The notes beneath the pieces were generated by a model that saw only the letters and a program-made list of their open reading frames with translations, did no database searches and was not told the origin of the DNA. The position numbers and the translations under genes are program-made. This document shows, piece after piece, positions 1 to 64,000 of a stretch of DNA of 64,000 bases (positions within the stretch are counted from its first letter, which is position 1; each line of letters begins with the position of its first letter). Source of the stretch: Desulfomonilia bacterium (lineage in GTDB: Bacteria > Desulfobacterota > Desulfomonilia > UBA1062); assembly GCA_963664325.2 (NCBI GenBank), contig CAXXDQ010000003.1:32001-96000 (forward strand), given 5' to 3'.

Positions 1-1049
1 CGGCCGCCCAGGCCGTTTCGGATTTTTCCGAAGACGAGGGCGTCCGCGGCCTTCCATGCGAGGTTAAGCCACAAGGGAAGAGGCTTGTGCGCATTGAGAC
101 GCTTGCTCCGGCTCCGGCCCGTCTGCATAGCCAGAGCAAAGATAAGACGCTTGATAAATGGACCGTTCGAGGCTGTACCGACTATCCTTGCATGCATCTT
201 CTCGAATATCCTGGGCACGGCGCAGAAATATGTAGGCCTTACCTCAGCCATGTTCCTGGCCAGGGTATCGATGGACTCGGCCAGGGCCATAGGCACGTTG
301 CGGAAGATATTGTAATAGTAGCCTGACACACGAGGATAGAAGTGCGATAGGGGAAGGACAAGCAGGCATAGTCCTTTATTGCTGTCGATTCTGATCAGCC
401 GGTCTATGGAATTCAATACATGACTGATGTTCAGGTGGCTCATCATGCAGCCCTTGGGCGGGCCGGTAGTCCCCGAGGTGTACACGATGGTGGCCAGGTC
501 GCCCGGCTTCACCTGCTTGCGCCTTTCTGCAATCACACCCGAGAGTTCTGGCAGAGATGCGCGTCCGCTTTCCAGCAGGGCCGCAAATGATACGATATCT
601 TCATCAGTATCTCCATCGATGACGATTATCTTCGGTCTTTGCCGCGGATCGGGAAACGCGTTTTTGATCTTATCGAGTTGCTCCCTGTTCTCCACGATCA
701 CAATACCGGCATCGGAGTCGTTTATGATATAAGCGCACTGTTCCGGCGTGTTGGTATGGTAGATGGGCACATTGACCCCGCATGCTGCCATGATGCCGAG
801 GTCAGCTATTATCCACTCGAGCCGGTTATAGGACAGGATGCAGACTTTATCGCCTGGCCCAAGGCCGAGCTGTACGAAGCCTGCCGCGCAGTATATCACC
901 ATATCCTTCAGGCCTTGCCAGCTGAGGTCTTCATAAGCCCCGCCTTTCCCCCGTTTATATTTGATTATGGCCCTGTGAGGGTTAGAAGCGGCATAGCAGT
1001 CCATAAGATCAGTAAGAATGAACTCTTCAAATGGTTTTGTCATTGTCAT
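1..1049 (-). CDS. Long-chain acyl-CoA synthetase (AMP-binding), runs off the window start
   Basis: Hand translation from ATG 1049 (ATGA overlap with the upstream stop): MTMTKPFEE...GDKVCILSYNRLEWIIADLG...DLATIVYTSGTTGPPKGCMMSHLN (AMP-binding signature). Confidence 0.85.
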   Translation of the reverse strand, partial: MTMTKPFEEFILTDLMDCYAASNPHRAIIKYKRGKGGAYEDLSWQGLKDMVIYCAAGFVQLGLGPGDKVCILSYNRLEWIIADLGIMAACGVNVPIYHTNTPEQCAYIINDSDAGIVIVENREQLDKIKNAFPDPRQRPKIIVIDGDTDEDIVSFAALLESGRASLPELSGVIAERRKQVKPGDLATIVYTSGTTGPPKGCMMSHLNISHVLNSIDRLIRIDSNKGLCLLVLPLSHFYPRVSGYYYNIFRNVPMALAESIDTLARNMAEVRPTYFCAVPRIFEKMHARIVGTASNGPFIKRLIFALAMQTGRSRSKRLNAHKPLPLWLNLAWKAADALVFGKIRNGLGG

Positions 1050-2296
1050 AGCGAATACCCCTTTCGAGTAAGCAGCATTTCCATGAATGCGTCCGCACGG
1101 GTCTGGAACTGTGCGGTGGAGAAGTTTCTGTCATCCATATGATCGGCATCGATGATGAGAACCGGTACGTCCATCTGTTCAAGCTCCCGTTTTATGTCCA
1201 TCTGGCCAAGCGTGATGGGCACGCATGACTTGTTCCTGTGGAGTATCGCACCATCGATTGAGTATTCGCGGCAGGCCTTCAGGACCATTTCCTTGCGCTT
1301 CTTGACGGACACGCAGGAAACGAGCGGATAAGAAATCAGGGTCTTCCTCGCCAGGGTTTCCATGGGATTGTCCGCATCCAGACGCAGCGACCATGCAGCC
1401 GAGTAGGTCTCAGCCACAACCACCCCGCCCATCTTCTCGAAGTAATTGAAAAGGCCCATGTTGTACCAAAGCGGGATATTGTCCCAGAATAGCCTGACCT
1501 TCTCGTCTTCAAGTATGCCGGTGCCTTGTTCGGATTTCTCTTTCAGTTCGTCCCTCACGCGGGTCAGGTAGTCGACTGCTGTCTGCGTACCCTGCCGTGT
1601 CACCATAACGAACATGATGCCTATCTCCGAGGCGGAGATCGGAGTAGGTATGAAACGCCGGTAGCTCATAATCTCGTCCCAGAGCTCACAGGCCTTGTCG
1701 GAAAGCCTCACGACTTCCTTGAGCCTGTCATAGTCGAGCTTCCGGCCGGTTACTTCTTCGAGGAAATTTACGAGCCGTTTCATTTCGAAAACGGCATAAT
1801 TTATATGGTGATCCTTGATGTTCTCGATGGCGACCTGAGGCATGTCGGCATAAAAGGTCCTGGCCTGAGGAAACCTCCTCATGAGGGCCTGAAAGATTTT
1901 CATGACAGGAGAGCATCCGCCCTGGGGCGGAAGTATTATGTCCGGTTCGGGCAGGCCGCCCAGAGGGTTGTCAGGCCCGCCCATCATGCCGTGAACATAG
2001 CCGATTATATTTCTCAGATAACCGCATAGATCACGCGAATAGCCCATGCCTTCACAGACCTCGAAGTTCTTGCGGGTAAGCCCGAAGGCGGCGCAGACGG
2101 GAGACCAGTTTTCCGGGAAAACAGGCTGCAATCCCATGGCATAAAACAGTTCGATGCCGCCGTTCATCGGAGGCATCCACCCTACAGGTCTTCCTTCCTT
2201 CTTTGCCTCATGACACTCCTGATAGTATTCGGCAATGATAAGCGGAAGCTCCTTGGCGGTTTTCAGTCTTTTCTTTGACTTTGAGCTCTTCTCCAT
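1046..2296 (-). CDS. 2-hydroxyacyl-CoA dehydratase / benzoyl-CoA reductase family subunit (HgdA/BcrB-like)
   Basis: PEN...GYSRDLCGY, GGC, HRNKSC and C-terminal IDADHMDDRNFSTAQFQTRADAFMEML motifs of the HGD-D family. Confidence 0.85.
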   Translation of the reverse strand: MEKSSKSKKRLKTAKELPLIIAEYYQECHEAKKEGRPVGWMPPMNGGIELFYAMGLQPVFPENWSPVCAAFGLTRKNFEVCEGMGYSRDLCGYLRNIIGYVHGMMGGPDNPLGGLPEPDIILPPQGGCSPVMKIFQALMRRFPQARTFYADMPQVAIENIKDHHINYAVFEMKRLVNFLEEVTGRKLDYDRLKEVVRLSDKACELWDEIMSYRRFIPTPISASEIGIMFVMVTRQGTQTAVDYLTRVRDELKEKSEQGTGILEDEKVRLFWDNIPLWYNMGLFNYFEKMGGVVVAETYSAAWSLRLDADNPMETLARKTLISYPLVSCVSVKKRKEMVLKACREYSIDGAILHRNKSCVPITLGQMDIKRELEQMDVPVLIIDADHMDDRNFSTAQFQTRADAFMEMLLTRKGYSL

Positions 2297-2299
2297 ATT

Positions 2300-3412
2300 T
2301 CACCATCCGATCATTTCGAAGAAACCTTCGAGTCTTGTTTTCAATTGACTTTCCATGATCCCGGTTTCATCCAGTTCCACCATGATGGAGGGGATTCCCT
2401 TGTCCTTGAGAGCCTCGTTCAGGAACGGGTAATCACCCAGATGAGGAGTACAGTATTTCTGGAAAATGAAGACAACGGCACGCGCCTTTGAATGCGTTAT
2501 CAGGTCAAGCAACCTGGGGAGTCTTTCTTCAGCGCTTGTCCTCGACGGACAGGGAAAACGGTTCATGAAGCGGTCGATGAGCTGATCCATGGGATCGATT
2601 CCATGCCCGTACGCCGGAACAAAGTTCCTCATTCCCGTGCACAGATCATCCGCCACGACCCAGCCTCCTGATTCCTCTAGAATCCTGAGGACTTTCGTTT
2701 CTTCTATAATGCTGCCGGAAACGAGGATCGGCAGGCCATTACCTGGATCGCAGGTTTCAGGCAAAGCCCCGATCAGTTCCTTAAGCATGGAGAGATAGCG
2801 TTCGGGAGTTGTTATGAAACCCGCCTGGACTATAGTCAGGAAATCTTCTGCGCTGAGGGGCAGCCTGTGCTCGTAGCGAAGCTCATAGAGTTCGGACATG
2901 AGTGTCCGGATTTTCCCGTAGATATCGAGAGAACAAGCCAGACGTTCTAGAGAAAAATCTCCGCCAGCGTGTTTCAGAATTTCTGAAAGATCCTCGAGTC
3001 CTGATCTCAGAAAAGATCTCGATTCAAGCTGATCTACGTAGGGAAGCGGGAGGATATGGAAAAGATCGGCTCCCATATTCGCTTCCCAGATATTGGCGAC
3101 CCCGCAGGCCGCGTCGCATGTGTATCCCTGGACAAGACCGTCCAGACATTTGTAGGAACCGCTCAAACCCCTTTCCACCACCTTTCTCATATATGGACAG
3201 ATAAATTCCGGGATAAGTGTATATGCCTTCTCAATAGTTTCAGTTTCCCCCATTATCCTGACAGGAATGAACCCTGAGGCATGAATCAATTCGACTGGAG
3301 TGTAAGTGCAAAAATAACCGATGAGCCTCTTGCCTTCAGATACAAGGGTCTGCAACTCCTGATCCATGTTCCGAACAATATCATCGAAAGGTTTTGCCAG
3401 ATCGGATATCAT
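2300..3412 (-). CDS. 2-hydroxyacyl-CoA dehydratase family subunit (HgdB/BcrC-like)
   Basis: GYFCTYTPVELIHASG, FICPY, YTCD, VADDLCTG, KYCTPH; start moved to MISD (AAGGAGGG RBS). Confidence 0.85.
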   Translation of the reverse strand: MISDLAKPFDDIVRNMDQELQTLVSEGKRLIGYFCTYTPVELIHASGFIPVRIMGETETIEKAYTLIPEFICPYMRKVVERGLSGSYKCLDGLVQGYTCDAACGVANIWEANMGADLFHILPLPYVDQLESRSFLRSGLEDLSEILKHAGGDFSLERLACSLDIYGKIRTLMSELYELRYEHRLPLSAEDFLTIVQAGFITTPERYLSMLKELIGALPETCDPGNGLPILVSGSIIEETKVLRILEESGGWVVADDLCTGMRNFVPAYGHGIDPMDQLIDRFMNRFPCPSRTSAEERLPRLLDLITHSKARAVVFIFQKYCTPHLGDYPFLNEALKDKGIPSIMVELDETGIMESQLKTRLEGFFEMIGW

Positions 3413-3482
3413 GTGTGTCGGTCCCTCCTTCTTTATCGGATGGAAATTAATACTCTGTCTGCCGCCATTGAATGTTTCCCTG

Positions 3483-4682
3483 TCATGACACGCCCACCGC
3501 ATTTATCATCTTGAGATCCAGGATCTCTTTCTCGGTCAATCCCATATGCGTCAATATTTCACGGTTGTGATAGCCGAGAGCCACTCCGCAAGTCGGGGCA
3601 TAGTAATGGCCTGACCTGAACTTGATCGGGTTACCTATCTGCATTACCTTGCCGCCATTACCGGTAGACACTTCGACCACCATGTCCCTTTCGGACAGAG
3701 GCGGGTTAGATATCGCTTCGCTCACGGAATATACCGGCTCGACGCATGCATCGCATGCCATGAATTTCTCGCGCCAGTATGCCAGGGGCTTATCCGCGAT
3801 GATATTCCTGACGCACTCCTTTGCGTTCCAGTTGAGAATCCCAGTCTCGATTATATCTGGACGGCCTATTGTCTCACAGAACACCTTGAAGAACTTTTCC
3901 TCGATCGGTCCTACTGAAAGATATCCTCCGTCGGATGTAGGATAGAAGTCATACAGAGCCCCTCCGCTCAGGAAATCTTCCCGCTGTGGTTCTTGGGCGC
4001 CTGCCAGGTGTCCGGCAATGGTAAACAGCGACATGGAGAAAACACCGTCCGTTATTGATACGTCGATATAGTCGCCTTTCCCCGTATTCATGCGGTTGAT
4101 GCAGGCAGCCAGCACACCTATGACCACATTCTTCGAGCCGCTGGCGATATCCGCTATCTGTATACCAGTTAGCACTGGCCCGGTATCTCTCCGTCCTGAG
4201 ATGGACTCGACGCCTGAAAGCGCCATATAGTTTATGTCATGGCCGGCCCGGCATGAAAACGATCCTGTTTGGCCGTATCCGCTGAGAGAACAGTATATGA
4301 CCGAAGGGTTGATCTTAGAGAGTACCTCGTAGCCGAGACCCAGACGTTCCATGGTGCCGGGCCTGAACTGTTCGATGACGACATCGTATTCAGAAACAAG
4401 CTTGTAAATGATCTCCCGTGCTTCTTTTTTCTTCAGGTTCAGCGACAGTGATTTTTTTCCGCGGTTGAGGTGCGCGTATACTGCGCTCATTTCATCGACA
4501 TATGGAGGGTAAAGCCGCACGATGTCCGGGTTTTCACTGTTCTCCACCTTGATGATGTCCGCACCGAGATCAGAAAGAATCATTGTTCCATACGGCCCGG
4601 GGATCAGGTACGAGAAGTCGAGGATCTTGACATGGGACAAGGGTCCTGGTTTTGCCGGTGTTTCATCCTTTTTCTGAATCAT
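3483..4682 (-). CDS. CaiB/BaiF family III CoA-transferase / alpha-methylacyl-CoA racemase-like
   Basis: ILDFSYLIPGPYGTMILSDLGADIIKVE, NRGKKS, FRPG, GHDINYMALSG. Confidence 0.9.
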   Translation of the reverse strand: MIQKKDETPAKPGPLSHVKILDFSYLIPGPYGTMILSDLGADIIKVENSENPDIVRLYPPYVDEMSAVYAHLNRGKKSLSLNLKKKEAREIIYKLVSEYDVVIEQFRPGTMERLGLGYEVLSKINPSVIYCSLSGYGQTGSFSCRAGHDINYMALSGVESISGRRDTGPVLTGIQIADIASGSKNVVIGVLAACINRMNTGKGDYIDVSITDGVFSMSLFTIAGHLAGAQEPQREDFLSGGALYDFYPTSDGGYLSVGPIEEKFFKVFCETIGRPDIIETGILNWNAKECVRNIIADKPLAYWREKFMACDACVEPVYSVSEAISNPPLSERDMVVEVSTGNGGKVMQIGNPIKFRSGHYYAPTCGVALGYHNREILTHMGLTEKEILDLKMINAVGVS

Positions 4683-4743
4683 CTTATTATCCTTTCTTGT
4701 GATGTGGCAGTACGAGTTGGAAGAATGTAATAGCCTCGCGGCT

Positions 4744-6429
4744 TCATCCGCCCAACACTTTTCTAAGGTCTTTCTTCAGGATCTTGCCGACATTGCTTAG
4801 CGGAAGCTGGTCGAAGAACTCGATCTTCTTCGGTATCTTGTAAGGCGCAAGCCTCTTCTGCAGATAGGATAAGATATCTGCCTTGAGTTCGTCGCTTCCT
4901 TTCACTCCGGGTTTGAGGACAACTGCAGAGGCCACGATTTCTGAGCCCGGTCTCTTCGCATCGGGAAGTCCTACGGTTGCAGCCATGGCGATATCAGGAT
5001 GTTCAACCAGCACTTCGTCCACCACGCGGGTGAACACCTTGAAGCCGGAAACATTCACCATGTCCTTGATCCGGTCCACGATTGAGAGATACCCGTTATC
5101 ATCCATGATACCTACGTCTCCGGTGCGGAACCAGCCCTCTTTGAGCACATTCGCCGTTTCTTCGGGCTGGTTGTGATAGCTTGAAAATACCTGAGGTCCG
5201 GAGACAATGATCTCACCGGGCTCGCCAAAAGGAACCTGTTCGCCCGTATCCGGGTCTACTATCTTTACACCGGTGTCCATGAAAGGGATCCCGACCGAGC
5301 CTACCTTTTTCACTCCGTTGAATGGGGGAGCGGCAATGCACGTAGTGGTTTCTGTCAGACCGTAGGTCTCGATCAGCTTGCCGCCGGTAAGCGTTTCGAA
5401 CTCTTTTATATTCTCGGCAGGGAACGGCGCCGAACCGCTTATGAAATATTTGATTTTACTTAGATCTGCTTTTCTAAACTCCTGAAGCTTCATCATCTCG
5501 AGGTATATGGTCGGTACGGCAAGAATTGCGGAGGGCTTGTAGCGCCTGATGGCCGATACCATGGACCCCATGTCACGCGGGTTCGGCACCATGACATACG
5601 TGCATCCGAGGGCAATGCTCGTCATGGTGATAAAACACCCCGCCATATGGAACATGGGGTACGGACAGACAAGGGTCTCCCCGCCTTTCCTGAAACCGTA
5701 CCAGACCTGGTTCTGGATAATGTGCCTGACCAGGTTTCTGTGGGTCAGCAGGGCTCCCTTTGGATTGCCGGTCGTGCCTCCGGTGTATACCATCACGCAT
5801 GGGCTCGAGGGATCGGCCTTTTTGTTCACGAAATCCTCAGGCTTTCCCTGGATGGATTTCGTAAAGCGTACTACACGGATCCCCGGTACATCACCAACCG
5901 GAGATGTCGGGATTTTCTTCATAAGCAAACCGGGTATCTTCTTGAAAAGAGGGAGATAGTCAGCGATGGAGGTAACCACGATTGTTTTGACTGAAGTTTT
6001 ACCGGCCAGGGGGGCGACTCTGGCGAAAAGGAGGTCGAGGGTGACTATGATCTTGGCGCCGGAATCGTTGAGCTGGTATTCGAGTTCCTCCGGAGTAAGG
6101 AGGGGGCTCACCCCCTGATATATGCATCCCGCTTTCTGTATCCCAACAAGTGAGATATAGCAGGCCGGGATGTTGGGCGTGTGGACGGCGATGAAGTCGC
6201 CGGGAACGGAGCCTTCTCCCACAAGAAAATTTGCAAACTTGCTAGACAATACGTCCAGCTCCCGGAAACTGAACGCCTTTCCCATATAGTGGAACGCCAC
6301 CCTGTCGGGCAGGCTAACAAATGCATCTTTTATAAAATCCTGATAGGAGACGTCCGGATAATCGAGAGATTCAGGGACCTCCCTGTCATAAGATGAAATC
6401 CAAGGCTTACCGGAATAAAAGTCATTCAT
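4744..6429 (-). CDS. Long-chain-fatty-acid--CoA ligase
   Basis: YTGGTTGNPKG, YGLTE, GWFRTGD, DRIKDM, GKILKK adenylation motifs. Confidence 0.9.
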   Translation of the reverse strand: MNDFYSGKPWISSYDREVPESLDYPDVSYQDFIKDAFVSLPDRVAFHYMGKAFSFRELDVLSSKFANFLVGEGSVPGDFIAVHTPNIPACYISLVGIQKAGCIYQGVSPLLTPEELEYQLNDSGAKIIVTLDLLFARVAPLAGKTSVKTIVVTSIADYLPLFKKIPGLLMKKIPTSPVGDVPGIRVVRFTKSIQGKPEDFVNKKADPSSPCVMVYTGGTTGNPKGALLTHRNLVRHIIQNQVWYGFRKGGETLVCPYPMFHMAGCFITMTSIALGCTYVMVPNPRDMGSMVSAIRRYKPSAILAVPTIYLEMMKLQEFRKADLSKIKYFISGSAPFPAENIKEFETLTGGKLIETYGLTETTTCIAAPPFNGVKKVGSVGIPFMDTGVKIVDPDTGEQVPFGEPGEIIVSGPQVFSSYHNQPEETANVLKEGWFRTGDVGIMDDNGYLSIVDRIKDMVNVSGFKVFTRVVDEVLVEHPDIAMAATVGLPDAKRPGSEIVASAVVLKPGVKGSDELKADILSYLQKRLAPYKIPKKIEFFDQLPLSNVGKILKKDLRKVLGG

Positions 6430-6464
6430 GACTACCCCCAAGCAAAGTTTAAATACACATTGAT

Positions 6465-6493
6465 TATTGTATACAATATTCTATTTATGTCAA
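6465..6493 (-). promoter_or_regulatory. Sigma70 promoter of the ligase operon, overlapped by a perfect palindrome (probable GntR/FadR operator)
   Basis: Minus strand TTGACA (6493-6488)-16 bp-TACAAT; palindrome TATTGTATACAATA at 6465-6478. Confidence 0.6.
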
Positions 6494-6663
6494 TTTCAAT
6501 ATTTCCTTCCACCTCCAGTTTTTCATTCCAGCGGGTGATATATGCAATCTGAAGGTCTACTTGTTCATTGACAAGAATTCATTTGTACGTATTAATTGCG
6601 CCGATGGCAGAGACGATCAAGAAACACAAACATTCCTGAGATGGAAGGAAAAACACGGTATCT

Positions 6664-7317
6664 ATGAATTTTCGAATATCAGACAGTCTTCCGAATCAAA
6701 TTACGAGATACTTGACCGAGCAGATTGTCAAGGGAGATCTCAAACCGGGTGAATGGATTAGGGAAGTGCACCTTGCCAAGGAACTTGGCGTAAGCCGTAT
6801 CCCTATCAGGGAAGCTCTTCAATCACTCCAGAAAAACAGGTTGGTGGAACTCATTCCCCGTCAAGGTGCGCGGGTCGCCCCCATCTCAAAACAGTATGTT
6901 CGCTGGCTGTATGAACTTCTGCAGGTGCTGTACACCCTTATACTGCGCCAGGTAATACTTTCTTCCGATGAGGACCGGATCAGAAGGCTTGATGCGGCAC
7001 TCGAAAAGATCGAGGGCATCTCCCGTATAAACGACGAGGATGTTTATTACGATATGCGCTTTGAATATGCCATGATCTGCCTAGAAGTCACCGACAACCA
7101 TCTCCTGAAAGAAATCATCACGGATTTAATACCCAGCATTATGAGGATACAGCATATGGCGCTTAAGCAGAGGATCATCAATATTGAGGGTACTTTAATT
7201 CATCTCCGGGAAATCAACGAATCCATTAAGAAAAGGAATGTGAAGCAGGGGCTCAAGGCAGTCAGTGAACTATTGGCAAGCGATATGGAATTTGCACTTA
7301 ATATCATCCAAGATTAA
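6664..7317 (+). CDS. GntR family (FCD-type) transcriptional regulator
   Basis: N-terminal wHTH GDLKPGEWIREVHLAKELGVSRIPIREAL; divergent from the acyl-CoA operon. Confidence 0.9.
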   Translation: MNFRISDSLPNQITRYLTEQIVKGDLKPGEWIREVHLAKELGVSRIPIREALQSLQKNRLVELIPRQGARVAPISKQYVRWLYELLQVLYTLILRQVILSSDEDRIRRLDAALEKIEGISRINDEDVYYDMRFEYAMICLEVTDNHLLKEIITDLIPSIMRIQHMALKQRIINIEGTLIHLREINESIKKRNVKQGLKAVSELLASDMEFALNIIQD

Positions 7318-7375
7318 AGTTCTTTTATAGTAGACCTCCCAACTATTTATATTTATTGTTTCGTACCCAACACCC

Positions 7376-7804
7376 TTATTCCAAAGGATTTTTGTATTTC
7401 AGCTTCGGGAATCTTTTAAAATCCTTGTCCGTGGAATACAGCGTGCTGCTGTGTTCGATGGCGAGAGCCGCAAGATGGGCATCAGAAACCAGATTGGCTG
7501 TTGCTTGGCCTGATACAAGCATGTCCGTGAAAACCTCCCAATGTCTTGCCGTCGGATGGATTATCCTGGTGCACGGCTGATCAAACCATCCTGCAACCCT
7601 GTCAATCGCCTCTTTCATCGACAGGGGGTTGTTGAAAACCCTCGGATTTGTGCCGATTCTTATGAATGCATTGATCACTTCCCAGCACAGACATACCGGC
7701 TCGTCTCCTGAAAGAGCCGAACTCCACCATTGAAGGGCTTTTCTGTTTAATGGGCTGCCCGAATTCTCGGCGTAGAGCAGGATATTGGCATCCACAAATA
7801 TCAC
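7376..7804 (-). CDS. vapC: PIN-domain toxin (VapC family)
   Basis: IFVDANILLYA...NLVSDAHLAALAIEH...STDKDF; 4-bp overlap with the antitoxin gene. Confidence 0.9.
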   Translation of the reverse strand: MIFVDANILLYAENSGSPLNRKALQWWSSALSGDEPVCLCWEVINAFIRIGTNPRVFNNPLSMKEAIDRVAGWFDQPCTRIIHPTARHWEVFTDMLVSGQATANLVSDAHLAALAIEHSSTLYSTDKDFKRFPKLKYKNPLE

Positions 7805-8046
7805 TTGAAGTCCTCGCCTTCTATCCGGCTCAACAATTCCTGGATATTGTCTATAGAGATTCCGGATTTCTGGCCCATGTCCCGGGATTTCATGCGATAG
7901 GTCTTTTGCTTTTGTTTCGACTCGATCAGGGAGAGCCCTTCCCTCATGGCCTCGTTGATTATTGACCTGAAGGGTCTTTTTTTCTTTGCCGCAACGGCCC
8001 TGGCTCTGTCCAGCACGTCCTCGTCTATAACTATTGTCGTTCTCAT
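7801..8046 (-). CDS. vapB: Ribbon-helix-helix antitoxin (VapB family)
   Basis: MRTTIVIDEDVLDRARAVA...SIINEAMREGL; directly upstream of the PIN toxin. Confidence 0.85.
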   Translation of the reverse strand: MRTTIVIDEDVLDRARAVAAKKKRPFRSIINEAMREGLSLIESKQKQKTYRMKSRDMGQKSGISIDNIQELLSRIEGEDFK

Positions 8047-8088
8047 GAAAGCATCATAGCATCATAGAAAATGATGTCAAGGCATCAT
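8047..8088 (-). promoter_or_regulatory. Leaderless-type promoter of vapBC with ATGATG repeats (probable autoregulatory operator)
   Basis: TTGACA (8080-8075)-16 bp-TATGAT (8058-8053)-6 nt-ATG; several CATCAT/ATGATG copies in both orientations. Confidence 0.55.
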
Positions 8089-8747
8089 TCAGCTGGAGAT
8101 CGTATGTACTCAGCGGAGTTATTCGAAGGCGAATTAACAAGAGATGAAACCGGATAGGCTTCCATTTCTTCTGCTGGATAAGGTTTGAGTAGTTTCTCGA
8201 CATCGCCTCTGTCGTGCCCAAGCCATAAATCACAGGAACCGGCAGGCAGGATCACCGGCATCCTTTCGTGTATGTCTGCAACGAGCGGATTCGCAACAGT
8301 GGTGATTATGGTCCCGGAGACTATGGCATTCCCGCCCTGTTCCCAGATGTCCCAGAGCCCTGCAAAGGTGAAGGCCTTGGAGTCCTTCATGTGTATGAAA
8401 TAAGGCTGCTTTGTTTTTCCGTTCCTTTTCCATTCGTAGAATCCTTCGGAAAATATAAGGCAGCGTCTTTCTCTTATGAGTTTTTTAAACGCAGGTTTTT
8501 CAGTAAGTGTCTCTGAACGTGCGTTGAACATTTTATATCCGATCGAGGCGTCTTTAGCCCATGACGGGATGAGCCCCCATCTTATCAGCCGCACCCTGTT
8601 CGAGCCGTCGTTCAGTATGGCAGGAATCGCCTGCGATGGCGCTATGTTGTAGTTTGCGGAGAATTCGATCTCGAGCTGTCCGGTATCGGCCTCGGGCATT
8701 AGACCCTTGATCTTTGAAGGGTCTGTGAAGATAAATCTTCCGCACAT
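8085..8747 (-). CDS. SOS response-associated peptidase (SRAP/YedK/HMCES, abasic-site crosslinking)
   Basis: MCGRF N-terminus (catalytic Cys2), YNIAPSQ, WGLIPSW, NARSET, GFYEW, IHERMPVIL. Confidence 0.93.
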   Translation of the reverse strand: MCGRFIFTDPSKIKGLMPEADTGQLEIEFSANYNIAPSQAIPAILNDGSNRVRLIRWGLIPSWAKDASIGYKMFNARSETLTEKPAFKKLIRERRCLIFSEGFYEWKRNGKTKQPYFIHMKDSKAFTFAGLWDIWEQGGNAIVSGTIITTVANPLVADIHERMPVILPAGSCDLWLGHDRGDVEKLLKPYPAEEMEAYPVSSLVNSPSNNSAEYIRSPAE

Positions 8748-8827
8748 GCCCCATTATTTAATAAAAATGGTTTTAAGCCAAGACTGTATTTGCTATTTTG
8801 TAAACAGCTTCGATCAAGGAGGTTAAA

Positions 8828-9736
8828 ATGAAAAAGCATTCAGGTCTACTTTTGATTTTATGCATGTTTATAATATGTTCCGTTCCTGCTGCGGGAGAGA
8901 CCATACCGGCCGGCTTCAAGGGCAGCTTTGTAGATGTTCAGGGACAGCAGATAAGGGTCTATCAGACGGGCACAGGGCCCGACATCCTGCTCATCCACGG
9001 TCTGCCCGGTTGCATCGAGGACTGGGAAACCGTAATGCCGGGCTTGTCAAAGAATTTCCGTGTAACGGCGTATGACAGACCCGGCCACGGTTTCAGCAGC
9101 GCCAAGAAGCTCCAATACAACATTAAGCAGAATACTGACATTGCCTTTGCATTAATAGAAAAATTAAAGCTCAATAACCCGGTCGTTGTAGGTCATTCAT
9201 ACGGCGGCACCATGGTTGTAGCCATGGCGGAGCGAAACTCATCCAATGTCAAGGCATATGTATCTGTCAGCCCCGTGACTACAGCCGGGGGAAAGCCGGA
9301 TATGATAATAAAAATTCTAAAAACCCCTGTGATAGGCCCTGCCAGCGCATGGCTTGTAAAATTATTCACCGGCTGCAGCATGATACAAAAAGGACTGAAC
9401 GAGGCGTTTGACCCCAATCAAAAAGCCATGATGCAGAGTTCTGTCGATGTAAGGTGCATGATATTCAGCCAGCCGAAAGTGATCAAGACCTTATCGCATG
9501 AAGAGATGACAATGAGGCCGGATGTGAAGAACATGATGCCGCTTTACGGGACTATCAGAAAGCCTCTTTTCATAGTCCACGGAGAAAGCGACAGGGTTGT
9601 TCCTGTTTCGGATGGGATTTTGTTAAACAAGGCCGTCCCTGGCTCAAAGATAACTCTGCTTAAGAACACGGGCCATATGGTTCAGTATGCCAGGCCGTCC
9701 GAACTGATAAAGGTGATTGAAGAGGCGTCCCGATAA
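8828..9736 (+). CDS. Secreted alpha/beta hydrolase
   Basis: Signal peptide; IHGLPG, DRPGHGFS, nucleophile GHSYGG, HGESD, GHM. Confidence 0.85.
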   Translation: MKKHSGLLLILCMFIICSVPAAGETIPAGFKGSFVDVQGQQIRVYQTGTGPDILLIHGLPGCIEDWETVMPGLSKNFRVTAYDRPGHGFSSAKKLQYNIKQNTDIAFALIEKLKLNNPVVVGHSYGGTMVVAMAERNSSNVKAYVSVSPVTTAGGKPDMIIKILKTPVIGPASAWLVKLFTGCSMIQKGLNEAFDPNQKAMMQSSVDVRCMIFSQPKVIKTLSHEEMTMRPDVKNMMPLYGTIRKPLFIVHGESDRVVPVSDGILLNKAVPGSKITLLKNTGHMVQYARPSELIKVIEEASR

Positions 9737-9770
9737 TGTACTGGGAATGATCATAAAAAGAGGAATGACT

Positions 9771-10124
9771 ATGGATGCGAAACAGATTGTCACAAATTAT
9801 CATAATGCCTGGACCAGCGGCGACATTGAAACTGCGCGCGCTTACCTGGATGACGGTTTGGATTTTCAGGGAAGCATCGATACCTTCCACAGGGCGGATG
9901 ATTTTATTGCCGGTCTCACGATGTTTCAAAAGATGCTCCGGGGTGTGAACCTGATTCAAGGGCTCTATTCTGAGACAGGAGCCGCCCTGCTATATGACTG
10001 CGATACGATGAGCCCCGCGGGTGTTATCAGAACAGCGGAATTCTTTGAGGTCAGAGACGGCAAGATCAGATCCATCAGGCTGGTCTTTGATGCAACTGAG
10101 CTTCGCAAACTTATGGCTTCATAA
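9771..10124 (+). CDS. SnoaL/NTF2-like domain protein
   Basis: IVTNYHNAWTSGDIETARAYLDD...AEFFEVRDGKIRSIRLVFD; AGAGGA RBS. Confidence 0.75.
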   Translation: MDAKQIVTNYHNAWTSGDIETARAYLDDGLDFQGSIDTFHRADDFIAGLTMFQKMLRGVNLIQGLYSETGAALLYDCDTMSPAGVIRTAEFFEVRDGKIRSIRLVFDATELRKLMAS

Positions 10125-10162
10125 ACTGACAAAAGTATCGTTTTTAAACCCCGAAGGACTTT

Positions 10163-10349
10163 GCAGACCGCGAAACGGCGAAGGCAAGGGGTGAAACGTA
10201 CAAAAGCGTACGCCGCAACGGCGGGCCGGGAACGCAATAAATTTTTGCATCACAAAAATTGACGCATCGAAGATGCTCCCGAAGGGTGAGGGCTATCTGC
10301 CCGAATCAAAGCAGGCCAAGGAGCGATGAAGGCAAGGAGTGAGACGCCC
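10163..10349 (+). repeat. Degenerate copy of palindromic repeat family B, carrying the nested 73-bp module
   Basis: GCAGACCGCGAA...CGTAC-loop-CGTACGCCGCAACG, CAAGGAGCGA and terminal GACGCCC match the reverse complement of 32532-32654. Confidence 0.65.
10239..10311 (+). repeat. 73-bp four-hairpin module (copy 1)
   Basis: 66/73 identical to 31021-31093 by manual alignment. Confidence 0.85.
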
Positions 10350-10359
10350 AATTAAATTT

Positions 10360-10484
10360 ATTCCGGTTAGCATTCAAGATTATGCCGAGGAGGCAAGGAG
10401 GGAGCGACGCAGACATACTTTGACGTATGTTGAGGAGCATTCCGACGCAGCCGACAACGGCAGGGCTTGAATGCAAATCGGAAT
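10360..10484. mobile_element. ~125-bp ERIC-like miniature inverted-repeat element (family C, copy 1)
   Basis: Terminal IR ATTCCGGTTAGCATTCAAG / CTTGAATGCAAATCGGAAT; homologous to 56360-56485; abuts the asnS stop codon. Confidence 0.75.
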
Positions 10485-11776
10485 TATGGGTAGGCGCGGT
10501 ACATCATCCTGGGGAACGGGATGGTCTCACGCAGGTGCTCAAGCCCGCATATCCATGTCAGCGTGCGTTCGATGCCGAGCCCGAACCCCGAATGGGGAAC
10601 GCTTCCGTAGCGCCTCAAGTCTATGTACCAGCCGTAGCGTTCAGGGTCGAGTCCCTGCGCCTTGATTGCGGCAAGCAGGACATCGATGTTTTCCTCACGC
10701 TGGGAGCCGCCGATGATCTCGCCGTAACCCTCGGGTGCAAGCAGGTCGGCGCACATCACTATCTCTGGCCTTTCGGGGTGCTGCTTCATGTAAAAGGCCT
10801 TGGCCTCCCTGGGGTAGCATTCCACGAATATCGGCTTGTCGTAAAGATTCGTAAGGATGGTCTCGTCGGCTGCACCCAGGTCAGAGCCCCATTTTATTTC
10901 CGAACCGTTTTTATTGAGTATCCCTACGGCTTCGTCATACATGATATGGACAAAGGGCGGCACGATCTTCTTTAATGGCTCCAGGTCGCGCTCTAGCAGT
11001 CTGAGTTCGGCACCGCAATCCCTGATCGTGTTCTGGATAATGTTGGAAACAAAATCTTCCTGAAGCTCCATGTTTTTCCTGTGGTCATTGAACGCCACTT
11101 CCGCCTCGACCATCCAGAACTCTGTCAGGTGGCGGCGCGTCTTCGATTTCTCCGCCCTGAAGGTCGGACCGAAACAATAGGTTTTTCCGAAGGCGGCAAT
11201 GCAGGCTTCCAGATAAAGCTGGCCCGTCTGCGACAGATAAGCCTTGCCCATGTCGAAATAGTCCACTGAGAAAAGATTGGTCGAATCCTCACCGCAGGTT
11301 GTTGTAAATATAGGCGTGTCGATCAGGGTAAAGCCGTTATTAAAAAAATATTCCCTTACATGATGGACAAGGACGTTCCTGATCCTTAATATCGCTATCT
11401 GCCTTGGCGAGCGCACCCAGAGGTGGCGGTTCGTAAGCAGGAAATCAGGGCCATGCTCTTTCTTCGTAATCGGGAATTCTTCGGATTTCTGGACTATTTG
11501 AATATCGTTTGCAAGGAAATCATACCCGCCTGCCGCGCGTTCTTCATTTACTGCTTTTCCTGTTACGATCACCGACGATTCGATCGGGAGTTTTTTGATC
11601 TCTTCATAAAAATCACCGAAAGTATCTCTTTCTGCAATAACCTGACAAATTCCGGTCCCGTCCCTCATGAGCAGAAATGTTAGCCTGCCGCTCGAGCGGC
11701 GGTTGTAAACCCAGCCTTTTATGGTGACTTCTTCGCCTGTATGCGAACCAAATTCCTTAATAGTGCATTCTGCCAT
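10484..11776 (-). CDS. asnS: Asparagine--tRNA ligase
   Basis: OB-fold N-terminus, YLSQTGQLYLE, FGPTFRAEKSKTRRHLTEFWMVEAE, YGEIIGGSQRE, PHSGFGLGIER. Confidence 0.95.
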   Translation of the reverse strand: MAECTIKEFGSHTGEEVTIKGWVYNRRSSGRLTFLLMRDGTGICQVIAERDTFGDFYEEIKKLPIESSVIVTGKAVNEERAAGGYDFLANDIQIVQKSEEFPITKKEHGPDFLLTNRHLWVRSPRQIAILRIRNVLVHHVREYFFNNGFTLIDTPIFTTTCGEDSTNLFSVDYFDMGKAYLSQTGQLYLEACIAAFGKTYCFGPTFRAEKSKTRRHLTEFWMVEAEVAFNDHRKNMELQEDFVSNIIQNTIRDCGAELRLLERDLEPLKKIVPPFVHIMYDEAVGILNKNGSEIKWGSDLGAADETILTNLYDKPIFVECYPREAKAFYMKQHPERPEIVMCADLLAPEGYGEIIGGSQREENIDVLLAAIKAQGLDPERYGWYIDLRRYGSVPHSGFGLGIERTLTWICGLEHLRETIPFPRMMYRAYP

Positions 11777-11895
11777 GATCTGCTCCTTATATTGACCTCA
11801 TGCCGCGATGATAAACAAATTTATCTTATCCTGTATGTCCTTAGCAATAATAAAGAATATTTGATCACGTTGTTTTAGCATGCTATTTTATCAAA

Positions 11896-12345
11896 ATGAA
11901 CAAATTCCAGAAGGCTGTAGCCACTTTTTTCGGTGTAGGTTTTGCACCCAAGGCATCAGGGACATTTGCATCTCTCGCCGCAATCCCCTTTTATCTTTTG
12001 CTGAGAAAGCTTTCATTGCCGCTGTATCTGCTGTCCATAGGAAAGATAGCGGCAGCAGGCATCTGGGCCTGCTCCGCCGCAGAAAAGGAATATGGAGAAG
12101 ACCCCTCTGAAGCGGTTATTGATGAAGTGGCGGGCATGCTCATAGGGCTTGTTTCCCGGACAAAGGACCCTAAAGAAATCACACTTGCTTTTCTGATATT
12201 CCGAGCTTTCGATATCATCAAGCCGGGAATAATCGGAACGCTCGACAAGAAGGTCAAAGGCGGACTAGGAATTATGGCTGATGATATTGCGGCAGGCATT
12301 TTCACCGCAGGGTGCATGGAAATAATACGCTGGATGAAAAGGTAG
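11896..12345 (+). CDS. pgpA: Phosphatidylglycerophosphatase A
   Basis: GFAPKASGTFAS, DPSEAVIDEVAG, FRAFDIIKP, GGLGIMADD. Confidence 0.92.
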   Translation: MNKFQKAVATFFGVGFAPKASGTFASLAAIPFYLLLRKLSLPLYLLSIGKIAAAGIWACSAAEKEYGEDPSEAVIDEVAGMLIGLVSRTKDPKEITLAFLIFRAFDIIKPGIIGTLDKKVKGGLGIMADDIAAGIFTAGCMEIIRWMKR

Positions 12346-12349
12346 GCAT

Positions 12350-13429
12350 ATGAAAGCGGCATTGATAATCACGGGTTCGGAAATCATTACAGGCAAACGT
12401 CAGGACGCCATTGTCCAGCCTTTTGCCGTTAAACTGCTGGCCAAAGGCATACCGGTTGCAGAGGTCAGGATGCTGGGTGACAGCCCGGCAGACCTTTCTG
12501 AAACAGTTGCCGGTATAAAGGCCGACCTTGTAATCGTAACCGGCGGGCTTGGAGAAACACCGGACGATACAACAAGAAAAGCCGTGGCGGCCATTCCCGG
12601 GGTACAAGACATGAACCCGATCGATAATCCTGTCGGCTCTGCAAAGGGCATCGACCTGAAATTTCCCGATAAGCGCGTGGTATTTTTCCCGGGCGTGCCG
12701 AGGGAGGCTTACGCCATGATTAATATAATCCTGGCAGGCATGCCTGATGCAACCCTGCCCACCGTAAACATACCGGTATTCGGCATGAGGGAGCAGGAGA
12801 TTGCAAAACAGATCGGCGTGCTGGCCGAGCGGTGCGGCTATCTGCCCAAGGACATGGAGATAACTGTAGTGGCGCCGGTTGAGCTTGAAAAACAGATAAG
12901 GGATATACTCGGAAGGCATGCCCTTGAAGAGGCCGACCTTTCGACGACCGTCGGGAAACTGCTTGAATCGAAAAGGCTCAGGTTCGCTGCGGCAGAATCA
13001 TGCACAGGCGGCCTTATCGGCCATCTCGTCACTTATGTCCCGGGGAGTTCGAAGTATTTTCTCGGCTCGGTTACGGCCTACGGCAATGATATCAAAACAG
13101 GCGTTCTCGGCGTTCCGGCCGATATGCTGGCCGGATACGGCGCTGTCAGCGAACAGGTGGCAGATGCGATGCTGACAGGCGTTTTAAAACTTACCAATGC
13201 CGATATAGGCGTTGCAACAACCGGCATTGCAGGGCCTGGCGGCGGAACAGCAGAAAAACCGGTAGGGACGGTATGGATTGCCGCAGGAACCATGGATGAA
13301 AGGGTAATCAGGAAGTTTAATTTCTGGTTCGACCGTCCCGGGAACAAGCTCATAAGCGCCAAGGTAGCCCTGTACATGCTGAGGACGTTTATTTATGATA
13401 AGGGCATTCATAGCTCTGCCTTTGCCTGA
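12350..13429 (+). CDS. cinA: Competence/damage-inducible protein CinA (MoCF domain + NMN deamidase PncC)
   Basis: TGGLGETPDDTT, PGVPRE, AESCTGGLI, GAVSE, TGIAGPGGGTAEKPVGTV. Confidence 0.9.
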   Translation: MKAALIITGSEIITGKRQDAIVQPFAVKLLAKGIPVAEVRMLGDSPADLSETVAGIKADLVIVTGGLGETPDDTTRKAVAAIPGVQDMNPIDNPVGSAKGIDLKFPDKRVVFFPGVPREAYAMINIILAGMPDATLPTVNIPVFGMREQEIAKQIGVLAERCGYLPKDMEITVVAPVELEKQIRDILGRHALEEADLSTTVGKLLESKRLRFAAAESCTGGLIGHLVTYVPGSSKYFLGSVTAYGNDIKTGVLGVPADMLAGYGAVSEQVADAMLTGVLKLTNADIGVATTGIAGPGGGTAEKPVGTVWIAAGTMDERVIRKFNFWFDRPGNKLISAKVALYMLRTFIYDKGIHSSAFA

Positions 13430-13946
13430 AGCCGTAAAGGATGCGCTCTTAGAGGTGTCCGGCGTGCTCAGGAAAACCGTCGATGCCAGATGGGTGAAAC
13501 CCGAGGCCATGCATCTGACAATGAAATTTCTTGGTGAAATCGATGAAAGCAATCTCGAAAGCATTGGGGGAAGACTTGATGAACTGGCGTTAAGTCAATT
13601 GCCGTTCAATATGAAACTTGAGGGACTGGGGGCATTCCCGTCCGAGAAAAGAGCCCGCGTGATATGGGCCGGAATTGATACCGACATTTCAAGATTACGC
13701 AAACTGGCAGAGTCAATAGATGACCTGTCGGCAGATTACGGGGTGGCAAAAGAGGGCAGGACTTTTACCGCTCATATTACCCTTGCTAGACTAAGGGAAC
13801 CTTCTATGATAAACCTTGACGTAAGGATGCAGGAGATTACTTTCATAATAGATAAAATGCATTTTTATAAGAGTGATCTGACGCCGCAGGGGGCAAGGTA
13901 TACTTTGCTTCACTCAAGCCCTTTTACGGGCAGACCGGGAGGATGA
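13395..13946 (+). CDS. thpR: RNA 2',3'-cyclic phosphodiesterase (2H family)
   Basis: [15 protein letters not shown] and HITLAR 2H motifs; cinA-thpR-recA context. Confidence 0.9.
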
Positions 13947-13947
13947 T

Positions 13948-14970
13948 ATGGAAAATGGAAGGAAAAGGGCGCTTGAAGACGCAATATCACGTATAGAGCG
14001 TTCATTCGGCAAGGGCACCATAATGCGCATGGGTTCGGATACCGTGCAGGCGGTGCCTGTAATCTCAACCGGTTCCATACTTCTTGACCACAGGGCGCTT
14101 GTAATTGGAGGAATTCCAAGGGGTCGTGTGACCGAGATCTACGGTGCGGAATCTTCGGGAAAAACGACACTGGCCCTTCATTGCATTGCATCAGCACAGG
14201 CGGCCGGCGGCACGGCGGCTTTCATAGATGCCGAGCATGCACTTGATATAAGCTATGCAAAGGCGCTGGGTGTCAATATTGACGACATGCTTGTTTCACA
14301 GCCGGATTCCGGCGAGCAGGCCCTGGATATTGCCGAGACCCTCGTGCGTTCGAACGCCATAGATATAGTCGTCATCGATTCCGTTGCAGCGCTGGTTCCC
14401 AGGGCTGAGATCGAGGGTGACATGGGCGATGCGCATATGGGACTTCAGGCAAGGCTTATGTCACAGGCGCTCAGGAAACTCTCGGGTGCAATATCCAAGA
14501 CCAACACAACAGCTGTATTCATAAACCAGACAAGGCAGAAGATCGGCGTAATGTACGGCAACCCGGAAACGACCACCGGCGGCAATGCGCTTAAATTCTA
14601 TGCATCGGTCAGGCTCCAGATAAAGAATATCGGTCCCATAAAGGACGGCAGCATGGTGACCGGAAACCGTACAAGGGTCAAGGTGGTCAAGAACAAGATG
14701 GCGCCGCCGTTCAAGGAAGTCGAGTTCGACATCATGTTCGGCGAGGGTATTTCCGCTCACGGAGAGGCGCTGGATGTCGGTTCCGAGCTTGGCATAGTGG
14801 AAAAAAGCGGTGCCTGGTTCAGCTACAACAAGCAGAGGCTGGGGCAGGGTCGTGAAATGGCAAAGGCCTTCCTGAAGGATAATCCGGCGGTATATGACGA
14901 TATCAGGGAAGCAATAAAGGTTAAGCTGGCGGCAGCCGCACCTGCGCCATCGACATTGAGTGAGGAATAA
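13948..14970 (+). CDS. recA: Recombinase RecA
   Basis: [41 protein letters not shown]. Confidence 0.98.
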
Positions 14971-14971
14971 T

Positions 14972-16168
14972 ATGAAAGGTGGAGATCCGTTTCTCGGTGT
15001 AAGTATTGACGATATACTGAACACGGCTGTTCAGATGAACGCCTCCGACATCCATCTCAAGGTGGGGTTGCCGCCTGTTTCAAGAAAATTCGGGGCGCTT
15101 ATCCCGCTAAGAGACTATCCAAGGATGACAAATGAAATACTGTCTTCCATTATCGATTCGATCCTTAACCCCTACCAGAGGGCAAAATTTGACACCACGA
15201 ACGAAATTGACCTTGCATACAGTCTTGAGGAGATCGCCAGGTTCAGGGTAAACTGTTTCCGCCAGAGGGATCACCTCGGTATGGTATTCAGGATAGTGCC
15301 CACGAATCCGCCTCAAATAGACGACCTCAACCTTCCTGAAGTCATCAAAAAGATAAGCATGGAGCAGAAGGGGCTTATCCTTGTAACCGGTACCACGGGT
15401 TCAGGCAAGTCGACCACGCTTGCATCTATGGTGAATCACATCAATACGAACAGGAACTGCCATATCCTGACAATCGAGGACCCGATCGAGTTTCTGCACA
15501 AGGACAGGAAATCCATAATAAACCAGAGGGAAGTGGGCACTGATACTAATTCCTTTTCAATGGCCTTAAGGGCCGCCCTCAGACAGGATCCCGATGTAAT
15601 TCTGGTCGGAGAAATGCGCGACAAGGAAACCATAGAAATTGCATTGACCGCAGCGGAAACAGGCCATCTGGTCATGTCCACACTGCACACGCTGGATGCG
15701 GTTGAAAGCATCATGCGAATAATAGCGGTCTATCCGCCCCATCAGCATCAGCAGATAAGGCTTCAGCTTGCAGGCGTCCTGAAGGCTATTATTTCACAGA
15801 GGCTCCTGCCCATGAAAAGCAGCAAGGGAATGGTGCCTGCCGTCGAAGTGCTGGTGGCCACATCGCTTATAAAGGAGTGCATAACAGAAGAGCACAGGAC
15901 CAACGAGATTCCTGACGCCATTGCACAGGGCCATATAAACTACGGTATGCAGACATTCGACCAGTCGCTGATGACTCTGGTCAAGAACGAGCTGGTTCAT
16001 TATCACGATGCCATGAGATATTCAACCAACCCGAATGACTTTGCTTTGAGAATGAAAGGCATCATGGGTACAAGCGACAGCAAGTGGGATGCCTTCGAGG
16101 CTACGACCGGCATGTCACAGACCGAAGATGAGGCGCCCAATCAGGAATCGGGGAATGAAAAGCTTTAA
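14972..16168 (+). CDS. pilT: Type IV pilus retraction ATPase (PilT/PilU family)
   Basis: ASDIHL, GTTGSGKSTT, TIEDPIE, LRQDPDVILVGEMRD, AETGHLV. Confidence 0.92.
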   Translation: MKGGDPFLGVSIDDILNTAVQMNASDIHLKVGLPPVSRKFGALIPLRDYPRMTNEILSSIIDSILNPYQRAKFDTTNEIDLAYSLEEIARFRVNCFRQRDHLGMVFRIVPTNPPQIDDLNLPEVIKKISMEQKGLILVTGTTGSGKSTTLASMVNHINTNRNCHILTIEDPIEFLHKDRKSIINQREVGTDTNSFSMALRAALRQDPDVILVGEMRDKETIEIALTAAETGHLVMSTLHTLDAVESIMRIIAVYPPHQHQQIRLQLAGVLKAIISQRLLPMKSSKGMVPAVEVLVATSLIKECITEEHRTNEIPDAIAQGHINYGMQTFDQSLMTLVKNELVHYHDAMRYSTNPNDFALRMKGIMGTSDSKWDAFEATTGMSQTEDEAPNQESGNEKL

Positions 16169-16600
16169 TTCAAAGGAAGAGGCCGTAAGCTATTGCCTGA
16201 ATATCCTTTCCAGGCGCGCCGCAAGCTCCTTTGAATTAAAAAAAAACTCTCGGCAAAAGGAACAGACGAGAAGATAATCTCGCTTGCAATTGAACGTATC
16301 AGCGAGCTCGGATACATTGACGATGCGGCTTATTCAAACCGGCGTGCCCAGCTCCTTGCCGGCCGGTTTTACGGAGATTACTACATAAGGTATCAGCTTA
16401 TTCATGAGGGCATACCCGAGGATATGGCCGACAAGGCTGTTGCAGCTATTCCCGAGGGGCTTTCTGAAGAGAAAAGGATTATCGGGTATACTGAAAAGTT
16501 GAAAGATCGCAGGAAAGACCTTGTTCGGGTACTTGCCAATCGCGGGTTTTCCTTTGACAGCATATACAAAACAACTGGAATTTACGGAGTCGAGACATGA
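16155..16600 (+). CDS. recX: Regulatory protein RecX (frameshifted in the A run at 16238-16246)
   Basis: MKSFNSKEEAVSYCLNILSRRAASSFELKK / LSAKG...LGYIDDAAYS...LANRGFSFD; one extra A restores the frame. Confidence 0.8.
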
Positions 16601-19215
16601 AAGGTTCAGAGGTCAGGGAAAAGTTTCTCAGGTATTTCGAGGAAAAGGGACATACAATTGTCAAAAGTTCATCATTGGTGCCGGGCGACGACCCGAGCCT
16701 TTTGTTCACCAATGCCGGTATGAACCAGTTCAAGCCGGTTTTCCTGGGCAGTGAAACCCGGCCGTATACCAGGGCCACTACAGCACAGAAATGCGTGCGT
16801 GCAGGCGGCAAGCACAATGACCTTGAAAACGTCGGGTACACGGCCAGGCATCATACTTTTTTTGAGATGCTCGGCAACTTCTCCTTCGGTGATTATTTCA
16901 AGGAAGGCGCTATCGTTTATGCATGGGATATCCTCACAAACGTCTATAAGCTGGATGCCGGACGGCTTATTGCGAGCGTTCATCACACGGACGATGAAGC
17001 GTATGACATCTGGCGCAACAGGATAGGTGTGCCTGAAGAAAGGATCGTTCGCCTGGGCGATAAGGATAATTTCTGGTCCATGGGTGATACAGGGCCATGC
17101 GGGCCGTGCTCGGAGATAATATTCGACCAGGGGCCGACGGTCGGGTGCGGCAGAAAAGAGTGCAACGTGGAATGCGGTTGCGACAGGTTTTTGGAGATAT
17201 GGAACCTGGTTTTCATGCAGTATGACAAGAAGGCCGACGGCACAATGACCCCCCTGCCGAAGCCGAGCATAGATACCGGAATGGGGCTTGAACGGATAAC
17301 GGCAATACTTCAGGGCGTTCCCAGCAATTATATGACAGACCTTTTCATGCCTCTGATCGGGTTTACCTCAACTCTAGCCAACAGGGAATACGGCAATGAC
17401 CCGGAAATGGACACTTCCGTAAGGGTGATAGCCGATCATGCAAGGGCCTGCGCATTCCTTATAAGCGACGGGATACTTCCCTCCAATGACGGCCGCGGAT
17501 ATGTATTGAGGCGTATAATCAGGCGCGCCTCGCGCCACGGCAGGTTCCTCGGCATAGACGGCGCATTCCTGCACAAGGTGGCCATGAAGGTTGTTGAGGA
17601 GTTCGGCGGAACATACCCTGAACTGGCTCAGCGCAGGGATTTTATCGACAAGGTCATTGCCAATGAAGAGGAGCGTTTCCTCGTGACTCTGGATAAAGGA
17701 CTTGCCCTCCTGTCCGAGGCCATGTCGGATTTAAAGCCGCAGGCCTTGATTGACGGTGCAACAATATTCAAGCTCTATGATACCTTCGGCTTTCCCCTTG
17801 ACCTCACCGAAGACATTGCAAGGAGAAAAGGTTTCGGAATAGACCGGGAAGGCTTTGATGCCCAGATGGAACTCCAGCGTGAAAGAGCGCGTGCCGGCAG
17901 CTCGTTTGCTGATGCCGACTCAGGGAAAAACATATTTTCAGAAATGGAAAAGACGCGGTTCGTGGGGTATGAAACGCTTATAGAAGATGCGGTGGTCAAG
18001 TCTATTTTATCTGCTGATAATATCGAACCGATCGATATCCTCACTGCCGGACAGACAGGCCTGGTGATAACCGACAGGACCCCGTTTTATGGAGAATCAG
18101 GAGGCCAGGTGGGAGATACCGGCATTATTGAGACCGGCGGGTTTGAGGCCGTCGTCACAGACACGCTAAAGAAGGAAGACGTGATCCTTCACAAGGTCAG
18201 TGTCACAAAAGGCTCCCTCAAGGCAGATACCGGGGTTAGGTTTGTTGTCGATGCCGCCAGGCGAAAGGCCATTGCCCGACATCACAGCGCAACGCACCTG
18301 CTCCAGAAGGGAATTCGGGATGTTCTCGGGACACATGCTCATCAGAGCGGGTCCTACGTAAGCGATGAAAGGCTGAGATTCGACTTTACTCACTTTGCCT
18401 CTCTGGAAAAGGATGATATCGCCAGGATTGAAGACATTGTAAACGGCCTTGTGCTGGCCGACCTTCCCATATGCACTGAACTAGCGGCCAAGGAAGACGC
18501 CATGTCAAAGGGCGCCATGGCGCTGTTCACCGAAAAATATGCAGACGAGGTAAGGGTTGTTACAATGGGAAATGGCGTCTCTGTCGAACTCTGCGGCGGT
18601 ACGCACGTAAGAACCACCGGCGAGATAGGCCTTGTCAAGATAATATCGGAATCAAGCGTTTCTGCAGGCCTAAGGCGCATCGAGGCTGTTGCCGGGCTTT
18701 CTTCTCTCAGGTACCTGAGAGAACTGGACAGCATGGTAAAGGCATCGGCAGATGCACTTAAATGCGCTATCCCTGATGTACCCGAGAGGATAGCCTTGCA
18801 GCATGCCCGCCTGAAAGAACAGGATGCGAAAATCAAGGAACTGAACATAAAAATTGCAACCGGCACGGGCACCGGCGGCGAAGAGGAATTAACCCTCGAT
18901 TCCTTTAAGGCAGTCATAAAAAGGGTTGCGGCCGAGGATATTCCGCAGCTCAGGGAAGTGGGCGACAAAATAAAGGAACGTATCAAATCGGGCGTTATAT
19001 TTCTGGCGGCACCCGGCGGAGACAAGTCGACTTTCATGATAATGCTGACAAACGACCTTTCGGGAAAACTGGATGCCGGCGCTATAATGAAAACCATCCT
19101 GGCAGAAGTTGGAGGCCGCGGCGGAGGAAAGGCGCTTTTTGCACAGGGCGGGGCCGATGCCGGTAAGCTTGAGAATGCAATCAATGCATTTAAAACAGCC
19201 ATAAAGGGGGCATGA
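16597..19215 (+). CDS. alaS: Alanine--tRNA ligase
   Basis: LLFTNAGMNQFK, ARHHTFFEMLGNFSFGDYFK, DTGMGLER, HSATHLL, ELCGGTHV, GGRGGGK. Confidence 0.98.
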   Translation: MKGSEVREKFLRYFEEKGHTIVKSSSLVPGDDPSLLFTNAGMNQFKPVFLGSETRPYTRATTAQKCVRAGGKHNDLENVGYTARHHTFFEMLGNFSFGDYFKEGAIVYAWDILTNVYKLDAGRLIASVHHTDDEAYDIWRNRIGVPEERIVRLGDKDNFWSMGDTGPCGPCSEIIFDQGPTVGCGRKECNVECGCDRFLEIWNLVFMQYDKKADGTMTPLPKPSIDTGMGLERITAILQGVPSNYMTDLFMPLIGFTSTLANREYGNDPEMDTSVRVIADHARACAFLISDGILPSNDGRGYVLRRIIRRASRHGRFLGIDGAFLHKVAMKVVEEFGGTYPELAQRRDFIDKVIANEEERFLVTLDKGLALLSEAMSDLKPQALIDGATIFKLYDTFGFPLDLTEDIARRKGFGIDREGFDAQMELQRERARAGSSFADADSGKNIFSEMEKTRFVGYETLIEDAVVKSILSADNIEPIDILTAGQTGLVITDRTPFYGESGGQVGDTGIIETGGFEAVVTDTLKKEDVILHKVSVTKGSLKADTGVRFVVDAARRKAIARHHSATHLLQKGIRDVLGTHAHQSGSYVSDERLRFDFTHFASLEKDDIARIEDIVNGLVLADLPICTELAAKEDAMSKGAMALFTEKYADEVRVVTMGNGVSVELCGGTHVRTTGEIGLVKIISESSVSAGLRRIEAVAGLSSLRYLRELDSMVKASADALKCAIPDVPERIALQHARLKEQDAKIKELNIKIATGTGTGGEEELTLDSFKAVIKRVAAEDIPQLREVGDKIKERIKSGVIFLAAPGGDKSTFMIMLTNDLSGKLDAGAIMKTILAEVGGRGGGKALFAQGGADAGKLENAINAFKTAIKGA

Positions 19216-19793
19216 TGAGAAAGGCGACAGTTAAAAGAAACACAAAAGAGACCGATATTGCAGTAACCGTAAACCTTGACGGCGGAAAATGCCTCATCGA
19301 CATACCGTCCGGATTCCTGACACACATGCTGGACTCTTTTGCCAGGCATTCGGGCATGGGGCTCACCGTGAAGGCGCAGGGGGATATCCAGGTGGATATG
19401 CACCATACGGTCGAGGACATAGGCATTGTGCTCGGGCAGGCTATAAGGGACGCCCTTGGAAGCAAAAAAGGCATAAACAGATACGGTTTTGCAAAGCTCC
19501 CCATGGACGAGGCCCTTGTGGAAGTATCTCTTGACCTTTCGGGCCGGCCTTATTTCATGATACACGGCGAAGAAGATTTTTTCGGACAGGTGGGAGATAT
19601 TGAACTTGACCTAATACCTGAATTCCTGAAGGCGCTGGTCTTCAATGCAGGCATCTCCATGCATATGAGCGTGATCTCTTCCGGCAACGCCCATCATCTG
19701 GCCGAGTGCTGCTTCAAGGCCTTTGCAAGGGCGATAAGGGATGCGGCGGCAATCACCGGGGAGGATGTGCCATCAACCAAGGAAGTCCTTTAA
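19212..19793 (+). CDS. hisB: Imidazoleglycerol-phosphate dehydratase
   Basis: RNTKETDI, DMHHTVEDIGI, PMDEAL, NAHHLAECCFKA, PSTKEVL. Confidence 0.96.
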   Translation: MMRKATVKRNTKETDIAVTVNLDGGKCLIDIPSGFLTHMLDSFARHSGMGLTVKAQGDIQVDMHHTVEDIGIVLGQAIRDALGSKKGINRYGFAKLPMDEALVEVSLDLSGRPYFMIHGEEDFFGQVGDIELDLIPEFLKALVFNAGISMHMSVISSGNAHHLAECCFKAFARAIRDAAAITGEDVPSTKEVL

Positions 19794-20035
19794 GGTATCT
19801 GCACACCAGAGTCAGAACAAAAGATTCGAACAGGCATCCGGGCAGGCCAGATATGGTCGAACTTGAAGGGGTGATGACCGAGGTCGAGGATATAATCGAC
19901 CGCTGGGTTTCCGCACACAAAGACCCTGAGGATTTTCCGAGCGAATACTGGAAGATAAAGGTGTCGGGAAAGAAGTATATTCTCATGTACAATACGCTGT
20001 TTGACAGCTGGTGGCTCAAGGAGTGCGAGAAATGA
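19790..20035 (+). CDS. Small hypothetical protein between hisB and hisA (start uncertain)
   Basis: Frame fills the gap exactly and its stop overlaps the hisA ATG; pattern RP...G....V..IIDRW...YWKIKVSGKKYILMY...WWL. Confidence 0.6.
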   Translation, partial: LRYLHTRVRTKDSNRHPGRPDMVELEGVMTEVEDIIDRWVSAHKDPEDFPSEYWKIKVSGKKYILMYNTLFDSWWLKECEK

Positions 20036-20748
20036 TCGTCATACCTGCAATCGATTTGCACCACGGGAAGGTGGTCCGGCTTAAAAAGGGCGATTTCAAT
20101 GCGGTTACCATTTACAGCGATTCGGTTGCTTCAATCGCCAGAACCTTTGAAGAGGCGGGCGCCAGTCGCATCCATGTGGTCGACCTCGACGGCTCGCTTG
20201 AGGGCAGGCGCATAAATGCCGATTCGATAAAGGCGATATGCGATGCAGTGAATGTGGAAGTGGAGCTGGGCGGCGGGATAAGGACGCTGGCCAATGCCGA
20301 TGAGGCGTTCGGACTGGGCGTGTCCTATGTTATTTTAGGGACCGTCGTTATAAGTGATCCTGAAGCCGCAAAAGAGATACTCAGCGCCTTTCCGGGTAAG
20401 GCGGGCCTCGGGATAGACGCCAGGGACGGCAAGGTCGCCACGGCGGGCTGGACAGAGACCTCAACCATGGATGTCCTGGAGGTTGCAAGGGAGTTCGAGG
20501 ATTCGAATCCCGCCTTCATAGTCTATACCGATATCAGCCGCGACGGCATGCTGACAGGCCCCGATGTCGAGGCGACTGAAAAACTGGCCTCATCGGTTAA
20601 GACGCCGGTTATAGCCTCGGGCGGCGTGTCGAGCCTGGAGGATCTGATTGAACTCAACAAAATAAAAGGCCTTTATGGCGCGATAACAGGCAAGGCCATA
20701 TATGAAGGCAAACTCGACCTGAGACAGGCCATTAAAGATATAAAGTAA
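20032..20748 (+). CDS. hisA: ProFAR isomerase
   Basis: IPAIDLHHGKVVRLKKG, IHVVDLDG, GGGIR, YTDISRDGMLTGPD, ASGGV. Confidence 0.96.
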   Translation: MIVIPAIDLHHGKVVRLKKGDFNAVTIYSDSVASIARTFEEAGASRIHVVDLDGSLEGRRINADSIKAICDAVNVEVELGGGIRTLANADEAFGLGVSYVILGTVVISDPEAAKEILSAFPGKAGLGIDARDGKVATAGWTETSTMDVLEVAREFEDSNPAFIVYTDISRDGMLTGPDVEATEKLASSVKTPVIASGGVSSLEDLIELNKIKGLYGAITGKAIYEGKLDLRQAIKDIK

Positions 20749-20790
20749 CATTTTCATTTAAATAAAGGCATGATGTGACAAAGTTTTGAT

Positions 20791-20857
20791 AGAACTGGAC
20801 AGGGATAAAGAACTCAAAAGTAAAGTCGGCTCTATTTTGTCAAGAATAAAGGCCTGA
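20791..20857 (+). pseudogene. 3'-end remnant of a paralogous Y1 transposase, including the right terminal repeat
   Basis: 60/67 nt identical to 22102-22168 with the last 26 nt identical; translates ELDRDKELKSKVGSILSRIKA* vs ELDKDKKLKRKVETILSRIKA*. Confidence 0.85.
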
Positions 20858-20886
20858 TACGATAGGTTCACAGGGGTGGGTAGATA

Positions 20887-21123
20887 TTGATGATTACATG
20901 TTCAAAATGCGGTACAAGTTATAAACATATTAAAAAGGAGACAATGGGATGGATATTGCTTTTGTTTGAACTACTATTTATTTGTTTGTTTGGTATGATA
21001 AATATCGTTGATTCTATTCTCATAATTCCTGGAATATATTGGATAATTACAAAACCATCAAAGAAGTTTATTTGTAGAAAATGTTGTCCAAATGGGAAAT
21101 TACCAGTGGAGCCAAGGGTGTGA
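20887..21123 (+). CDS. AT-rich small membrane protein with a split Zn-ribbon (CxxC - hydrophobic hairpin - CxxC); probable cargo
   Basis: CSKC...long hydrophobic segment...CRKC; G-rich RBS-like sequence upstream; visibly AT-rich. Confidence 0.6.
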   Translation: MMITCSKCGTSYKHIKKETMGWILLLFELLFICLFGMINIVDSILIIPGIYWIITKPSKKFICRKCCPNGKLPVEPRV

Positions 21124-21180
21124 TACCGACCGATAATGTGTCACCCCAATTTGAAAAGTTATGCAGCGAACCAAATGGTG

Positions 21181-22168
21181 TCAGGCCTTTAAGCTTGACA
21201 ATTCTGTTGATTGGGTTTAGGTTTTTGACATGGGAAGGCCGTTGAGAATCGAATATCCCGGAGCACTGTATCATATAGCCAGCCGGGGCAACGAAAGGTC
21301 GGACATATTCAGGGATGACGCCGACAGATTGAAGTTTCTGGACATGCTCAAGGATTACCATGAAAGGTTCGGCATCCTCATTCATTGCTATGTATTGATG
21401 GATAATCATTATCATCTTGTCGTTGAAACCCCCATGGGCAATATCCTCAAGGTGATGCACGGACTCAACAGCGGGTATACGGGATATTTCAACAGAAAAT
21501 ACAATCGGTCGGGACATCTTTTCCAGGGCAGATACAAGGCGGTCATTGTGGATAAGGAAAGCTATCTGATCGAATTGTCCAGATATGTCCACCTCAATCC
21601 GGTCAGGGCCGGGATGGTCGAACATCCCGAACAGTATGCCTGGAGCAGCTATAAGGGGTACTTGCAGAAGAAGGATTCATCAGACTGGGTGGAGTATTCC
21701 TGGATTCTGGGGGCGTTCGGGAACAGAAATCAGCGCAGGCATTACAAGGAATACGTATCACTGGGAACATCAGAAAGCCCGATGAAAAAACTTTACGGCC
21801 AGATCGTGCTTGGCTCCGAAGAATTCATATCAAGACTAAAAAAGGTATTGCCGAAGGACAGCGGCGAAGGGGTATTGAAGAAGAGGCAATTAAATTCCTG
21901 TTCCGATCCGCATACGATTCTTAAGATAACCGCCGAAGAGTTCGGTATGACACCTGACGAGCTGAAGACGAAGGGCGTTCACAGGGATACCGCAATATAT
22001 CTTGTGAGGAGATATTCCGGGCTGGGCAACAACGGGACCGGCGAGTTGTTCGGTGGCATGCATTATACGGCAGTGAGCAGGCTGTGCACCGGTTTTTCAA
22101 AAGAACTGGACAAGGACAAAAAACTCAAAAGAAAAGTCGAGACTATTTTGTCAAGAATAAAGGCCTGA
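21181..22168 (+). mobile_element. Y1-transposase element bounded by 21-bp imperfect terminal inverted repeats
   Basis: Left TCAGGCCTTTAAGCTTGACAA (21181-21201) vs reverse complement of right TTGTCAAGAATAAAGGCCTGA (22148-22168): 19/21. Confidence 0.75.
21230..22168 (+). CDS. HUH Y1 tyrosine transposase (RAYT/IS200-like) with a C-terminal DnaA domain IV-like HTH
   Basis: YHIASRGNERSDIF, LMDNHYHL (HUH), GHLFQGRY, RYVHLNPVRAG (catalytic Tyr), WSSY; tail AEEFGMTPDELK...RDTAIYLVRRY...GELFGGMHYTAVS. Confidence 0.92.
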   Translation: MGRPLRIEYPGALYHIASRGNERSDIFRDDADRLKFLDMLKDYHERFGILIHCYVLMDNHYHLVVETPMGNILKVMHGLNSGYTGYFNRKYNRSGHLFQGRYKAVIVDKESYLIELSRYVHLNPVRAGMVEHPEQYAWSSYKGYLQKKDSSDWVEYSWILGAFGNRNQRRHYKEYVSLGTSESPMKKLYGQIVLGSEEFISRLKKVLPKDSGEGVLKKRQLNSCSDPHTILKITAEEFGMTPDELKTKGVHRDTAIYLVRRYSGLGNNGTGELFGGMHYTAVSRLCTGFSKELDKDKKLKRKVETILSRIKA

Positions 22169-22181
22169 CGTTAAAGGTTCC

Positions 22182-23516
22182 TTAAAAAAGATAGTAGCGC
22201 AGCCAGATATAAAGCATCGAGATAATTACCGACTCTATCATCAGCGGCATGCCGTAGAGCATGAAACGCATAAATGTTACAGGCCTGCCCATCTTTTCTG
22301 CGATGCCGACGACAATCACATTGGCTGATGCCCCTATGGCGGTGCCGTTGCCGCCGAGGCAGGCGCCGAGCGCCAGCGACCACCATACGGGCATAAGCCC
22401 CTGGTTGTGAAGAAGGGCGGCACCCGAGAGATCAGGCCAGAGCTGTTTCGCCATGTCTATTATGAGCGGGTTCATGGTCGCCACATAAGGGATGTTGTCC
22501 ACAAAGGCCGAGGCGAATGCGGAAAACCACAGCACGGCCATGCTTGTCCCGAACAGGTTTCCGTGGGTCAGGGCCAGGAGCTTTACAGAAAGCCATTTGA
22601 TAAGCCCCACCTTTACAACGGCGCCGATTATTATAAAGAGCCCTATGAAGAAGAACAGGGAACTCCATTCAACCTCGGCGAACAGCCTGTGAGGATCTTT
22701 AGTCCCGGATATGAGCAGCAGGCAGGCGGCCCCAGACAGGGCGATGGTGGCCGGTTCCATATGAAGTGTGCCGTGAAAGACAAACCCGGCCATTGTCAGT
22801 ATGATGACAACCAGAGATTTTATAAGAAGCCTTCTGTCTTTGATGGCCTCCTTTTCATTCATTGCCATGACGCGAAGTCTCAGCTCCTCCCTGACCGTAA
22901 GCCTTTTTGCAAAGACGATCCACAGGGTGAGGACATAGGCCGCAAGGATGATCATTATCACCGGTGTGAGATTATTGATGAAGTCCATGAATGTGAGGCC
23001 CGCCTTTGAGGCTATCATTATATTAGGCGGATCACCGATGAGCGTTGCCGTCCCTCCAATGTTTGAGGCTATCGCCTCAGTAATCAGATAGGGCACCACG
23101 TCGATCTCAAGCGCCTGGCATATGAGCAGGGTCACCGGTGCTATCAGCAGCACGGTGGTGACATTGTCGAGAAAAGCCGAGATGATGGCCGTCACAACAG
23201 AGAAGATGGCCATTATCCTGAAAGGCCTGCCTTTTGCAAGTTTTGCGCTTTTGATGGCGATGTATTCGAAAACGCCTGTAGGCCTCATTATGTTGATTAT
23301 CACCATCATGGCGAAAAGAAGGAATATGACGTTCCAGTCCACGCCGAATTCCGTTGAATGGAAAGCCTCTTCCTGGGTGAGAATTCCCAGTACTATGATT
23401 AATGAAGCACCGGCGAGCGCCACTACTGTTTTGTGAATTCTCTCCGATATTATCAGGGCATAGGCTAAAATAAAAACAGCAGTTGCCATAATGAAAACGG
23501 GTGTGAAGCTTATCAT
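22182..23516 (-). CDS. ArsB/NhaD family anion/cation transporter
   Basis: SAFLDNVTTVL, ASNIGGTATLIGDPPNIMI, SAFVDNIP, GGNGTAIGASAN; many TM segments. Confidence 0.9.
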   Translation of the reverse strand: MISFTPVFIMATAVFILAYALIISERIHKTVVALAGASLIIVLGILTQEEAFHSTEFGVDWNVIFLLFAMMVIINIMRPTGVFEYIAIKSAKLAKGRPFRIMAIFSVVTAIISAFLDNVTTVLLIAPVTLLICQALEIDVVPYLITEAIASNIGGTATLIGDPPNIMIASKAGLTFMDFINNLTPVIMIILAAYVLTLWIVFAKRLTVREELRLRVMAMNEKEAIKDRRLLIKSLVVIILTMAGFVFHGTLHMEPATIALSGAACLLLISGTKDPHRLFAEVEWSSLFFFIGLFIIIGAVVKVGLIKWLSVKLLALTHGNLFGTSMAVLWFSAFASAFVDNIPYVATMNPLIIDMAKQLWPDLSGAALLHNQGLMPVWWSLALGACLGGNGTAIGASANVIVVGIAEKMGRPVTFMRFMLYGMPLMIESVIISMLYIWLRYYLF

Positions 23517-23546
23517 TTCAGAAACAGGTCCTCTAAAACACATTCT

Positions 23547-24026
23547 TTATTCCCCGTTTTTTCCAGCTATTGCATCGGCAACAGTAAAGAATATGTCGGA
23601 TTCATACAGCATGCCCGTAAGCCTTCCCTCCGAATCAACCACGGGCAGCGTCGAGATGGAATACCTGAGTATATGGTCGACGCACTCCATGAGAGGGTCG
23701 TCTTCCTTAACGGCGGTAGCGGGCGGGTTCATGATCTCTGAAATCTTTTTGCCGGAGGCTTCCTTTGCGAGCGTTTCGAGCATCCCGTCCCAGGTGAAAA
23801 GGCTCAGGTCTGAAAGTGATAAGTATGACGGGTAAACGGCCCTTAATATGTCCCTTATCGAAACAATGCCTGCCAGCTTTCCATTATCATTAAGCACTGG
23901 GAGGCTCTTTGATGAAGAGGTCCGGTCCTGTTCGCGGTGGGTCCTCAGCATCAATACAAAATCTTTTATCTCGTGTTCGGGTTTCAGGTAGAGCGAAACA
24001 GGGACCATAATGTCATGTGCTTTCAT
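23547..24026 (-). CDS. CBS-domain pair protein
   Basis: LPVLNDNGKLAGIVSIRDIL and LPVVDSEGRLTGMLYESDI. Confidence 0.88.
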   Translation of the reverse strand: MKAHDIMVPVSLYLKPEHEIKDFVLMLRTHREQDRTSSSKSLPVLNDNGKLAGIVSIRDILRAVYPSYLSLSDLSLFTWDGMLETLAKEASGKKISEIMNPPATAVKEDDPLMECVDHILRYSISTLPVVDSEGRLTGMLYESDIFFTVADAIAGKNGE

Positions 24027-24053
24027 GGGCACCTCCGTCTGAATTCCTTTGTG

Positions 24054-24692
24054 TTACAGGCTTGCATTTCGCCATTTTCTTACCGAGTTGATGAAGTATA
24101 TCCGCGAGCAGTCTTCAAGGGTGTCAGCCTTAATCACCCTTTCGGAAATTACGCCCGCTTTTATTAGCGAACTTCTGAACGTGCCGTCTAAAAGTCCGCA
24201 GGAAACAGGAGGGGTGAAGAGCTTTCGGCCAATTTCAGCGACTATGTTCGAAGAGCTGCCCTCGGTTATCTCTCCGCGCTCGTTATATAAAATGACGTCA
24301 TCAAAGCCGGGCCGGGAGGCCCTGGCCTCTTCATAAACCCGGCGGTTTGTTGTCTTGTGATAAAGGAACACATTGCCGGAATCGACAGGTGTTTCCGCCA
24401 GTGCGACCCTTATAGGCGCAACAGGTTTTACAGGTTCGGAAACTATTTCGATCCCGCCGTCATGCGCCAGAAGTATCTTGACCTTGCATGGTTTCTTCTC
24501 GAGCCTTCGGGCAAATTTATCGAGCAATGCGAGGGACTTGTCTTTAAAAAAAGGATAGCAAAAGTATCCGGCGGATGCCGATATCCTGGACATATGTTCT
24601 TCAAGGAGAAAATATCCATCCTCAGGCGTGAACAGGATAGATTCCAGGAGCCTGAATTCAGGAAGGTTGCGGGTGAGGACTTTCTCTTTCAT
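24054..24692 (-). CDS. Class IV aminotransferase / aminodeoxychorismate lyase (PabC-like)
   Basis: LEEHMSRI, HKTTNR (PLP Lys), GEITEGSSSNI, TPPVSCGLLDGTFR, NSVR. Confidence 0.8.
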   Translation of the reverse strand: MKEKVLTRNLPEFRLLESILFTPEDGYFLLEEHMSRISASAGYFCYPFFKDKSLALLDKFARRLEKKPCKVKILLAHDGGIEIVSEPVKPVAPIRVALAETPVDSGNVFLYHKTTNRRVYEEARASRPGFDDVILYNERGEITEGSSSNIVAEIGRKLFTPPVSCGLLDGTFRSSLIKAGVISERVIKADTLEDCSRIYFINSVRKWRNASL

Positions 24693-24728
24693 ATGGTACG
24701 CCTCGTGTTCATATTGAGTTTCCAGTTC

Positions 24729-25529
24729 TCAGACAAGTCCATTTGTATATCCGGCAACAATGAACCGATAACCCCAGTCTATTGAATCAAGATTAAGCAC
24801 ATGTCCATACTGTTGTACCCAGCTGCCGTTGGCAAGGTCATTTTGAAGTTTCTCAATGCCGCAGCGAACCTGAGCCTTATCGGCAACTGCAAAACCTGAC
24901 ATGGCCTGCCTCACATTCTTGTTCAGATAAGCGGACGGCTCTCTCCAGAAAGCGGCAAGAAACTTGTCATTAAGATCAGGCGGCAGCCTGAACACATATG
25001 CCCTGGCCCTGTTTCCTGTTGCCTCTGCAAACAAACTCACCAGTTCATTTACCGGAGGGAAAATCCTCATGGCATCCGCCCATATTTCAGGGAAGTAATC
25101 AGCTATCCATGGGTTTTGAGCTTTACGCGGATCGAATGTAAACCATACTATGGGTCCTTCGGGGCATATACGGTTCATTTCACTTAATGATTCTGGAATT
25201 GAAGTGAAATGATGGCTGGCCATTATGCTGACAACCGCGTCAACCGATGCATCCGCTAACGGTATGTTTTCAGCAACGCCTTTGATCCACTCTACTTTAC
25301 TATTCTTGACGGATTGGTTTTTCATTGTTTCCGAGGGCTCGACTGCTTTTACAAAAAACCCATGGTCGGCCATCGCATTGGCGTAATTTCCGGAACCTGC
25401 GCCGATGTCGGCGATTATTGAGTTTCCGGGGATGTTCAGATAATCCATGATGCAACTGACAATCCTGTGATCCGCCCTGCGGTGTATGGAATAATTCTTA
25501 CCGATTTTATCATAGAGAACAGGTTTCAT
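24729..25529 (-). CDS. Class I SAM-dependent methyltransferase
   Basis: IADIGAGSGNY, AVEPS, GVAENIPLADASVD, HHF. Confidence 0.88.
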   Translation of the reverse strand: MKPVLYDKIGKNYSIHRRADHRIVSCIMDYLNIPGNSIIADIGAGSGNYANAMADHGFFVKAVEPSETMKNQSVKNSKVEWIKGVAENIPLADASVDAVVSIMASHHFTSIPESLSEMNRICPEGPIVWFTFDPRKAQNPWIADYFPEIWADAMRIFPPVNELVSLFAEATGNRARAYVFRLPPDLNDKFLAAFWREPSAYLNKNVRQAMSGFAVADKAQVRCGIEKLQNDLANGSWVQQYGHVLNLDSIDWGYRFIVAGYTNGLV

Positions 25530-25809
25530 GTCGATTATGTTTAATACATTTTCAGCAAAAAACACACTACAAGTAGGCGTACATAATCCCAAAGGTGTTT
25601 TAGAGCGAAGTCCTTAGAAATTCTTGCCAATGAACGCTTTCACTTAAAAATAATTTGCTTAAAAAAACTAATGACCTTAATCTGGGCTTCCGGCTTTCAT
25701 TTTCAGTCATAAAAAATCTTTGAACTTTGTAAAATTCAATGGACGTTTCAATAAGCTTTTTATTGAATATAAGTAAAAAATCATAATAGATACTTTCAAG
25801 GAGAGGCTG

Positions 25810-26673
25810 ATGGAAATAAGCTCGTCTTTTATCGGAACCATATTGAAACCGCTTAAAAAAACAGTCACGCTACGGGATGTTATGAACTACGCGGCAGGGG
25901 TGTTTGATGCAAATCCCTGCTATCTCGACGATGAAAGACCCGGGGGCATCATTGCACCGCCCATGTTTGCAGTAAGGCTTACATGGCCCGTAATCGGCAA
26001 CATCCGGGATTATATCGAGGATGCAAGCTTCCCCGGGGAACTGCTGACGACAATCGTACATTATACGGAACACATCAGGTTTTCAGGGCCTGTCAGACCC
26101 GGGGATGAGATTGAGATAAAAGGGGAGATTGCAGCCATCCTTCCCCGCAGCACGGGAACGCATATCGTTCTCAGACTAACAGCTTCTGATAACAAGGGGA
26201 ATCATGTCTTCACCGAACACATCGGCGGCATGCTCAGGGGGGTCACCTGTACGGATAAGGGAAGGGGTGCGGAGGACCTGCCTGTATTGCCCGGATTTGA
26301 TAACTCGGTAGCGGCCTGGGAGAAATCTGTCAGGATAGACCCCCTCGCCGCTCACATCTATGACGGTTGTGCTGATATTCACTTCCCCATACATACGTCC
26401 CCGGGATTCGCTCATTTGGTCGGTCTTCCGGGCATCATCCTTCAGGGGACTGCAACCCTGGCGTATGCCGTGAGGGAAATTACGAATGCCGAGGCAGCAG
26501 GCGATCCCTCAAGGATAAATACGATTGCATGCAGATTTAAAGGAATGGTGATGCCGGGCACGGATATTAATATCAGGCTCCTTCATAAAAACGGCAAAGG
26601 CGGGTTTTTCTTCGATGTGCTTAACGACAAGGGAATGCAGGCCATAGGCAACGGTTATATTAATATTGCATAA
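25810..26673 (+). CDS. Double hot-dog MaoC-like (R)-enoyl-CoA hydratase
   Basis: IAPPMFA; YDGCADIHFPIH...ILQGTAT hydratase-2-like motif; RFKGMVMPG. Confidence 0.8.
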   Translation: MEISSSFIGTILKPLKKTVTLRDVMNYAAGVFDANPCYLDDERPGGIIAPPMFAVRLTWPVIGNIRDYIEDASFPGELLTTIVHYTEHIRFSGPVRPGDEIEIKGEIAAILPRSTGTHIVLRLTASDNKGNHVFTEHIGGMLRGVTCTDKGRGAEDLPVLPGFDNSVAAWEKSVRIDPLAAHIYDGCADIHFPIHTSPGFAHLVGLPGIILQGTATLAYAVREITNAEAAGDPSRINTIACRFKGMVMPGTDINIRLLHKNGKGGFFFDVLNDKGMQAIGNGYINIA

Positions 26674-26760
26674 TCATGGAAAATAAAGACAAACACCATT
26701 GCCGCTATTGGAGGAGAAAGCGGTTTCCTTGCGGGTTTCAATTGGGTTTATGGTTCGATT

Positions 26761-27417
26761 TCAGGACACTTTCGGTATAACCGTGAACATGACCGCAAAA
26801 AAGTGTGAAACGCTGCCGCCAAGGACGAACAGGTGCCAGATGGCGTGGTTGAAGGGGAGCCTTTCCCAGGCATAAAAGATCACGCCGAAGGTATATGAGA
26901 GCCCGCCCGCGACAAGGAATATGAGGCCGGAAGTCGGCAGAAGCGAGAACATGGGCTTGAATGCAACCACCCCTATCCATCCCATGGCGATATAGAGTAT
27001 GAGGCTCAATATCTCGAATTTCATCTTTGTAAGGGTCTGCAGCAGCACACCCAGCACGGCCAGGCCCCATATGATGCCGAAGAGCGTCCATCCCTGGCCG
27101 CCCTTAAGCGTTACAAGGGTGAAGGGCGTATATGTGCCTGCTATCAGAAGGAATATGGCCGAGTGGTCGAAGACCCTGAACACCTTTTTCACCTTCTTGT
27201 TCTGTATGGCGTGGTAAAGGGTTGAAGCGGTATAGAGAATGATCAGGGTGGCGCCGAATATGCTGCATCCGACGATATGGCGGGCGGTGCCGAAGACCGC
27301 TGCAAACGCCGTGAGTATGGCTAGCGCCGCTATTGCCAGCACTATGCCGATGCCATGTGTTATACTGTGTGCAATTTCCTCTGAGAATTTATATTTAGGA
27401 AGTGCGATTCCAGGCAT
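26761..27417 (-). CDS. Hemolysin III / PAQR family membrane protein (TrhA/YqfA-like)
   Basis: EEIAHSITHGIG, STLYHA, DHSAIFLLIAGTYTP, HAIWHLFVLGG. Confidence 0.92.
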   Translation of the reverse strand: MPGIALPKYKFSEEIAHSITHGIGIVLAIAALAILTAFAAVFGTARHIVGCSIFGATLIILYTASTLYHAIQNKKVKKVFRVFDHSAIFLLIAGTYTPFTLVTLKGGQGWTLFGIIWGLAVLGVLLQTLTKMKFEILSLILYIAMGWIGVVAFKPMFSLLPTSGLIFLVAGGLSYTFGVIFYAWERLPFNHAIWHLFVLGGSVSHFFAVMFTVIPKVS

Positions 27418-27646
27418 TATCGGCTCCTTAAAGGTTATTCGACTGGCAGGATTAGCATATAATATCTTAAACATCAAAGGGCATTTGCTTTATGCGGATC
27501 AAGACTTTCGCAGATCAGGAACATGCCTATGCATAGGCGTATATTCATAGGTTTTTATCGATCTGTTAATTAAAGCGAATTGAAAAGAGATGCCGGAACT
27601 GTATAATATAATCCGAACACGGGAATTATGCTTGAAGGAGACTGTT

Positions 27647-28531
27647 ATGCCGGAAGCGTTTATACGCTATATGAGTGCAACACCGAAGGATATGAAAGAG
27701 GCGATCGGGAAGGCGCCTTTTGCATATATTCCGCTCGGCGCGCTTGAATGGCACGGGGAGCAGAATGTGCTCGGTCTTGACAGCATAAAGGCTGAATTTA
27801 TCTGCGAACGTGCCGCTGAGCTGACGGGCGGCGTGGTTTTCCCGGTTATCCAGTGGGGGGCCTATGACCCGCTCAATTTTCCCTATACATTCAGGTTTCC
27901 GAGATGTCTCATGCGCAGGATGCTTGAAAGCATTGCCGTGCAGCTAAAGGAGATGGGATTTGAAGTGGCCGTGTTTCTTTCCGGCCATTACCCGCCCACC
28001 CAGATCAGGCACCTCAAGGGGATGTCGAGGCGGTTTTCGAAAAGGCATCGCGGTTTTCATGTACTGGGCCTGCCGGAGTTTGTCCTTGCAGGCGATATCG
28101 ACTACCTGGGCGATCATGCCGCCATGTGGGAGACGTCAATGATGATGGCTATCGACCCTGCACTGGTGCATCTTGAAAACCTGCCTGAAGATATAAATTT
28201 TGCCGAACGCGCTATCAGACACGGGGTATTCGGCAGGCACCCCCGCATGGGCGCATCTGCAGGACTCGGGGAACTCGCCCTCGACACGATTGCATCAAGA
28301 CTGGGAGGACTTGTTTTAAAGGTCTATGAAAGCCGGTCTCTTGAGCCGTATGAAAAAGCCTTGAAGGAATTTGACAGGATTTACTATGGGACATTCAATC
28401 CTTTCGGGCTAAAGAAGATTTTTGCAAACCAGGGCATTACATCGGCAAGGGACGGATTTGAATTTTTCTGGTGGTCACTCTTTAAAAAGGGAAAATACAA
28501 TTCTGGTTACCGGTACCCCGGCAAAAGGTAA
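27647..28531 (+). CDS. Creatininase family amidohydrolase
   Basis: PLGALEWHG...LGLD, SGHY, DHAAMWETS. Confidence 0.85.
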   Translation: MPEAFIRYMSATPKDMKEAIGKAPFAYIPLGALEWHGEQNVLGLDSIKAEFICERAAELTGGVVFPVIQWGAYDPLNFPYTFRFPRCLMRRMLESIAVQLKEMGFEVAVFLSGHYPPTQIRHLKGMSRRFSKRHRGFHVLGLPEFVLAGDIDYLGDHAAMWETSMMMAIDPALVHLENLPEDINFAERAIRHGVFGRHPRMGASAGLGELALDTIASRLGGLVLKVYESRSLEPYEKALKEFDRIYYGTFNPFGLKKIFANQGITSARDGFEFFWWSLFKKGKYNSGYRYPGKR

Positions 28532-28537
28532 GTTCTT

Positions 28538-28912
28538 TTATTTTCCACCCTTCAGTAGCTTGTCGAGTCCGGCAAAGGCCTTGAAGGTTGTGGAGCTTCC
28601 GGCAGACCTGTCCTGTCCGGAACTGCCGTATTCACCCTCGCCTGAAAGTATCGAATGCTCGTTGTCGTGGCAGTAGATGCACAGGAGCTCCCAGTTGCTG
28701 CCGTCGGGCGGGTTGTTGTCATGGTTGTGGTCCTTGTGGTGAACAGTAAGCTCCTTGAGCTTTTTGCCCTCGAATTCACGGCCGCAGCGCCCGCAGACAT
28801 GCGGGAAAAGTCTGAGCGCGCGCTCCCGGTAGGTTTTTTCGCGTTCCTGCTGAAGCTTTTTTGCCTCGGCAATTATATCGGAGGCGGTGTCTTTATTTCT
28901 GTTTTGAGGCAT
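28538..28912 (-). CDS. yajD: YajD-family HNH nuclease
   Basis: YRERALRLFPHVCGRCGREF...LTVHHKDHNHDNNPPDGSNWELLCIYCHDNEH. Confidence 0.88.
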   Translation of the reverse strand: MPQNRNKDTASDIIAEAKKLQQEREKTYRERALRLFPHVCGRCGREFEGKKLKELTVHHKDHNHDNNPPDGSNWELLCIYCHDNEHSILSGEGEYGSSGQDRSAGSSTTFKAFAGLDKLLKGGK

Positions 28913-28919
28913 GCTTTTA

Positions 28920-29696
28920 TTATCTTGTCGTCCATCCGCCGTCGATCCTGAGGTCGGACCCGGTCATGTAGGATGCGTCATCTGTCGCCAGGAACAGGAT
29001 TCCTGTTGCTATTTCCATGGGGTTTGCCCATCGGGTGAGCACTCCCTGTTCCTCGAATTCCTTTTTTATCTGCTCAAAGGTCATGCCCCTCTGAGATGCC
29101 TCTTTCGCCACATCGCTCCTTAACATCGGCGTATCGGTCGCACCCGGGCTCACGCTGTTGACCCTCACTCCGTATGGGGCCATGTCAAGGGCCAGGGCCT
29201 TTGTGAATCCCAGCACCCCGTGTTTGGTCGAGCAGTAGTTCGCATGGTTGTTCTGCCCGATGTGGGATGCGACCGATGTGAGCGTTATGATGGTGCCTGA
29301 TTTCTGCTCTTTAAAATAGGGAATAGCCGCCTTGCAGGAGAAGAACGTCCCCTTCATATTGACATTGAGCAGCAGGTCATAGTCCTCTTCAGGGAAGTCT
29401 TCAACCTGGCCTACCCTTACGACTCCGGCATTTGCAATAAGCACGTCTATGCGTCCGTGCTTTGCCGCCACTTCGTCTATATGCTTTTTTATCTCTCCAT
29501 ATTTCGTGACATCTGTTTTGGATATATGAATATTTTCTTTTCCTTCACCGGCAAGGCTGAGAGTTTCCTTGAGCCCGGCCTCATCTATATCCGATGCATA
29601 TACAATTGCGCCTTCCCTGGCGAAAAGTATTGCCGTTGCTCTGCCTATTCCCGAACCTGCACCAGTAAGAATTGTCACCTTGTTTTTTACCCTCAT
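28920..29696 (-). CDS. Short-chain dehydrogenase/reductase
   Basis: TGAGSGIG, NAG, YCSTK, VNSVSPG, IDGG. Confidence 0.92.
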   Translation of the reverse strand: MRVKNKVTILTGAGSGIGRATAILFAREGAIVYASDIDEAGLKETLSLAGEGKENIHISKTDVTKYGEIKKHIDEVAAKHGRIDVLIANAGVVRVGQVEDFPEEDYDLLLNVNMKGTFFSCKAAIPYFKEQKSGTIITLTSVASHIGQNNHANYCSTKHGVLGFTKALALDMAPYGVRVNSVSPGATDTPMLRSDVAKEASQRGMTFEQIKKEFEEQGVLTRWANPMEIATGILFLATDDASYMTGSDLRIDGGWTTR

Positions 29697-29713
29697 AAGT
29701 GTACTCCTTGTTT

Positions 29714-29812
29714 TAGCTGATAACTGTTAAGCTGATATGCAACACTGTTGATTCCGATCAGCAACTTAATAGCTCAACAGCTTATCAGCTTGGCTGCTGA
29801 AATCTTATCAGT
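29714..29812. repeat. 7-8-nt periodic repeats in inverted arrangement
   Basis: AGCTGATA/ACTGTTA/AGCTGATA facing TTAATAGC/TCAACAGC/TTATCAGC/TTGGCTGC. Confidence 0.5.
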
Positions 29813-30952
29813 TTATCTTACGAATATCCCTTTATCAAGTGCTGACAGTCTTTCAACGCCAGTCGCAGTTACCCGGTAGCAGTCTTCCGCGCCTACGAGG
29901 TTGGATGCAGGGAATGACTGCCACACCTCAAGGTCGAGCACCATGTTTTCCTCGAACTCGATGTCGAGCTGGCGCATGGGGCTGAATATGTGCGCTTCCT
30001 CGCATTCAAGGCCGAGGCTGTGCGCTGTGATAAAAGTCATGCCGAGCTTTTTCAAAGACTTTGCGTAGGCCTTGGCCTCCTTGTACAGTTCGAGGGCCTT
30101 GACGCCGGGCCTGAGATTCGCCTCCAGAAATTCCTGGATCTTTATCATGCGCTCAATATGTTCCGTTCCGTTTTCCGGTATGTCTCCTACTACGAACTGC
30201 CGGCTTATATCAGATATATAACCCTTATAGACCGCGCCTATATCGATGCGGTTGAACTGCCCCGGATCTACCGTATACCCTATTCCGGGGGCCTCAGGGT
30301 CTGATGCGCCCAGCCCCATGGTCAGGTGGTCCCAGCCCTCCGCCCCTTCTTCAATTACTGTTCTGCGTGCAATCTTTAAAAGTTCATTGTCCGTGATGCC
30401 GGATCTTGCAGCATCAATGACCGCCATTATCGCTTTTTCCGCGATTCGCGTTGACTGCTTTATCCTGGCTATTTCTTCACCGGTCTTGACAAGTCTCATG
30501 TCGAGAAAGGCCCTGTCGGCATCGAGTAGCGTTGCTTGAGGGAAGCGCTGGCGCAGAAAATCAGCCTGGTATCTGGGCATCTGGCTTTCAAGCCCTATGG
30601 TGTTGCTGCCCAGCCCCCATTCCTCGATCTTTTTGCATATCTCCTCGAGCGTCTGCTGCGGGCTTACCGTGCCCGCCACCTCGTCGAGCCATGTCCATTT
30701 CTTTGTGCTCTGATAAACCATCCATGTTGCGGCAAATTCTGCGCCGTCTTTCCTGACGATTGCCATTGTCGGGAACTGGTTGGACAGGACAAAAAGTATC
30801 GGGTTAGGCGCCACATGGAGCGTCGGCATGCCTGTCGTATAAAATACATTCACAGGTGTCGCCGCCACAAGCACGTCTATTCCATGCTGCGCCATTATCC
30901 TTGATGCCTTTTCAGCTGAATATCCGATAGGAACAGGTTTAATATCATCCAT
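29813..30952 (-). CDS. M24 family (Xaa-Pro peptidase/creatinase-fold) hydrolase
   Basis: RLVKTGEEI, IDIGAVYKGYISD, AHSLGL, LDLE, GAED. Confidence 0.85.
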   Translation of the reverse strand: MDDIKPVPIGYSAEKASRIMAQHGIDVLVAATPVNVFYTTGMPTLHVAPNPILFVLSNQFPTMAIVRKDGAEFAATWMVYQSTKKWTWLDEVAGTVSPQQTLEEICKKIEEWGLGSNTIGLESQMPRYQADFLRQRFPQATLLDADRAFLDMRLVKTGEEIARIKQSTRIAEKAIMAVIDAARSGITDNELLKIARRTVIEEGAEGWDHLTMGLGASDPEAPGIGYTVDPGQFNRIDIGAVYKGYISDISRQFVVGDIPENGTEHIERMIKIQEFLEANLRPGVKALELYKEAKAYAKSLKKLGMTFITAHSLGLECEEAHIFSPMRQLDIEFEENMVLDLEVWQSFPASNLVGAEDCYRVTATGVERLSALDKGIFVR

Positions 30953-30974
30953 AATCACCCCTTTAAGTTATGCA

Positions 30975-31117
30975 TACAGGGCGTCAGAACAAAGCAGCTT
31001 GCTACGAGACGAGGAGCGACAAATTTTTGCATCACAAAAATTGACGCATCAAAGATGCGCCCGAAGGGTAAGGGCCAACAGCCTGAATCAAAGGTATGCA
31101 AAGTTATGACGTCCTGA
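30975..31117 (+). repeat. Repeat family B copy (internally shortened) carrying the 73-bp module at 31021-31093
   Basis: Ends TACAGGGCGTCAGAACAAAGCAG ... GGTATGCAAAGTTATGACGTCCTG match the reverse complement of 32532-32654. Confidence 0.75.
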
Positions 31118-31120
31118 CGC

Positions 31121-31465
31121 TTATAGCTCAATGTCCATCAGCACCTGCAGTTTCTCCAGGTCTTCCATTGAACCGGTCGGTTTGATCTTTCCTTCCATGA
31201 AGGCATCGATAGGGTCGATATCGCCGTTTATAATGCCCATGAACATTTCCGAGTCAAGCGAGAGACTCATGTCCGCATCTTCTTTTATGCCTTCAACGAT
31301 GTCGACATTCGAACCCTTGAACACCATCTGCAGTCCTACATTCACATCCGGGAAAACAAGCTGCATGGTCTTGTTGTAGCCGTTGAAATGCTCGGCCATT
31401 TCCGGGTCTTCGGCTATGGCTTTCCATTTGGATAATCCTTTTTTGAGCTCCTCTTTCCCTGCCAT
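31121..31465 (-). CDS. SCP2 sterol/lipid-binding domain protein
   Basis: ADMSLSLDSEMFMGIINGDIDPIDAFMEGKIKPTGSMEDL. Confidence 0.85.
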   Translation of the reverse strand: MAGKEELKKGLSKWKAIAEDPEMAEHFNGYNKTMQLVFPDVNVGLQMVFKGSNVDIVEGIKEDADMSLSLDSEMFMGIINGDIDPIDAFMEGKIKPTGSMEDLEKLQVLMDIEL

Positions 31466-31475
31466 AAAAACCTCC

Positions 31476-32519
31476 TTAATTTTTCTTTCTGTATACTGTC
31501 CTGCCTGATTCAGAAGCCTCGTAACCCAGCAGGATTACCTCCAGCGCATTTTTCCCCATCTCTCCTGTAACAAACGGCTCAGCGCCCGATGTAACGCATT
31601 CATAAAAATGCTTCACTTCGAGCTCAAACGTAAGCGGATAATATCCCGGGTAGGTCCGATGTTCAACCTCGGGGCACACCCATTTGCCCTGATCCGGCCC
31701 CGGCAGGGTCGAGAAAAGCTTTATAGGCTGTTCCCAGTTGTGGTCTTCAAGGATAGTCCCTTTTGTACCATAAATCTCTATTTTATTATTCCACTCGCTT
31801 GCAACCGTAAAGCTGCAGTCAATGCTCCCGAGAGCGCAATTTTCAAAACCGACAGAGAAGGAGCAGTTGTCGTCCCCGGTGCAGTTCATCTCAGGAAGGC
31901 ATCTGCCGGCCCTGCCGCTGATGCTCTCAATATCCCCTATCAGATAGTGCATGACAGCCACTCTGTGAACACCGCTGTCCATCCAGGCGCCGCCTCCCGC
32001 CTCTGCAAAACTGCCCTTCCAGCAGGTGGGGTCGCTCATGTTTTTGACTTCCGAGCCCCCTTCGTAGGTCCTTATCATCTTCGGCTGGCCGATAATACCG
32101 GCTTCAATAAGTTCTTTGATCTTACGGTGAGCAGGGAGGAAAAGCTGGTTTTCCGCAATCATGAATGTCTTGCCGGCTTTCTTTCCTGCCATGATCATCG
32201 CATCCGCCTCTTCAAGCGTATGTGCAATCGGCTTTTCACACAGTACATGCTTGCCCGCTTCAAAAGCCTCAATGCAAATCCTGTAATGCAGATGATGCGG
32301 AAGACAGATATGAACACAATCAATGTCAGGCCGCCTCAGGACTTCGCGGTAGTCCATGCTTAAATCCGCACCAGGGTTCTTTTTGCCGACCCTCTTCAGA
32401 TTCTTCTCGTTCAAGTCCACAAGGGCCGCCACGCTGGCCAGCTCGGGAATCTTCCCGATCGAATTTGCATGCCAGTTCCCGGCATTGCCTACACCGATAA
32501 TTGCCGCTTTCAAAGCCAT
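31476..32519 (-). CDS. Gfo/Idh/MocA family NAD-dependent oxidoreductase
   Basis: IIGVGNAG, GKHVLCEKP, GGGAWMDSGVH. Confidence 0.92.
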   Translation of the reverse strand: MALKAAIIGVGNAGNWHANSIGKIPELASVAALVDLNEKNLKRVGKKNPGADLSMDYREVLRRPDIDCVHICLPHHLHYRICIEAFEAGKHVLCEKPIAHTLEEADAMIMAGKKAGKTFMIAENQLFLPAHRKIKELIEAGIIGQPKMIRTYEGGSEVKNMSDPTCWKGSFAEAGGGAWMDSGVHRVAVMHYLIGDIESISGRAGRCLPEMNCTGDDNCSFSVGFENCALGSIDCSFTVASEWNNKIEIYGTKGTILEDHNWEQPIKLFSTLPGPDQGKWVCPEVEHRTYPGYYPLTFELEVKHFYECVTSGAEPFVTGEMGKNALEVILLGYEASESGRTVYRKKN

Positions 32520-32531
32520 TATCTCCTCCTC

Positions 32532-32654
32532 TACAGGGCGTCATAACTTTGCATACCATTGTCGCTCCTTGCTGAAACGTTGCGGCGTACGGCAATGTAC
32601 GCCTCACATTTCAGCTTCGTCGCTTCGCGGTCTGCTTTGTTCTTACGCCCTGTA
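32532..32654 (-). mobile_element. 123-bp miniature inverted-repeat element (family B, complete copy without the module)
   Basis: Perfect 10-bp terminal IR TACAGGGCGT/ACGCCCTGTA; internal hairpin GGCGTAC-GGCAAT-GTACGCC. Confidence 0.75.
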
Positions 32655-32718
32655 ATAAAACCTGCCCATTTACAGTATGACCAGTTAGTTCCCATAAGGG
32701 TTTTGTTCAACAACCAAT

Positions 32719-33459
32719 TCAAACCGTCATTCCGCCGTCGATGGACAGGCATGTTCCTGTGCAGAATTCGTTGGCGGCGAGCAGGAGGATGCCTTCCGCT
32801 ATTTCTTCGGGCCTGCCAAGCCTGCCCATTGGCTGGCGCGCTGTTATCTGTTTTCTTGCCTCCTCGGCATTGCCTGTCTGTATGAGGCGCACCGCGAGCG
32901 ACGGCGTGTCTGTCGTACCGGGCAGTATTGCATTAACCCGGATTCCGTCTGCGATATGGTCCATTGCCATGGCCTTTGTCAGAGAAAGCACCGCGCCTTT
33001 GGATGCCGAATATGCAGCACGGTTGGCGACGCCCTTTATGGCCACCGATGAAGAGCAGTTGATGATAACGCCTTTTGACGCCTTCAGGTGCGGGATTGCA
33101 TAGAGCGAGCAGAGCCATGTGCCGCGGACATTTATTGCCATTGTCTTGTCAAATTCGGCCACAGTGCAATTGTCAATACCGCCGGCCACCACTATGCCGG
33201 CGTTGTTGTGGAGGATGTCCAGCCTGCCGAATCTGGCGATTGTTTCATCGATCAGGCGTTTTACATCGTCTTCTTTTGCAACATCGCATTTGATATAAAC
33301 GGCCTCGCCGCCGGATTCGTTGATTGTTTCCACGCCCCTGCAGGGTACGATGTCGCTTAATACAACCTTGGCGCCTTCCTGAGCGAACAGTATGGCTGTC
33401 GCCTCGCCAATGCCTGCCGCTGCCCCGGTGATTATGGCAATTTTGCCTGCGAGCTTCAT
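32719..33459 (-). CDS. Short-chain dehydrogenase/reductase
   Basis: TGAAAGIG, NNAG, YSASK, VNAILPG, IDGG; start at MKLAGK overlapping the upstream stop. Confidence 0.92.
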   Translation of the reverse strand: MKLAGKIAIITGAAAGIGEATAILFAQEGAKVVLSDIVPCRGVETINESGGEAVYIKCDVAKEDDVKRLIDETIARFGRLDILHNNAGIVVAGGIDNCTVAEFDKTMAINVRGTWLCSLYAIPHLKASKGVIINCSSSVAIKGVANRAAYSASKGAVLSLTKAMAMDHIADGIRVNAILPGTTDTPSLAVRLIQTGNAEEARKQITARQPMGRLGRPEEIAEGILLLAANEFCTGTCLSIDGGMTV

Positions 33460-34253
33460 TTTGCAAGTCCTGTTATCTTCCTGGCTTCGGCATGTGTTGC
33501 CACCGGCCGGCCCATCTTTCTGGACAGCCATACGGCCCTTTCGATGAGTTCGGCGTTATTTTTTGCCGGTCTGCCGTCCTCCATGAATGGATTGTCTTCG
33601 GTGCCGATTCGGATATTGCCGCCCGTGCTTATTGCAAGCGTCGCCATCTTGGTCTGCTCTTCACCCATTGTACTGACCGTGTGAAGGCAGCTTTCGGGTT
33701 TGAAGCGCATCAGGTACTGATAGCTTTCGATCTCCGGCGGACACCATGTGCCGCCGGGCCAGCCGAAGAACATCGTAATGATATGCGGGGCCTTGAGAAT
33801 GCCTTTTTTAACAAGCCAGTTCAAATTCCAGTAGGACCCCGTATGCCAGACCTCCCATTCGGGCTTGATATTATACTCAGTGCACTTGAGGGCATATGCC
33901 TCGAGTTCGGTCAAAGGGTGAAGCTTGTCGACTGTGACTGCCGTGAATTCTTCCGCATGATGGTTGAGGATAATGGAAAGCATGTCCGGTTTGCAGTCGA
34001 AGTCGGTCTGGCGCTCTTCGATCGGAAAGCTTGACATGCCGGCCTGAATAATGGCGTCGGTCTTTGCCCTGATTTTGTCTACTATGTATGTGGCCTGAGA
34101 GCTTCTCGGCAGATGGACATGAAGAATGGAAGCGCCGGCCTCCGCGCATTCTACGGCGTCTTTAATAAGGTCTTCATCATTATCGGACCAGTTCCTGACA
34201 TCCGGGTGAATCCATGAATTTGCCGTTGTAGCGGTGATGATGAGTTTTTCCAT
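33456..34253 (-). CDS. Beta-keto acid cleavage enzyme (BKACE/Kce, DUF849)
   Basis: KLIITAT, AEAGASILHVH, IKPEWEV, GGNIRIGTEDN, NAELI, ATHAEARKI. Confidence 0.88.
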   Translation of the reverse strand: MEKLIITATTANSWIHPDVRNWSDNDEDLIKDAVECAEAGASILHVHLPRSSQATYIVDKIRAKTDAIIQAGMSSFPIEERQTDFDCKPDMLSIILNHHAEEFTAVTVDKLHPLTELEAYALKCTEYNIKPEWEVWHTGSYWNLNWLVKKGILKAPHIITMFFGWPGGTWCPPEIESYQYLMRFKPESCLHTVSTMGEEQTKMATLAISTGGNIRIGTEDNPFMEDGRPAKNNAELIERAVWLSRKMGRPVATHAEARKITGLAK

Positions 34254-34256
34254 TTT

Positions 34257-35183
34257 TTATTCTCCTGTTTCCTGGATGATATTTGTTTCGGCAGCCGCTT
34301 CTTCCTGCCTTCGTCCAAGCAGAAATCCGCTGATTATAATGAGAGCGACGCCTGAGAGCATATATGCTACAGATGCCGAATCGGGCGCTTTAAGAGCGAA
34401 CACATAGAAATATACCAGGACAGGCGCGATCTGGACAGGCACCTGCTGGACCGGTATGATGTTGCTGGCCTGTCCGTAGCGGAAACATTCCTGAGTCTGC
34501 CACATGCCGATGAAATTCGTTCCGACAAGGACAATGCTTGCCGTTACAAAGATCACTATCTGAGATGTCGAGCCCTTGCCTTCGAGCACCAGGAATATAA
34601 CGGCTACAAGAGGCGCTATCCAGAGATTGGAAATTGCGAACGGGAAGCCGTTTGAAACACCCATTACAATGCCCTTTCTTCCGCCGGACTTGAGAGACAC
34701 TAAATGCGATATCACCCAAAGCGCGGTAAGGCTCAGGCTGAAAACCGCTATTCGCATGAGCGCAGCAGTTGTTTCAAGGCTCGCCACGACAGTTTCGCCC
34801 TTTATTTCAAGCCTGCTGAGGCCGAGAAGGGTAATACCGATTATCATGAGAAAAATTCCGGTGATCTCGAATGCATCAAGACTTTCACCGTTCATCCAGA
34901 CCGAGCCCAGCGCTAGCACGATAAGCCCTGACGCCATAAGGCCGGGCACCAGAGCGGGCCCGATGTAATCCTGCGCGATCATGAAGCAGGCCGTTCCCGC
35001 ACCGATAGACAATACCAGACCCGTTATCCACAAGGGATTCTTGAGCAGGGTTCTCATGAATTTTGATTTTTTGATTTCCTCAGGCAGGTTGTTCACGGCC
35101 TTTTTCTGCAAGAGCTGTCCCGTTTGATTAAGGACGCCGCTCAATATTGCAAGAACTACTCCTATTATATAACCCTTATGCAT
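34257..35183 (-). CDS. DMT-superfamily membrane transporter (NIPA/EamA-like)
   Basis: About 9 TM segments, LQKKA...LLKNPLWITG pattern. Confidence 0.65.
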   Translation of the reverse strand: MHKGYIIGVVLAILSGVLNQTGQLLQKKAVNNLPEEIKKSKFMRTLLKNPLWITGLVLSIGAGTACFMIAQDYIGPALVPGLMASGLIVLALGSVWMNGESLDAFEITGIFLMIIGITLLGLSRLEIKGETVVASLETTAALMRIAVFSLSLTALWVISHLVSLKSGGRKGIVMGVSNGFPFAISNLWIAPLVAVIFLVLEGKGSTSQIVIFVTASIVLVGTNFIGMWQTQECFRYGQASNIIPVQQVPVQIAPVLVYFYVFALKAPDSASVAYMLSGVALIIISGFLLGRRQEEAAAETNIIQETGE

Positions 35184-35348
35184 TATATCACCTTATCCCG
35201 GTTAAATTGGTCTTACCAATTTGCAGAAAAACAAACTAAGTGTCAACGGAAATTACTGACAAATTTAAAGAAAAGGTCTTTCAAGAGGATTTCAAATCAT
35301 TTTAAATAATCAAGAGCAGCCATAACAACTCCATACTTATTATATTAA

Positions 35349-35376
35349 AAAACTCACCACTCAAAACTCACAACTA
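35349..35376. repeat. Heptamer tandem repeat
   Basis: AAAACTC ACCACTC AAAACTC ACAACTA. Confidence 0.5.
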
Positions 35377-35383
35377 TATTTTT

Positions 35384-36478
35384 CTATCTCTCGGCCCTTG
35401 CTCCTCCCCCCTTCATCAGCTTTTCCACTTCGGCCAATGAGGCCATCGATGTGTCGCCGGGCGTTGTCATTGCCAGCGCGCCGTGCGCTGCGCCGCATTC
35501 AACCGCGTAGGCCGGATCGCCCTTGGCCATAAGTCCGTATATGAGGCCGGAGGCAAAGCTGTCGCCGCCGCCGATGCGGTCCATGATCTCGAGATTATCC
35601 CTGTGCTGCGCCTCGTAAAATTTGCCGTTTGCCCAGCATATCGCCCCCCAGTCGTTTATGGTCGCCGACTTCACTGTGCGCAGTGTAGTCGCCACAACCT
35701 TGATATTCGGGAATTCCTTTACAACATCATCGATCATCTTTTTATATCCGGCCGTATCAAGGGAGGAAAGGCTTTCATCGGTTCCTTCGACCGTAAAGCC
35801 CAGGCAGGCAGTGAAGTCTTCCTCGTTGCCTATCATCACATCCACATATTTCGCCAGTGAGCGGTTCACCTTTTGTGCAGCTTCCCTGCCGCCGATGGTT
35901 TTCCACAGAGACGGCCTGTAATTGAGGTCATAGGAAATAATCGTTCCGTGCTTCCGGGCGGCAGTGAACGCCTCTTCGATGACGCCTGCGGTCGTATCCG
36001 AAAGTGCGGCATATATGCCCCCGGTATGCAGCCAGCGAACACCAAGCCTGCCGAAGATCTCTTCAAAATCAATGTCGCCCTTTTTCATCTGAGAGGCGGC
36101 GGAATTGCCCCTGTCAGAGACGCCGAGCGCGCCCCTTATCCCGAAGCCCCGTTCCGTGAAGTTAAGCCCGTTCCTTACATTGAGGCCGACGCCGTCGTAC
36201 GGCAGCCATTTTATGAACCGCGTATCCACTCCGCCCTGAAGGATGAAATCTTCGATAAGCCTGCCAATGGCGTTTTCGGCAAATGCGGTGACCACTGCCG
36301 TGCGCATCCCGAAGCAGCGCCTCAGGCCGCGCGCTACATTGTATTCGCCGCCCCCTTCCCAGGCCCTGAATTGACGGGCGGTGTGTATCCTGCCCTCGCC
36401 CGGGTCAAGCCTGAGCATGACCTCGCCGAGCGATATCTCGTCGAATTTACATGTTTCTGAAGGTTTTACTGTAAACAT
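35384..36478 (-). CDS. kdgK: 2-keto-3-deoxygluconate kinase (PfkB family)
   Basis: GEVMLRLDP, GGGEYNVA, SYDLNYRPSLW, GNEED, DRIGGGDSFASG; adjacent to eda. Confidence 0.88.
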   Translation of the reverse strand: MFTVKPSETCKFDEISLGEVMLRLDPGEGRIHTARQFRAWEGGGEYNVARGLRRCFGMRTAVVTAFAENAIGRLIEDFILQGGVDTRFIKWLPYDGVGLNVRNGLNFTERGFGIRGALGVSDRGNSAASQMKKGDIDFEEIFGRLGVRWLHTGGIYAALSDTTAGVIEEAFTAARKHGTIISYDLNYRPSLWKTIGGREAAQKVNRSLAKYVDVMIGNEEDFTACLGFTVEGTDESLSSLDTAGYKKMIDDVVKEFPNIKVVATTLRTVKSATINDWGAICWANGKFYEAQHRDNLEIMDRIGGGDSFASGLIYGLMAKGDPAYAVECGAAHGALAMTTPGDTSMASLAEVEKLMKGGGARAER

Positions 36479-36488
36479 ACTTCCCTCC

Positions 36489-37118
36489 TTAAACTGACAT
36501 TGCAATCGCCGCTGCCTCTTTACAAAGCCCCGAGATCTTTTCAAACTTTCCCTGCTCGATCATCTCGGAGGTCGCCAGCCATGTGCCGCCGCAGGCTAGC
36601 ACTTTCGGGAAGGCCAGGTATTCGGCCAGGTTCTTTGTGTTTACTCCGCCGGTCGGGATAAATTTGATTGACCCGAGAGGGGCACTTATTGCCTTTAAGG
36701 TCGTGAGCCCGCCATAGGCTTCGGCCGGGAAGAATTTCAGCGTTGATAACCCCAGCTTCATTGCGGCCATTACTTCTGTCGGCGTGCATATTCCCGGCGT
36801 TATGGGGACATCCTTGTCAAGACAGAATTTTACTACTTCTGCGTCCAGCCCGGGTGAGACCATGAACTTTGCCCCGGCGGCAATCGCTTTTCCGGCCTGT
36901 TCAACAGTAACAACCGTTCCGGCTCCCACCAGCATGTCGCCCCTGGCGGCAATAATTCCGATTGCCTCTTCGGCCGCAGCAGTCCTGAAAGTAACCTCGA
37001 CAAGAGGCAGACCGCCGGCCTTGAGGGCATCGGCCAGAGGCATTGCATCTTTTGAATCCCTGATGGCCACGATCGGAAGAACCCTTGAATTTCCAATTAT
37101 TGCAAGAACATCGCTCAT
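36489..37118 (-). CDS. eda: KDPG/KHG aldolase
   Basis: VEVTFRT, VGAGTV, VSPG, LKFFPAE, PTGGV. Confidence 0.93.
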   Translation of the reverse strand: MSDVLAIIGNSRVLPIVAIRDSKDAMPLADALKAGGLPLVEVTFRTAAAEEAIGIIAARGDMLVGAGTVVTVEQAGKAIAAGAKFMVSPGLDAEVVKFCLDKDVPITPGICTPTEVMAAMKLGLSTLKFFPAEAYGGLTTLKAISAPLGSIKFIPTGGVNTKNLAEYLAFPKVLACGGTWLATSEMIEQGKFEKISGLCKEAAAIAMSV

Positions 37119-37225
37119 GATCATGTCCTTACTAAAAATTATTTGTAAGTGTTCAATAGATGATTTTGATATAATGGTCTATATCCAAGTGCCGATAAGT
37201 TACACAGAATAACAGGAGGCCACAG

Positions 37226-37786
37226 ATGACTCATAGGATAATATCATTAATGATATGTTTGTCGGTGATGGCATCGGTAGGATCTGCAGCAGATTCCCAG
37301 CAGCCTGTGCCTGAAAGCAAACCGGCTGGATATATGCTTCAGCTTGGTGTCAACACGGCGATATTTGACAAGCCCGGCGGAACAAAGACAACCGTGCTGG
37401 CAAAAGACCTGATGGTATGGGTTTCCGGGGAAAAGGACAAATATCTGCAGGTAAGCACGGGAGGATGGGTTAAAATGCAGGGGGTTCCTTCTCAGCAGCC
37501 TCCCTTCAACCTGATGCTCGGAAAAAAAATAGATGTTTACAACATGCCCGGGGATAAATCGGAAATTGCAACCGTGCAGAAGAATGTGATGATAACCATA
37601 GTCGAGACAAAGGACAGTTTCGGACGCATAAAAATCGAGGGATGGATGCTCAAACCGGGTGCAGCGGCAGAAATGAAAAAGACAAGGCCGGACCCTTATA
37701 CGGATATCAAGGACAAGGGAAATAGTGTAATAGATATAATTGATAACAGGATTGTTCATGATCCTGATACGTCATTATCGGAATAA
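37226..37786 (+). CDS. Secreted hypothetical protein with two SH3b-like repeats
   Basis: Signal peptide; two ~50-aa units ending in GWVK and GWML. Confidence 0.6.
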   Translation: MTHRIISLMICLSVMASVGSAADSQQPVPESKPAGYMLQLGVNTAIFDKPGGTKTTVLAKDLMVWVSGEKDKYLQVSTGGWVKMQGVPSQQPPFNLMLGKKIDVYNMPGDKSEIATVQKNVMITIVETKDSFGRIKIEGWMLKPGAAAEMKKTRPDPYTDIKDKGNSVIDIIDNRIVHDPDTSLSE

Positions 37787-37903
37787 ATTGAGCGATTGCT
37801 TTCCGCCCGGGACAATATCCTTTAAAATAGTGCGTATCTGCTCTTGACACGGCAAATTGCTTCGGTTATATCCGAGCCTCTATTCAGGCCAAGGAGTGTA
37901 CAC

Positions 37904-38332
37904 ATGAAGACGTTTATAGCAAAAAAGGAAGAGGCCGAAAGGAACTGGGTCCTAATTGATGCCGCCGATAAGGTGGTGGGCAAGGTTGCGGTCGAAATAG
38001 CCTCCATTCTTCGCGGAAAAACCAAGCCGGTCTTTACACCGCACGTGGATACAGGCGATTTTGTGGTTGTCATCAATGCGGAAAAAGTCCAGCTGACAGG
38101 CAACAAGCTTGAGAAGAAGACATATTACCACCACAGCGGTTATATGGGCGGAATAAAAGCGGCTACTGCAAAGAGCCTGATGGCAAAAAATCCCGAGGAA
38201 ATACTCAAACATGCAGTAAAAGGCATGTTGCCCAAAAACAGTCTGGGCAAATCCATGTTCAAGAAGCTGAAAATATACACAGGTTCAAACCATCCGCACG
38301 AGGCTCAAACACCAAAGGCAATTAATCAGTAA
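37904..38332 (+). CDS. rplM: 50S ribosomal protein L13
   Basis: [45 protein letters not shown]. Confidence 0.98.
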
Positions 38333-38344
38333 AGAGGGGAACAT

Positions 38345-38743
38345 ATGGCACAGATAGAGAAAATATACGCAACGGGAAGAAGGAAGAATGCATCAGCCCG
38401 CGTGTGGATCAAGCCTGGAAAAGGCTTGTTTACGGTCAACGGCAGGGCGGTCGGCGAGTATTTCGACAGAGAATCATTAAAGCTGATAGCACTTCAGGCT
38501 TATGATGTGACACAGACTTCCGGGCAGTTCGATACATATGCAACAGTCGCCGGAGGTGGCATATCAGGCCAGGCAGGAGCCGTTCGCCACGGTATATCAA
38601 GGGCCCTTTCGGCATTCGATCCTGATAAACTCAAGCCGACGCTCAAGGCAGCAGGATTCCTCACACGCGACCCGAGAATGGTCGAAAGAAAGAAATACGG
38701 TCTGCACAAGGCTAGAAAGAGACCGCAGTTCTCCAAGAGGTAA
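38345..38743 (+). CDS. rpsI: 30S ribosomal protein S9
   Basis: [43 protein letters not shown]. Confidence 0.98.
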
Positions 38744-38769
38744 TCTTTCACGTAATTTTCGAATAGTCA

Positions 38770-38811
38770 CGGTGCAGCAGGCCGTGTAAAATGCCTGCTG
38801 CACCGTTTTTT
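38770..38811 (+). terminator. Rho-independent terminator after rpsI
   Basis: 13-bp stem CGGTGCAGCAGGC/GCCTGCTGCACCG followed by T6. Confidence 0.85.
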
Positions 38812-39012
38812 ATGCACAGATATCTTCGTGTTTTCCGGAATATAATCATGCAAATGATTTCCTGCAGAGAAATGAACCTGCTGATTTGTCAGCAAAGTTC
38901 ATAAACTGATTTTGTTTTTTGTTGACCCTCAAGCCGGAAGGAAAACTATATTATTAAATTCCAGACTGTTTTGTGGTAAGATTTATTATTCATATGAGTC
39001 GGGGAGGGGCCT

Positions 39013-40119
39013 GTGAAAAGATTATTTCTTGGTTTTATCATCATATTGATATGTTCCGCCGGATGTCTGAATAAAACCAGCAGTAAAGATTCTGCGGCTG
39101 GATACGATCTGTTAAGAATTCAGGCCCAGGAAACAACATTTGATGAAGAGCTTGGCGGAATGGGTATCTATTATGGAAATTTTCATTCCCACAGCACTAT
39201 ATCAGGTGCCCAGGGAACGCCCGATGAAGTCCTGACATGGGCCAGGGACACAGCAGGTTTTGATTTCTACGCAATGACCGATCATGCCGAGGAGATAACT
39301 GCCACTGAATGGAAACAGATGCGGGAAGCCACTGACCGGTTTAATGAAGACGGCGTTTTCGTTGCCATGAGGGGGTTTGAATGGAGCAGTTCTGTTTTCG
39401 GGCATATCTGCGTCTACAATACCGACAGATACACAAACAGCGTTTTCAGCCCGTTCCTGCTCATGTTCTACTTCTGGCTAAACTGCAATGACGGGCTTGC
39501 ACAGTTCAATCACCCCGGCAGGGAAGAGCTTATGTTCAGAAACTTCATGTATCTAAGGTGTGTGGCTGACAATTTCTTTGCAGTTGAGACCGGCAACAAG
39601 GACACCGGGAACAATGATTATACCTATCTCGATAAATACCCTGATGCGCTTGACAAAGGATGGAAAGTGGCCCCTACGAGCAACCAGGATAATCACAGCA
39701 TGAATGCGAATTCCCACAGGTCCGTAGCAATTATGGAAAGTCTTACCCGCCAGGGGTTAATTGATGCAATGAAAGCAAGGAGGATATATTCATCCGATGA
39801 CCCCAACATTGAAATCATATTCAAGCATGATGATACATGGATGGGTTCTGAGGTCGAGACAGCAGACGAAACCATCAATTTCAAGATATGGGTCAGGGAT
39901 GACGAGCCGATAGAAAAAGTGACGCTTTATACGAACCATGGAGTTGTCGCCGCGGAAACCATTCCAGATTCCGAAACCCCGGAAGTCAGATGGGAGCCCG
40001 AAATAGAGATAGGAAACTCGACCTACTTCTATGTACAGGTTGAAGAAAAAAATCTTTATGATGCTGATCTCGAAACACAAATAGCGGTCACAGCCCCCAT
40101 TTGGGTGAAGCGAAACTGA
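39013..40119 (+). CDS. PHP-fold metallohydrolase lipoprotein (CehA/McbA-like)
   Basis: Lipobox SAGC; GNFHSHS, TDH, GFEWS..GH, NHP, QDNH. Confidence 0.8.
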   Translation: MKRLFLGFIIILICSAGCLNKTSSKDSAAGYDLLRIQAQETTFDEELGGMGIYYGNFHSHSTISGAQGTPDEVLTWARDTAGFDFYAMTDHAEEITATEWKQMREATDRFNEDGVFVAMRGFEWSSSVFGHICVYNTDRYTNSVFSPFLLMFYFWLNCNDGLAQFNHPGREELMFRNFMYLRCVADNFFAVETGNKDTGNNDYTYLDKYPDALDKGWKVAPTSNQDNHSMNANSHRSVAIMESLTRQGLIDAMKARRIYSSDDPNIEIIFKHDDTWMGSEVETADETINFKIWVRDDEPIEKVTLYTNHGVVAAETIPDSETPEVRWEPEIEIGNSTYFYVQVEEKNLYDADLETQIAVTAPIWVKRN

Positions 40120-40267
40120 AAAGAGCAGCAAATAAGATCTCAGCATCTGACATGCCGGCTCTGTTGTTGTGAATTAGTCCATTAAAGAAAAGGGTTGAAT
40201 AATTTCATAAAGCCCTTTGCCCTGTCTGGATTTACCTTCAGGATGCTGCCAGATTAAGGTACTTCAA

Positions 40268-41845
40268 TTATTTTACGCATGCATCACGTTCGATTATTGC
40301 CATGACCTGTTTTAGCAGGCTGTGGAGGCCTGCGGAATCGAGCAGTTCGAGGTTGTTTACGGCTTCCAGGATCGGCACTGCCTCGTTCTCTCCTGCCGCA
40401 TCTCTCAGTTTGCCGGCAAGCATCTCTTCCACAACGCTTTCTGGCGTACCTACAAAACCGTCCGGCATGCCGACATGCCTGCATATGGCAGTTCCGTCAC
40501 TGAGTCTGGCAACAACGGTTGCCCCGTTATAAAATCTGTACTCCCTGTCATCAACAGTATCCGGTCTGCTTTCGGGGAACTCTTTTTCCAGCAGTCTTGA
40601 GCGTTTGATATCTGCAGGCATTGATGCCAGGTCCTTCAAGCCGCCGTATTTCTTGTAAAAGGGAAATAATTTTAATGGATGCTTCAGAAACAGGGAAGTC
40701 GCATCAGGAATCGGCGATGAGTGCTTCAACATCTGAAGGGATGCCATTGGATCGTGGTAGACCTTTGTCCTTTCTGCAAGCGACCAGACAGCGTCCCTGG
40801 AAAGAGAGGCCTTTGAGAAACTCTCTGGTTTGAGGTTCCCGTCATGCAGCATCAGGGAGCAGTTTATAGGCAGGGAGAAGTTCAATGTCGTAAGAGTGCT
40901 GTTTTTGCCTTTCATGTACGGCCCGGACAAGTCATCCATCTTCTTGGAAAGGATGTTGCAGTAAATTTCTACAGATTCGATTGCATCTGTAACGGAGCCG
41001 GCTGATTTCATCCCGTTTAGGATCTCTTCACAGGCCTGAACCGGCGCTGCGATATAGGCGCATCCAGGGAATTTTTTGAATGACAGCGTCCTTGAGAAAA
41101 AGTCTGTTCCAAGGCTGTCCCAGACAGCAAGAAGCGGCAGGTATGAAAAGGTCCGGTAAAAGCTTGCGCAATCTTCAAATGGATCGGCGCCGCCTATTCC
41201 GGTGTCTCCGGCAAGCCCCGATTTTATGCCGATATCAAGAGGAGCGTTTGCAGTCATGCATTTTGCGGGAGACCCGAAAAAGGTATCCATCATGCCATAT
41301 ACCGGGTATGCGAGGGCGAGGGTTATGCAGGACTTGATCATGCCTTTAACTTCATCATCCTTCATGCCGGCCGAGCGCATTCTGGCGAGTTGTGATGCTG
41401 CAGTTATCTGGTGAACCGGAGTCCACATCTGGCCGTTGTGCGGCCCCAGGAATATCGAGGCGCCAAGCCTTCCGCCGATTTCATTGCCGATTGTCTGCAG
41501 TGTTAAAAATTCCTGGCCGTCAATGCCGTATTTATCCGAAAAAGCCAACGGAGTTATCACCGATGAATGTCCTGAATGTGCCGCGAACATGAAATCGTCA
41601 TAGTCGTACAGCATCGAAAGCGTTGAAAGTGCGCAAGAGAGCTTCCATGCATCGCTCCTGTCCTCCGGATAGAGTCTGTCCATTATCCATCTGAAATAGG
41701 GGCTCTTTTTCCCATGAAGGATGGCCCCGATCATGGAGAGAATCTGCCATTTGTTTCGCTTTATGATGGATTCGGGAATATCATCAAACGTCAAGCCGGT
41801 TTTCGGATTAATATAGTCAGCTATTTTATCAAGTATTCTCGACAC
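40268..41845 (-). CDS. MmgE/PrpD family protein
   Basis: DYDDFMFAAHSGHS, GNEIGGRLG, FKKFPGCAY, SLP. Confidence 0.8.
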   Translation of the reverse strand: MSRILDKIADYINPKTGLTFDDIPESIIKRNKWQILSMIGAILHGKKSPYFRWIMDRLYPEDRSDAWKLSCALSTLSMLYDYDDFMFAAHSGHSSVITPLAFSDKYGIDGQEFLTLQTIGNEIGGRLGASIFLGPHNGQMWTPVHQITAASQLARMRSAGMKDDEVKGMIKSCITLALAYPVYGMMDTFFGSPAKCMTANAPLDIGIKSGLAGDTGIGGADPFEDCASFYRTFSYLPLLAVWDSLGTDFFSRTLSFKKFPGCAYIAAPVQACEEILNGMKSAGSVTDAIESVEIYCNILSKKMDDLSGPYMKGKNSTLTTLNFSLPINCSLMLHDGNLKPESFSKASLSRDAVWSLAERTKVYHDPMASLQMLKHSSPIPDATSLFLKHPLKLFPFYKKYGGLKDLASMPADIKRSRLLEKEFPESRPDTVDDREYRFYNGATVVARLSDGTAICRHVGMPDGFVGTPESVVEEMLAGKLRDAAGENEAVPILEAVNNLELLDSAGLHSLLKQVMAIIERDACVK

Positions 41846-41972
41846 TTTTATTCTCCTTGGTCATAATAATAATTCAAATATAGGCCTGAAGCCTATTTTT
41901 GCAAACCTCAACCTTGACTAGGCAGCGGCTTTGCGCATAACGTTAAGCATATCCCAATAAAGGAGGGCGGCC

Positions 41973-42797
41973 ATGGAAATAAATATCAGAAAAACTGCAA
42001 TAGCAGGCTCATGGTATCCCGGGAATCCGGAAACTCTGAAAAGGGACATTCAGAAATATCTGGACAATGCGGAAACAGCCCCTTCAAAGGATAAGCCTGC
42101 CGTGATCATTAGCCCTCATGCAGGATACATGTACTCCGGTCCCGTGGCAGCGTATGCATACAAGGCGGTATCAGGCCATACCTATAAAACAGTGGTGGTG
42201 ATAAGCCCGTCGCACAAGGCTTTCTTCCCGTTTGTCTCGGTCTGGGCGGAAGGCGGTTTTGAGACGCCCCTGGGAAAGATCGATGTAGATACGGGTCTGT
42301 GCAGTTCGCTCATGAATGCTTCACGATACATCCGGGATGAAAAGTCGCCGCATGTCGCAGAGCATGCACTTGAAATACAGCTTCCTTTTCTGAAGCATAT
42401 CCTTGGAGATTTCAGGCTGTGTCCTTTGATCATGGGGGAGCAAAGCCTCAACATGTGCAGGGAGCTTTCAGAGGCCCTTGCAGGGAGTATTGCAAACCTG
42501 GAAGAAACACTGGTTGTGGCAAGCTCGGACCTGTCGCATTTTCATCATGCCGAGCGTGCACGTGTCATGGACGGGAATATGGCAAAACTGATCGGGGAAT
42601 ATGACATTGAGGGTTTGAGCGAGGCCCTTGATTCAGGCAGAAGCGAGGCCTGCGGCGGGGGGCCTGTAATGGCTGCAATGCTATATGCAAAAGCCAAAGG
42701 AAGGATGAATGTTAAAGTACTCAAATATGCAACCTCCGCCGACATAACGGGCGACAGGTCTTCCGTGGTGGGCTACCTTTCGGCAGTGATATCGTAG
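41973..42797 (+). CDS. amrB: AmmeMemoRadiSam system protein B (MEMO1 family)
   Basis: AIAGSWYP, SPHAGYMYSG, EHALEIQLPFL, ASSDLSH, ACGGGP, VVGY. Confidence 0.9.
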   Translation: MEINIRKTAIAGSWYPGNPETLKRDIQKYLDNAETAPSKDKPAVIISPHAGYMYSGPVAAYAYKAVSGHTYKTVVVISPSHKAFFPFVSVWAEGGFETPLGKIDVDTGLCSSLMNASRYIRDEKSPHVAEHALEIQLPFLKHILGDFRLCPLIMGEQSLNMCRELSEALAGSIANLEETLVVASSDLSHFHHAERARVMDGNMAKLIGEYDIEGLSEALDSGRSEACGGGPVMAAMLYAKAKGRMNVKVLKYATSADITGDRSSVVGYLSAVIS

Positions 42798-42808
42798 TAC
42801 CGGAGAGC

Positions 42809-45202
42809 TTGATGGACAGAAAGAATGCAATCGTTGAATTACTCAAAAGAAGAGTTGTTATCCTGGACGGCTCGACCGGAGTTCTTCTCCAGTCAAGGGG
42901 GATGCCGTCAGGCGTATGCCCCGAGGCATGGTGCATTGAAAACCCCGAGAAAATACAATCCATACACTCGGATTATGAAAAAGCAGGCGCGGATATTGTC
43001 TATACATGCACGCTGGGAGGCTCCGGGCCGAAACTCCAGGAATACGGATATACTGATGTCTATGACATCAACAAGAAGCTGGCCGGGATTGCTCTTCAAT
43101 CTGTCGGAGAAAAGACTTTTATCGCCGGCGACATAGGCCCTACGGGGTTATTTGTTGAGCCTTTCGGGAACCTGGGCTTTGAGGATGCCGTAAACATTTT
43201 CAAGGAGCAGGCCAGGGGCCTGATCGACGGCGGAGTCGACCTGTTCGTAATTGAAACAATGATAGACATACAGGAGGCAAGGGCCGCACTCATTGCAGTC
43301 CGGGAGCTTACGAACGCCTTCACGATAGTTACCATGACCTATGAACCCGGCGGCAGGACGCTGGGAGGAACAGACCCTGTTACCGCCCTTATAACCCTGC
43401 AGGCTCTGGGTGCGGATGCAGTCGGGTGCAACTGTTCAACCGGCCCTGAACAGATGCTGCCGGTCATTTCCTTGATGAAACCTTATGCGAAGGTGCCCCT
43501 TGTTGCCAAGCCCAATGCGGGTCTGCCGAAGCTGATTGGCGGCAAGACTGTTTTCGACATGGAGGCTTCCGAGTTCGGGTCGTTCGGCAGGGCCTTTACT
43601 GAAGCTGGCATCAATATGATTGGAGGCTGCTGCGGGACAACGCCTGCACACATAAAGGCTGTTGCAGAGGCGGAAAAAGACACCATCCCCCAGCAGCCTG
43701 CAAGAAGCTCTATTTCGGCGCTCAGCTCAGGAAAAGCCCACATCATCCTTGATAACGACAGGCCTGTCACAGTCATTGGCGAGCGAATCAACCCTACGGG
43801 CAAGAAGATGCTGCAGGCCGAACTGAAAGAAGGCAGCCTGAGTCTTGTGCGCCAGTTTGCCCGCGAACAGATAGATGCCGGGGCAGACCTCCTGGATGTC
43901 AATGTAGGCGTACCAGGAATTAACGAACCTGATGTCATGAGATCGGTTATCGGCCTCCTGTCATCCGTAACGGACCTGCCGCTTGCAGTCGACAGTTCGA
44001 AAGCCGAGGCTATTGAGACTGCGCTCAGGCTTTATCCCGGAAGGGCGCTTATCAATTCCATCTCCGGTGAAGAGGCCAAAATCAGGACGCTGCTCCCTGT
44101 TGCGGCAAAATACGGGGCGATGTTCATACTGCTCCCGCTTACCGACAGCGGAATTCCGCTAAGCTTTGAAGAAAGAAAAGCGGCAATAGAAGATATTTTC
44201 AAAAAGGCCGAACCCTATGGTTTCACGAAAGATGATTTTGTTGTTGACGCCCTGACCATGACGGTTTCGGCGGAACAGGATGCCGCAAGGGTGACGCTTG
44301 ATACTATCGAATGGTGCACGAATGTCTTTCAGGCCCGGACAGTGCTGGGCCTGTCCAATGTCTCATTCGGGCTGCCGGAACGCAGATGGATAAACGCCTC
44401 GTTCCTGGCTATGGCCGCTTCCCGGGGTTTGAGCCTGGCGATTGCAAATCCATTAAGTGAAGAGCTCATGGCTTTAAAGCTGGCTTCAGACGTCCTGACC
44501 GGCCGTGACAGGGGGGCCAGGGCCTACATATCCCGTTATACCGTCTCCCCAAACAATATTCCCGTCCAGACCGAGACCCTTCCTCCATCCCGGCAGGTGG
44601 CGAGGGCAATTCTAGACGGCAACAGGGATGATATATCCGTCCTTGTTGAAAAGGCTTTGTCGGCGGGAACAAATGCCTCAGGACTGGTCAATGAGATCAT
44701 GATCCCTGCAATCAGGCAGGTGGGCGACCTGTATGAGAAAGGCACATATTTCCTGCCCCAGCTTATTGCAAGTGCCGAGACCATGCAGAAAGGCTTTGCC
44801 GTGCTCGAACCTATGCTCGATCAGGCATCCGCCGCTAAAAAGGGCAGGATTATCATGGCAACCGTTAAAGGCGACATACACGACATAGGAAAGAATATCG
44901 TTGTCCTTCTGCTCAGAAATAATGGCTTTGAGGTCATCGATCTTGGCAAGGATGTGTCAAGCGAGGCGATCATTAAGGCAATAAGAGAATACAAGCCGGA
45001 TATTGTCGGACTATCTGCGCTTATGACCACCACAATGACCAGGATGAAGGAAGTAATTGAACTTGCCCGAACAAACGGCATAAACACCCGGTTCATGCTC
45101 GGAGGCGCCGTGGTGACGAATGAGTATGCTGTCTCGATCGGCGCCCTGTATGCCAAAGACGGTGTCGAGGCCGTCAAGATCGCGGAATCTATAGTTTCTT
45201 AG
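42809..45202 (+). CDS. metH: Cobalamin-dependent methionine synthase (Hcy-binding, pterin-binding and B12 domains; no C-terminal reactivation domain)
   Basis: GCNC, GGCCGT, IGERINPTG, GLSNVSFG, GDIHDIGKN, SALMTTT. Confidence 0.88.
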   Translation: MMDRKNAIVELLKRRVVILDGSTGVLLQSRGMPSGVCPEAWCIENPEKIQSIHSDYEKAGADIVYTCTLGGSGPKLQEYGYTDVYDINKKLAGIALQSVGEKTFIAGDIGPTGLFVEPFGNLGFEDAVNIFKEQARGLIDGGVDLFVIETMIDIQEARAALIAVRELTNAFTIVTMTYEPGGRTLGGTDPVTALITLQALGADAVGCNCSTGPEQMLPVISLMKPYAKVPLVAKPNAGLPKLIGGKTVFDMEASEFGSFGRAFTEAGINMIGGCCGTTPAHIKAVAEAEKDTIPQQPARSSISALSSGKAHIILDNDRPVTVIGERINPTGKKMLQAELKEGSLSLVRQFAREQIDAGADLLDVNVGVPGINEPDVMRSVIGLLSSVTDLPLAVDSSKAEAIETALRLYPGRALINSISGEEAKIRTLLPVAAKYGAMFILLPLTDSGIPLSFEERKAAIEDIFKKAEPYGFTKDDFVVDALTMTVSAEQDAARVTLDTIEWCTNVFQARTVLGLSNVSFGLPERRWINASFLAMAASRGLSLAIANPLSEELMALKLASDVLTGRDRGARAYISRYTVSPNNIPVQTETLPPSRQVARAILDGNRDDISVLVEKALSAGTNASGLVNEIMIPAIRQVGDLYEKGTYFLPQLIASAETMQKGFAVLEPMLDQASAAKKGRIIMATVKGDIHDIGKNIVVLLLRNNGFEVIDLGKDVSSEAIIKAIREYKPDIVGLSALMTTTMTRMKEVIELARTNGINTRFMLGGAVVTNEYAVSIGALYAKDGVEAVKIAESIVS

Positions 45203-45236
45203 GATCTGTCACTTGTTTAGCAGAAGCTTTTGCGTT

Positions 45237-45735
45237 TTATTTGCTTTTTGAGGTTGTCGCCGGCTTTTTCAAAAGCTCCTCGACCTGGTTTGCCAGGTCA
45301 TAGCATGGATAGCAGAACAATTTCCCGTCCGGTCCGACAAGAATTTTGGTGGGGACCCCCCTGATGCCGTAATTGCGGGCGACAGCCGCCTCAGTATCAA
45401 GCAGGGTCGTATAGGTGACCTGGTATTTTTTAATGAACGACTCCACCTTCGTTTTGCTTTCATTCATGTCAATCGCCAGAATCTCCAGCTTGCCTTTATA
45501 TTTGCTGGCCATTTCATTTACTTCAGGAACTTCCCTTTTGCAGTAGGGACACCATGTGGTTGTGAAAATCAGCAAGACATTTTTGCCCTTGAAATCCTTC
45601 AGTGAAATATTTTTTCCGTTCATATCCTGCAATGTGAAATCAGGCGCCATGGGCATACCGGCTGCAAATACTTCAGCCGCCAAAAAAAACGCTCAGCAAC
45701 GCCGACACCAGAACAATAAGTTTCCCTGTCTTCAT
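45237..45735 (-). CDS. TlpA/ResA thiol:disulfide oxidoreductase (frameshift in the homopolymer at 45682-45689)
   Basis: WCPYC, APDFTL, GVP; signal peptide MKTGKLIVLVSALLSV joins in frame if one T is removed. Confidence 0.85.
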
Positions 45736-45745
45736 CCGATCTCCT

Positions 45746-46450
45746 TTAAACTGACATGCTGCCGGCCATGAACAGGAAGTATTCACCTATCCCGATCATT
45801 ACGAGGCCGAATATCTTCTGAATCCATACCATCCATTTGCCTGGTTTTGGAAGACTTTTTAAGAGTCCGGTAAAAATCCCTACCAGAAACAGCAGCGTGC
45901 CCATTCCTGTTGCGAATACGAATAAAAGGCTCATGCCGAAGAAGAGATTCTGTTTTGCCGCCACATATCCCAGGACAACGCCGAGTACGGGTGCCGTGCA
46001 GGGGCCTATCACAAGGCCTGAGACAATTCCCATAAGCAGCCCGGATGCTATGCCCGTCTTTCTGCCATGCCGTCCATGCGTTTTTATTCCCGGGAGAGAG
46101 AAGGTATAAACGCCCAGCATGGAAAGGCCAAACAGTATGAATATGTTCGCCAGTATGAAGAATGTCCAGGGATTGGTCTGAATCCTGCCGAAAAAGCTGC
46201 CGGTCAGCGCTGCAATTGCACCGAGAGCGGTATAAGTGACCGCCATGCCCAGGACATAGGCCGTTGTCCTGATGATTGCCTCGATCCGGCTGGTACCGCC
46301 GCCGCCGACATATGCCACGGTTATCGGTATCACCGGGTACACGCACGGCGTAAGGCTGACAAGGAATCCGCCGAGATAGACGGCAAGGTAGGACATAAGC
46401 AGCGATGAGCCCAGGTAAATGTCAATATTGTTTGTGATGGATTCAATCAT
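45746..46450 (-). CDS. ccdA: CcdA/DsbD transmembrane electron transfer protein
   Basis: SLTPCVYPVIP and GPCTAPVL. Confidence 0.88.
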   Translation of the reverse strand: MIESITNNIDIYLGSSLLMSYLAVYLGGFLVSLTPCVYPVIPITVAYVGGGGTSRIEAIIRTTAYVLGMAVTYTALGAIAALTGSFFGRIQTNPWTFFILANIFILFGLSMLGVYTFSLPGIKTHGRHGRKTGIASGLLMGIVSGLVIGPCTAPVLGVVLGYVAAKQNLFFGMSLLFVFATGMGTLLFLVGIFTGLLKSLPKPGKWMVWIQKIFGLVMIGIGEYFLFMAGSMSV

Positions 46451-46752
46451 GTCAGGTCCCTGATGAGGTGCTCGATCTCATGCCGGCTGGGTTCACCCGC
46501 AATGCGTTCGTATTCTGAACCGTCTTTAAATGCGACAATGGTCGGGAGGCTTAAAACTCCAAGCCTTGCAGGGGTAGCTGTATTGGAGCTTATGTCCAGT
46601 TCGCCGAAAACGATCTCCGGGTGACTGGCTGAGAGTTCTTTAAGGAAGGACTCGACTTTTTTACAGCCTGAACACCAAGGGGAGGTGAAAAGGACAACCG
46701 CTATGTTCTTTGAAAGAGCTTCAATATTTTCATCTGTTATTTCTTTGAGCAT
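46447..46752 (-). CDS. Thioredoxin family protein
   Basis: WCSGC, VLSLPT, FKDG. Confidence 0.88.
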   Translation of the reverse strand: MLKEITDENIEALSKNIAVVLFTSPWCSGCKKVESFLKELSASHPEIVFGELDISSNTATPARLGVLSLPTIVAFKDGSEYERIAGEPSRHEIEHLIRDLT

Positions 46753-46888
46753 ATTTAATATTCTAACATAAGCCTTGTTTATAGACAATTGATACGCTCT
46801 GTTCCTTATTGATGCGAATCAATATGGAAGCGATTGACCTGTCCTGCAAATTGGTCGATAATTCAGTCTTACGTTTAAAGGAGGGTTT

Positions 46889-48340
46889 ATGAAGACAAAA
46901 CTGAGAGCCGCACTGATTATAATCATTCTGCTTGTTTTCGGATGTTCGCATGCGCCAGAGCGTGTCCCTGTCCCGAAGGCTGAACCCGTATCAGTCAACG
47001 ATGCTGCGGCCATCGACAGGCTGTGCAGCGCAATAAAGCTTCAAACTGTCTCTTATGACGATGCATCAATGATTAATCCTGCCCCGTTTGTGGAATACAT
47101 GGCATTTTTAAAAACCGCATTTCCTTTGATAAGCAAGAATCTCAAGCTCGATGTCATAAACGGCTACAGCCTGCTTTATACATGGCAGGGGAGCGACGCC
47201 TCACTCAAACCCGTCGTACTCATGTCGCATTATGATGTCGTGCCTGTTGATGCGAACACGGTCAAGGACTGGAAGCAGCCGCCCTTCAGCGGCAATGTCG
47301 CTGACGGAATCATCTGGGGCCGAGGCGCACTGGACAACAAGCACAGCATGATCGCAATAATGGAATCTGTCGAAACCCTTCTTAAAAGCGGATTCAACCC
47401 CAAGAGGACGATATACCTCGCATTCGGCCACGACGAGGAAATTGGCGGCATCAATGGCGCGGCCAAGACGGTTGAGTTTCTTAAGGCAAAAGGCGTCAAA
47501 CCGGAATTTGCAATCGATGAAGGCGGCTGCGTGAAAACCGACGGGCTTGCCGGCGTCAAAATCCCCGTCGCGCTGATCGGCATTTCTGAAAAAGGCAGCC
47601 TGAATATACTTCTTGAAGTTGATGACAAGGGCGGCCATTCCTCCATGCCGCCGAAGCATACCGCCCTGGGTAAAATAGCCCGCGCCATTACCAGGCTGGA
47701 AAACTATTCGTTCCCGGAAAGCCTTTCCATGATCAAAGGGACAATCAAGCCGATTTCCGCCAGAATGCCGGCTGTCAACAGGTTTGTCATTACGAACACA
47801 TGGCTGACGGGGCCGCTGGTAAAGTCTATGCTTTCAAAATCCCCGGACATGGCTGCATCGATCCATACAACAATCGCCGCCACTCAGGCCACGGGCAGCA
47901 GCAAATCTAATGTGCTTCCCACAAAGGCTACCGCTGTTGTAAATTTCAGGCTGTTTCCAGGGGATTCGGTCGAAAAGGTCGTGAAAAAAGTGACTGAAGT
48001 GATTGACGACCCTGATGTCAAGATCACAGCAATGAAGCCTTATTTCGAGGCATCTCCGGTTTCAAGCACTACCTCTGAAGGGTTTAACGCAATCGTAAAA
48101 ACCATAAGGCAGACGCTTGAGGACAATGAAGAGATAACAATCGCGCCGTATCTTATGCTTGGCGGTTCCGATGCCAAGCACTTTGGCGCCATATCGCCAG
48201 ATACCTACCGTTTCCTGCCGGTTTTCATGGATAAAAAGGATCTCGACACAGTCCACGGGACAAACGAAAGCATCGGGGCAAAGAATTATTTAAGGATGAT
48301 ACAGTTTTACGCGCAGCTGATAAAGAATGTGCAGCAGTAA
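46889..48340 (+). CDS. M20 family peptidase lipoprotein (carboxypeptidase S / PM20D1-like)
   Basis: Lipobox VFGC; SHYDVVP, GRGALDNK, GHDEEIGG, DEGG, GGHSSMPP, HGTNE. Confidence 0.9.
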   Translation: MKTKLRAALIIIILLVFGCSHAPERVPVPKAEPVSVNDAAAIDRLCSAIKLQTVSYDDASMINPAPFVEYMAFLKTAFPLISKNLKLDVINGYSLLYTWQGSDASLKPVVLMSHYDVVPVDANTVKDWKQPPFSGNVADGIIWGRGALDNKHSMIAIMESVETLLKSGFNPKRTIYLAFGHDEEIGGINGAAKTVEFLKAKGVKPEFAIDEGGCVKTDGLAGVKIPVALIGISEKGSLNILLEVDDKGGHSSMPPKHTALGKIARAITRLENYSFPESLSMIKGTIKPISARMPAVNRFVITNTWLTGPLVKSMLSKSPDMAASIHTTIAATQATGSSKSNVLPTKATAVVNFRLFPGDSVEKVVKKVTEVIDDPDVKITAMKPYFEASPVSSTTSEGFNAIVKTIRQTLEDNEEITIAPYLMLGGSDAKHFGAISPDTYRFLPVFMDKKDLDTVHGTNESIGAKNYLRMIQFYAQLIKNVQQ

Positions 48341-48368
48341 TAGATAAGATTTTATAATCAGCGGATGG

Positions 48369-48400
48369 CGGAGGGTTCCGAACAGGTTCGGAACTCTCCG
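48369..48400. repeat. Strong intergenic hairpin (REP-like or terminator)
   Basis: CGGAGGGTTCCGAA-CAGG-TTCGGAACTCTCCG; no U tract directly after. Confidence 0.55.
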
Positions 48401-48550
48401 TAAACATATGCAAGCCGGCCTGTTAGGTGGTTTTTCTTTCTGCCGGACCGTTAAAACCTCAAAGAGCCTTATCCACCTGAATTTAGTTGATAACCTCTGC
48501 AATTTCTGAGTATAGTATCCGGCTGAATACACAAGAAAGGGAGAACATAT

Positions 48551-50339
48551 ATGAGTTATTCTGTAGGCCACGAAAAATTGAACGCATGGGTTAAGGAAAT
48601 GGCGGAAATGTGCAGACCGGACGGCATCCACTGGTGCGACGGCACAAAAGAGGAATACGACCGCCTTATGAAGGGAATGGTGGATGCAGGCATGGCGACA
48701 CCTTTGAATAAAAGGCCGAACAGCTTTTTATTCCGCTCTCATCCAAGTGATGTTGCAAGGCTTGAATCCAGGACTTATATAAGCACCGTCAGCCAGGAGG
48801 ACGCCGGACCCTCAAATATCTGGATGGCGCCTGACGAACTGAAAAAAATAATGGCCGGCCTTTACACGGGCTGCATGAAGGGCCGGACGATGTATGTTAT
48901 TCCGTTTTCCATGGGCCCGGTCGATTCGCCGATCGCCAAGATAGGCATCGAGATAACGGACAGCCCTTATGTCGTCTGCAACATGCACATCATGACCAGG
49001 GTCGGTTCGAAGGTTATTGAAAAGCTGGGCGTTAACGGAGAATTTATCCCGTGCATGCACTCTGTCGGCGCCCCGCTTGAACCGGGCAAGAAAGATTCAT
49101 CATGGCCCTGTGCTCCGCTTGAAGATAAATATATCAGCCATTTCCCGGAAGAGAACCTGATCTGGTCATACGGCAGCGGATACGGCGGAAACGCGCTCCT
49201 CGGAAAAAAAATGCCTCGCGCTGAGAATCGCTTCCGCCATGGCCAGGAGGGAAGGCTGGATGGCCGAGCACATGCTGATCTTGAGGCTGACCAGCCCGGA
49301 AGGGAAACGCTTCCACATCTCGGCGGCGTTCCCCTCGGCCTGCGGCAAGACAAATCTTGCAATGCTGACGCCCACAATTCCGGGCTGGAAATGCGAGTGC
49401 ATCGGCGACGACATAGCATGGATAAAGATAGGTCCGGACGGAAGGCCTTATGCGATAAATCCCGAGGCCGGGTTCTTCGGTGTCGCCCCCGGGACATCAT
49501 ATCAGTCAAACCCTGCGGCAATGGATTCGATAAAGGAAAACGCCATCTTTACCAACTGCGCGCTCACTGACGACGGGGACATCTGGTGGGAAGGCATCGA
49601 TGCGCCTGCACCTGGGCATGCGATAGACTGGAAAGGAAACGACTGGGCGGCGGGCAGCAAAGACCCCGCCGCGCATGCGAACGCCCGCTTTACGGCGCCA
49701 GCCAGACAGTGCCCGGTAATCTGTCCGGACTGGGAAGACCCCAAAGGCGTTGCAATCGATATAATGATATTCGGCGGAAGGCGCGGAAGCGTTGTGCCTC
49801 TGGTCAATGAGGCGTACAACTGGGATCACGGCGTATTCCTGGGTTCAACCGCTTCATCCGAGACAACGGCCGCAAATATCGGCGCAGTAGGAAATCTGAG
49901 ACGCGACCCGTTTGCCATGCAGCCTTTCTGCGGGTACAACATGGGTGATTATTTCCAGCACTGGCTTAACATGGGCGACAAGCTGGGCGGCAAGGCCCCG
50001 CGCATTTTCTATGTCAACTGGTTCAGAAAGACCGCTGAAGGCAAATGGCTGTGGCCTGGCTTCGGTGAAAACAGCCGTGTGCTCAAATGGATGTGCGAGC
50101 GTGTCGACGGCAAGGTTGGTGCGGTTGAAACACCGATCGGGCTTATGCCCAAGCCTGAAGACCTCGACCTTGCAGGCCTCGATGTTCCTGCGGCAGACCT
50201 GAAGGAACTTCTCAGGGTTGACGTCGAGGCATGGAAGGCGGAAGTTCCGGACATCGAAAAACACTTTGCCAAGTTCGGCGACCACATGCCCGGGCGGCTA
50301 AAAAAACAGCTTGAAGAGCTGGCGAAGAGGCTTGGTTAA
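48551..50339 (+). CDS. pckG: Phosphoenolpyruvate carboxykinase (GTP); frameshift in the A run at 49204-49211
   Basis: [15 protein letters not shown]|[39 protein letters not shown]. Confidence 0.93.
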
Positions 50340-50346
50340 ACAATTT

Positions 50347-50372
50347 GAAAGGCCCTGATAAAGGGCCTTTTC
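50347..50372 (+). terminator. Probable terminator after PEPCK
   Basis: AAAGGCCCT/AGGGCCTTT stem with a short T run. Confidence 0.55.
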
Positions 50373-50380
50373 CATAATGC

Positions 50381-50857
50381 ATGCCGATAAAAAGGATCAT
50401 CAGCGGAGGCCAGACCGGGGTTGACCGGGCGGCGCTGGATGCTGCAATCGAGCTGGGCATACCGCATGGAGGCTGGTGTCCGAAAGGAAGATTTGCCGAG
50501 GACGGTAAAATCCCGGAAATATATAATCTCAAGGAAACGCCATCAGGAACATACAAAGAGCGCACAATTTTTAATGTCAGGGATTCCGACGCAACCCTTA
50601 TTATCACATGGGGCAGGCCCAGGGGAGGGACCGGATACACCCTTAAAGAGGCAAAAGAGCAGAACAGGCCATATTTCATCTTTGATGTAAAAACAGGCGC
50701 GGATACTGATTCCATGGTAAAATGGGTCAGGGATAACGATATCGGGGTTCTTAATGTCGCCGGCCCCCGTGAAAGCTTCATGCCGGGGGTCGTTTACGGA
50801 CTGTCAAAAGAGTTTCTGATGAGACTATTACAGATATTCAGCATCAGGATGTCTTGA
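50381..50857 (+). CDS. Putative molybdenum carrier / cpYpsA SLOG-family protein
   Basis: IISGGQTGVDRAALD, GWCPKGRFAEDG, RT..NV.DSDAT, GGT, LNVAGPRES. Confidence 0.88.
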   Translation: MPIKRIISGGQTGVDRAALDAAIELGIPHGGWCPKGRFAEDGKIPEIYNLKETPSGTYKERTIFNVRDSDATLIITWGRPRGGTGYTLKEAKEQNRPYFIFDVKTGADTDSMVKWVRDNDIGVLNVAGPRESFMPGVVYGLSKEFLMRLLQIFSIRMS

Positions 50858-51100
50858 AATCTTCCTGGCGTTTGATCGAACGGTACCCTCTTTGAATTTT
50901 TGGATGATGTTTCAATTGAAAATCTTGGACAACAGGCATGATTGTGGTGTATAAATTTAAAGCATTTAATTTTTATGGATTCTGCTTTCTTCTGAAGAGC
51001 AGCAGCTTTTGAATATAATGTACAGACAGGGTAATTTTTTCAAGATGTAAATATTGGCCGGCTTTTGCCGTTACTGGGGATTCTTATATGCGGGGGGACT

Positions 51101-53022
51101 ATGAATATGAATTCAATGATTATCAAACGTAAACTTGCCTGGCTTATTGCAATCCTTTTTCTCATAACCGGATGCAAACAGGCGGTGGCGCCGGTCCTTA
51201 ATGACCTGAGCATCAAGGCATTCAGTTCGCGCACCATAACCGTTAATTTGCCGACCTTTGCGACAAAAGGCGATCCTGTGCCGTCCGTGGAAGCCTATAT
51301 CGGAACGACCGGGACGATCACTGCTGACGGGTTCACCGTCGCCGGGTTTTCGGAGGGACCGGTAGATGTATCCAGGGACGGCTACCAGTTCAGGGGCCTG
51401 ACCACAGGCGCAGTGTATGACATAATCGTAATCGCCAGAAACAAGGCCGGCTTTTCTGTCAAAAGCCTGACCGGCATCGTGCCTGCAGTCCCAGCGATAG
51501 ACCCTGCATCGTATCAGCAGATCGGCACCGATGAAATGGGCATGTTCCGCTGGTACCTCTCGGCCAGCGACGATGCTTTGGATGACTTCAGCAAGATCAA
51601 GTCCTGGGATTTAGACCAGTTCTACATTTCCTCATACCGCTACAGCATCGCCTTCATGACCTATTTCTTTGCGCTTGAGCAGTATCACAAGCTCCCGGCC
51701 TGGCGCGAATACATACAACCCCGCATGGACCGCCTGATCCAGAAGATGCTGCGGAAAGAGGTCTGGCAGTACTGGGCCGTTCGCAGCAAGGGGGTTAGCG
51801 TTATAGAACCGCTCCTTAACACGCCCTATCCGGAAGAGCACGACCCGGTCGCTAAAAAGAACATCATGTACTCCGGACACCTGGGGCAGATGATCGGCCT
51901 ATATGAAATGCTGTACCGCGACCTGAAATGGGACGCCCCCGGTTCCATTGTCTTCAAGTGGAGCGATACCGAGGAGTATGTCTATAACAACTATTCACTC
52001 CAGAAAGTGATGTACGACCAGATGGTGAACAATTCCAACCACAGCATAGAATGCGAGCCTAACGCGGTCTTCGGGGAATGCAACCAGCATCCCATCCTTT
52101 CATTCATGCTTTATGACCAGGTCCATGGAACCAATTTGGCCGAGGCCCGCAAACTGTTCCTGGATTTTTTCCTAAGGAACATGTTCATCAACCCGGTCAC
52201 GCATGAGACCATAGTCATGTACCTCGTCAAGCAGAAGACGATAATGAGCCAGGAGTTTTTAAGTACCGGCAACGGTCTGGCCCTGATATCGGTTCCTCTC
52301 GCATGGATTGGACTAGCCAATGCCCGCGCCTCGATATCGAACGGGTGGAACGGCGCTTTCATGCATGCATGGGAGCCGGAGCTTATTGAGCGCCACTATC
52401 CGTTCCAGAGAAAGAACCATGTGATAGAGCCTGACAGCAGCACCGCACATCTGAAAGTTGAGATGATCACCGACCAGATTGCCACGCCCTTATTCGCCAT
52501 GCTGTCAGCTGAAGTTGGTGATACGGATACAAGGGATAAACTTATAGCCTGGTGCAAGGACTTCTACAAACCGACCTGGGATAACGGGATGCTGCATTAC
52601 CCGGTGCGGGAAGATACCTATGTCAATCTGTCCAGGACGGAATGGACCCCGTGGCCCCAGGCCTTTACCGGTGTGCTTGTGGCCTTTGCCGCCGCCAATT
52701 CGCACGACGGCATACTGACGCTCCACAACAAGCCGTTCACCCAGCGGGACTTCGATTCTCCCCAGGTGACCGGCCTGTCCTTCCGAATGTCCTGCTCAAG
52801 CGGGCGATCTACGACTTCGAAAAGGAGGCCCTTGTCATAACGACCGAGGCCGGCACGGACCAGGGCGGCACCACATCGTTCAACGTGACGAAACTTGACC
52901 CGGGCAGGACCTGGAAACTCGTTATGGACGGGGTGCCGCAGGAGGAATATTCCGGGGTGAGCTCGATTTCAGTCGATGTTTCCCTGAATGCCCGGCATGA
53001 TATCGTTATGATTGCGGAGTAG
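51101..53022 (+). CDS. Linalool dehydratase/isomerase-family lipoprotein with an N-terminal FN3/Ig-like domain; frameshift near 52781-52785
   Basis: Lipobox ITGC; RYSIAF, KMLRKEVWQYW, DPVAKKNIMYSGHL, CEPNAVFGECN, YDQVHGT; one extra C gives GLSFPNVLLKRA, joining the 52642-53022 frame. Confidence 0.78.
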
Positions 53023-53161
53023 GAAGCCGGCGGGAGAATGGCAAAACCAACAAGTTGATCAGCGTCCCGTTCCCTGCTTGGGCCTGGGAGATGGGCAATG
53101 GATATAAGCGTTATGTTGTGTTATAGCAGGGTTTTAAAATAATAAACCGGAGGTGTTCATT

Positions 53162-54397
53162 ATGTGGGCGTTAAAGAAGGTGTATTATCGTATTTATCAG
53201 TTCGTTATGGGTTTCGGGATGAATTTTCTTCCCTGGATTGAACCCGTAATCATCGACGGTGCGGACAGCATAAAAAAACTTTCTTCCGTCATCAAACAAA
53301 AAGGCATTAAAAACGTTCTTATCGTTACCGATTCCGTCCTTATGGGCCTTCACCTTCTCGATTCTCTCTTCGAGGCCCTCAATTCTGCAGGCATCAAGTA
53401 TTCACTCTACGATCAGGTACAGCCCAATCCCACGATCGACAACATCGAAGCGGCGCTTAAAATCTACAATGCAAACAATTGCCAGGCCATCATCGCCTTC
53501 GGCGGCGGTTCGCCGATGGATTGCGCAAAGGTGACCGGCGCCCGCGTTGCCCGCCCGAACCGACCTGTTACAAAGATGAGGGGCCTGTTCAAGGTTGTGC
53601 TGCCCGCTCTTAAAATGGGATCCATTCTGCCGCCGATTCTTTTCGCGATTCCCACGACAGCAGGAACCGGTTCCGAAACCACGATTGCAGCCGTTGTATC
53701 GAATTCCCAGACGCATGAAAAATATCCGGTAACCGACCCTGTTATCCGCCCGAGATACGCTGTCCTGAACCCCCAGCTTACAGTAGGCCTTCCTCCCCAC
53801 ATTACATCAACAACAGGCATGGATGCACTGACACATGCAGTCGAGTCCTATATCGGCAAGTTCTACAACAATACGGATACGCTCAAAAAAGCCATTCTGG
53901 CGGTGGAAATGATTTTTGCCAATGTCGAAAAGGCCTACAAGGACGGCAAAGACCTTGAAGCGCGCGCCCAGATGCTGCTTGCAGCGTATTATGGGGGGTA
54001 TACCTTCACACGCGGCGGCGTCGGTTATATTCACGGCATCGGCCATAACCTGGGCGGGATGTACGGTGTCCCTCACGGTTTCGCAATGTCGATTATCATG
54101 CCTTATGTTCTTGAATGGTACGGCGAAGCAGCGCACAAACCACTTGCGGAACTGGCGGAATTTATCGGTATTACAAAACCCGGCATGAGCCAGGCTCAAA
54201 AGGCCAGGGCTTTTATCGATGCGGTTAAAGACCTCAACAAGAGATTGAACATCCCGAACAAGATTGACAGCATCAAAAACGAAGACATCCCGACAATCGC
54301 CGAGCGCGCATTACTCGAATGCAACCCTACATATCCCGTCCCGAAGCTCATGAACAAAGAGGAGTGCATGGCGGTCATCAGAGCCATCAAGGCATAA
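53162..54397 (+). CDS. Iron-containing alcohol dehydrogenase
   Basis: GGGSPMDCAK, PTTAGTGSE, GMDALTHAVE, IHGIGH, PHG. Confidence 0.92.
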   Translation: MWALKKVYYRIYQFVMGFGMNFLPWIEPVIIDGADSIKKLSSVIKQKGIKNVLIVTDSVLMGLHLLDSLFEALNSAGIKYSLYDQVQPNPTIDNIEAALKIYNANNCQAIIAFGGGSPMDCAKVTGARVARPNRPVTKMRGLFKVVLPALKMGSILPPILFAIPTTAGTGSETTIAAVVSNSQTHEKYPVTDPVIRPRYAVLNPQLTVGLPPHITSTTGMDALTHAVESYIGKFYNNTDTLKKAILAVEMIFANVEKAYKDGKDLEARAQMLLAAYYGGYTFTRGGVGYIHGIGHNLGGMYGVPHGFAMSIIMPYVLEWYGEAAHKPLAELAEFIGITKPGMSQAQKARAFIDAVKDLNKRLNIPNKIDSIKNEDIPTIAERALLECNPTYPVPKLMNKEECMAVIRAIKA

Positions 54398-54407
54398 CAA
54401 AGAAGAA

Positions 54408-54441
54408 GAGGAACTGCTTCGGCAGTTCCTCCCTGTTTTTT
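54408..54441 (+). terminator. Rho-independent terminator
   Basis: GAGGAACTGC-TTCG-GCAGTTCCTC then a T run. Confidence 0.85.
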
Positions 54442-54601
54442 ATGACCAATGGTATCACGTTCTTAAGATTGTAAATTTAATATTTAGATGATTAATAATC
54501 AAAACTAATAAATTAATCAGCATCCTCTAGTGAATTCGTCTCGGAATCTAATCAAAAGCTTAAAAGTTGGCTCTATAAACCTATTAAATGGTATGGAGGT
54601 T

Positions 54602-54814
54602 TTATTCTTGTTCATTGATACCTACTTGATCAGTGGTGTCGGATTGGTCAGAACTATAATACATAAAAGTTGTCGAAATTGTATTTGAATTGGATAATGG
54701 CTCTATTTGTTGTATTTGGGGTTGATTTTTTTTTATGCTATCGGAAATCCTTGTTACTTCATTTATTAGTTCTTCAGACCAGCCAAGCTTGATAAGAAGT
54801 TCATTTTTAATCAT
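54602..54814 (-). CDS. 70-aa hypothetical protein translationally coupled to the protease
   Basis: ATGA overlap with the protease stop; AGGAG RBS inside the protease 3' end; AT-rich. Confidence 0.65.
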   Translation of the reverse strand: MIKNELLIKLGWSEELINEVTRISDSIKKNQPQIQQIEPLSNSNTISTTFMYYSSDQSDTTDQVGINEQE

Positions 54815-55875
54815 GATTGTGTCTCCTTTCTTATTGAATGCCTTACAAATCGATATTGTTCAGACACAATTATTTTTAAAATTGGAGTTTTATCGAAAAG
54901 CCAATAACAAAGCGCCCATAACTTTGATATGGCATTTTCCAATTCCAAAGAAGGATGATCAATTTTTAATTTTATTTTCTCCCATAATATTTCTCTAGAG
55001 ATGGAATGTCCGTGACTCTTCCAGATATCATGAGTTGCTAAATCTCTAGCTATAGCGAGCGCACGTTCCTTTTTATATGAATCTGTAACAGGAGTCTGAC
55101 TTGTTTCTCTAATCATCCAATTCTTAAATTTATAATTAACAAGAAATTCTTGAGCCATTGTGATTGAGTATGTTGATGCAGTTATTGCATCTCCCAATTC
55201 TTTTTTATCTATACTATCAATTATCCTAACAGCAGTCCATGGAACTGAACCACTTTTTTTTAAGGCCTGATCTCCTTGGTCTTGTAACTGACTTATTAGT
55301 AATAATAGTGCTTGTGCCGGAACGAACCTTCCATCTTTGGTAGGAATTTGTGGATCAATAGGACCAAGGCATGCAGTGGGAGTCATCCAAATATGATCAC
55401 CTGACAATGAGAACAGGGTTCCTGCGCTCATACAAAATGATGGAATTAGAAAATCAACACTCTTAAAACGTGATCTAAGAAAGTTTACAAATCGACTAAC
55501 TTGATGAGCAGATCCTCCCATAGTTGCAATGAAAATATCTATATCTTCAATATTCATTGGTACCTGCTTAAGCATTTCTGAGAAGGGAAGATCGTCGGAG
55601 GTTACAATTCCAGAATCACTAGTATTTTTTATTACATTACCAATATATGCAAGACAAGGACGAGATCTAATATTCTCAATAGTTTTTAAACCTTTTATAA
55701 TTTCATTAATAAGATCAAGATCAGGCTTTGGAATAATAGATACTATGCTTCCATATTCATTTCCTTCTTTTATGCTTTCATAAATGGAATCAACCGTTTT
55801 AGTTCTTGATACTAGTGATTGCATTTCTTTTTGTGGGGCACTCGTTGTTCTGGCTGTTTTTTTACGTTTTGACAA
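54811..55875 (-). CDS. ClpP-class serine protease (SDH_sah / S49-like) in an AT-rich island
   Basis: TMGGS, CMSAGTL (Ser), LGPIDPQ (Asp), SHGHSI (His); TTG start with AGGGGG RBS. Confidence 0.8.
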   Translation of the reverse strand: MSKRKKTARTTSAPQKEMQSLVSRTKTVDSIYESIKEGNEYGSIVSIIPKPDLDLINEIIKGLKTIENIRSRPCLAYIGNVIKNTSDSGIVTSDDLPFSEMLKQVPMNIEDIDIFIATMGGSAHQVSRFVNFLRSRFKSVDFLIPSFCMSAGTLFSLSGDHIWMTPTACLGPIDPQIPTKDGRFVPAQALLLLISQLQDQGDQALKKSGSVPWTAVRIIDSIDKKELGDAITASTYSITMAQEFLVNYKFKNWMIRETSQTPVTDSYKKERALAIARDLATHDIWKSHGHSISREILWEKIKLKIDHPSLELENAISKLWALCYWLFDKTPILKIIVSEQYRFVRHSIRKETQS

Positions 55876-56140
55876 TATAAACCCCCTTTCTCTACTGTAG
55901 TATAATAATATTGAAATATAATAATTAAGATATTTACAATATACTCTCTGCCTTTCCTCTCTTCAAGCTTCGAAAATAACATATCAATTTAATAAATTAA
56001 ATTATTACTACAGTAGGATTAAGAGCGTTACGAAATATAAGTGGGACCAAAAGGTTGAGGCACGTATCTTTGACAAATTATATTACAAATAGCCAGTAGG
56101 TGTTTTTCCAAGTAAAAAATTGCTATGATGCCTTTGTTTA

Positions 56141-56340
56141 ATTCGGTTCTGCATTCATGATGTCTCTTAGCCTTCGACTTGAGGAGTGAAGCATGAAGCT
56201 CAAGATCCCATTATCGCAAAGACAAGGAGGAAGTGATGCAGGCATACATTAACGGATGTCTCTTCACCTTCGCTGTGCCCTATTTGAGGAGCGAAACAGG
56301 ATGTTCATGATCCCAATGCCGCAGCAACGAGCCAAGGAAG
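56141..56340. repeat. Degenerate, interrupted family C copy
   Basis: ATTCGGTTCTGCATTC..., GACAAGGAGGAAGTGATGCAGGCATAC, TGAGGAGC and CGCAGC fragments in the same order as in 56360-56485. Confidence 0.45.
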
Positions 56341-56359
56341 TTATAACACCCTTTATCTT

Positions 56360-56485
56360 ATTCCGGTTTGCATTCGAGATGATGCCGAGGAGACAAGGAG
56401 GAAGCGACGAGGTGTACTCTTCTATGTACTCCGAGGAGCATTCCGACGCAGCCGACAAAGGAAGCGCTTGAATGCAAGCCGGAAT
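56360..56485. mobile_element. ~126-bp ERIC-like miniature inverted-repeat element (family C, copy 2)
   Basis: Terminal IR ATTCCGGTTTGCATTC / GAATGCAAGCCGGAAT; homologous to 10360-10484; abuts the DAHP synthase stop codon. Confidence 0.78.
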
Positions 56486-57513
56486 CAAACTATTTCAGCG
56501 AGACGGTTTACGAAGGACCAGGTATCCTTCCAGCCCAGACAGGCATCTGTGATGGACTTGCCGTATGTATTTTCGCCCGGTTTCTGCGCGCCTTCAACGA
56601 TATAGCTTTCCACCATGAGCCCTTTGACCATTTTCAGGAGCCTGTTTGAATGCCTTCTGCTCTGCATTACCTCCATGCCTATCCTGGGCTGCTCCTTGAA
56701 TTTCTTGTTCGAATTGGCGTGGTTGGTGTCAACGATGATGGCGGGGTTATTGAGCTGCCTGTCGTTATAATTCTCCGCGACCATCATCAGGTCTTCATAG
56801 TGATAATTGGCAATGCTCCTGCCGTAATGATCCACCGCACCCCTGAGGATTGCATGGGCCTGCGGGTTACCCGATGTGCGCACCTCCCAGCCGTTATGAA
56901 GGAATACATGGCTCTGCTGTGCGGCGTAGATCGAATTGAGCATAACGGATATGTCTCCGCTCGTGGGGTTCTTCATGCCGCAGGGTATATCGCACCCGCT
57001 TATCGTTAGCCTGTGCTGCTGGTTTTCGACCGAGCGTGCTCCAACGGCAATATAGCTCAAGAGATCGTCAAGGTAGGCAAGATTCCCCGGATAAAGCATC
57101 TCGTCCGCCGCAGGGAGCCCTGATTCGGACAGCGCCCTGATATGAAGTTTTCTCAAGGCCTTTATGCCTTCGGTGATGTTCGGTTTCTTGTTCGGGTCGG
57201 GCTGGTGCATCATGCCTTTGTAGCCTTCGCCTGTCGACCTGGGCTTGTTCGTATATATGCGCGGAACAAGGACAAGCCTGTCTTTTACCTCCTCCTGCAA
57301 TTTTGAAAGGCGCGAGACATAATCGCAGACGCTGTCCTCGTTGTCAGCCGAGCATGGACCTATCACAAGCAGGAATTTATCGCTGAGAGAGGTGAAGATG
57401 TTTTTTATTTCAGAGTCCCTCTGGGCTTTCAGAAGGCTCAATTCAGGCTTCAGCGGGATTTCATCTTTTATTTCATCGGGGTTCGGTATTTTCTGGATAT
57501 ATTCAAAGCTCAT
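56485..57513 (-). CDS. 3-deoxy-7-phosphoheptulonate (DAHP) synthase, class I (AroF/G/H type)
   Basis: IGPCSA, KPRSTGEGYKG, VGARSVENQQHR, GMKN, HANS, YGKSITDACLGW. Confidence 0.93.
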   Translation of the reverse strand: MSFEYIQKIPNPDEIKDEIPLKPELSLLKAQRDSEIKNIFTSLSDKFLLVIGPCSADNEDSVCDYVSRLSKLQEEVKDRLVLVPRIYTNKPRSTGEGYKGMMHQPDPNKKPNITEGIKALRKLHIRALSESGLPAADEMLYPGNLAYLDDLLSYIAVGARSVENQQHRLTISGCDIPCGMKNPTSGDISVMLNSIYAAQQSHVFLHNGWEVRTSGNPQAHAILRGAVDHYGRSIANYHYEDLMMVAENYNDRQLNNPAIIVDTNHANSNKKFKEQPRIGMEVMQSRRHSNRLLKMVKGLMVESYIVEGAQKPGENTYGKSITDACLGWKDTWSFVNRLAEIV

Positions 57514-57548
57514 CTTATACTCCTGGAATTTTAAAGTTCAGTAATGAG

Positions 57549-57656
57549 GAGACAGTAGACAGGAGTCAGGTGACAGCATAAAATCTCTAAGTTCTTTTTC
57601 TGATCCTTTTTATCATTTCTACTGACCCCTGTCTTCTGGCTTCTGTCTCCTGATAC
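57549..57656. repeat. Inverted pair of heptamer arrays
   Basis: GAGACAG TAGACAG GAGTCAG GTGACAG (57549-57576) vs CTGACCC CTGTCTT CTGGCTT CTGTCTC CTGATAC (57622-57656). Confidence 0.7.
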
Positions 57657-57734
57657 TCTACAGCCTATATCAAATCTGGTGGCTGCTATCAATTGACTTG
57701 ACCCTTAATCTTTCAGACGATATAAGCCCACACC

Positions 57735-58889
57735 ATGCCAAGTGAAATAATAAATTATAAAGACAGGGAAATCATGCTGGTAGGCACTGCCCATGTTTCG
57801 AAAGACAGTGTCGACGAGGTGAAAGAGGCGATCAGCGCATTCAAACCCGATATCGTGGCCGTCGAGCTTTGCAAGGGCCGGTATGACGTCATGAAGAACC
57901 CGACTGCCTGGCAGCAGACCGATATCGTAAAGATTATCAAGGAGAAGAAGGCGTCCCTGCTGTTTGTAAACCTGCTCATGGCGTCATTCCAGCGCAGGGT
58001 CGGCGCCAAGCTCGGCATCAAGCCGGGCGAGGAAATGCGTGTCGCAATCGAAGATGCCGAGGCCGCCGGCATACCCGTGTCGCTCATTGACAGGGGCGTT
58101 CAGACAACATTGCAGCGCACATGGAACAAGCTGTCTTTCACGGAAAAGTTCGGGCTCATGTTCCAGTCGATCATTTCCATCCTGGGTGCCGATGAACTGA
58201 CCGAAAAAGACATCGAACAGCTCAAGGAAAAGGACATGCTCACCGCGGCGCTCGAGGAAGTGGCTAAAAAGGCGCCCGTGGTAAAAGAGGTGATCCTAGA
58301 TGAGCGGGACTCATACATGGCCGCAAAGCTCTCGGAAATAGACGCCGGGAAAATCATTGCCGTAATCGGGGCCGGGCACATGGAAGGCATTAAGGCAAAA
58401 ATCGGCACGCCGATCGATATAGCCGAACTGGAAAAGCTGCCGCCGAAAAAAAAGAGAATCGGGGGATGGATTTTACTGGCACTGCTGGCTGTTCTTTTTG
58501 GCCTGGGCTTCTACTTCGGCGGAAGGAACAAAGGCTATGAAATGGCAATGTGGTGGGTCATCTGCCACAGTTCCCTCAGCGCGCTCGGTGCGGCCATAGC
58601 ATTCGGGCATCCCCTTACCATTCTTGTTGCGGCCGTGGCGGCGCCTCTTAAGATCTTTCATTTCGGATTTTCGTCCGGCTGGTTCGCGGGTCTGGTGGAG
58701 GCCTTGCTTAGGCGTCCGAAGGTGTCGGATTTCGAGAACATTCACAGCGATATCGAAACGGTCAGGGGTTTCTGGCACAATCAGATAACGAGGATATTGA
58801 TGGTGGTCGTGTTTACGAACCTGGGCAGTATTATCGGCACCTTTGTGGCCATACCCATATTGACAAAGATTGTAATCAAGGGCGGTTAA
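57735..58889 (+). CDS. TraB/GumN family (pheromone-shutdown TraB-like) protein with C-terminal TM region
   Basis: LVGTAHVS, VAVELC..R, KPGEEM, LIDR, ERDSYMA, VIGAGH. Confidence 0.9.
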   Translation: MPSEIINYKDREIMLVGTAHVSKDSVDEVKEAISAFKPDIVAVELCKGRYDVMKNPTAWQQTDIVKIIKEKKASLLFVNLLMASFQRRVGAKLGIKPGEEMRVAIEDAEAAGIPVSLIDRGVQTTLQRTWNKLSFTEKFGLMFQSIISILGADELTEKDIEQLKEKDMLTAALEEVAKKAPVVKEVILDERDSYMAAKLSEIDAGKIIAVIGAGHMEGIKAKIGTPIDIAELEKLPPKKKRIGGWILLALLAVLFGLGFYFGGRNKGYEMAMWWVICHSSLSALGAAIAFGHPLTILVAAVAAPLKIFHFGFSSGWFAGLVEALLRRPKVSDFENIHSDIETVRGFWHNQITRILMVVVFTNLGSIIGTFVAIPILTKIVIKGG

Positions 58890-59521
58890 TTCCTGACAAA
58901 ACTGAATTTTCCCCTGTCGTCCAGCTGAAGCCAGGTACGCTGGTCCGCAAAGGCGGGCAGGACGATAAGGTCTTCTCTCATTATACCCCTGTGGAGATGG
59001 CCGCATATGACGGTATCCACACCTTTCTGAGCGCATATGCCCGGTTTGATTTCCGAGTTCAGAGGCCTTATTGCAGAAGAGGACTTAATCATCATGGCCG
59101 CAATCCTGTCCTTAGTTTCCGCTTCAAGGCGTTTGTCGAGGAATCTCAGGAGCGGCCAGCCCAGGCTGTGGAGAATTTTGAACCCCGGGTCATTCGTTGT
59201 AAGGCTGTGGCCGTGTGCCAGGAGGAATTTCTTTCCGAAAAGCTCTATTTCAAGTTCTTCCTGACCGACAAATCCCGGCACCCCGGAAGGTTTCATAAGG
59301 AAGTCCCTGTTGCCGGCCAGGACGGTAGCGCCTTTTCGCCCGATCGCATCAAGTATGTTTGACACCCTGGGCTCGATTCCTGAATACCAGTATTCAAAAA
59401 GGTCGCCCAGTATGAAAATCTTCGTATCGGCCGCTTCGAATTTTTCAAGCCAGGCAAGAAAGAGCTCTTCATCGGCTTTATTGCCCGGCCTTATGTGAAG
59501 GTCAGCTACGAAAATGTGCAT
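58886..59521 (-). CDS. lpxH: Calcineurin-like phosphoesterase, UDP-2,3-diacylglucosamine hydrolase-like
   Basis: ADLH, LGDLFEYW, GNRDF, AHGH, CGHLH. Confidence 0.75.
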   Translation of the reverse strand: MHIFVADLHIRPGNKADEELFLAWLEKFEAADTKIFILGDLFEYWYSGIEPRVSNILDAIGRKGATVLAGNRDFLMKPSGVPGFVGQEELEIELFGKKFLLAHGHSLTTNDPGFKILHSLGWPLLRFLDKRLEAETKDRIAAMMIKSSSAIRPLNSEIKPGICAQKGVDTVICGHLHRGIMREDLIVLPAFADQRTWLQLDDRGKFSFVRN

Positions 59522-59658
59522 AGAGGCATCAAACCAGAAATGCCTTGATATATCAACCCAATCCTTGTATTCACTATTAATCATTGGTTTTACGCGCTCC
59601 GGGATACCGCTTCAATGAATGGCAAAACAAAAACTTAACTTAATACAGGAGGTAAATC

Positions 59659-60408
59659 ATGGGTGGTACGTATGCAACCGTAACAATTGTTGTTATCGTC
59701 CTTCTGTTCCTTTTTTCGGCGATCAAGATATTGAACGAATATGAACGTGCGGTTGTATTCAGGCTCGGCCGCGTTCTGCCGGAACCCAAAGGCCCTGGTA
59801 TTATAATCATCATCCCCATCGTGGACAAGTTTGTCAGGATTTCGCTCAGGACAATCGTCCACGACGTTCCGACCCAGGACGTTATCACCAGGGATAATGT
59901 CACGGTAAAAGTGAATGCGGTTGTTTATTTCCGTGTGGTCAATCCGCTTAAAAGCATTATTGAGGTGGAAAACTACCTTTACGCCACAGGCCAGTTGAGC
60001 CAGACAACGCTCCGCTCCGTATGCGGACAGGCCGAACTCGATGACCTCCTGTCCAAGCGCGAGCAGATAAGCGCCCATATACAGGACATCCTTGACAAGC
60101 AGACCGACCCATGGGGGATCAAGGTATCGGCCGTCGAGCTCAAACACATCGACCTGCCTGAAGAAATGCAGAGGGCCATGGCAAAACAGGCGGAGGCCGA
60201 ACGTGAGAGAAGGGCAAAGATAATAAATTCCGAAGGGGAGTTCCAGGCAGCGCAGAAGCTGTATGAAGCGGCCCAGATAATTGCCGCCGAGCCTATTGCG
60301 CTTCAGCTGAGATTCCTTCAGACAATCAGGGAGATATCTACCGAAGGCACCACGAACACGCTTATCCCGGTGCCGATAGACATCCTGTCCGTGTTTATGA
60401 AAAAGTAG
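59659..60408 (+). CDS. SPFH/stomatin (band 7) family protein
   Basis: [41 protein letters not shown]. Confidence 0.93.
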
Positions 60409-60420
60409 CATCTTTGATGA

Positions 60421-61154
60421 ATGGGGCCGATCAGGAGCAGAAGTAACGAGCGCTTCAAGGCGCTCCTGGATTTAAAAAAAGACAGAAGCCTGCTTATGCT
60501 GGAGGGCAGGCGGCTTGCCGAAGACGCCCTGTCGCGCGGTTATGAACCGGTCCTTTCCGCTGTGACGCCTGCTTACATCGAATCGTACGGGACACCCCTG
60601 TTTGGCTTTATCCTGCTCTCGGAAGAGCTTTTATCTAAACTCGCTGACACCCAGACACCACAGGGCATAGTCATTTTTCTGAGACGCCCCTATAAAACTA
60701 TTGAAGAGTTGAAGAAACACGACAGGCTGGTCATCCTTGACGGGCTTCAGGACCCGGGAAATGTCGGCACAATTGTCAGGACCGCCGAGGCATTCGGTTT
60801 CAGCGGCATTATTGTGACTCCGGGCACGGCGTCGCCCTTTTCCGAAAGGCGGTCAGGGCGTCTATGGGTTCAGTGCTCGGTATTGATATTGCAGAGGCCG
60901 GTGCAGAGGGAATCGGTTCATTCGATCACAAAATAATAAGCCTTGTCCTTGACGGAGGCGAACTCGTAGGGCATGAGATGTTCGCGGGCCGCTTTGCCCT
61001 ATGCCTGGGGCAGGAAGGTTCGGGTATAAGTCCGGGTATCCTTAAGCTGCCAGGCAGAAAGGTGTCTATCCCCATGAAGGGCCGGACGGAATCACTTAAT
61101 GTCGCTGTCGCCGCAGGGATAGTCATGGCAATAGCGGCAGGGGCTGCGAAATGA
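60421..61154 (+). CDS. TrmH/SpoU family RNA methyltransferase; frameshift near 60845
   Basis: EGRRL, TPQG, LQDPGNVGTIVRTA | RASMG, GQEGSG, IPMKGRTESLNVAVAAG. Confidence 0.88.
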
Positions 61155-61181
61155 CTCCTGAGATTTTTCGGAAAAAAGGAG

Positions 61182-61976
61182 ATGAGCGTGGATTATTTCA
61201 ATAAAAAAGTTGTCCTGATAACAGGGGCTGCCAGGGGTATAGGTTTTGCGACGGCGGAACTTCTGGCCTGCCGCGGGGCCTCGGTAGTCATAACCGACAT
61301 ACTGGAGGAAAGACTTAAAGAATCCGTATCGCTTTTGAAATCAAAAGGTCTGGATGTAACAGGGTTTCCTTCCAATGTGACGGATTATGAAAGCTGCGCC
61401 CTTGCAGTAAAAAAGACCCTTGAGAGCTGCGGCAGGCTGGATATTCTCATAAACAACGCAGGCATAAGCATAGTAGCCAACTTTGAAGAGTGCATTTCGG
61501 GCACCTGCGCCAAGCTCATGGATGTGAATTTCATGGGTTCCGTGAACATGACCCTTGCCGCACTCGATGCGCTCAAGGCGTCAAAAGGGCATGTTATTTT
61601 CGTATCAAGCGGAACAGGCGTAAGGGCGATACCCACAGGCAGCATTTACGGCGCAAGCAAGGCCGCGCTCAGAAGCCTGGCCGAATCCCTCAGGCTTGAG
61701 TTCAAACCCTACGGGATCCATGTCGGGGTGATCACTCCGGGATTCACGACATCGGACCCCACGAAGACCGTCATGAAGGGCGACGGTACGCCGCGTCCCA
61801 TAGACCGGGCGCCTCATGACACCCCTGCCGGAGTTGCGGCCGGTATCGCCGCACTTATTGAAAAGAGACAGCGCGAACGCATTCTCACACCGGTTGGAAA
61901 GATAGGCAATATTCTTCAGAGGCTGAGTCCCTTTATCCTTGATTTCATACTGGCCCGAAAGGAATTCAGGAATTAG
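61182..61976 (+). CDS. Short-chain dehydrogenase/reductase
   Basis: TGAARGIG, NNAG, YGASK. Confidence 0.9.
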   Translation: MSVDYFNKKVVLITGAARGIGFATAELLACRGASVVITDILEERLKESVSLLKSKGLDVTGFPSNVTDYESCALAVKKTLESCGRLDILINNAGISIVANFEECISGTCAKLMDVNFMGSVNMTLAALDALKASKGHVIFVSSGTGVRAIPTGSIYGASKAALRSLAESLRLEFKPYGIHVGVITPGFTTSDPTKTVMKGDGTPRPIDRAPHDTPAGVAAGIAALIEKRQRERILTPVGKIGNILQRLSPFILDFILARKEFRN

Positions 61977-62550
61977 CCTGAGATTTTATCTGATTTGTTT
62001 TTTGCCATCTCTGCCGCGAAAGTCTGTACAGGCAGTGTTCGCGCAGCGGAGAGCCGGCAGGCATGCCCGGGTGCTCAAAGGTTTTTTTATCCTCGATCAT
62101 ACCAAGTTTTTTCATCACGGACCGGGACCTCAGGTTTCCGATTGACGCAAAAGAGACGATTTCAGTCAGGTTCAGTTTTTCAAAGCCCACGGAGAGCGCA
62201 TCCTTTGCGGCTTCAGTAGCATAGCCTTTGCCCCAGTGCTCAAAGGCCAGCCTCCAGCCCACCTCGACACAGGGAGAGAACGGCAGTTCAGGGATGGGTA
62301 TGTGCAGGCCTGTAAAGCCGATGAATTTTTCTCCGCCTTTGATCTCAACAGCCCAGAAACCCCACCCGCGTTCTGAAATCAGGGACTCGATCCTGTCCGC
62401 CATTGCGTCGCTTTCAGCACGGTCTAGCAATTTGAGGAAAAACTCCATTACCATCGGGTCGGCATTCAGCCTGGCAAATGCCTCCCTGTCTTCAGGCAGC
62501 CATTGCCTGAGCCTTAGCCTTTTGGTCTCGAATTCGATCAGGTCATTCAT
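61966..62550 (-). CDS. GNAT N-acetyltransferase (RimJ/RimL type)
   Basis: ETKRLRLRQW, EVGWRL..EHWGKGYATEAA, NLRSRSVMKKLGM. Confidence 0.92.
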   Translation of the reverse strand: MNDLIEFETKRLRLRQWLPEDREAFARLNADPMVMEFFLKLLDRAESDAMADRIESLISERGWGFWAVEIKGGEKFIGFTGLHIPIPELPFSPCVEVGWRLAFEHWGKGYATEAAKDALSVGFEKLNLTEIVSFASIGNLRSRSVMKKLGMIEDKKTFEHPGMPAGSPLREHCLYRLSRQRWQKTNQIKSQANS

Positions 62551-62645
62551 AAGTAAATTTTATACCATTATGGAAAAAGCCTGCCAACACGTCTATAATG
62601 TTTAATATCAGAAATGAATCGAAGCCGTTTACAGGGAGGTAATGA

Positions 62646-63305
62646 ATGATTCAACATTATCCAATCATACTTATTGCGGCAGCTGTTCTGCTGGCAGGCC
62701 TTCTGTTTTTTGAAAAGAAGGAATCGACAAAAGGGCTTTTAAGCGTCAAGCCTCTTCTGTCTGTGCTTTTTATTGTTGCAGCGCTGACGCAGGTGCACAT
62801 GAACATGACATATTTCTATCTCGTATCTGCAGGACTGGTCCTATGTCTGATCGGGGATGTCTGCCTGATATTCTTTTTCAATAAAAAGGTCTTTACAACG
62901 GGCCTCGGTGCGTTCCTGGCCGGGCATGTCATGTACACGATAGCATTTTTTACCTGCGGTACAACTGGCGCCGTCATGTGGGCAACAACGGTCGCCTGCC
63001 TGGTTCTCAGCACCGGCGTGTTCTTCTGGCTTAAACCCAGCCTGGGGACCATGCTGGGGCCGGTAATTGCCTATATCGTGATCATATCGGCAATGGCCAT
63101 CGGAGCTTCGGCATTAAAGAGCAACCCGGGTCTTGATATGACCGGCAAAGCCCTTGTTTATGCGGGCGCCCTCCTGTTCTATGTGTCCGACATATTCGTC
63201 GCCCGCCACAGGTTCGTTAAAAAGGAATTCATGAACAGGGTCATAGGCCTGCCCATGTATTATACGGCGCAATTCATGATAGCGTTTTCAACCGGACTCA
63301 TCTGA
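62646..63305 (+). CDS. YhhN family (lysoplasmalogenase-like) membrane protein
   Basis: KPL, GLVLCLIGDVCL, GLGAFLAGH, LFYVSD, YYTAQ. Confidence 0.88.
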   Translation: MIQHYPIILIAAAVLLAGLLFFEKKESTKGLLSVKPLLSVLFIVAALTQVHMNMTYFYLVSAGLVLCLIGDVCLIFFFNKKVFTTGLGAFLAGHVMYTIAFFTCGTTGAVMWATTVACLVLSTGVFFWLKPSLGTMLGPVIAYIVIISAMAIGASALKSNPGLDMTGKALVYAGALLFYVSDIFVARHRFVKKEFMNRVIGLPMYYTAQFMIAFSTGLI

Positions 63306-63312
63306 AGGGGAT

Positions 63313-64000
63313 ATGCTGCTCGAGATACCATACGATAAAAGCTCACTCGCCGTTGATGTGCCTGAAAGCGCAATTGTCTACAGGTCGAGCTATCCAGAAC
63401 CGGCCGCATCTGCTTCGGCAATAGTGTCCGGGGCGCTCAAGAACCCGACAGGATCACCTGCCCTGCAGGAGGCGCTTTCAGGAAGGCGTGAAGGCAAAGT
63501 GGTTGTCGTTGTTTCCGACATCACAAGGCCTGTCCCTTACAGGGATTTTCTCCCCGCTTTCATTGGAGAAATAGAATCGGCCGGCATAAGACCTGAAGAG
63601 ATACTGATACTCGTGGCCACAGGCATGCACAGGCCGGGCACCCCTGAAGAAAGACGGTACATGTTCGGCGGTATTGCTGAACGATATCAGATCGAAGACC
63701 ATGACGCCCAGGGGGCATTGAAGGAAATCGAAGGCCTGAGCTTTTCCGGCAGGCGAGTTTCTCTGAACAGGAGCTTTGTCGATGCCGGATTCAGGATAGT
63801 GACAGGCCTTGTTGAGCCTCATTTCATGGCCGGGTTTTCAGGAGGCAGGAAGGCCGTATGTCCGGGGCTGGTCTCGCTTGAGACGATTGAGGCCTTTCAC
63901 GGTTATGATTTCCTGTCCAGCCCCGGGGCCGCAAATGCCGTTATTGAAGGCAATCCATGCCATGAGGAAGCCCTCTCCGTTGCCAGACTTGCCGGCGTTG
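63313..64000 (+). CDS. larA: Nickel-dependent lactate racemase family protein, runs off the window end
   Basis: Hand translation MLLEIPYDK...NPTGSP...VVSDITRPVP...VATGMHR...DHD...EPHFMAGFSGGRKAVCPG. Confidence 0.88.
   Translation, partial: MLLEIPYDKSSLAVDVPESAIVYRSSYPEPAASASAIVSGALKNPTGSPALQEALSGRREGKVVVVVSDITRPVPYRDFLPAFIGEIESAGIRPEEILILVATGMHRPGTPEERRYMFGGIAERYQIEDHDAQGALKEIEGLSFSGRRVSLNRSFVDAGFRIVTGLVEPHFMAGFSGGRKAVCPGLVSLETIEAFHGYDFLSSPGAANAVIEGNPCHEEALSVARLAGV

Follow-up and report, generated by a model that had tools for sequence, protein, structure and literature searches.

Bases 21167–22180 of the window, the 64,000-nucleotide stretch of a Desulfomonilia bacterium contig that we analysed, probably constitute a TIRtron, in which a single TIRYT gene stands between inverted repeats of its own, each about 34 nt long. 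TIRYTs combine a RAYT-like HUH nuclease of the single-tyrosine type with a helix-turn-helix (HTH) resembling DnaA domain IV. The element is an ordinary TIRtron and is unlike an integron. A layout with terminal inverted repeats (TIRs) instead of hairpins is not new; the names TIRYT and TIRtron date from 2013, and the link to the DnaA_C/HTH tail was made in 2018. The features discussed below are as follows.

20749–20783, no strand assigned: probable ancestral spacer after hisA, including AAAGGCATGA (20764–20773)
20784–20869, forward strand: right-end stub of an older related element, 86 nt, 83% identical to 22095–22180
20870–21166, forward strand: low-GC spacer X (GC 0.34), between the outer ends of two repeats, holding ORF78
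20887–21123: ORF78, 78 aa, small membrane protein with a split CxxC...CxxC zinc ribbon
21167–21201, reverse strand: left inverted repeat (IRL), full repeat unit (nhmmer C3:53169–53204, E 1.6e-09)
21230–22168, forward strand: TIRYT gene, 312 aa (Pfam, NCBIfam and family profile)
21407–21415 and 21584–21586: H60-Y61-H62 and catalytic Y119 of the Y1/HUH domain (aa 13–121)
21911–22087: DnaA-domain-IV-like HTH, about aa 228–286
22148–22180, forward strand: right inverted repeat (IRR; nhmmer C3:54144–54178, E 7.4e-06)

The gene and its inverted repeats

The first-pass annotation described a Y1/HUH gene whose C-terminal HTH resembles DnaA domain IV, and the profile searches bore this out. The Pfam model Y1_Tnp scored 51.6 bits, above its cut-off of 23, and Bac_DnaA_C scored 24.2 bits (E 3.5e-05), under its cut-off of 31.5. 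The family profile also matched domain IV of solved DnaA chains, with 8btg as the best (E 1.6e-08, positions 208–321), and PF08299 was precomputed on 120 of 120 homologues among the matches listed. The HUH motif (H60, H62), Y119 and an SxxK tail were invariant in an alignment of 14 homologues. An AlphaFold2 model built from a 14-row alignment had a mean pLDDT of 50 and was confident for residues 223–312 only. The source of a protein with 88% identity was named as a Desulfomonilia-type MAG. The neighbouring transporter, previously labelled NhaD, scored best as CitMHS (PF03600, E 1.8e-92).

Inverted repeats of 21 bp (19/21) had been noticed around the gene. They are real and beyond chance, since the window contains the 21-mer 3 times when up to 3 mismatches are allowed, against a mean of 0.00 and a maximum of 0 in 100 dinucleotide shuffles, and a repeat finder paired 21180–21201 with 22148–22169 (22 nt, 91% complementarity). 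Their length, however, needed correction. The repeat unit found genome-wide is about 34 nt, TTGTCAAGnnTnAAGGCCTGACACCtTTtGGTTC, and because the unit is of this size rather than 21 nt, the similarity extends 12 nt beyond both stop codons. The outer part of IRL is GGTGTCAGG, while its inner part includes TTGACA (21195–21200), which lies 30–35 nt before the ATG and resembles a −35 box; exact TTGACA was found upstream of the gene in 39 of 66 homologous loci, and a promoter scan called no promoter in the left repeat. IRR encodes ILSRIKA and the TGA stop (22166–22168), confirming that the stop codon lies within the right repeat, and ends 1 nt before the stop codon of the transporter. Short GTGTGA/GTGTCA motifs had also been listed; they are present at about 21119, 21139 and 21178, but the third is merely the outer left repeat. 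An Rfam scan of 19000–24000 at E ≤ 1 gave no match, and thus the repeats are not a known RNA.

TIRYTs and TIRtrons were defined by Di Nocera, De Gregorio and Rocco (2013; PMC3733652), in whose available text the TIRs share GGGGWSAS, overlap the gene 3′ end and belong to families also found as singles, dimers and groups. Our locus agrees with that text in having a Y1 gene flanked by TIRs, not REP palindromes, a repeat overlapping the gene 3′ end, repeats elsewhere as singles, dimers and groups, and several TIRYT genes with different repeats in one genome; its outer motif resembles GGGGWSAS, but the left repeat carries GGTGTCAG, with one mismatch to the published motif (PMC3733652). The available text of Quentin (2018; PMC6006769) places 20 of 26 TIRYTs in subclass 2.1, equates this subclass with TIRYTs, describes their repeats as unlike DnaA boxes and gives Bac_DnaA_C, HTH_23 or HTH_28-like tails as characteristic of group 2.1.2. 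In its long Y1 protein with a Bac_DnaA_C-like C-terminal extension, our gene resembles subclass 2.1.2; it differs in its dispersed repeat family, whereas the same text states that REP-like sequences were not found near such genes (PMC6006769). The available texts of the papers that we found to use the term TIRYT (2013 and 2018) describe no biochemical experiment.

The locus was also compared with two other kinds of HUH system. Like RAYT/REPtrons, in which the RAYT gene is flanked by its own REP repeat and REPINs are inverted doublets forming long hairpins, it has a nuclease of the same superfamily, a gene flanked by a presumably mobilised repeat, inverted doublets that form long hairpins and repeats that are mostly intergenic. 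In contrast to RAYTs, the protein is about twice as long, has an HTH tail and several paralogues in the genome, and missed the cut-off of the NCBIfam equivalog REP_Tyr_transpos (73.9 bits vs 80). The single repeat units of the window are not palindromes either: a scan saw an 8-pair hairpin with a G-T pair in IRL, but its folding was not above that of shuffles (z −1.08), and single units ranged from −1.08 to +0.81. As individual repeats show no folding beyond that of shuffled sequence, REP-like hairpin recognition is unsupported for single units. IS200/IS605 elements such as IS608 and ISDra2 have subterminal hairpins, no inverted repeats and a TnpA of about 130–150 aa without an HTH, and they usually have near-identical copies. 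The window protein shares with their TnpA the Y1_Tnp domain, the HUH motif, a single catalytic tyrosine and, presumably, single-strand cutting and rejoining; it differs in its 312 aa with an HTH tail, in its inverted repeats and in having its next paralogue at only 64% identity.

Stub, spacer and small ORF upstream

Several features lie between hisA and IRL. The annotation recorded a degenerate end motif, AATAAAGGCATGA (20761–20773). It is present and resembles the repeat core at 81–88% over 16 nt, but it is probably no element end: its core AAAGGCATG occurs at the empty site of the congener G003, where it follows hisA, as it also does in G002 (G001 retains only TTTAAAG after hisA). A reading of 20764–20783 as a degenerate left repeat, which would make it and the stub a MITE-like unit, is less likely, because the same letters occur in the G003 empty site. 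A resemblance of the G003 spacer to the start of the stub is short and was judged a low-complexity coincidence, and a TIR-like TTCAAGTCCTGACAT in the G001 insert (E 0.096) was treated as chance.

The reported 67-bp transposase remnant was confirmed and enlarged; 20791–20857 and 22102–22168 are identical at 60 of 67 positions, and the similarity extends to 86 nt. This stub consists of about 53 nt of gene 3′ end, with the frame still reading LDRDKELKSKVGSILSRIKA and a stop, plus a full repeat unit at 20837–20869 (nhmmer C3:52833–52869, E 2.5e-07). An orthologous stub is present in G002, and homology between the window genome (G000) and G002 stops at 20859. This stub, carried by another congener as well, is the right end of an older copy.

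Downstream of the stub, the AT-rich 78-aa ORF of the annotation is present as ORF78, in a segment (20870–21174) with a GC content of 0.34, compared with 0.48 for the TIRYT gene and 0.55 for hisA. Spacer X is single-copy in the genome, shows no relation to its counterpart at paralogue 2 and had no match in the 30 relatives searched. A word-index search with ORF78 found nothing, but a full HMMER search gave 18 matches at E ≤ 0.001 (best 60% identity), which rules out an orphan ORF, and C5, C8, C63 and C66 were invariant when it was aligned with 15 of these 18. This alignment was too little conserved for a metagenome scan, for which the protein alone then served as query. Relatives of ORF78 at four other loci, three of which are near-identical metagenome contigs, had neither a TIRYT gene nor such a repeat in about 3 kb of flanking sequence. 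ORF78 had been proposed as trapped cargo. This view is unsupported, since ORF78 is located between the outer ends of two repeats, and hence outside any repeat-bounded unit, and its relatives at the four loci lack a TIRYT gene or repeat. ORF78 is a real, rare and unrelated small accessory gene outside the element.

Repeat family, congeners and mobility

The repeat is dispersed in the genome. An nhmmer search at E ≤ 0.01 found 33 units in 19 clusters, 27 of them outside any ORF of at least 100 aa, and they include doublets, groups and MITE-like copies. The MITE-like copies, with an IRL-stub-IRR order at C3:126.5k, 844.5k and 1032.9k, are internally deleted derivatives. Short doublets fold as long hairpins; that at C4:490958–491029 folds at −20.2 kcal/mol (z −6.3). 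The flanks of three doublets were not conserved in the congeners, where matches were limited to the repeats themselves. Five paralogues are present in the genome, together with several stubs of 5′ or 3′ ends. Left and right repeats are alike within each paralogue and unlike between paralogues; paralogue 3 has the pair GGGGTCAGCCC.../...GGGCTGACCCC, with GGGGTCAG at the position of the GGGGWSAS motif, and in a C7 paralogue the pair is of GGGGACGCTGATGATAA type and 30 nt long. The nearest paralogue is 64% identical and there is no near-identical second copy, so that the copies give no sign of recent transposition in this genome.

An empty hisA-transporter site had been sought in relatives, and G003 provides one, with only 36 nt between hisA and the transporter. 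G003 carries its copy at another locus (C2:130–1118), which is 87% identical to 21182–22169 of the window with nothing similar beyond, so that homology ends at the repeats. On this comparison, the element is a discrete unit that appears to have been mobile on an evolutionary scale, and the hisA-transporter interval is a variable hotspot. The stretch was found in four contig-only sequencing runs, all from one sample, and in no listed RNA run. Contigs of two sequencing runs break at the left repeat, and a 788-nt contig, found in two runs, joins 20815–20857 to 21170 onward, skipping 312 nt. We rejected this joint as an excision product or circle; its upstream letters differ from the window, which makes the contig another stub-plus-repeat locus.

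The gene might alternatively be a domesticated resident comparable to group 2/3 RAYTs, which would not move itself, would be kept by the host or the repeat population and would act only on the dispersed doublets, the site differences between congeners being ordinary rearrangement. The gene is under purifying selection (dN/dS 0.146 against the G003 copy), which fits this explanation and a mobile element alike, and the 87% nucleotide identity of the element to G003 is near that of hisA (85.6%), which fits long vertical residence as well as mobility. Each repeat type has one intact gene or a few diverged genes with no identical copies, and the repeat family is found in all three congeners. We nevertheless consider domestication unlikely, given that the copies in G000 and G003 occupy different loci and are homologous only up to the repeats, that the G003 site is empty, and that one genome has five paralogues as well as several 5′/3′ stubs. 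Furthermore, fragment copies 98–99.6% identical to the local gene occur at homologous loci of other genomes, and such near-identical stubs beside intact genes indicate recent activity of whole element ends.

As a mobile TIRtron, the element may work as follows. By analogy with IS200/IS605 TnpA and TnpA-REP, the Y1 domain would cut and rejoin single-stranded DNA at the repeat ends, and the HTH tail would supply repeat-specific binding, which the annotation suggested may be to double-stranded DNA. The same enzyme may mobilise repeat-only derivatives in trans. If TTGACA in the left repeat acts as a −35 box, binding there would repress the gene itself. New copies may tend to land beside existing repeats and so leave tandem debris.

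Homologous loci and the capture question

We fetched 80 loci of about 600 matched, of which 66 were examinable; the other 14 were dropped for a contig edge, no stop found or a gene shorter than 290 aa. With an inverted repeat called at a score of at least 12, repeats were found in 58 of 66 loci and in none of the 66 mid-gene or 66 shuffled controls (control maxima 10 and 11). Inverted repeats are a family-wide feature. A conserved end motif across homologues, as the annotation anticipated, was also found: 56 of the 58 repeats have a GGGTCA-type start, but only 26 of the 66 loci have the strict GGGGWSAS upstream. In 53 of the 58 repeat-bearing loci, IRR encloses the whole stop codon.

The annotation further suggested that insertion or recombination at the end motif builds integron-like cassette arrays. 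The corresponding explanation of this locus makes the right end of a TIRYT element, taken as the repeat and roughly the final 70 nt of the gene, a recombination site for foreign DNA. Either a circle formed from the element and adjacent DNA would insert into a right-end stub already in place, or two direct right ends would excise the DNA between them. Arrays of stubs interleaved with small accessory or toxin-antitoxin genes would result, in the manner of IS26 translocatable units, ISCR elements and integron cassettes. The window itself has a compatible A-B-A layout, in which a stub is followed by low-GC spacer X with a real gene and then by IRL, gene and IRR, with the direct right ends 1311 nt apart, and G000/G002 synteny breaks 2 nt past the TGA of the stub. 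Each of the three elements with this repeat type in the genome lies 0.3–3.7 kb from a stub or MITE-like copy. Tandem debris lies beside the element at 15 of the 66 homologous loci, and at three of these 15, toxin-antitoxin or Fic genes occur between the pieces. At L065, direct right-end repeats of 96 nt (95% identity) flank a Fic/DOC gene; at L056, RelB/ParE, PIN/RHH and YoeB genes are interleaved with repeated left-end stubs; and at L029, HigB/HTH lies between element pieces.

The wider survey, however, argues against capture. No extra element piece was found within 2.5 kb at 51 of the 66 loci, and most genes that lie between such pieces are of ordinary kinds (LptF/G, ParA-like, DsbA, LrgB, lytic transglycosylase and a DDE IS among them). 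At the two loci of this genome that can be compared, the spacers share no similarity and each occurs once, and the relatives of ORF78 stand apart from TIRYT genes and repeats. In an integron array, an ordered set of genes lies beside a recombinase gene, and every gene is bordered by the same recombination site. The likeness of such an array to TIRYT loci is loose, consisting of end-bearing stubs next to small foreign genes in a few cases, and the same holds for IS26 and ISCR; the TIRYT loci differ in having no ordered one-directional array or common site structure, and cassette orientation and spacing are not uniform. Moreover, toxin-antitoxin genes and IS debris frequently co-occur in variable regions as a general matter. 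We thus regard capture as decidedly improbable for this locus. Integron-like building of cassettes does not characterise the family, and the sporadic arrays keep it as a minority reading; given the recurring tandem debris (3/3 elements, 15/66 loci), a weak form of recombination at the end motif may occur. If capture were true, it would represent an HUH-driven gene-capture system.

For the TIRtron kind as a whole, this locus leaves the existing picture unchanged and adds detail, namely the counts of stop codons within IRR, the MITE-like stub derivatives and the empty-site comparison. Showing that cassette building is not a family trait spares follow-up effort. The TIRYT family is very large, with at least 7808 protein clusters at E ≤ 0.001. 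The locus offers a clean test of how a single-tyrosine HUH nuclease uses plain inverted repeats, not hairpins, with defined 34-nt ends, an empty site in a congener, MITE-like copies as ready substrates and a right repeat that also encodes the conserved protein tail and stop codon.

A TIRYT gene between inverted repeats downstream of hisA

The interval between hisA and a transporter gene is laid out as follows.

Features of the hisA-transporter interval (window positions)
20011-20748: HisA-type gene, hisA (PF00977, E 1.3e-75)
Between hisA and stub: spacer, 35 nt
20784-20869: stub, 86 nt matching the 3' end of a transposase-like gene (83% identity to 22095-22180)
Between stub and element: low-GC stretch, 297 nt, carrying the 78-aa ORF78 (20887-21123)
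21230-22168: transposase-like ORF, 312 aa
22182-23543, minus strand: CitMHS-type transporter gene, convergent with the 312-aa ORF

The first-pass annotation had described a transposase remnant and an intact HUH/Y1 gene between inverted repeats, and these features were confirmed: on its coordinates the stub and the gene 3' end were identical at 60 of 67 positions, the repeats around the 312-aa ORF (21180-21201 versus 22148-22169) matched over 22 nt at 91%, and the repeat 21-mer, with up to 3 mismatches, occurred three times in the window and in none of 100 shuffles. The repeat unit is actually about 34 nt long (TTGTCAAGnnTnAAGGCCTGACACCtTTtGGTTC), which explains why the stub-gene match continues 12 nt past the stop codons. 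The GC content across 20870-21174 was 0.34.

In the 312-aa protein, Pfam Y1_Tnp was matched at residues 13-121 (51.6 bits; cut-off 23) and Bac_DnaA_C, below threshold, at residues 228-286 (24.2 bits; cut-off 31.5), and the NCBIfam model for REP-associated tyrosine transposases scored 73.9 bits, below its cut-off of 80. A profile of 14 homologues matched solved DnaA structures at positions 208-321 (best 8btg, E 1.6e-08), and an AlphaFold2 model was confident at residues 223-312 only. The HUH histidines H60 and H62, Y119, and the C-terminal S308 and K311 were invariant in the 14-homologue alignment. The right repeat encodes this invariant Ser and Lys (SxxK, then T/A/G, then stop; within 22148-22168 in the window), and thus the protein tail may be conserved on account of the DNA site, not for its own sake.

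RAYT-like genes between terminal inverted repeats have been termed TIRYT or TIRtron (Di Nocera et al., 2013; PMC3733652); according to that paper, many TIRYT repeats share GGGGWSAS, some overlap the gene 3' end, and further copies are scattered over the genome singly, as dimers or in groups. In Quentin et al. (2018; PMC6006769), Y1 HuH proteins of subclass 2.1.2 carry Bac_DnaA_C, HTH_23 or HTH_28-like tails, and 20 of 26 TIRYTs are placed in subclass 2.1. Our search of the literature from 2018 onward found nothing newer on TIRYTs, and among the papers searched the term appears only in the 2013 and 2018 works. Judged by its sequence, the window element is most probably a further member of this published kind.

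Repeats across the family and in the source genome

From a scan of genome contigs we took 80 of roughly 600 matched loci, from Nitrospirota, Desulfobacterota, Omnitrophota, Planctomycetota, Acidobacteriota and other phyla, and examined 66 after dropping 14 (contig edge, stop not found, or gene shorter than 290 aa). When 160 nt upstream was compared with 90 nt around the stop codon, 58 of the 66 reached an inverted-repeat score of 12 or more; the controls, upstream versus a mid-gene window and upstream versus shuffled downstream sequence, gave 0/66 each and peaked at 10 and 11. A GGGTCA-type motif starts the repeat in 56 of the 58 repeat-bearing loci, in agreement with the conserved end motif anticipated for homologue flanks, and the stop codon lies wholly within the right repeat in 53. 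Terminal inverted repeats are thus a trait of the family. An exact TTGACA was present within 130 nt upstream in 39/66 loci and begins 30-40 nt before the start codon in 14 of those; the window copy (21195-21200) has the same spacing. Such an arrangement points to a -35 box with a leaderless or near-leaderless transcript, which we only infer because a promoter scan of the window called no promoter in the left repeat.

The source genome has five full-length paralogues (100, 64, 42, 41 and 36% identity) besides fragments. Four of the five have an inverted repeat around the gene, with a degenerate right copy at paralogue 2 (score 9). The two repeats of a paralogue agree with each other and differ from those of other paralogues; at paralogue 3, for example, GGGGTCAGCCCTTGACATGGGACA is paired with its complement, and a paralogue on contig C7 has a 30-nt pair of GGGGACGCTGATGATAA type. 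For the repeat unit of the window, an nhmmer profile found 33 copies (E<=0.01) in 19 clusters, 27 of them outside any ORF of at least 100 aa, some forming doublets of about 70 nt. The units include three MITE-like copies (left repeat, short 5' gene stub, right repeat) on contig C3 at 126.5k, 844.5k and 1032.9k. Single units folded no better than shuffles (z -1.08 to +0.81), and a doublet on contig C4 folded at -20.2 kcal/mol (z -6.3).

The GGGGACGCTGATGATAA-type repeats form a second family (12 copies when 2 mismatches at most are allowed), framing a 333-aa paralogue (C7:133627-134715) and forming inverted doublets at C5:181085/181131, C5:182374/182416, C7:53490/53531 and C7:543806/543847. Paralogue 3 (locus L126, in the region C8:78000-89500) adjoins Asn-synthase-like, PqqD and HPr-kinase-like genes; this lasso-peptide-cluster-like set has the right repeat of the element on one side and a MITE-like doublet (79610/79743) on the other, and a DDE IS lies nearby.

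Public data containing the stretch were contig-level and from one sample, and one raw-read run gave no reads mapping to it. In two runs of this sample, contigs stop or start within the left repeat (21171-21199), as expected for a dispersed repeat. A 788-nt contig joining a similar stub straight to a left repeat was considered as an excision product and rejected, since its remaining letters differ from the window and therefore place it at another locus.

Intervening genes and the question of capture

A word-index search with ORF78 gave no match; a full HMMER search of 1.84 billion representatives yielded 18 proteins with E<=0.001 (best 60% identity), mostly of 71-91 aa, with three longer (159-972 aa). 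Cysteines C5, C8, C63 and C66 were kept in 16/16 rows (15 of the 18 relatives plus ORF78), giving a CxxC at each end with two hydrophobic stretches in between; the match to TIGR04104 was weak (E 0.0022). With these relatives and invariant cysteines, ORF78 is a real gene and a rare one, with hits to its family in 3 of the 401 genomes sampled from the phylum, the source genome and one weak hit included. Flanked by the outer ends of two repeats, it belongs to no repeat-bounded unit, and four other loci with relatives, three of them near-identical metagenome contigs, had neither a TIRYT gene nor a repeat.

The first-pass annotation went on to propose an integron-like, cassette-accumulating element; its interpretation as a whole is partly supported. 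When each element was compared with its own flanks by BLAST, 15 of 66 homologous loci had extra element-derived pieces and 51 had none, which argues against cassette building as a general property. Three layouts are suggestive and compatible with the idea: left repeats interspersed with genes for RelB/ParE, PIN plus RHH antitoxin and YoeB on a Desulfuromonadaceae MAG contig (L056:1-3720), a DUF4172-Fic/DOC gene flanked by two direct right ends (L065:3406-4751; 96 nt, 95% identical), and HigB/HTH between element pieces at L029. At the other loci with pieces, the intervening genes were ordinary or a DDE IS, and the two low-GC spacers in the source genome were mutually unrelated and each single-copy. 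We regard a capture mechanism acting at right ends as improbable. In the source genome, each of the three elements with the window repeat type has a stub or MITE-like copy at a distance of 0.3-3.7 kb, and we read the pattern of stubs and pieces as nearby re-insertion and decay in variable regions.

At L056 the left repeat occurs in four copies about 900 nt apart, the last two in tandem, and two are joined to 5' gene stubs that share 96-98% identity with the intact gene. The right ends at L065 comprise the gene's last ~70 nt and the right repeat, a layout mirroring that of stub, spacer and element in the window.

History of the hisA-transporter site

Identity of hisA was about 85-86% between all pairs among the source genome and three congeners (G001, G002, G003), except G001-G002 (91%). 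The empty site sought in relatives was found in G003, where hisA and the transporter gene are just 36 nt apart. This spacer includes AAAGGCATG, and the 'degenerate end motif' of the first-pass annotation is therefore ancestral spacer, not an element end. At a different locus G003 has a copy 87% identical to 21182-22169, with homology ending at the repeats; dN/dS between the window gene and the G003 gene was 0.146. In G002, hisA is followed by the same right-end stub as in the window, and homology to the window stops at 20859, 2 nt past the stub TGA, where a different transporter gene (CitMHS_2) follows. In G001 the site holds an unrelated 1.44-kb insert (L020:1137-2575; GC 0.41), whose two ORFs (147 and 262 aa) matched no Pfam family. 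Taking the comparison of G001-G003 together, the stub predates the arrival of the intact element at the hisA site, the hisA-transporter interval is a hotspot, and the repeat ends are rearrangement breakpoints.
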